Below, one piece after another: positions 1 to 25,710 of a stretch of DNA of 25,710 bases; position 1 is the first letter of the stretch, and each line of letters starts with the position of its first letter. The notes below the pieces were generated by a model. That model made no database searches. It was not told where the DNA came from and saw only the letters and a list, made by a program, of their open reading frames with translations. The translations under genes were made by a program, and so were the position numbers. The stretch comes from a virus (lineage: Duplodnaviria > Caudoviricetes), in the IMG/VR virus record IMGVR_UViG_3300025086_000209, positions 1 to 25,710 of that record, one strand, 5' to 3'.

Positions 1-149
1 CGGGCTGGGTGGCTCTACAAAAGGCCAAGAGTGATGTTGCATTGAAACTATTATCCAAGTGGTTTCCTTCTCGCTATGGCGATAGAGTGGACGTTGCTGC
101 AAAGGGAGATATTAACCTGACTATCAGTACTGGCATACCTCAAGGATGA
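1..149 (+). CDS. terS: Terminase small subunit, 3' end (partial)
   Basis: Frame 3 reads GWVALQKAKSDVALKLLSKWFPSRYGDRVDVAAKGDINLTISTGIPQG*. The KW.P.RYGD motif is typical of Sf6-type TerS. The stop TGA (147-149) overlaps the terL ATG (ATGA). Confidence 0.75.
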   Translation, partial: GWVALQKAKSDVALKLLSKWFPSRYGDRVDVAAKGDINLTISTGIPQG

Positions 150-1471
150 ACATAGATTTAAGGTATGTTCCGAGACAATGGCAAAAATCTTGTCATTTAA
201 ATAAAAAAAGGTTCAGTTGTTATGCACTCCATAGACGTGCTGGCAAGACTGAATTGGGATGTATGGAGCTTATACACGCAGCAATAAAGACAGATAAAGA
301 ACTAGCTATGTTTACATATGTGAGTCCTTATTTGCGACAAAGTAAAGCTATAACGTGGGCAAGATTAAAACAGAAGTTAGAGCCATTAAGAAGGGCATCA
401 GTAATTGATATAAACGAGGGTGAACTATCGGTAAGGTTTAAACATAACGGAGCGATTATCAGGCTGTTTGGTGGAGACAATCCTGATGCAATGAGGGGAT
501 TAAGATTAGATGGTTGCGTAATAGATGAAGTAGCCCAAATTAAACCAGAATTATGGATGGACATAGTTCAGCCTTGCTTATCAGACAGGCTAGGCTGGTG
601 CATTTTTATAGGTACTCCAAGCGGTATTAATTTATTTTCTGAGTTGTATTACAAGGCTATAGAAGAAGACGATTGGACAGCAGCTAGATACACGGTTTAC
701 GATACCGATTCGTTACACCCCAATGAAGTAACTCGTCTTAAACGAGACATGAGTGAGACTAGTTTCGCTCGTGAGTATTTATGTGATTTCTCAGCAGCAG
801 GGGATGACCAGTTAATTGCATTGGCAGATACCGAAGATGCAGCCAAAAGAATATACCAATCAGATCATGTGAAGATGTCTCCTGTAGTGCTAGGTATAGA
901 CCCTGCAAGGTTCGGTGATGACCGATCTGTAGTATTCCGTAGGCAGGGAAAGCAAGGCTTTAAACCTATTGTCTATCGAGGTATAGATAACATGGATCTA
1001 GCAGCAAGAGTAGCCAACCTGATAGAGGAACATAACCCTGATGCAGTCTTCTGTGATGCAGGTGCAGGTAGTGGAGTAATCGACAGACTAAGACAGTTAT
1101 CGTATGACGTAATCGAAATACCATTTGGAGGTAAGGCAACCAAACCAGAACAGTACATTAACCGTAGAACAGAGATGTGGTGGCTAATGAAACAATGGAT
1201 AGAAGAAGGAGGTGCAATACCAAACGACACAGCACTAAAACAAGAGTTAGCTACACCCATTTATTGGTACGACAATGTAGGTAGACGAGTATTGGAGAGT
1301 AAGGATCAGATAAAAAAGAGATTACAGGGTGCAGGTTCACCTGATCTAGCTGATGCACTAGCTCTAACATTTGCCCTCCCAGTAGCTAAGAAACAGCCGG
1401 AGGACATATACATCAAAAGACGTAAAGTTGCTACTCAAAAGGAGGAATATGACCCATACACCAGAATCTAA
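146..1471 (+). CDS. terL: Terminase large subunit
   Basis: Walker A HRRAGKT, Walker B CVIDE, coupling motif IGTP, RNase H-like nuclease acidic motifs GIDPARFGDD, FCDAG and SPDLADA. Confidence 0.97.
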   Translation: MNIDLRYVPRQWQKSCHLNKKRFSCYALHRRAGKTELGCMELIHAAIKTDKELAMFTYVSPYLRQSKAITWARLKQKLEPLRRASVIDINEGELSVRFKHNGAIIRLFGGDNPDAMRGLRLDGCVIDEVAQIKPELWMDIVQPCLSDRLGWCIFIGTPSGINLFSELYYKAIEEDDWTAARYTVYDTDSLHPNEVTRLKRDMSETSFAREYLCDFSAAGDDQLIALADTEDAAKRIYQSDHVKMSPVVLGIDPARFGDDRSVVFRRQGKQGFKPIVYRGIDNMDLAARVANLIEEHNPDAVFCDAGAGSGVIDRLRQLSYDVIEIPFGGKATKPEQYINRRTEMWWLMKQWIEEGGAIPNDTALKQELATPIYWYDNVGRRVLESKDQIKKRLQGAGSPDLADALALTFALPVAKKQPEDIYIKRRKVATQKEEYDPYTRI

Positions 1472-2081
1472 CTTTGTTCGTATAGCAGAAGGTCTAGATG
1501 TAGAACCATTGCTCCAATTGTTGGATGCTAAACCTGAGTTATGGAAAGAAATTCAAGAACGTCAACTATTTACTAATTCACCACATAAAGATACTGAGTC
1601 AATATTTGTTAGAGGGCCATATGCAATGAGCCATTACTACGTCATGTGGGATACAGGATCATATGACTATCCATGCATGGAATATTTGAAGGATGCATTA
1701 GTACCATTAATGCAACCAATATTAAAAAAATTAGAAGTTAAGGATATGGGCAGAGTATTAATTGTAAATTTAAGACCTAGTGGTCATGTAACCAAACATA
1801 ACGACCAAGGAAAGTATGCAGATCACTACTCAAGATTTCATATTGTACTTAAATCAAATCAATGGTGTAGCCAAACTTGCGGAGATCAAAAACAGAAGTT
1901 TGAGGTAGGTGATGTCTGGTGGTTTAACCATAAAAAATTACACACAGCAGACAATGTTGGCATGACCGACAGAGTGCATATAATATTTGATTGTGTTACC
2001 AAGTATTTTTCTATGAAAGGTGTGACCGTAAGTAGCAGTAATGCCATTACCTTTGATGAATGTGGAGTAATTAATGATTAA
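1449..2081 (+). CDS. Aspartyl/asparaginyl beta-hydroxylase-like 2OG-Fe(II) oxygenase
   Basis: HxD (KHND), RFHIVL, GDVWWFNHKKLHTADN and DRVHIIFD motifs. Start moved from 1428 to ATG 1449 because AAGGAGG lies just upstream of it. Confidence 0.85.
   Translation: MTHTPESNFVRIAEGLDVEPLLQLLDAKPELWKEIQERQLFTNSPHKDTESIFVRGPYAMSHYYVMWDTGSYDYPCMEYLKDALVPLMQPILKKLEVKDMGRVLIVNLRPSGHVTKHNDQGKYADHYSRFHIVLKSNQWCSQTCGDQKQKFEVGDVWWFNHKKLHTADNVGMTDRVHIIFDCVTKYFSMKGVTVSSSNAITFDECGVIND
2019..2053 (+). promoter_or_regulatory. Putative phage promoter copy 1: GGTGTGACCGTAA-N16-TACCTT
   Basis: Same 12-mer core and same 16-nt spacer to TAnnnT as three other copies. Lies inside the 3' end of the hydroxylase gene, upstream of the GNAT-portal block. 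Confidence 0.75.
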
Positions 2082-2523
2082 CATTAAACTCGCCACAGTT
2101 GATGAGATGTTGGCAGAAGCATCAATTTTGTTTGAAGAGCATTACACGGAAATTGCTCGAAACAAACATTTGATGGTGTTAAAACCAGACGAAGAAACCT
2201 ACCGTAAATCTGAAGAGATGGGTAGTATCTTTATTCTTTCAGCTAGGCAAGATAATGTTTTAATTGGTTACTCTGTAAATTTTGTTACTAATCATCTTCA
2301 TTACGCTGATCTTAAACTAGCCCAGAATGATCTTTTGTTTATCAAAAAAGAACATAGGGGTGGCAAGATTGGTTTAAAATTGATTAGGGAGACAGAAGCC
2401 CATGCAACATCACTCGGATGCAAATTAATGTTATGGCACGCCAAAGAAAATACGTCTTTAGCTGCGATATTACCGAGACTAAAATATGGTGTGCAAGACA
2501 TTATTTTTTCCAAGGAGTTATGA
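2074..2523 (+). CDS. GNAT-family acetyltransferase
   Basis: Acetyl-CoA-binding motif A LFIKKEHRGGKIGLKLIRETE, C-terminal RLKY, 149 aa. GGAG RBS upstream. Confidence 0.85.
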   Translation: MINIKLATVDEMLAEASILFEEHYTEIARNKHLMVLKPDEETYRKSEEMGSIFILSARQDNVLIGYSVNFVTNHLHYADLKLAQNDLLFIKKEHRGGKIGLKLIRETEAHATSLGCKLMLWHAKENTSLAAILPRLKYGVQDIIFSKEL

Positions 2524-2524
2524 C

Positions 2525-2839
2525 ATGGCAGTAGTAGGAGCGATTACATCAGTAATTGGAACTGGATATTCAATAATAAAAGGCCAGCAACAAAAAAAAG
2601 CGCAACAAAAGCAATTAGCAGAACAAAGACGAGCTAATCAAAAAGCAGAAGATACTGCTAAAAAACAACAAGAAACAGCGCAGCAAGAATATAACAAGGC
2701 AAATAGAAAAAGTCCTGACGCTAACGTTATACAAAATGCAGTCGAAAGTGAAAATCAAGGTGGTACATTGCTAACAGGAAATAAAGGTGTAGATCCTAAT
2801 AAATTAAAATTAGGCGGTGGTAGTACTTTATTAGGCTAA
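2525..2839 (+). CDS. Small virion/assembly protein preceding portal (positional analogue of T7 gp6.7/7.3)
   Basis: Start moved to ATG 2525 (AAGGAG upstream). Hydrophobic Gly-rich N-terminus, Gln/Lys coiled coil and GTLLTG...LGGGSTLLG C-terminus, as recalled for this locus in podophages. Confidence 0.7.
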   Translation: MAVVGAITSVIGTGYSIIKGQQQKKAQQKQLAEQRRANQKAEDTAKKQQETAQQEYNKANRKSPDANVIQNAVESENQGGTLLTGNKGVDPNKLKLGGGSTLLG

Positions 2840-2842
2840 TTA

Positions 2843-4519
2843 ATGTATAAAACAAAACGAGATAAATTACTTACAAGATGGGGTCACCTTAAGTCTGAAA
2901 GGGCAACGTGGTGGTCACATTGGCAAGAAGTTACTACATATTTACTACCAAGAAACGGAAGATATTTTCAACAAGATAGAAATAAAGGTCATAGAAGACA
3001 TAATTCTATATACGACAATACTGGTACTAGAGCATTAAGAACATTGGGTGCAGGTATGATGGCAGGTGCAACAAGCCCTGCAAGACCTTGGTTTAGGCTA
3101 GGAACAGTCGACCCAGATTTAAATAAATACCCACCTGTAAAATTATGGTTAGCTGATGTAACAGAACGTATGCAGTTAGTGTTTACTAAATCTAATACAT
3201 ATAGATCATTACATGGAATGTATGAAGAATTAGGAGCATTTGGAACTGCTGGATCTATTATTTTGCCTGATAATAAAAATGCAATCCATCATTACCCAGT
3301 AACAGTAGGAGAATATGCAATAGCACAAGATTATCAGGGCAGAGTAAACACTTTGTATAGAGAGTTTCAAAAAACAGTAGGAGAAGTAGTAAGAGAATTT
3401 GGATATAACAACTGTTCAACGTCCGTTAAGAATCTGCACGACAGGGGTTCATTGGATCAATGGATTACGTTAGTTCATGCGATAGAACCAAGGGATGATA
3501 GGGAACGTGATTTTAAAAAGAAAGACAATATGAACATGGCATACAAATCTTGTTACTTTGAAACAGGTGGTGATGGCGAAAGTGTATTAAGAGAAAGCGG
3601 ATTTAAAGATTTTCCTGTAGTTGTCCCAAGATGGGGTATATCTGGTGGTGATATTTATGGCAATTCACCGGGAATGGAAGCATTAGGTGACGTAAAACAG
3701 TTACAACATGAGCAATTACGCAAAGCACAAGGCATTGATTACCAAACAAAACCACCATTACAAGTACCTAGCTATCTTAAAAACCGTGATGTAGACAGTC
3801 TTCCGGGCGGTGTTACCTTTATTGATGGTCAACAAGGCAAAATTGAGACAGCATTTAACGTAAATTTAAACTTACAACACTTGTTAATGGACATACAGGA
3901 CGTAAGGCAGCGTATTAATGGTAGTTTTTATGCTGATTTGTTTCTTATGTTGGCAAATGCTACTGATACTAGGATGACTGCAACAGAAGTAGCAGAACGA
4001 CATGAAGAAAAATTGCTTATGTTAGGCCCAGTACTGGAAAGATTACATAATGAATTGCTAGATCCATTAGTTGATATTACGTTTAGCAGAATGCTTGAGT
4101 CAGGTTTAGTACCACCAGCCCCAGAAGAGTTGCAAGGCATGGAATTAAACGTAGAATTTGTATCTATGTTGGCACAAGCGCAACGTGCAATTGGTACAAA
4201 TAGTATTGATAGGTATACAAATACAATGGGAGCTATTGCCCAGATGAAACCTGATGTCCTTGATAAATTTAATTCCGATGCATGGGCTGATGGATATGCA
4301 GATATGTTAGGAATTGACCCAGAACTAATAGTAGCCGACAAAGAAGTAGCAATAATACGTCAACAAAGAGCGCAAGCACAGCAACAAGCAGCGCAAGCCG
4401 AAGCACAACAACGTGCTGCTGAAAATGTATCTAAACTAGGCAACACTAATCCTGACAATGTTATGGATATGATGAATCAGTTTAGCGGTTACAATTCACC
4501 ATCACCAATGGAGGTATAA
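2843..4519 (+). CDS. Portal (head-tail connector) protein
   Basis: 558 aa. Motifs PRW...GDIYGNSPGMEALGDVKQLQ and MTATEVAER.EEKLLMLGPVLERL match the T7/BPP-1-type portal. Confidence 0.96.
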   Translation: MYKTKRDKLLTRWGHLKSERATWWSHWQEVTTYLLPRNGRYFQQDRNKGHRRHNSIYDNTGTRALRTLGAGMMAGATSPARPWFRLGTVDPDLNKYPPVKLWLADVTERMQLVFTKSNTYRSLHGMYEELGAFGTAGSIILPDNKNAIHHYPVTVGEYAIAQDYQGRVNTLYREFQKTVGEVVREFGYNNCSTSVKNLHDRGSLDQWITLVHAIEPRDDRERDFKKKDNMNMAYKSCYFETGGDGESVLRESGFKDFPVVVPRWGISGGDIYGNSPGMEALGDVKQLQHEQLRKAQGIDYQTKPPLQVPSYLKNRDVDSLPGGVTFIDGQQGKIETAFNVNLNLQHLLMDIQDVRQRINGSFYADLFLMLANATDTRMTATEVAERHEEKLLMLGPVLERLHNELLDPLVDITFSRMLESGLVPPAPEELQGMELNVEFVSMLAQAQRAIGTNSIDRYTNTMGAIAQMKPDVLDKFNSDAWADGYADMLGIDPELIVADKEVAIIRQQRAQAQQQAAQAEAQQRAAENVSKLGNTNPDNVMDMMNQFSGYNSPSPMEV

Positions 4520-4520
4520 C

Positions 4521-4883
4521 ATGGATTTAATTGATCTTAAAAAAGACCCACAACCTATTGACAGCAAAGAAATGTATGACGAACCGATGTATAGCTACGG
4601 TTTGTGTATATCTCTTGGTAGGGAAGAGCTAGAAAAGCTAGGAATAGAAAAGTTACCAGAAGCTGGTAGTGAAATGATGATAAAAGCTATTACTTATGTA
4701 AAAACTGTTAGGGAAAGCAAAGAAAAAGATGGTGTTGAACAAAATGTAGAGCTACAAATATGTGCAATGGGTATTGATCCTATTGACAAAACAAAAGATC
4801 AGGCAAAAGGTTTGTACGAAAGCAAGCCTAAACCTGCACCAAAAGCAACACCTGTTGCTAAAACCGCAACTTATTTAGCATAG
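4521..4883 (+). CDS. epsilon15 gp10-like ('staple'-annotated) capsid-associated protein
   Basis: YSYGLCISL..EELEKLG...LPEAG...VELQI..MG pattern resembles epsilon15 gp10 as recalled. GGAGG RBS upstream. Confidence 0.7.
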   Translation: MDLIDLKKDPQPIDSKEMYDEPMYSYGLCISLGREELEKLGIEKLPEAGSEMMIKAITYVKTVRESKEKDGVEQNVELQICAMGIDPIDKTKDQAKGLYESKPKPAPKATPVAKTATYLA

Positions 4884-4892
4884 GAGTTAATT

Positions 4893-5039
4893 ATGGCTGA
4901 AAAAAAAGAAGGTGTTATTTCTAATATGCAAAAAAGAAAAATAACACTTATAAAAACAAAAATAGATGGAGGTATGGCTTCAGAAAAAGATAAAAAAGAA
5001 CTAGAAAAATTAAAAAAACTTTACCCATCAATGTTTTAA
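4893..5039 (+). CDS. Small basic protein, 48 aa (not in ORF track)
   Basis: AGGAG RBS at 4882. Reads MAEKKEGVISNMQKRKITLIKTKIDGGMASEKDKKELEKLKKLYPSMF* and tiles tightly between neighbours. Confidence 0.8.
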   Translation: MAEKKEGVISNMQKRKITLIKTKIDGGMASEKDKKELEKLKKLYPSMF

Positions 5040-5041
5040 TT

Positions 5042-5191
5042 ATGACTGATCCTAATTTCCAAAGTATGCCATCTGCTTACAAAGAGCAATTTAGAAAAAT
5101 GGTGGAACTAGAAAAACAAAGACGATTAAAAGAAAAAAAAGATAAAAGAAAAACAAAAAGTATTGCCGATCAATTGTATGGAGATAGTTAG
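5042..5191 (+). CDS. Small basic protein, 49 aa (not in ORF track)
   Basis: Reads MTDPNFQSMPSAYKEQFRKMVELEKQRRLKEKKDKRKTKSIADQLYGDS*, with 2-nt gaps to both flanking ORFs. Confidence 0.8.
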   Translation: MTDPNFQSMPSAYKEQFRKMVELEKQRRLKEKKDKRKTKSIADQLYGDS

Positions 5192-5193
5192 TT

Positions 5194-5376
5194 ATGGGAA
5201 AACAAAGAGGATTATGGGATAACATACACGCAAAACGTGACAGGATTGCAAAAGGTTCTGGTGAAAAAATGCGTAAAAAAGGATCAAAAGGTGCGCCAAC
5301 TAATGAAGCTATTAAAAAAAGTCAGAAAACAAGTGACAAAGAAAAAGCAAAAAAGTTATATCCAAAAATGGCATAG
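5194..5376 (+). CDS. Small basic protein, 60 aa
   Basis: GLWDNIHAKRDRIAKGSGEKMRKKGSKGAPT is a motif I recall from uncharacterised aquatic phage proteins. GGAG RBS upstream. Confidence 0.8.
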   Translation: MGKQRGLWDNIHAKRDRIAKGSGEKMRKKGSKGAPTNEAIKKSQKTSDKEKAKKLYPKMA

Positions 5377-5410
5377 GTGTGACCGTAACATAGTTATGGA
5401 TAGATATATT
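5376..5410 (+). promoter_or_regulatory. Putative phage promoter copy 2: GGTGTGACCGTAA-N16-TATATT
   Basis: Begins at the upstream stop codon. -10-like TATATT at 5405-5410 precedes the Bbp19-like/scaffold/capsid operon. Confidence 0.85.
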
Positions 5411-5415
5411 AGAGC

Positions 5416-5760
5416 ATGAGCGAATACAATCCTCTCGATCTTAAAAGTCAACAGAAATCTAAAGACAATAAAAAGTCCGCAGAAAGAATTGACCGACAGA
5501 ACGAAGAATCGGATATTAAATGGCTCATGAGCAGCAAGAGGGGTCGCAGATTAGTCTGGAGATTTCTGGAGCAAGCAGGTGTATTTCGATCATCGTTCAA
5601 CACTAACGCAATGGCAATGTCATTTAGCGAAGGTAACAGAAATTATGGTTTGCAATTACTTAACTTGGTTCACACTCTCTGCCCAGAACTGTATCCGACA
5701 ATGATCAAGGAGCAAAAAAATGTCAGAAACGCTGATGACGGAAGCCAACCAAACCAATGA
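5416..5760 (+). CDS. Conserved head-assembly-locus protein (BPP-1 Bbp19-like)
   Basis: DIKWLMS...GRRLVWRFLE.AGVFRSSF...M.F.EG.RN.GL motif and position directly before the scaffold. Confidence 0.8.
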   Translation: MSEYNPLDLKSQQKSKDNKKSAERIDRQNEESDIKWLMSSKRGRRLVWRFLEQAGVFRSSFNTNAMAMSFSEGNRNYGLQLLNLVHTLCPELYPTMIKEQKNVRNADDGSQPNQ

Positions 5761-6403
5761 AGGTGATTCGCAGCAGCCAGTAGACGCAACAACTGAGCAA
5801 TCAACTGAAACGACTACTGACACCCAGCAGCAAACTGAAGGTGTACAGGATCAACAAGTTTCGGATGAAACCGCTGTTGAAAGTGAAACTAGCGATCAGG
5901 AAAAACCAGAAGGTGCGCCTGAAACATACGAGTTCAACACACAGATTACTGACGAATCTGAAGAACTCGACCCCGATGTAGTTAATGCATTCGGTGAAGT
6001 CGCTAAAGAACTTGACCTGCCACAAAAAGATGCACAAAAAGTATTGGATAAAGTTGCTCCTGTAATACAGGAAAAACAAGCCAAAGCTATGGAACAAGCA
6101 AAAATAGATTGGGCTAATGATTCACAATCAGATGAAGAGTTTGGTGGTGAAAATTTAAATGCTAATTTAGACATTGCAAAAAAATCTCTAGAAGCTTTTG
6201 GTTCTGATTCTTTAAAATCGCTGCTACAAGAAACAGGCTTTGGAAATCATCCTGAAATAATCAGGTTTATGTACAGAGCAGGTAAGGCAATTAGTGAAGA
6301 CAGTTATGTTGGTAATTCTCAAGGTGCTACTGGTAAATCCAATGTTCCAAAAGATTTTAACGGCATAGCAAACGCACTATATTCTAATCAGCAAACTAAG
6401 TAA
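5720..6403 (+). CDS. Capsid scaffolding/assembly protein
   Basis: Acidic low-complexity N-terminus, APETYEF and GFGNHPEIIRFMYRAGKAISED motifs, immediately upstream of the MCP. AAGGAG RBS. 41-nt overlap with the previous gene. Confidence 0.88.
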   Translation: MSETLMTEANQTNEGDSQQPVDATTEQSTETTTDTQQQTEGVQDQQVSDETAVESETSDQEKPEGAPETYEFNTQITDESEELDPDVVNAFGEVAKELDLPQKDAQKVLDKVAPVIQEKQAKAMEQAKIDWANDSQSDEEFGGENLNANLDIAKKSLEAFGSDSLKSLLQETGFGNHPEIIRFMYRAGKAISEDSYVGNSQGATGKSNVPKDFNGIANALYSNQQTK

Positions 6404-6414
6404 GGAGTTATTAA

Positions 6415-7434
6415 ATGGCTACACTCTCAACCTCAAATTTAACACTAGCGGATTGGGCAAAAAGATCTGACCCAGACGGTAGAGTTCCAATTGTTGCAGA
6501 ACTGTTATCACAGAGCAACGAAATACTAGATGACTGCGTTTTTAAAGAAGGTAATTTACCTACTGGTGAACGTGTAGTTATTAGAACAGGTTTACCCGGT
6601 GTTTACTGGAGAGCATTAAACCAAGGTATTCCATCAAGCAAATCAACAACAGCACAAATTGATGAAGCTTGCGGAATCCTAGAAGCACGCTCTGAAGTAG
6701 ACAAAGACTTAGCGATGTTAAATGGTAACACCGCACAGTTCCGTTTATCTGAAGATACTGCTTTCTTGGAAGCAATGAACCAGACTCAAGCAGAAACAAT
6801 GTTTTACGGTAATCCCGGAACAGATCCTAAAAAGTTTCTAGGTTTAGCACCAAGATACGGTGATCTTTCTGCTGATAATGCTGTAAACATTCTTGATGCA
6901 GGTGGATCAGGTTCTGATAACGCATCTGTATATCTAGTTGTTTGGGGTGACAATACTGTTTATTGTCCTTTTCCTAAAGGATCTAAAGCAGGTTTAACTC
7001 ACGAAGATCTTGGTGAGCAAACTGTTTACAATAGTGACGGTACAAGACTACAAGCTTTTGCTACTCGTTACCAATGGAAAAACGGTTTGGTTGTTAAAGA
7101 TTGGAGATACGTTGTTCGTATCTGTAATGTTGACATTTCTGACCTGCTCGGTAGTGCTAATACACAAACTGCTGCTGCATCAACTAACTTAGTTAAATTG
7201 ATGGCTAGAGCATTATACAGAATACCTAATATGGCAATGGGAAGAGCAGCATTCTATATGAATAGAACTGTTCACTCAGGCATGAGTATTGCTGCATTAG
7301 ATAAATCACAAAACGTATTATCAATACAAGAAGGTTTATCACAGTTTGGATCTGCACAAAGCTACCTATCATTCTTAGGAGTACCTCTTAGAAGAGTAGA
7401 TGCCTTGATCAATGCTGAAGCTCGTGTGACTTAA
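6415..7434 (+). CDS. Major capsid protein (BPP-1 Bbp17/epsilon15 gp7-like, HK97 fold)
   Basis: TLADWAKR.DPDG...IVAELLSQSNEILDD, RTGLP...WR, GL.VKDWRYVVRICN and FLGVPLRRVDAL motifs. TAAGGAG RBS. Confidence 0.96.
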   Translation: MATLSTSNLTLADWAKRSDPDGRVPIVAELLSQSNEILDDCVFKEGNLPTGERVVIRTGLPGVYWRALNQGIPSSKSTTAQIDEACGILEARSEVDKDLAMLNGNTAQFRLSEDTAFLEAMNQTQAETMFYGNPGTDPKKFLGLAPRYGDLSADNAVNILDAGGSGSDNASVYLVVWGDNTVYCPFPKGSKAGLTHEDLGEQTVYNSDGTRLQAFATRYQWKNGLVVKDWRYVVRICNVDISDLLGSANTQTAAASTNLVKLMARALYRIPNMAMGRAAFYMNRTVHSGMSIAALDKSQNVLSIQEGLSQFGSAQSYLSFLGVPLRRVDALINAEARVT

Positions 7435-7479
7435 TAGTTACAAGTTTTTTTATACTATTTTTTTGGAGATTTTCTTAAA

Positions 7480-7911
7480 ATGATTACAGACAAACTGCTC
7501 AGAGTGAGCGAAGATCAAGCATTAACTACAACTGCTGTATCTACTAACACTATTGACTTAAGTGTTGCTAGAGATGTAGGTGAAGGTACTGCTTTATATA
7601 TGAACTTTGCAGTAACAGAAGCATTAGCTAATGGTACAAGCGTAAAGTTTGAAGTTATTAGTAGTGCAGCAGCAAACTTAGGTTCTCCTACTGTTATTGG
7701 TAGTACTGATGCTATCCTTACAGCAGCATTAACACTAGGTAAAAATGTAGTTGTTCGTATTAACCCAGATATTGCTGGCAAAGGCCAAAGATATTTAGGT
7801 GCTAGATACACAATTGCAGGTACTTTTAACGCTGGTAAAGTTACTGCTGATGTGGTAGAAACAATCGGTGACGGTAGGAAGTTTTATGCTTCTGGCTTTA
7901 CCGTAGCTTAA
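7480..7911 (+). CDS. Capsid cement/decoration protein (BPP-1 Bbp16-like)
   Basis: MITDKLLRVSEDQA.T.TA.ST..IDL and RYL...YT...AGK resemble Bbp16. Beta-rich, directly follows the MCP. Confidence 0.85.
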   Translation: MITDKLLRVSEDQALTTTAVSTNTIDLSVARDVGEGTALYMNFAVTEALANGTSVKFEVISSAAANLGSPTVIGSTDAILTAALTLGKNVVVRINPDIAGKGQRYLGARYTIAGTFNAGKVTADVVETIGDGRKFYASGFTVA

Positions 7912-7925
7912 ACTAAAAACGACTT

Positions 7926-8219
7926 ATGCCTATTTACAAAGCAAAAATTAAGTGTTTCGTTGGTCAATCTATAAGAGAAGCTGACGAAGAATTTGAGTAT
8001 AACGGAGAGTATTGCAAGCATCTTGAATTAGTTAGTGGTCAAGAACCTCAGATACCTGTAGCGTCTACTACACCTGTGGAATCTGAAGTAAAGAAAACTA
8101 ATTTAGAATTGATGACAAAAGCAGAACTTGAAGTTTATGGTCGCACTATCGGTCTTGAACTTGATAGAAGACAAACAAAAGATACTCTTATTAAACAACT
8201 TGAAGCAGCTAGTAAATAG
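7926..8219 (+). CDS. Small protein with C-terminal HeH/Rho-N-like motif
   Basis: LELMTKAELEVYGRTIGLELDRRQTKDTLIKQL helix-extended-helix pattern after a P/T/S linker. Confidence 0.7.
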   Translation: MPIYKAKIKCFVGQSIREADEEFEYNGEYCKHLELVSGQEPQIPVASTTPVESEVKKTNLELMTKAELEVYGRTIGLELDRRQTKDTLIKQLEAASK

Positions 8220-8243
8220 GTTTAGTCTTCTTATTTGACTTAC

Positions 8244-8280
8244 AGGGGGCTAGTAGTATTACTGCTATCCTCCTCTTTTT
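8244..8280 (+). terminator. Rho-independent terminator after the capsid operon
   Basis: AGGGGGCTAGTAGT-att-ACTGCTATCCTCCT forms a 14-position stem (one mismatch, two G-U pairs) followed by CTTTTT. Confidence 0.75.
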
Positions 8281-8292
8281 ATAGGAGATGTA

Positions 8293-8961
8293 ATGGCAAC
8301 TGAAGTAGATATTTGCAATCTTGCCCTAGCTCATTTGGGTGATGATGCAACAATAGCTTCGCTAAATCCACCAGAAGGATCAGCACAAGCGGAAAAAGCT
8401 GCACGTTTTTATCCAATTGCTAGAAACAATTTGTTAGAAATGTATAATTGGAATTTTGCAGCAAAACGTGAAAATTTAGCATTAACTACAAATACTCTTG
8501 ACCAATGGGATTATGCATACGCAGCACCTGCGGATATGATGAATCCTGTTGCAATAATATCTCCTACAGCACAAAACGATTACGCTACAAGAATGTCTGC
8601 TGGTGATACTCCGGGAGGAATAACATCTAACTATGCACCAACAATTGTGGCAGGCCAATATTCACCACAACAATTTGCAGTAGAAGGAGCGTATATTTAT
8701 ACAAATCAAGAAAATGCAATGTTGAGATATCAAGCATATATAACTGACCCATCGTTATTTTCTCCTTTATTTGTAACTACATTGTCATGGCATCTAGCAT
8801 CAATGCTGGCAGGGCCTATTATAAAAGGAGATCAAGGAGCAGCAGAAGCAAAACGTAGTATACAAATGATGCAAGGATATTTAACACAAGCAAAACAATC
8901 AGACAATTTACATCGAGATATTACGGTAGAACATATAGTTCCTTGGACTTCTGGGAGGTAA
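8293..8961 (+). CDS. Head-tail adaptor / tail tubular protein A (T7 gp11-like)
   Basis: EVDICNLALAHLG, WNFA.KR..L, W.YAY..PAD and FSPLF...LSW.LA motifs. AGGAG RBS. Confidence 0.9.
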   Translation: MATEVDICNLALAHLGDDATIASLNPPEGSAQAEKAARFYPIARNNLLEMYNWNFAAKRENLALTTNTLDQWDYAYAAPADMMNPVAIISPTAQNDYATRMSAGDTPGGITSNYAPTIVAGQYSPQQFAVEGAYIYTNQENAMLRYQAYITDPSLFSPLFVTTLSWHLASMLAGPIIKGDQGAAEAKRSIQMMQGYLTQAKQSDNLHRDITVEHIVPWTSGR

Positions 8962-8964
8962 TCA

Positions 8965-11433
8965 ATGCCAGTTACACGCACGTTTGCTAGAGCATTTTCT
9001 GGAGGTGAGATATCACCAGAAATGTTTGGTCGTATTGATGACGCTAAGTATCAGCAAGGCGCAGCAAAATTGCTTAATTTTATTGCCAAACCACAAGGGC
9101 CAGCAGAAAACAGGCCGGGGTTTGCATTTGTTAAAGAAGTAAAAGACAGTACAAAAGCAACAAGGTTATTATCTTTTACATTTTCTACTGTGCAAACAAT
9201 GGTAATTGAAATGGGTAATACCTATTTTAGATTCCATACACAAGGTCAAACATTACTTTATTCAGACGGTTCAGCATGGAATAACAGCACTAATTATGTA
9301 GTTGGTGATATAGCTAAATATAGCGGTACAAATTATTACGCAAAAACAGCGCACTCAGGTAGCCAACCACCAAACTCTACAAATTGGTATGCATTACCTG
9401 CGGACATGACATATGAAATACCATCACCATATTTAGAAGCAGAATTATTTGATATACATTATGTACAATCTGCTGACGTTATGACAATTGTGCATCCTAA
9501 TCATGCACCACAAGAACTAAGAAGATTAGGTGCAACTAGATGGGAATTAAAAACAATAAGTTTTACTAGTACTTTGACAGCACCAACAGGTGTGTCTGTT
9601 ACTCCATATATACCTACATCAAGTAGTACAAATACAGATACTTATGAAGCTCATGTTTATGTTGTAACTGCTGTTGCTTCTAATTTAGTTGATGAAAGTG
9701 CAGCATCTAATTCTGGATCAGGAAATAATAATATTTTTGTTACAGGTGCAAAAAATACAATTTCATGGAACGCAGTTACTGGTGCATCCAGATATAGAGT
9801 TTATAAAGAACAGGGTGGTATTTTTGGTTTTTTAGGAGAATCAACTGGAACAACTATTGTTGATAATAATATTGCACCAGATTTTTCTAGAACAACACCT
9901 ATTTATGAAAATGAATTTGTAGGTACTGGTAATTTCCCCGGTGCGGTATCTTATTTTGAACAACGTAGAGTTTTTGCAGGTACGAATAATGAACCGCAAA
10001 GTATTTTTATGACAAAATCAGGAACTGAAAGCAATATGTCTTTTGGTTTACCGATAGCTGATGATGACCGTATTAAGTTTCAAGTAGCTGCTCGTGAAGC
10101 AAATACCATTAGGCATATAGTTCCGTTAACAAATTTACTGTTACTTACAGGATCAGCAGAATGGCGCATTACATCTGTTAATAGTGACGCTATAACACCA
10201 ACATCTATATCAGTAAAACCACAGTCATATGTTGGTGCTAATAATGCACAACCAGTAATTGTAAATAACAGCATGGTTTATTGTGCATCTCGTGGTGGTC
10301 ATGTAAGAGAACTTGGTTATAACTGGCAAGCTAATGGATTTATTACAGGAGATCTATCTCTTCGTGCGCCACATTTATTTGATAATTTAACAATTACAGA
10401 TATGGGTTTAGCAAAAGCTCCTATGCCTATTGTTTGGTTTGTTAGCAGTAACGGTAAATTAATTGGTCTTACATATGTCCCAGAACAAACAATAGGAGCA
10501 TGGCATCAACATGATACAGATGGTAAATTTGAAAGCGTTGCAACAGTTTCTGAAGGTAATGATGATGTTTTATATGCAGTTATACAAAGAACTATAAATG
10601 GTGCTAGTAAAAGATACATAGAACGTATGGGTACAAGATTATACGACAATCAACGTGATAGCTTTTTTGTTGACGCAGGTGCAACTTATAATGGTACAAA
10701 TACAGATGCTAGTCGTACTGTAACTATTTCTGCCGGTACAAATTACACAAGAGGTGAAAGCGTTACGATAACTGCTAATTACAATTTATTTAATGCACCA
10801 CCTAGTACTGATGATATTGGCGATGCAATTGTTTTACTAGACGGCACAAATTATTACAGATGCAATATTGTTTCTACTACAAGTGCAACAGTAGCAACTG
10901 TTAAACTAGACGTAGATTTACCAGCAAGTTTACGAAATACAGGACTAACAAATTTTGAAGTTGCAAGAAATGTTTTTACTGCTGGATTATCACATTTAGA
11001 AGGCAAGACAGTAAGCATTTTGGCTGATGGTGCTGTGCATCCACAAAAAGTAGTTTCTAGTGGTTCTGTTACCTTAGACCGTGCTTCTAGTGTTGTTCAT
11101 ATAGGTTTGCCATATAACAGCGATTTGCAGACGTTACCTTTGGCATTACAAACAGAAGCTTTTGGTCAAGGCCGTGTAAAAAATCTAAATCATATTTGGT
11201 TGCGTGTTTTAGAAAGTTCTGGAATATTTGCTGGCCCTACTGCTGATAAATTAGTAGAAGCAAAACAACGTACAACAGAACCATATGGAACTCCACCAAA
11301 TTTAAAAACGGAAGATATAAAAATTATGTTAACTCCAGCATGGCAAGATACAGGACAAATTTTTGTAAGACAAACTGATCCATTACCTTTAACTGTTGTA
11401 GGTGTAACTTTAGAAGTTGCTATTGGTGGATAG
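8965..11433 (+). CDS. Tail nozzle / tail tubular protein B (T7 gp12-like)
   Basis: FSGGEISP.MFGR.D, YVQSADV, FPGAVSYFEQR..FAG, AWHQH.T.G and GLSHLEG motifs, 822 aa. Confidence 0.93.
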   Translation: MPVTRTFARAFSGGEISPEMFGRIDDAKYQQGAAKLLNFIAKPQGPAENRPGFAFVKEVKDSTKATRLLSFTFSTVQTMVIEMGNTYFRFHTQGQTLLYSDGSAWNNSTNYVVGDIAKYSGTNYYAKTAHSGSQPPNSTNWYALPADMTYEIPSPYLEAELFDIHYVQSADVMTIVHPNHAPQELRRLGATRWELKTISFTSTLTAPTGVSVTPYIPTSSSTNTDTYEAHVYVVTAVASNLVDESAASNSGSGNNNIFVTGAKNTISWNAVTGASRYRVYKEQGGIFGFLGESTGTTIVDNNIAPDFSRTTPIYENEFVGTGNFPGAVSYFEQRRVFAGTNNEPQSIFMTKSGTESNMSFGLPIADDDRIKFQVAAREANTIRHIVPLTNLLLLTGSAEWRITSVNSDAITPTSISVKPQSYVGANNAQPVIVNNSMVYCASRGGHVRELGYNWQANGFITGDLSLRAPHLFDNLTITDMGLAKAPMPIVWFVSSNGKLIGLTYVPEQTIGAWHQHDTDGKFESVATVSEGNDDVLYAVIQRTINGASKRYIERMGTRLYDNQRDSFFVDAGATYNGTNTDASRTVTISAGTNYTRGESVTITANYNLFNAPPSTDDIGDAIVLLDGTNYYRCNIVSTTSATVATVKLDVDLPASLRNTGLTNFEVARNVFTAGLSHLEGKTVSILADGAVHPQKVVSSGSVTLDRASSVVHIGLPYNSDLQTLPLALQTEAFGQGRVKNLNHIWLRVLESSGIFAGPTADKLVEAKQRTTEPYGTPPNLKTEDIKIMLTPAWQDTGQIFVRQTDPLPLTVVGVTLEVAIGG

Positions 11434-11466
11434 TGTGACCGTAAACAGATAAACTGTATGTATATT
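11432..11466 (+). promoter_or_regulatory. Putative phage promoter copy 3: AGTGTGACCGTAA-N16-TATATT
   Basis: Overlaps the nozzle stop codon. TATATT at 11461-11466 precedes the internal virion protein operon. Confidence 0.85.
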
Positions 11467-11510
11467 AGGAAAATAAGGAAGTGTTGAACTTATGACAACG
11501 AGGATAAAAA

Positions 11511-12083
11511 ATGGCTAAAAGTCAAAGTTTTATAGATAAAGTAGGTAATTTTGGTACTGCTATGGAAATTGGCGGTACGTTTACTGGTTTAGTTAATAAT
11601 TATTTTGCAGGGGAAACAGAAAAATATAAATTACAAACGCAAGGTTTAAATTTTAAACATCAACAAGCAATGGCTGCAATTAATGCAGATGCAATGGAGT
11701 TTGCATCGTTTAATATTTATAGACAATATGCACAACAAAAACAAAATTTAGGTATAGACCAACGTCAAAAACGAGGAAAAAGAAAAGTTAGCGTAGCGTC
11801 TAGAGGTGGTAAAGCAGGTTATGGAAGTTCTAGAGATGTTGAAGTTAGTAGAAGAGTTATAGATTTTATAGATAGAAAAACAATAGATGTTAATAGAGTA
11901 AAAGCTGCAAATGATATGAAAACAAGAGGTGTAGATGCCAAAATTCAAGCTGATATGTTAGGTGTATCAGCAGGGGCTATGTTTTCTAGTGCAAGTAATG
12001 TTAGCGGATTTATGAATGCAGCACCTAGTTTACTTACAGGTGTAAGTTCTCTTGCACAAAATTTTGTTAAAAGAAATTCTTAA
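11511..12083 (+). CDS. Internal virion/ejection protein (T7 gp14-like position)
   Basis: 190 aa with Gly/Ala-rich hydrophobic termini, a helical middle and VASRGG...G.GSS.DV motif. First gene after the nozzle. Confidence 0.75.
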   Translation: MAKSQSFIDKVGNFGTAMEIGGTFTGLVNNYFAGETEKYKLQTQGLNFKHQQAMAAINADAMEFASFNIYRQYAQQKQNLGIDQRQKRGKRKVSVASRGGKAGYGSSRDVEVSRRVIDFIDRKTIDVNRVKAANDMKTRGVDAKIQADMLGVSAGAMFSSASNVSGFMNAAPSLLTGVSSLAQNFVKRNS

Positions 12084-12092
12084 GAGGTAATT

Positions 12093-14459
12093 ATGCAAGT
12101 ACCAATGAATTTAACTCAAAATATCCAAGGTGGTGCGCCAGCATTATATAGTGGCGGTCAAGTTGCCACAATGAAAGATACAGTAAGTGGGGCAACTGCT
12201 AAATTAGCTCAAGCACAATCTAAAGCAGGGCAAGAATTTAATGCAATAAGAGATGAATTTCAACTTGCAAGAGATGATGCGGTCTTTAAAAAAGCGCACG
12301 CTGATTTTGCTAAAGAAGCAAATGAAATAAAATTTAAATATTTAGCATTAGAAAGTGAAGGTGCTGTACAAACAGTAGGAACCAATCCAGACACAAACCA
12401 ACCTATATCAATTTTAGACCAGCAAAAAAATGATATTGAAGCTATACGACAACAATACTTAGGAACTTTAGAAAACAGTAGACAAATAGAAGCATTTGAA
12501 ATTAAATCAGGAGCTACAAAAGAAACCATTTCCAACAGAATGGGAGTACATTATATAAGTGAAAATTCTAAGTTTTTAAAAAATTCGGCAATTGCTGATA
12601 TTGCTACGCAAACAAAAGAAGCAGGTGAAAATTATAAAGATTTTTTTGATTTAAATGGTGAATACAATGCATCTTTAACAGCAGCTTTGCAACTACAAAC
12701 AAAAGAAGATAACAGAATTGGATTATCACCAGACAGTCCAATTAGAAGAAATAATATGTTGCAAGTATGGGATAGTGTGCAATCAGCAGCTTTAGACACA
12801 ATGATAGCCGAAGGTGATTTTAAAACTGCATTTGCATTTTTGGAACGCAATTATAATCAATTAAATAAAATGTCACCTGCTACATATAAAAAATATAACC
12901 AAACAGTAAACTTGGCATATAAAAAACAAGTTAGTGAAAAGCAAGCAACTAATATTTTTAATTATCGTGGCAATCCAAATAGTGATGACCCTTTAAGTAA
13001 AATAAATTTTACGTTTCTTTTGTCTAGTAATCATGCAGCAGATGATGGACGTAATGCACCAACAACAAATGGCCTTAATGCATTAGACGGTCAAAATCCT
13101 GATTTAAGTGATACAGAAGCTAGTGAATATTGGTTTAATGCGTCTAAAGAATCTAAGTTTTTTAATGAAGAAACAGGAGTTATGAAAATAATTCCAGAAC
13201 ATCAAACAATGCAACTGTTTGCAATTCAAACACTTGGTGTAGAAAAAGCAGATTCTATATTTACAAAAGCTAAAACATTATCAGGAAAAGATGCCAGCAA
13301 TGAAGATATTATGAAAAATGTAGTTAAATTATTTAAAGAAGCACAAGAAAAAAAATTCTTTGGCAATGGTGAACACGTTGATTTAGTTAATAAAGATATA
13401 GATACAATATTAAAATATATTGATTACGACTATGCAAATAAAGTAATTGCTGGTGGTAAAGATGGATTATTTAATGACCGTAATGATGAATCAGGAATGC
13501 CAAAAAGAACTGATATGTTAGAGCTATTAAATGATGTAATAATAGATGATGAAAAATTAGAATATGCAAAAACAGAATTTAAAAAAGTATATGACGATCA
13601 GGAATCAATAAATGAAGGAGAGTATAAAAATTTAAAAGAAGAAATTTTTGCAACAGCTTTTTCTAGAGAAGGTGGTTATGCAGATGTAAACGAAGGTGAT
13701 TTTGCTAAATTAACACGAGAAGATCAAAGAATAGCAAAAAATGGACATCCAGAAAATTCAATAACAGATATATATAAAATGTTATTACAAAACCCAACAG
13801 AAACATTACCAGAAAATTTAGGCAAATATAGAGGTCAATTATCTAAAGCAGATTATAGAAAGTTTTTAGTAGAAGGAGAAAAAATAAAAAGTGGTGGAGA
13901 AAAAAAAGTTATAGCCGTATCAGGTGATGTAACGATGTTGCATAACACTATGAATAAATATAAATTACAAAAATTATATAAAGCTAAAAAAGGTAATAAA
14001 AATAATCAATCTTATATTGCAATACAACAAGCATGGCATGAAGAAATAAATTATATGCAAGAAATGCTAGAAAGAAAAGTAACTTATTCAGAAAAAGAAA
14101 ATGCTTTAGAAAAAATATTAATTGATAATGTTAACGTAGATAATAGAGATGAAAAGTTTTTAGGATTTATTGGTGGGTTCACTAATAAAAATAGAAATGT
14201 ATATTTTGAAGTTGATGACGATGACATGGACGATATATTTGTTGAGGTAACAACATCAGAAGGTGAATCTGTAAACATATATCCAAGTGAAATAGATCCA
14301 GATGAGGTTGTTCCATTAATTAGTGCAGCGTTACGTTCTAATGGTAGACCTGCAACACAAACTAATATTGCACAAATGTGGGTTGAATTTGGTAGGCCAA
14401 AAAATAAAGCGGATGCTATTAAATACAATGAAGAGTTAGAAGCATTAGCGGAGAAATAA
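12093..14459 (+). CDS. Internal virion/ejection protein (T7 gp15-like position)
   Basis: 788 aa, predominantly helical, MQVP start, GAGG RBS. Assigned by synteny. Confidence 0.7.
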   Translation: MQVPMNLTQNIQGGAPALYSGGQVATMKDTVSGATAKLAQAQSKAGQEFNAIRDEFQLARDDAVFKKAHADFAKEANEIKFKYLALESEGAVQTVGTNPDTNQPISILDQQKNDIEAIRQQYLGTLENSRQIEAFEIKSGATKETISNRMGVHYISENSKFLKNSAIADIATQTKEAGENYKDFFDLNGEYNASLTAALQLQTKEDNRIGLSPDSPIRRNNMLQVWDSVQSAALDTMIAEGDFKTAFAFLERNYNQLNKMSPATYKKYNQTVNLAYKKQVSEKQATNIFNYRGNPNSDDPLSKINFTFLLSSNHAADDGRNAPTTNGLNALDGQNPDLSDTEASEYWFNASKESKFFNEETGVMKIIPEHQTMQLFAIQTLGVEKADSIFTKAKTLSGKDASNEDIMKNVVKLFKEAQEKKFFGNGEHVDLVNKDIDTILKYIDYDYANKVIAGGKDGLFNDRNDESGMPKRTDMLELLNDVIIDDEKLEYAKTEFKKVYDDQESINEGEYKNLKEEIFATAFSREGGYADVNEGDFAKLTREDQRIAKNGHPENSITDIYKMLLQNPTETLPENLGKYRGQLSKADYRKFLVEGEKIKSGGEKKVIAVSGDVTMLHNTMNKYKLQKLYKAKKGNKNNQSYIAIQQAWHEEINYMQEMLERKVTYSEKENALEKILIDNVNVDNRDEKFLGFIGGFTNKNRNVYFEVDDDDMDDIFVEVTTSEGESVNIYPSEIDPDEVVPLISAALRSNGRPATQTNIAQMWVEFGRPKNKADAIKYNEELEALAEK

Positions 14460-14460
14460 C

Positions 14461-17400
14461 ATGGAAAATAATCCTTTTTTAAAATCATCAGAATTTACAC
14501 CAAATCAAAATTATGATGAGGAAGAAAATAATCCTTTTAATAAATACTTTGAACGTGAAAATGAAAAAAGAGAAGAATTATTAAAAGGAATGCTTAAATC
14601 TGTGTCAGAAAAAGATCCAGAAAGAACAGGAGAAGCACAAAGATTATCTAAAGAATTAAATTTACCAGAAGGTGTAGGGTTAGATAGTGACGAAGCATTT
14701 AAACTTTTAAAACAAAAAAATCAAGAACAAAGTATAAGCCGAAGAAAATTAGCACAAACTAATCCAGTATTATTAAAACAATTAAATGATAGAAATTTTG
14801 CAGCTTTAGCCCATGATGATATACCAAATTTAGACAAATTCCCTAGTTTATTTGATGCAGTAAAAGGAACACCATCAAATATATCACAAGGATTAGAAGC
14901 AGGTAAATTAGACCACGAAATAGGACAATTAGGTTATTTGTTAAAAGACGGTTTTTTAGATAAAGATTTGCCAGATGGTTTTGCAGAATTTGTTACAGGC
15001 GGTAATTTTATTGGTGATAAAAATGAAATTAGAGAATTAATAAAAGAAAAAGAAGCAAGAAGAGCAGAATTAGCAGCCGATGGTTCTGGTTTTTTTGAAA
15101 GCTCTGCAAGGTTTTTAGGACAGCAATGGCAAACAATTCCATCTGCAACAGCATTTGGTATAGGTTCTGCAAAACTTGCTGGTAAAAGCCCATTGCTTGC
15201 AGGTCTCAGTTTTGGTGGTGGTTTTGCTACGAAAATGGCAATTGATGGCAATATAGTTAGTCAAGGTCATTCATATTTAGAATATATAAATACACCGGGA
15301 ATTGATGAAGAACAAGCAGCTATATATTCAGAAGGTGTTGGTATATTAAATGCCGGTTTAGAATATTTAGGTTTTAGATTTGCAACAGCACCTGCAAGAC
15401 AATTTATAAAAAATAGAATATTAAAAGCAGGTGGTGCAAAAATTGCAAAAGAATTAACAAAACCAACTACTAGAGCAGCATTTAATACTTATGGAAAACA
15501 AGTACTAGGCGCAATTTTAGGTGAAGCTAATACTGAAGTTGGACAAGAAGCTGTTCAAGTATTAGGTTTAGAATTGTCTAAAAAATTTAGTGAAGCAGAA
15601 TTAGAATCATTGTTTGCAACTCCAGAAGGCTGGAAAGAAATAGGAAACAGAATGGGAACTACATGGTTAGAAACAGTAAAAGGTATGACATTAATAGGTT
15701 TAGCAGGTGGAAGTGGCAACTTTTATGTAAATTTATCTGACGCAAAAAAATCAGTAAAAGAAACTGCATTTATTGAAAAAATTAATGAAGAAGCAAAAAA
15801 AAGCAAAGTAAAAAAAAGAAATCCAGATAAGTTTGAAAATTACATACAAGAAGTTGCTGATGGAAAAGAAATATCTAACTTTTATGTAGACGCAGTTGTA
15901 TTTAATCAACAGTTAAAAGATAGTGGTATTAGTGTTGAGCAACTAGAATTAGTGTTGCCAGAAGTAGCAGACTCTGTAAAAGATATAGAAAAAAGTGGAG
16001 GTGTAGGTGAAATTGAAATTCCTGTAGGTAAATATGGAGCTAAATTAGCAGGTACAAATTTTGGTGAATTGTTAAAACCTAATATACGTGTTTTTAGAAA
16101 AAGTAAAAGTCAATTAGAAGCTGCTGCAATTTTGAAAGAGCAAGATGCAGAACAAGCAACATTTAGAGATATGATAATGAAACAAAAACAAGCAACAGAA
16201 AAATTAGAAAACGAAACAACACAAATAAAAGAAGCAATACAACAACAACTAAAAGACACAAAATTATATTCACCTAATCAGGTCAACCTGATGTCTACAT
16301 TACCTCGTGATTTTATTTCAACAATTGCAGAAGATTTAGGTGTATCACCTAGAGAAATATTTAATAAATATTACTACAACATAGAAATGACCGATAATTT
16401 AAATATTCCTACAAGGTCATTATTTGATCAAAATGGTTTAGTAAAAATTGACACACCACAATTTAAAGAATTTTTTGGAAAATCAAAATTAAAAAATGCA
16501 GATGGTACACCACAAGTTGTATATCACGGAACTGTTGATAGTATTGATCGTTTTGATTTAGACAGTCCAAACAGATTAGATGCAGGTTATTTAGGTACTG
16601 GTGTTTATTTAACTGATAGCAAAAGTTTGGCACAAATATATGCCAGAAATAAACAATCAAAAATAAACTCAGGCAGATTAAAATCTAATGATAGCGGTGC
16701 AAAAATAATGGAATTATATGCACGATTAGAAAATCCATACAAAGCTACTATGGAAGAAAAAATACAAATACGTAATGGTGGCCGTGCAGCATCAAATGCT
16801 TTTAGAGATAAATTAGAAGCGGAAGGATATGACGGTGTAATAATGCCAGTATTAGATGGTCAAGAAATAGTTGTATTTAATACTAAAGCAGTAAAATCTA
16901 TAGAAAATAGCGGTACATGGTCATTAGAAACTGACAACCTTTACAAACAAGATTTGCAATTATTTGCACAAAGAACAAAAGAACAATCTAAAGGTAAGTT
17001 AGTACCACAAGCTGTATTTCAGTTAGCAAGAATTGTAGAAAATTTTGACTTTGCAAAAAGTAAACCGTTTGCAACTAACCGACAATTTAAATTAGAAATA
17101 CAAAACCGTGTAAAAAATGAAGCTAAAAAAGGTGGTGTTGATGTTTCTAAATTTACAGCGGAAGTAGAAAAATATCTTGTACAAACTTTATTGGCAGATG
17201 CAAATTATGCATTAATAGAAAATCCAAATGCAATAGGTTGGTATAACGAAAAAGTAACTAAAGCAATACGTTTACTTTCTCTTGTATATCCAAAACTAGC
17301 TACTGATACTAGACATGGTTTTATTTTTAAATGGGCGTTAGCAACAACAAGTAATGGTATTAAAGTAGATAAAAACTTTGAATATGCAGCAGATGTATAT

Positions 17401-20400
17401 GAAAAATGGTTGAGGTCAGAAGAAGAATTAGGAGAAGGTAAAGGAAGATTGCCAGAATTAATGCTTAACGAACAAGGCGATCCAACTGGTGGTGAATCTA
17501 GAGCAGCAATGGAAAAATCTTTTAGAAGGTTAAATGATTTATTAAATAAAAAACCTTTTAAAGAACTAGAAGAATTTATGAAAACTAAACACACAGCAAA
17601 AGAAGTTAATGAATTTGTTGGTTTAGATAGAGATGAAAAACAAATTAAAGTACCAAGTGATTTTAGTATGGGAGATATAGTCTATGGTTCTGCAATTATT
17701 GGGCCTAAAATTGGTAATGGTTTTTTTGCAAATTTATATGGAAATTATGAACAATTAACTGTAGATAGATGGGCTATGCGTACATGGGGTCGTATGACAG
17801 GTACGTTAGTTTTAGACAGAGAACGACTAGCAAAACAAAAAAGACAAAACATAAAGTCAATAATAAGAGCCTTAACTAAAGAACAAAAAAAAGCATACGA
17901 AGCATTAATAGGTAGAAAACTTTCATTAGGAGATATTGATAACGTAGCTTTAGCAATAAAAAATAAATCGGCAGGTAAAGGTGTGCCAATGCAGATGAAA
18001 ATGATAGCAAGGTTTGATGAAGATCAAAAAAATTACGATACATTTGTTGAAATAATGGGTCAACCTAGAAAAGGTGACGAAACAGTAAGTCTTGGTGATT
18101 TATTGCGTAAACAAGGTAATGGTTTAGCTAAAGACAATGATGGACAAAAAGAAACACCAAGTGGTCCTGTAGAACGTAGAAACATTGTCAAAGTATTTTC
18201 ACAAGTTTTAGAAATTTTAAATAAAGAATATCCAGATTTAACAATGGCTGATTTGCAAGCACTTGTATGGTATCCAGAAAAAAAATTATATGATTCTGCA
18301 AAATTAAAAGAAGCAGTTGTTGAAACAGGTTATGAGGATAATGAAGCACCTGATTACGCTAATGCTGCTGCCGGGTTTGTTGCTACAATGGGTATATCAG
18401 ATGATCTAATACAAAACACAATAAAAGAGGTTAATGATGAGTTACAGTCCGATGAGCAGTCAACAGGAATTCAACGAGATGATGATGGAAGAAGAGTTGA
18501 CGAAGGAGTTCGAGAAACTTACCAACAACAAGGTAGAGAAGACGCAAACATTGACGAAGGCACAGGACTCCCCCTTAACCCAGACGGAACAGTCACCGTC
18601 TACCATCACACCAGTAGAAGAAACGCAGAACGAATCAAAGCTACAGGTCAACTCAGAAGTGCTGGAGAACCTGATGTCTACGTTACCACCAGAGCTATCG
18701 CAGATACTGGATACGGCAATACAGCAGTTGCCATCAGGATCGACCCTTCTAGACTTAGTCTCGATGATGAATTCCCTAACGGACGAAAAGATTACAGACT
18801 CTCAGTTGGAAAGCCTAGAGGGTTTATTCGAGTAGATGTAGGAGAATATGTTGAAAAACAAAGTCAAATATTTTCACAACAACAAGTACCCGGAAGTTCA
18901 AGAGGTGGATTTGATCCAACTACATTAACTACTTTATTAACACAAGACTCAGACGTTTCTACATTTTTTCATGAAACAGCACACTATATGCTTAGTGTTT
19001 ATGAAGATTTAGTTAATCTAGATAATACACCACAAAAAATTAAAGATGATTTTCAAAAGTTATTAGATTTTTTTGGTGTAGAAAATCCAGAAACTTGGAG
19101 TAAATTATCACTTGAAGAAAAAAGAAAATATCACGAAGCATTTGCGTACAATTATGAAATTTATTTATTTGAAGGAAAAGCACCAGATACAAAATTACAA
19201 AGTTTATTTAATACGTTTAGTAAATGGTTAGGCAAAATATATAAATCAATTAGAGATGAATTAAATGTTATTTACAAACGTGAAAATGGTGTAGATTTAC
19301 CAATTCTTAATGATGAAATACGTGGTGTAATGGATCGCATGATTGCTAGTGAAGAAGCAATATCTCAAGCTAATTTAGTATTTGAAATGAAACCTTTGTT
19401 TGAAACACAAGAAAATAGCGGAATGAATGATACAGAATGGGCAGACTATACAAAAACAATGAAAGAAGCAGATGATAAAGCTATAGAAGAATTAAACAAA
19501 GCAAGTATGAAACAGATGGCATGGCTAGAAAAATCAAGAAATAAAGTATTAGAAAAGTTAAAAAGACAAAACAGAGCATTATTTAATAAAGTAAAAGCAG
19601 AAGAATTTGCAAAAGCACTTAAAGAAACTGCATATAGAGTTGAAGCTTATTTAAAACGTGGTGAAATAACTAACGACAATGGTCAAGTATTAGCAAAACT
19701 AGAAGGTGAAAATACAAACCGAATTAGTATTAAATCATTAGAAGATCTAATACCTTTTCACGACATGAAAAACGAAATAGCGCAATTACGCAGATTTCGT
19801 ATGGCTACAAAAAATGGTACACACGTAGCAATAATTTCAGAAATTTTTGGATATAAAACACCTATGGATATGATTAATGTTTTATTAGATTTAGAGCCAA
19901 TTAATCAATATGTAAAAGAAAAAACAGAAGCACGTATGTTGCAAGAATATAGTGGTTTGTTAGATCCACGAGAACAAGAATTAAAAGTACAAGAAGTATT
20001 GCATAATGAAGCAAGAGCAAAATTTATAGCTGTAGAATTAAAAGCATTATCTAAATCTATGCAACCAGTACGCAATCAGGTAGCTGCTGCAAAACAAGTC
20101 GCTCAAGAAATACTTGCAAAGAAAACACTTAGAGAAATAAGACCTTCTAGATTTTCACAACAAGAAGCAAAAGCAGTAAAATTAACAGAAGAAGCAATGA
20201 AAAAAGGTGAAGATGCATTAGCTATACAATACAAAAGATCACAATTATTAAATAATCAATTAGCAAAACAATCTGTAGAAATACATAGACAATATGACAA
20301 ATTTTTAAAAGGGCCAATCTCTTTAAAAAATAAATTTTTTCGTACTGATGGAAAAATAACAACTAAATCTAATCCAAGAAATATGGACATGATTAATGTT

Positions 20401-22890
20401 GGTAGAACTATTTTGGCTAGTTACAAATTAGGGCCAAAAGTAGATAATCCAAGAGTATACATAGAACAGATGAAAGAATATAACGAAGATTTATACAAAG
20501 AATTAAAACCTATTATTGATGATCAGATTAATAATAATAATAAAGATTTAAAAGATTTAACGTCAGCAGAATTTAATGATTTAGTTGAAGTAATTGAATC
20601 ACTTTGGTTTCAATCTAAAAGAATTGCACAATATAAATATGAAGGTGAAAGTTTATTAATAGATGCTGTAGTTGACGAGTCGCTTGAAACAATAAATAGA
20701 CTACCTGCTGCAAAAGAAAAAGGTGTTACAGAAGCTGCTACAAAATTAGATGAAATTCATACTGCTTTACAGAACCAAGCAAGTAGACTTACTACAATGG
20801 AAGCTTTTGCTGATCAAATAGATGGTGCAGATATTAAAGGTGGAGAAATAGGAGATGTTGTTTTAAGACGTAGTGATGGTATGGCAGGGCCAATTACAAG
20901 ATATATTTACAGACCAATAAAAAATGCACTTGATGCTTACCGTGTAGAACAAGTTAAATACACAAAAAAATATGCTGAAATGTTAGATTCTGTAGATTTT
21001 GGTGAAAATAGAATTTACTCAGGAGAATTAAATTATAACTTTGGTAAAGACAGTAATGGTAGAGGTAAAGTTGAATTACTTGGAGCTATGTTGCATACAG
21101 GTAATGAAAGTAATTTAAAAAAATTATTATTAGGTAGAAAATGGGGAAAATTAAATGAAGATGGTACTTTAGATAAAACAAGATGGACTACTTTTGTAGA
21201 GCGTATGGAAGCTGAAGGACATCTTACAAAAACTGATTATGATTTTATACAAAGCGTTTGGGATTTAACAGCAGATATGTTACCTATTGCACAAAGAGCG
21301 CATAAAGATATTTTTGGATATTATTTTAAAGTAGTAGAATTGAAACCTTTTACTAATAGATTTGGTACATATAAAGGTGGTTATGTACCTGCCAAAGTTG
21401 ACCCAAGAGTAGTAAAAGATGCAGAACGAAATGCCAAACTTGAAGATTTAAGATCTGAATTTAAACAGTCATTACCTTCTACAGGAAAAGGTTTTACAGA
21501 AACTCGTGTTGAATATAATAAAGCACTTTCATTACATTTAAATTCAATGGTAAAACATATAGATGATGTCTTGCGTTTTGCTGTAGTTCAACCTGTAATA
21601 GAAGACGTTTTAAAAGTAGTAAAAAATAAAAGATTTGCAGAAGCTTTAGAAACTGTAGCACCGGGCAAAATGGACTATACAATATTGCCTTGGTTAAATA
21701 CTTCTGCACGACAATTAACAATGTTGCGTGGACAAAATGCATTAGCAGATAAATTATTTAAATATGTAAAAGGTAGTTTCGGTCGCAACACTATGTTTGG
21801 TAATTTTCAAAATGCTCTACAACAATTTACAGGTTGGAGTCCTTCGTTAATTAAAGTAGAACGTAAACATCTATGGAGTGGTTTTAGAAAATACTTTAGT
21901 GAGCCAAAAGAAACATCTGAGTTTATTGCACGATTGTCACCTTTTATGGCAAATAGACAAGTAAATCAAATGTTTGACATACAAGAAACATTAAATGATT
22001 TAATTATAAATCCTAATAAATTTGTTCAAACAAAAGCATGGCTAAGACAACACGCATATTTTATACAAACTGCATTTCAAAACATGGTAGACGGTGTTAC
22101 TTGGATAGGTGCGTATAACCAATTTTTAACAAACAGACCTCAAGGATTAACAGAAGCACAAGCAAATAAAGAAGCTATAGCACAAGCAGATGCTGCCGTG
22201 CGTTTAACACAAGATAGTTTACAGCCAGAAGACAGAGCAGCCTATCAAACAGATACACCATTAATGCAATCTATGCTGCAATTTACAAGTTATTTCAACA
22301 CAATAGCTAATTTAGATCTTGGACAATATAAAAAACAAATTAGAGATATGGGATTTAAACCAAATAATAAAGGATCAGCACAACTGTTATACACATTTAT
22401 GTTTGGTTTATATCTACCTGCTGTCGTTTCTGGAATAATAGTGCAAACAATGGGCGGTAATTTACAGGACGCAGATGAAGATGGTTGGTTAGATGAAATA
22501 GCTGAAATAATGCTTATGGAGCCATTACGATTTGGCCTTAACTTTATACCCGGTGGTAACATTTTACCAGTACCTTTTAATGTGTTAAATGACAAACCAT
22601 ATGATGATCGTATTACTACTAGTCCTTCTATATCAAATATAGAAAGTTCAACGACAGGTAGTGTTCGTGCGTTGCAAGCTGTTATAGACCCTGATAAAGA
22701 AGTGTCAGGTAAGAACATAAGAGATGTATTTACTTTGTTATCGTTACTTAGTGATTTACCACTAACACTTATTGGCAGACCTTTAAGTTATTTTAGAGAT
22801 GTACAAAGTGGGGCTGTAACTCCAGATGGCCCTCTTGATTTTATTAGAGGTTTAGCTACAGGCAAAACAGGACGGAAACAAAGAAATTAA
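14461..22890 (+). CDS. Giant internal virion/ejection protein (T7 gp16-like position) with polyvalent-protein domains: ART-like, HhH-like, second ART-like, HExxH zincin-like
   Basis: 2809 aa. VVYHGT...GTGVYLT...GYDGVI...EIVVF (~16450-16925), GPKIG/TVDRW/LQALVW (17701-18270), TVYHHT...DVYVTT (18577-18800), STFFHETAH (HETAH 18970-18984). Confidence 0.85.
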   Translation: MENNPFLKSSEFTPNQNYDEEENNPFNKYFERENEKREELLKGMLKSVSEKDPERTGEAQRLSKELNLPEGVGLDSDEAFKLLKQKNQEQSISRRKLAQTNPVLLKQLNDRNFAALAHDDIPNLDKFPSLFDAVKGTPSNISQGLEAGKLDHEIGQLGYLLKDGFLDKDLPDGFAEFVTGGNFIGDKNEIRELIKEKEARRAELAADGSGFFESSARFLGQQWQTIPSATAFGIGSAKLAGKSPLLAGLSFGGGFATKMAIDGNIVSQGHSYLEYINTPGIDEEQAAIYSEGVGILNAGLEYLGFRFATAPARQFIKNRILKAGGAKIAKELTKPTTRAAFNTYGKQVLGAILGEANTEVGQEAVQVLGLELSKKFSEAELESLFATPEGWKEIGNRMGTTWLETVKGMTLIGLAGGSGNFYVNLSDAKKSVKETAFIEKINEEAKKSKVKKRNPDKFENYIQEVADGKEISNFYVDAVVFNQQLKDSGISVEQLELVLPEVADSVKDIEKSGGVGEIEIPVGKYGAKLAGTNFGELLKPNIRVFRKSKSQLEAAAILKEQDAEQATFRDMIMKQKQATEKLENETTQIKEAIQQQLKDTKLYSPNQVNLMSTLPRDFISTIAEDLGVSPREIFNKYYYNIEMTDNLNIPTRSLFDQNGLVKIDTPQFKEFFGKSKLKNADGTPQVVYHGTVDSIDRFDLDSPNRLDAGYLGTGVYLTDSKSLAQIYARNKQSKINSGRLKSNDSGAKIMELYARLENPYKATMEEKIQIRNGGRAASNAFRDKLEAEGYDGVIMPVLDGQEIVVFNTKAVKSIENSGTWSLETDNLYKQDLQLFAQRTKEQSKGKLVPQAVFQLARIVENFDFAKSKPFATNRQFKLEIQNRVKNEAKKGGVDVSKFTAEVEKYLVQTLLADANYALIENPNAIGWYNEKVTKAIRLLSLVYPKLATDTRHGFIFKWALATTSNGIKVDKNFEYAADVYEKWLRSEEELGEGKGRLPELMLNEQGDPTGGESRAAMEKSFRRLNDLLNKKPFKELEEFMKTKHTAKEVNEFVGLDRDEKQIKVPSDFSMGDIVYGSAIIGPKIGNGFFANLYGNYEQLTVDRWAMRTWGRMTGTLVLDRERLAKQKRQNIKSIIRALTKEQKKAYEALIGRKLSLGDIDNVALAIKNKSAGKGVPMQMKMIARFDEDQKNYDTFVEIMGQPRKGDETVSLGDLLRKQGNGLAKDNDGQKETPSGPVERRNIVKVFSQVLEILNKEYPDLTMADLQALVWYPEKKLYDSAKLKEAVVETGYEDNEAPDYANAAAGFVATMGISDDLIQNTIKEVNDELQSDEQSTGIQRDDDGRRVDEGVRETYQQQGREDANIDEGTGLPLNPDGTVTVYHHTSRRNAERIKATGQLRSAGEPDVYVTTRAIADTGYGNTAVAIRIDPSRLSLDDEFPNGRKDYRLSVGKPRGFIRVDVGEYVEKQSQIFSQQQVPGSSRGGFDPTTLTTLLTQDSDVSTFFHETAHYMLSVYEDLVNLDNTPQKIKDDFQKLLDFFGVENPETWSKLSLEEKRKYHEAFAYNYEIYLFEGKAPDTKLQSLFNTFSKWLGKIYKSIRDELNVIYKRENGVDLPILNDEIRGVMDRMIASEEAISQANLVFEMKPLFETQENSGMNDTEWADYTKTMKEADDKAIEELNKASMKQMAWLEKSRNKVLEKLKRQNRALFNKVKAEEFAKALKETAYRVEAYLKRGEITNDNGQVLAKLEGENTNRISIKSLEDLIPFHDMKNEIAQLRRFRMATKNGTHVAIISEIFGYKTPMDMINVLLDLEPINQYVKEKTEARMLQEYSGLLDPREQELKVQEVLHNEARAKFIAVELKALSKSMQPVRNQVAAAKQVAQEILAKKTLREIRPSRFSQQEAKAVKLTEEAMKKGEDALAIQYKRSQLLNNQLAKQSVEIHRQYDKFLKGPISLKNKFFRTDGKITTKSNPRNMDMINVGRTILASYKLGPKVDNPRVYIEQMKEYNEDLYKELKPIIDDQINNNNKDLKDLTSAEFNDLVEVIESLWFQSKRIAQYKYEGESLLIDAVVDESLETINRLPAAKEKGVTEAATKLDEIHTALQNQASRLTTMEAFADQIDGADIKGGEIGDVVLRRSDGMAGPITRYIYRPIKNALDAYRVEQVKYTKKYAEMLDSVDFGENRIYSGELNYNFGKDSNGRGKVELLGAMLHTGNESNLKKLLLGRKWGKLNEDGTLDKTRWTTFVERMEAEGHLTKTDYDFIQSVWDLTADMLPIAQRAHKDIFGYYFKVVELKPFTNRFGTYKGGYVPAKVDPRVVKDAERNAKLEDLRSEFKQSLPSTGKGFTETRVEYNKALSLHLNSMVKHIDDVLRFAVVQPVIEDVLKVVKNKRFAEALETVAPGKMDYTILPWLNTSARQLTMLRGQNALADKLFKYVKGSFGRNTMFGNFQNALQQFTGWSPSLIKVERKHLWSGFRKYFSEPKETSEFIARLSPFMANRQVNQMFDIQETLNDLIINPNKFVQTKAWLRQHAYFIQTAFQNMVDGVTWIGAYNQFLTNRPQGLTEAQANKEAIAQADAAVRLTQDSLQPEDRAAYQTDTPLMQSMLQFTSYFNTIANLDLGQYKKQIRDMGFKPNNKGSAQLLYTFMFGLYLPAVVSGIIVQTMGGNLQDADEDGWLDEIAEIMLMEPLRFGLNFIPGGNILPVPFNVLNDKPYDDRITTSPSISNIESSTTGSVRALQAVIDPDKEVSGKNIRDVFTLLSLLSDLPLTLIGRPLSYFRDVQSGAVTPDGPLDFIRGLATGKTGRKQRN
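18434..18835 (+). CDS. Candidate nested gene in +1 frame: 133-aa acidic helical protein
   Basis: AAGAGG precedes tandem ATGs (18434/18437). Stop-free for 133 codons, with amphipathic-looking helices. Coincides with a codon-usage anomaly in the host frame. Confidence 0.55.
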   Translation: MMSYSPMSSQQEFNEMMMEEELTKEFEKLTNNKVEKTQTLTKAQDSPLTQTEQSPSTITPVEETQNESKLQVNSEVLENLMSTLPPELSQILDTAIQQLPSGSTLLDLVSMMNSLTDEKITDSQLESLEGLFE

Positions 22891-22891
22891 A

Positions 22892-22926
22892 GGTGTGACC
22901 GTAATACAAAGATCTAAAGCTAACCT
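22892..22926 (+). promoter_or_regulatory. Putative phage promoter copy 4: GGTGTGACCGTAA-N16-TAACCT
   Basis: Directly after the stop of the giant gene. TAACCT at 22921-22926 precedes the tail fibre gene. Confidence 0.85.
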
Positions 22927-22953
22927 AAATAAGATAGTGAAGATGTCTAATTA

Positions 22954-25710
22954 ATGACAATAAATTCGACTACAAGAAAGACGAATGCGTTAGTTGGTAA
23001 TGGTAATACTGCTACATATCCTTTTGCGTTTAAAGTTTTTACAGATGCAGATGTTGTTGTAAAAAAATTAGAAACTGCAACAAGTATAGAAACTACATTA
23101 ACTCTTGGTGCAAGTAATGATTATATAGTTACTTTAAACTCAGACCAAAACGGTAACCCCGGTGGAAGCATAACTTTAAGGTCTGGCGGTAATAATCAAA
23201 ATTTAGCAAGTGGATTTACTATTGTTATTACTTCTGCTCTAACACCATTACAAGGTACAGACTTAACAAACCAAGGTGGATTTTATCCAGAAGTTATTAA
23301 TGACGCATTAGATAAGTCAGTAATTTTACATCAACAGCAACAAGACGAATTAGATAGATCTATAAAATTTTCATTAACTAATACTATTGGTAGTTTAGAA
23401 ATTACAGAAAATGCTGCTGCTCGTAAAAACAGAGTACTTGGTTTTGATAATTTAGGTGAGTTTGAAGTACTAAAAGAATTAGGAACTTACCGTGGTAATT
23501 GGGCTGCAAGTACTAGTTATGCTGTAAGAGATCTTGTTAAAGATACTTCTACTAATAATATTTTCTTTTGTAATACAGCACATACATCTTCTGGTTCACA
23601 ACCATTAACAACCAATACTAACTCTGCTAACTGGGATCTTATTGTAGACGCAGCGTCAGCAACTACTGCACAAAACAATGCAGCATCATCAGCTACAGCA
23701 TCTGCAAACTCTGCAACGGCATCAGCTAATAGTGCAACAGCAGCAGCAACTAGTGAGAGCAATGCATCAACCTCTGCATCAACTGCAACTACTAAAGCTA
23801 GTCAAGCAGATACTGCAAAGACAGCAGCAGAGACAGCTAAGACGGCTGCTGAAACAGCACAAACCGCAGCAGAAACTGCACTAGATACTTTTGATGATAG
23901 ATATTTAGGTACAAAATCTTCTGACCCTAGTGTTGATAATGACGGTAATGCACTTATAGATGGAGCATTATATTTCAATACAACAGTTAATAGAACTAAA
24001 GTTTACGACCTTGGAAATACTCAATGGTTAGAAGTAACAATAACAGGATCTGATTTAACAAATACTAATACCGTAGCAGCAGCAATAGCTAATGTTAATA
24101 ATGTAGGTGGGTCTATAGCAAACGTCAATACTGTAAGTGGAGCTATAGCTAACGTAAATACAGTTGCAGGTAACATATCAAATGTTAATGCGGTAGCAAG
24201 TGATATTGCAAAAGTAGTAACAGCAGCAAATGATTTACAGGAAACAACATCTGAAATAGATACTGTTGCTAACAGCATTACTAATGTAGATTTGGTTGGT
24301 AATAATATTTCTAATATCAATGCTATTGGAACTATTCTTGCAGGTCAAACAACATACGCAATAACTGTTGTTGGCGGTGTATATTACGTTGATGGAGTAT
24401 CTAAACCTACTTTAAATATAATTAGAGGATTTACTTATATATTTAATCAAGCAGATAACTCAAATAATAACCACCTTATAGCATTTAAAGATGGCAGCGG
24501 AAACTCATATACAACTGGAGTTACAGTAAATGGAACAGCAGGTCAAGCCGGAGCTAATGTAACTTTTGTTGTACCGGCAAACGCACCTAGTTCATTACGT
24601 TATTACTGCACAGTACATGGTAATGGCATGGGCAATACTATTGCTGTTGGCGATGACAATATAGGTGTTGTAGCAGGTGATATTAGCAATGTTAATTCTG
24701 TTGCAGGTGCGATAACAAACGTAAACAACGTAGGCGGTAGCATTGCAAATGTTAATACCGTTGCATCTAACCTTAGTGGTGTTAATGCTTTTGCTGCTAG
24801 ATATAGGATTGGTTCTAGTAATCCCACAAGTGATCTTGATGCAGGTGATTTATTTTTTAATACCTCTCTACAAAAATTACTTGTTTATAACGGAACTACT
24901 AGTGCATGGGAAGAAACACAAACTATTGGTAATTTCTTTATAAATACAATAAGCCAATTTTCTGGTACGGGTGGTGATAGTGCCACGTTTAATGGTTCTG
25001 CTTATAAATTTACTTTAAGTAATGCAGGTGCTTTTGCTCAACAGATGCTTGTAAGTATTGCAGGTGTAATACAAAAACCTAATTCTGGTACAGGACAACC
25101 TAGTGAAGGGTTTGCTTTGGATGGTGCAAACATTGTATTTAGTTCTGCTCCTCCTAGTGGTGCTGATTTCTTTATTGTTACTATTGGTGCATCGGTAAGT
25201 ATTGGAACTCCAAGTGATAACACAGTAACAAGTGCAAAGATAGTTGATGGAGCTATTGTTAACGCTGACGTAAATGCAAGTGCAGCAATAGCAGGTTCTA
25301 AATTAGCAGATGATTCTATATCTCTAGCAAAATTAGAACATGGTACTTCTAGTAATAACGGAAAGTTTTTAAGAGCTAATAATGGTGCTGACCCTACTTA
25401 TGAAACATTAGACCTTACTGCTTTAAGTGCATCTAATTTAACTTCTGGAACAGTACCTGACGCTAGATTTCCGGCAACTTTACCAGCAGCATCAGGAGCA
25501 AACCTAACTAATTTACCAGCAGCAAACCTTACTGGAACATTACCAGCTATTGATGGCTCTAGTTTGACAGGAGTTTCATCACAAAAAGCTGATGGTTGCA
25601 TAACAGAAAACTCACAAACAATTTCAAATAATTACACTATGGGTACAAACAAGTCAGGAATTAGTGCAGGGCCAATAACAATAGCTAATAATGTAACTGT
25701 TAACATCCCG
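22954..25710 (+). CDS. Tail fibre protein (partial, at least 919 codons; not in ORF track because it has no stop in the window)
   Basis: MTINSTTRK...GNG.TATYPFAFKVF...DY.V...GGSITL...DLTNQGGFYPEVINDALDK is a T7 gp17-like N-terminal anchor. It is followed by an Ala/Thr coiled coil, NVNxVAG repeats, GVIQKP and an ENSQTIS.NYT...SAGPITI terminal motif. Confidence 0.92.
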   Translation, partial: MTINSTTRKTNALVGNGNTATYPFAFKVFTDADVVVKKLETATSIETTLTLGASNDYIVTLNSDQNGNPGGSITLRSGGNNQNLASGFTIVITSALTPLQGTDLTNQGGFYPEVINDALDKSVILHQQQQDELDRSIKFSLTNTIGSLEITENAAARKNRVLGFDNLGEFEVLKELGTYRGNWAASTSYAVRDLVKDTSTNNIFFCNTAHTSSGSQPLTTNTNSANWDLIVDAASATTAQNNAASSATASANSATASANSATAAATSESNASTSASTATTKASQADTAKTAAETAKTAAETAQTAAETALDTFDDRYLGTKSSDPSVDNDGNALIDGALYFNTTVNRTKVYDLGNTQWLEVTITGSDLTNTNTVAAAIANVNNVGGSIANVNTVSGAIANVNTVAGNISNVNAVASDIAKVVTAANDLQETTSEIDTVANSITNVDLVGNNISNINAIGTILAGQTTYAITVVGGVYYVDGVSKPTLNIIRGFTYIFNQADNSNNNHLIAFKDGSGNSYTTGVTVNGTAGQAGANVTFVVPANAPSSLRYYCTVHGNGMGNTIAVGDDNIGVVAGDISNVNSVAGAITNVNNVGGSIANVNTVASNLSGVNAFAARYRIGSSNPTSDLDAGDLFFNTSLQKLLVYNGTTSAWEETQTIGNFFINTISQFSGTGGDSATFNGSAYKFTLSNAGAFAQQMLVSIAGVIQKPNSGTGQPSEGFALDGANIVFSSAPPSGADFFIVTIGASVSIGTPSDNTVTSAKIVDGAIVNADVNASAAIAGSKLADDSISLAKLEHGTSSNNGKFLRANNGADPTYETLDLTALSASNLTSGTVPDARFPATLPAASGANLTNLPAANLTGTLPAIDGSSLTGVSSQKADGCITENSQTISNNYTMGTNKSGISAGPITIANNVTVNIP
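23650..23880 (+). repeat. Ala/Ser/Thr-rich heptad repeats in the fibre (SATASAN, AKTAAET/AQTAAET; 21-nt period)
   Basis: Translation ...SATASANSATASANSATAAA...TAKTAAETAKTAAETAQTAAETA with synonymous divergence between units. Confidence 0.85.
24061..24790 (+). repeat. 10-aa (30-nt) I[A/S/T]NVNxV[A/G][G/S]x repeats in two blocks (~24061-24330 and ~24661-24790) flanking an inserted domain
   Basis: IANVNNVGGS IANVNTVSGA IANVNTVAGN ISNVNAVASD, then ISNVNSVAGA ITNVNNVGGS IANVNTVASN. Confidence 0.85.

Follow-up and report, generated by a model that had tools for sequence, protein, structure and literature searches.

A +1-frame gene nested in a giant podovirus-like polyvalent protein, linked to the preceding DUF7178-like domain and predicted to bind it

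Results

The host gene and its neighbourhood

The window, by which we mean the whole stretch of 25,710 bases analysed here, is a podovirus-like genome fragment from a virus record and carries terminase and major head genes as recognized by PHROGs. The gene under study, referred to as the host gene (Table 1), encodes a protein that is probably virion-internal or ejected, as judged from its size and its position between tail-like genes and a fibre-like gene. Based on gene order and on the description of polyvalent proteins of phages and conjugative elements (PMC5512222), a packaged and ejected polyvalent protein is the most likely assignment. The host protein shares with the proteins treated in the main text of that article the ART-PolyVal and LPD22 domains and the swapping of domains, which is also seen among its own relatives, and it combines several conflict domains and LPD domains within one large protein of the virion region. 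The main text of PMC5512222 does not contain the word "glycosylase", and those of its passages on antitoxins, immunity, nesting and reading frames that were covered describe no gene nested in polyvalent proteins. A match to ART-PolyVal was found in 69 of 80 relatives (the best 80 of 145); contig ends account for some of the 11 misses.

Directly after the terminase gene, two small ORFs (window positions 1428-2523) resemble by eye what we take to be a beta-hydroxylase and a GNAT acetyltransferase. A 39-kb phage with a giant polyvalent gene, GenBank PQ492659.1, is filed under Inoviridae in its taxonomy line and looks misassigned.

Table 1. Positions of the host gene, its domains and the nested gene in the window.
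Feature	Position	Strand	Description
Host gene	14461..22890	+	2809-aa polyvalent protein; Pfam LPD22 and ART-PolyVal; phrog_9880 (unknown function)
ART-PolyVal domain	16498..16911	+	host aa 680-817; E 2.6e-18; separate, optional ART without nested ORF
Upstream all-helical DUF7178-like domain	17008..18435	+	host aa 850-1325; predicted peptide partner; HhH-GPD-like by motif only
GPKIG...TVDRW motif	17701..17772	+	contains K1083 and D1102; putative catalytic pocket; contacted by the modelled peptide
Shine-Dalgarno-like site AAGAGGT	18425..18431	+	AGGAGGT in most relatives
Nested gene	18434..18835	+	+1 frame of host ORF 14461-22890; 133 aa, probably 132 aa from ATG 18437
Conserved core of nested protein	18434..18529	+	aa 1-32; P-x-S-x-Q-[QE]-E-x-[ND]-E, then acidic helix; predicted binder of upstream domain; host frame a free linker
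ART-like (HYD-type/Tpt1-like) mobile domain	18565..18840	+	host aa 1369-1460; nested gene overprints it in this clade alone
C-terminal four-helix part of nested protein (clade-specific)	18653..18832	+	aa 74-133; constrained in both frames
Conserved C-terminal half of host protein	18856..22869	+	phrog_9880; HExxH-like motif at 18970

An open +1 frame with its own start signal

A sequence-only reading of the window had pointed to a 133-codon ORF in the +1 frame of the host gene, preceded by an SD-like AAGAGG, and had interpreted it as a possible immunity gene encoded on the same DNA as an ART-like toxin domain. The ORF was recovered at the proposed place in the frame of the 2809-aa ORF, and its 136-codon open stretch is the longest of the +1 frame of the host gene, the runner-up extending over 49 codons. 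Leu, Val and Ile codons preceding a purine give rise to a +1 stop in 257 of 367 cases elsewhere versus 0 of 14 inside the nested ORF, which bears out the remark that the frame is constantly closed except here. When the host codons were re-drawn synonymously according to the codon usage of the gene itself, none of 20,000 runs left the +1 frame open; uniform usage did so in 0.15% and local third-base weights in 0.075%. The GC counts quoted in the sequence-only reading, 34/60 at 18541-18600 versus 13/60 at 19021-19080, are correct upon recounting, and the other +1 overlap to which it referred, at 5720-5760, is present.

Translation of the nested gene likely starts at the second ATG (18437), since the gap of 5 nt following AAGAGGT corresponds to the spacing in relatives, where AGGAGGT is found about 5 nt upstream of an ATG, TTG or GTG. 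The Glu codon that forms the Shine-Dalgarno site is GAG in 102 of 104 loci, compared with 327 of 3320 among the remaining Glu codons of the upstream domain. A Shine-Dalgarno score of at least 5/6 was obtained for all 122 loci of the clade with the ART-like insert and for 45 of 100 loci lacking the insert; of the latter, 97 have a start codon near the peptide motif described below and three have none. In L282-L285 and L292-L306 the motif is kept together with a weak Shine-Dalgarno site or an absent start codon, and the peptide may begin farther ahead or be read in another way. Programmed frameshifting out of the host frame was considered as well and rejected, since a +1 stop is located 1-4 codons ahead of the nested start in many loci.

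The deduced protein is acidic (24 D/E versus 7 K/R), as had been noted. Its presumed helical nature applies to parts of the chain: a single-sequence AF2 prediction (pLDDT 63.8, pTM 0.34) gave a confident helix for residues 8-36 and four short helices within 74-132, whereas residues 36-68 appear as low-confidence coil. Pfam, PHROGs and homologue searches identified no family and no relative beyond the same type of locus; the only Pfam match was DUF3835 with E 0.014, PHROGs gave none, and the homologues retrieved with the nested protein were unnamed proteins of the same kind. At the RNA level, 6-13% of the words were present in five runs, and the contigs from four of them were short and of low depth.

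Selection on the nested frame

Relatives were taken as the best 80 of 145 loci from a search with the host-frame ART-like domain. Among these 80, the +1 frame is open across the core of the ART-like domain in 78 and ends with the same stop, at the end of that domain, in 76; the two loci that are not open throughout are L045, where a stop comes 11 codons too soon, and L070, which is GC-rich. Over 82 non-redundant loci, with the window's own sequence (L001) counted among the loci, 1 stop per 1254 opportunities was encountered in the nested frame, compared with 63-70% in the flanks. Conservation of the +1 ORF among aligned relatives, named in the sequence-only reading as a check on its gene, is observed in this set, and the suppression of synonymous variation that it named alongside is seen in parts of the nested protein, as detailed in the following for three sections. 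Loci with too little flank and near-identical loci were left out of the pairs used.

For nested aa 1-30, 39 independent pairs yielded a nested NN/NS of 0.30 (0.19-0.43) versus 0.61-0.63 in the flanks, a host ratio of 1.36 and a host-synonymous change of 0.059 versus 0.24 and 0.30 in the flanks, and the most variable base is the wobble position of the nested codons. As read from these substitutions, selection over the first 30 codons clearly acts on the nested and not on the host frame, and the host-frame "linker" would thus be a shadow of the nested protein. Nested aa 44-74 (NN/NS 0.58-0.64) are unconstrained except for staying open. For aa 75-133, host-synonymous change is again low (0.10 versus 0.23 and 0.30 in the flanks), and SN/SS of 0.23 (0.16-0.34) versus 0.82-0.92 indicates by this measure a constraint in both frames, while NN/NS of 0.51-0.55 is the same as in controls. 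Clades without the ART-like insert behave similarly at the nested N-terminus: the clade found with Limnohabitans phage DC33 has an NN/NS of 0.09 versus 0.74-0.75 for nested aa 1-12 (16 pairs), and an intermediate clade one of 0.34 versus 0.67-0.94 (11 pairs). NTA codons inside the ART-like domain are avoided before pyrimidines too, where no stop could form (0/162 and 2/242, few shared sites), such that the codon use of a GC-richer donor may have eased overprinting. Taken together, the ORF, its ribosome-binding site and the protein-level selection establish, on sequence grounds, that the nested gene is real.

Linkage to the upstream domain

Searches with the upstream domain provided 224 distinct loci, exact duplicates and loci too short behind the anchor being left out, among them loci in which other domains follow the upstream domain. 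A +1 peptide with the motif Q-[QE]-x-x-[ND] is located directly behind the upstream domain in 222 of them, 122 with and 100 without the ART-like insert; the two misses are L218, which is frameshifted, and L298. Motif, start codon and open frame coincide in 219 of the 224 loci versus 0-11 of 211-224 in 13 control windows. Where lengths were compared, the nested product comprises 24-85 aa without and 119-138 aa with the insert, its start codon varies between ATG, TTG and GTG, and the peptide is conserved across GC3 values of 0.15-0.95 and in front of differing downstream domains. The strict linkage expected of a toxin-immunity pair, with the inhibitor directly behind its domain, is accordingly found with the upstream domain. 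The frameshift of L218 lies in the linker and fuses the nested start with the ART frame, and the host gene of L406 is interrupted by an in-frame TGA 99 codons past the anchor; either may reflect an error in the sequence.

A search seeded with Limnohabitans phage DC33 (L348) detected the peptide in 66 of 66 distinct loci, in 59 of which a second conserved module, ...PGLT...GF, terminates it. In L348 and L353-L425 the nested protein has about 70 aa and a C-terminal module DPI..AM...PGLT...A..MA...GF that belongs to no Pfam or PHROG family; an alignment of this type produced single weak matches only. Four GenBank records containing the domain, that of DC33 among them, annotate nothing but the giant CDS over the nested stretch. 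At about 28-30% identity (L433-L436) a +1 peptide is, by eye, still found at the same place, and in L351 (Octadecabacter Antarctic BD virus 1, gp16; ~3780-3930) a +1 stretch behind the domain resembles these peptides, with an unclear start codon. Another arrangement occurs in L438, where an upstream-type domain forms the C-terminus of an 832-aa protein and is overlapped by an acidic ORF of 65 aa that has an AGGAG. This ORF is without visible homology to the nested peptide, and the region L438:3167-3407 may represent the system in its ordinary toxin-immunity form. No second recurring family of SD-led nested ORFs emerged when 574 AT-rich host ORFs (redundancy included) were scanned, and generality to other domains is therefore not supported.

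The overprinted ART-like domain

The ART-like domain contains H, Y and DE residues that are invariant in 24 rows and may correspond to the HYD-type pattern of H in strand 1, Y in strand 2 and a later acidic residue. It scores 0.93 in Atlas to a cluster that is 83% Tox-ART-HYD1 and 0.94 to one that is 16% PARP, matches Pfam Tpt1/KptA with E 0.081 and forms a family of 451 clusters at 50% identity. Many members are stand-alone proteins of about 110 aa (such as P0005-P0037), one of them labelled TPT1/KptA by JGI, and the polyvalent proteins P0131 and P0174 carry the ART-like domain before, not after, a DUF7178-like domain.

A built-in partner gene on the same DNA, as proposed in the sequence-only reading, is supported, but the nested peptide tracks the upstream domain and not the ART-like domain that had been named as its partner. 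In the distant ART loci inspected (L255, cut at the contig start, and L257, a weak 28-residue match, being excluded) the +1 frame meets stops within the first 40 codons of the domain in 10 of 10 cases, and the peptide is conversely present in the 100 loci without the insert. Nor is it supported that the ART-like domain and the nested gene move as one cassette, as had been suggested: among 150 ART-bearing cluster representatives, which include fragments, the upstream domain is present in only 5, three of them having it directly before the ART-like domain. The nested gene is thus linked, as the loci compared here show, to the upstream rather than to the ART-like domain.

L163 and L165 have an ART-like domain without the YHH, VYVTT and GYG motifs and a nearly unchanged nested protein, and the host frame may be decaying there under the overprinted gene. 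The ART-like domain is just 64-67% identical in L163, L165, L178, L179 and L181. In L080, L137, L138, L141 and L154 a 6-codon insertion and a different C-terminus of the ART-like domain are found, with both frames still open.

The upstream DUF7178-like domain

AF2 predicts the upstream domain to be all-helical (pLDDT 89.7, pTM 0.84). DUF7178 matches weakly, below cut-off, in 23 of 43 members. The G, K, G, T, D and W of the motif listed in Table 1 are invariant in 20 diverse members, as is QA-x-x-W, and the spacing between K and D is 18-21 in 20 of 20 rows. The pattern G-x-K-x-G...T-x-D-x-W is presumably that of the catalytic Lys and Asp of HhH-GPD glycosylases/lyases (PF00730), and the motif resembles by eye that of the Nth-type protein L439. 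The all-helical model, the pattern and the K-D spacing are shared with HhH-GPD glycosylases and AP lyases such as endonuclease III; the upstream domain differs from these in large insertions, in the lack of a noted Fe-S motif and in the lack of a statistical match. In particular, Foldseek with the 476-aa model gave no match at E<=0.001 (best E 0.5), hhalign against six HhH-GPD proteins performed no better than the reversed control, the PF00730 profile did not match, and searches of PDB sequences, NCBIfam and PADLOC returned nothing significant. As the motif pattern is present, the sequence and profile comparisons are negative and Foldseek gave no match at its threshold, we keep "glycosylase-like" as a lead, with roughly even prospects, and not as a statement of membership.

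The predicted complex

Co-folding of nested aa 1-40 with the upstream domain resulted in an ipSAE of 0.87, the best of three controls reaching 0.00; the ipSAE mark is attained by 116 of 157 solved pairs and 2 of 215 mismatched ones, a calibration that is only rough with custom alignments. The runs share at least 84% of their contacts, with a partner pLDDT of at least 73. In the model, Q10, the sole invariant residue of the peptide, touches G1081, P1082 and K1083. Also part of the interface are D1102, R1103 and the DGQKE stretch, which are invariant in the alignment of 43 rows. Mean conservation is 0.67 for the predicted interface versus 0.66 for the rest of the domain, and its charge composition is 8 D/E and 9 K/R; being neither extra conserved nor net basic, the interface does not support simple DNA mimicry. 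The N-terminal helix of the nested protein is thus predicted to bind the conserved GPKIG/xDRW pocket of the upstream domain.

Discussion

Judged from sequence comparison and modelling, the evidence appears strong for the gene and good for its partner. The small +1 gene starts right behind an enzyme-like domain of a giant protein, and we consider it probable, with appreciable room for doubt, that its product is the cognate inhibitor of this domain and caps the pocket until packaging. In this scenario the upstream domain acts on DNA in the manner of a glycosylase or AP lyase and, if active during synthesis of the giant protein, would be detrimental to the infected cell or to the DNA of the phage itself. 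Made from the same mRNA, the peptide would plug the conserved pocket with its N-terminal helix and keep the domain inactive until packaging; once ejected into the next host, the domain would be free of its inhibitor and act. Because the domain is internal to a polyprotein, an immunity gene would only be possible in another frame, and because it is forced into another frame, the host frame would cross it as a linker.

The most serious competitor, which we nevertheless regard as unlikely, is that the nested protein binds the upstream domain as a folding, assembly or packaging chaperone, or regulates it as a domain with a harmless role in repair or structure, instead of serving as an antidote. 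The evidence for a real gene, for its linkage and for binding fits this reading equally well, neither Foldseek nor hhalign assigned an activity to the upstream domain, and the second module of the DC33 clade suggests a further role of the peptide. However, the modelled contacts centre on the invariant K1083 and D1102, as those of an active-site plug would, the gene accompanies one mobile domain across many architectures, and L438 has the appearance of a toxin-immunity pair.

A partnership with the overlapped ART-like domain, the two moving as a cassette, is less probable still, also in the weaker form in which aa 74-133 have the ART-like domain as an additional binding partner. The common end of ORF and domain in most relatives (76 of the best 80 of 145) and the low host-synonymous change and SN/SS over aa 75-133 would agree with it, but the NN/NS of this section is no different from controls, the nested ORF is absent from the ten distant ART loci inspected, the upstream domain is rare among ART-bearing representatives, and the peptide persists where the insert is lacking and where the ART motifs have decayed. 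To the view that no protein is made, the +1 frame being open as a side effect of GC-richer donor codons within the ART insert and of low complexity in the linker, we attach very little probability. GC-rich ART homologues do have +1 open runs of 18-142 codons, NTA codons are avoided also where no stop could form, and nested aa 44-74 are unconstrained; against this view stand the Shine-Dalgarno site conserved with a rare GAG codon in front of variable start codons, the switch of codon-position variability to the nested frame in aa 1-30, the maintenance of the peptide over the whole GC3 range and before differing domains, and the low fraction of open frames under the third-base-matched null.

The proposed inhibitor gene has counterparts in several known systems. 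In polymorphic toxin-immunity pairs and Rpn toxins a cognate inhibitor is encoded directly behind or within the gene of the toxin domain, the toxin being C-terminal in the former and the internal antitoxin being in frame in the latter. L438 shares the ordinary layout of polymorphic toxin-immunity pairs, whereas in the locus described here the domain is internal, the inhibitor out of frame and the host frame reads through. The embedded spanins Rz/Rz1 of phage lambda are likewise two interacting phage proteins from one DNA stretch in different frames, but they are co-operating lysis subunits and not, as proposed here, an enzyme and its inhibitor. According to a recent preprint, the out-of-frame internal product of Synechocystis Slr0489L/S binds the host-frame protein and neutralizes its toxicity, and the slr0489, slr1079 and slr1082 genes-in-genes encode chromosomal membrane proteins of about 150 aa that are likened to spanins (bioRxiv 10.64898/2025.12.20.695498). 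The likeness to these pairs, as portrayed there, consists in a gene that lies internally and out of frame and has a product binding to the host-frame protein, which here is predicted; the difference lies in a soluble domain within a 2800-aa phage protein and in a pair that is itself predicted. Interacting genes-in-genes are therefore already known, while searches of the open-licence literature, supplements aside, yielded neither an account of an inhibitor encoded out of frame within a polyvalent phage protein nor one of DUF7178.

The natural series formed by the terminal pair of L438, the short nested peptides and the long version over the ART-like insert is of use for the study of overlapping-gene evolution. 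We envisage a history in which a terminal pair like that of L438 became fused by read-through; in the AT-rich clade an ART-like module was then likely inserted into the linker, and the nested gene would have been extended over the insert and gained its C-terminal helical part. If this history and the inhibitor role hold true, a nested gene could acquire further domains de novo across a module that was inserted behind it, and such linkers of polyvalent proteins would be places of unannotated immunity genes. The gene reported here is absent from the inspected annotations, yet occurs in more than 200 loci. Limnohabitans phage DC33 is cultured and carries the nested gene, so that its translation and a rescue are testable. 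The complete picture, in which widespread aquatic podophages bring along in their ejection protein a new DNA-attacking enzyme that is silenced during assembly by an out-of-frame active-site plug hidden in a linker, is conceivable and in our estimation falls somewhat short of probable. The inhibitor reading as such would point to a function for DUF7178-like domains and offer an answer to the question of how an internal toxic domain of a virion protein can be made without poisoning the cell that produces it.
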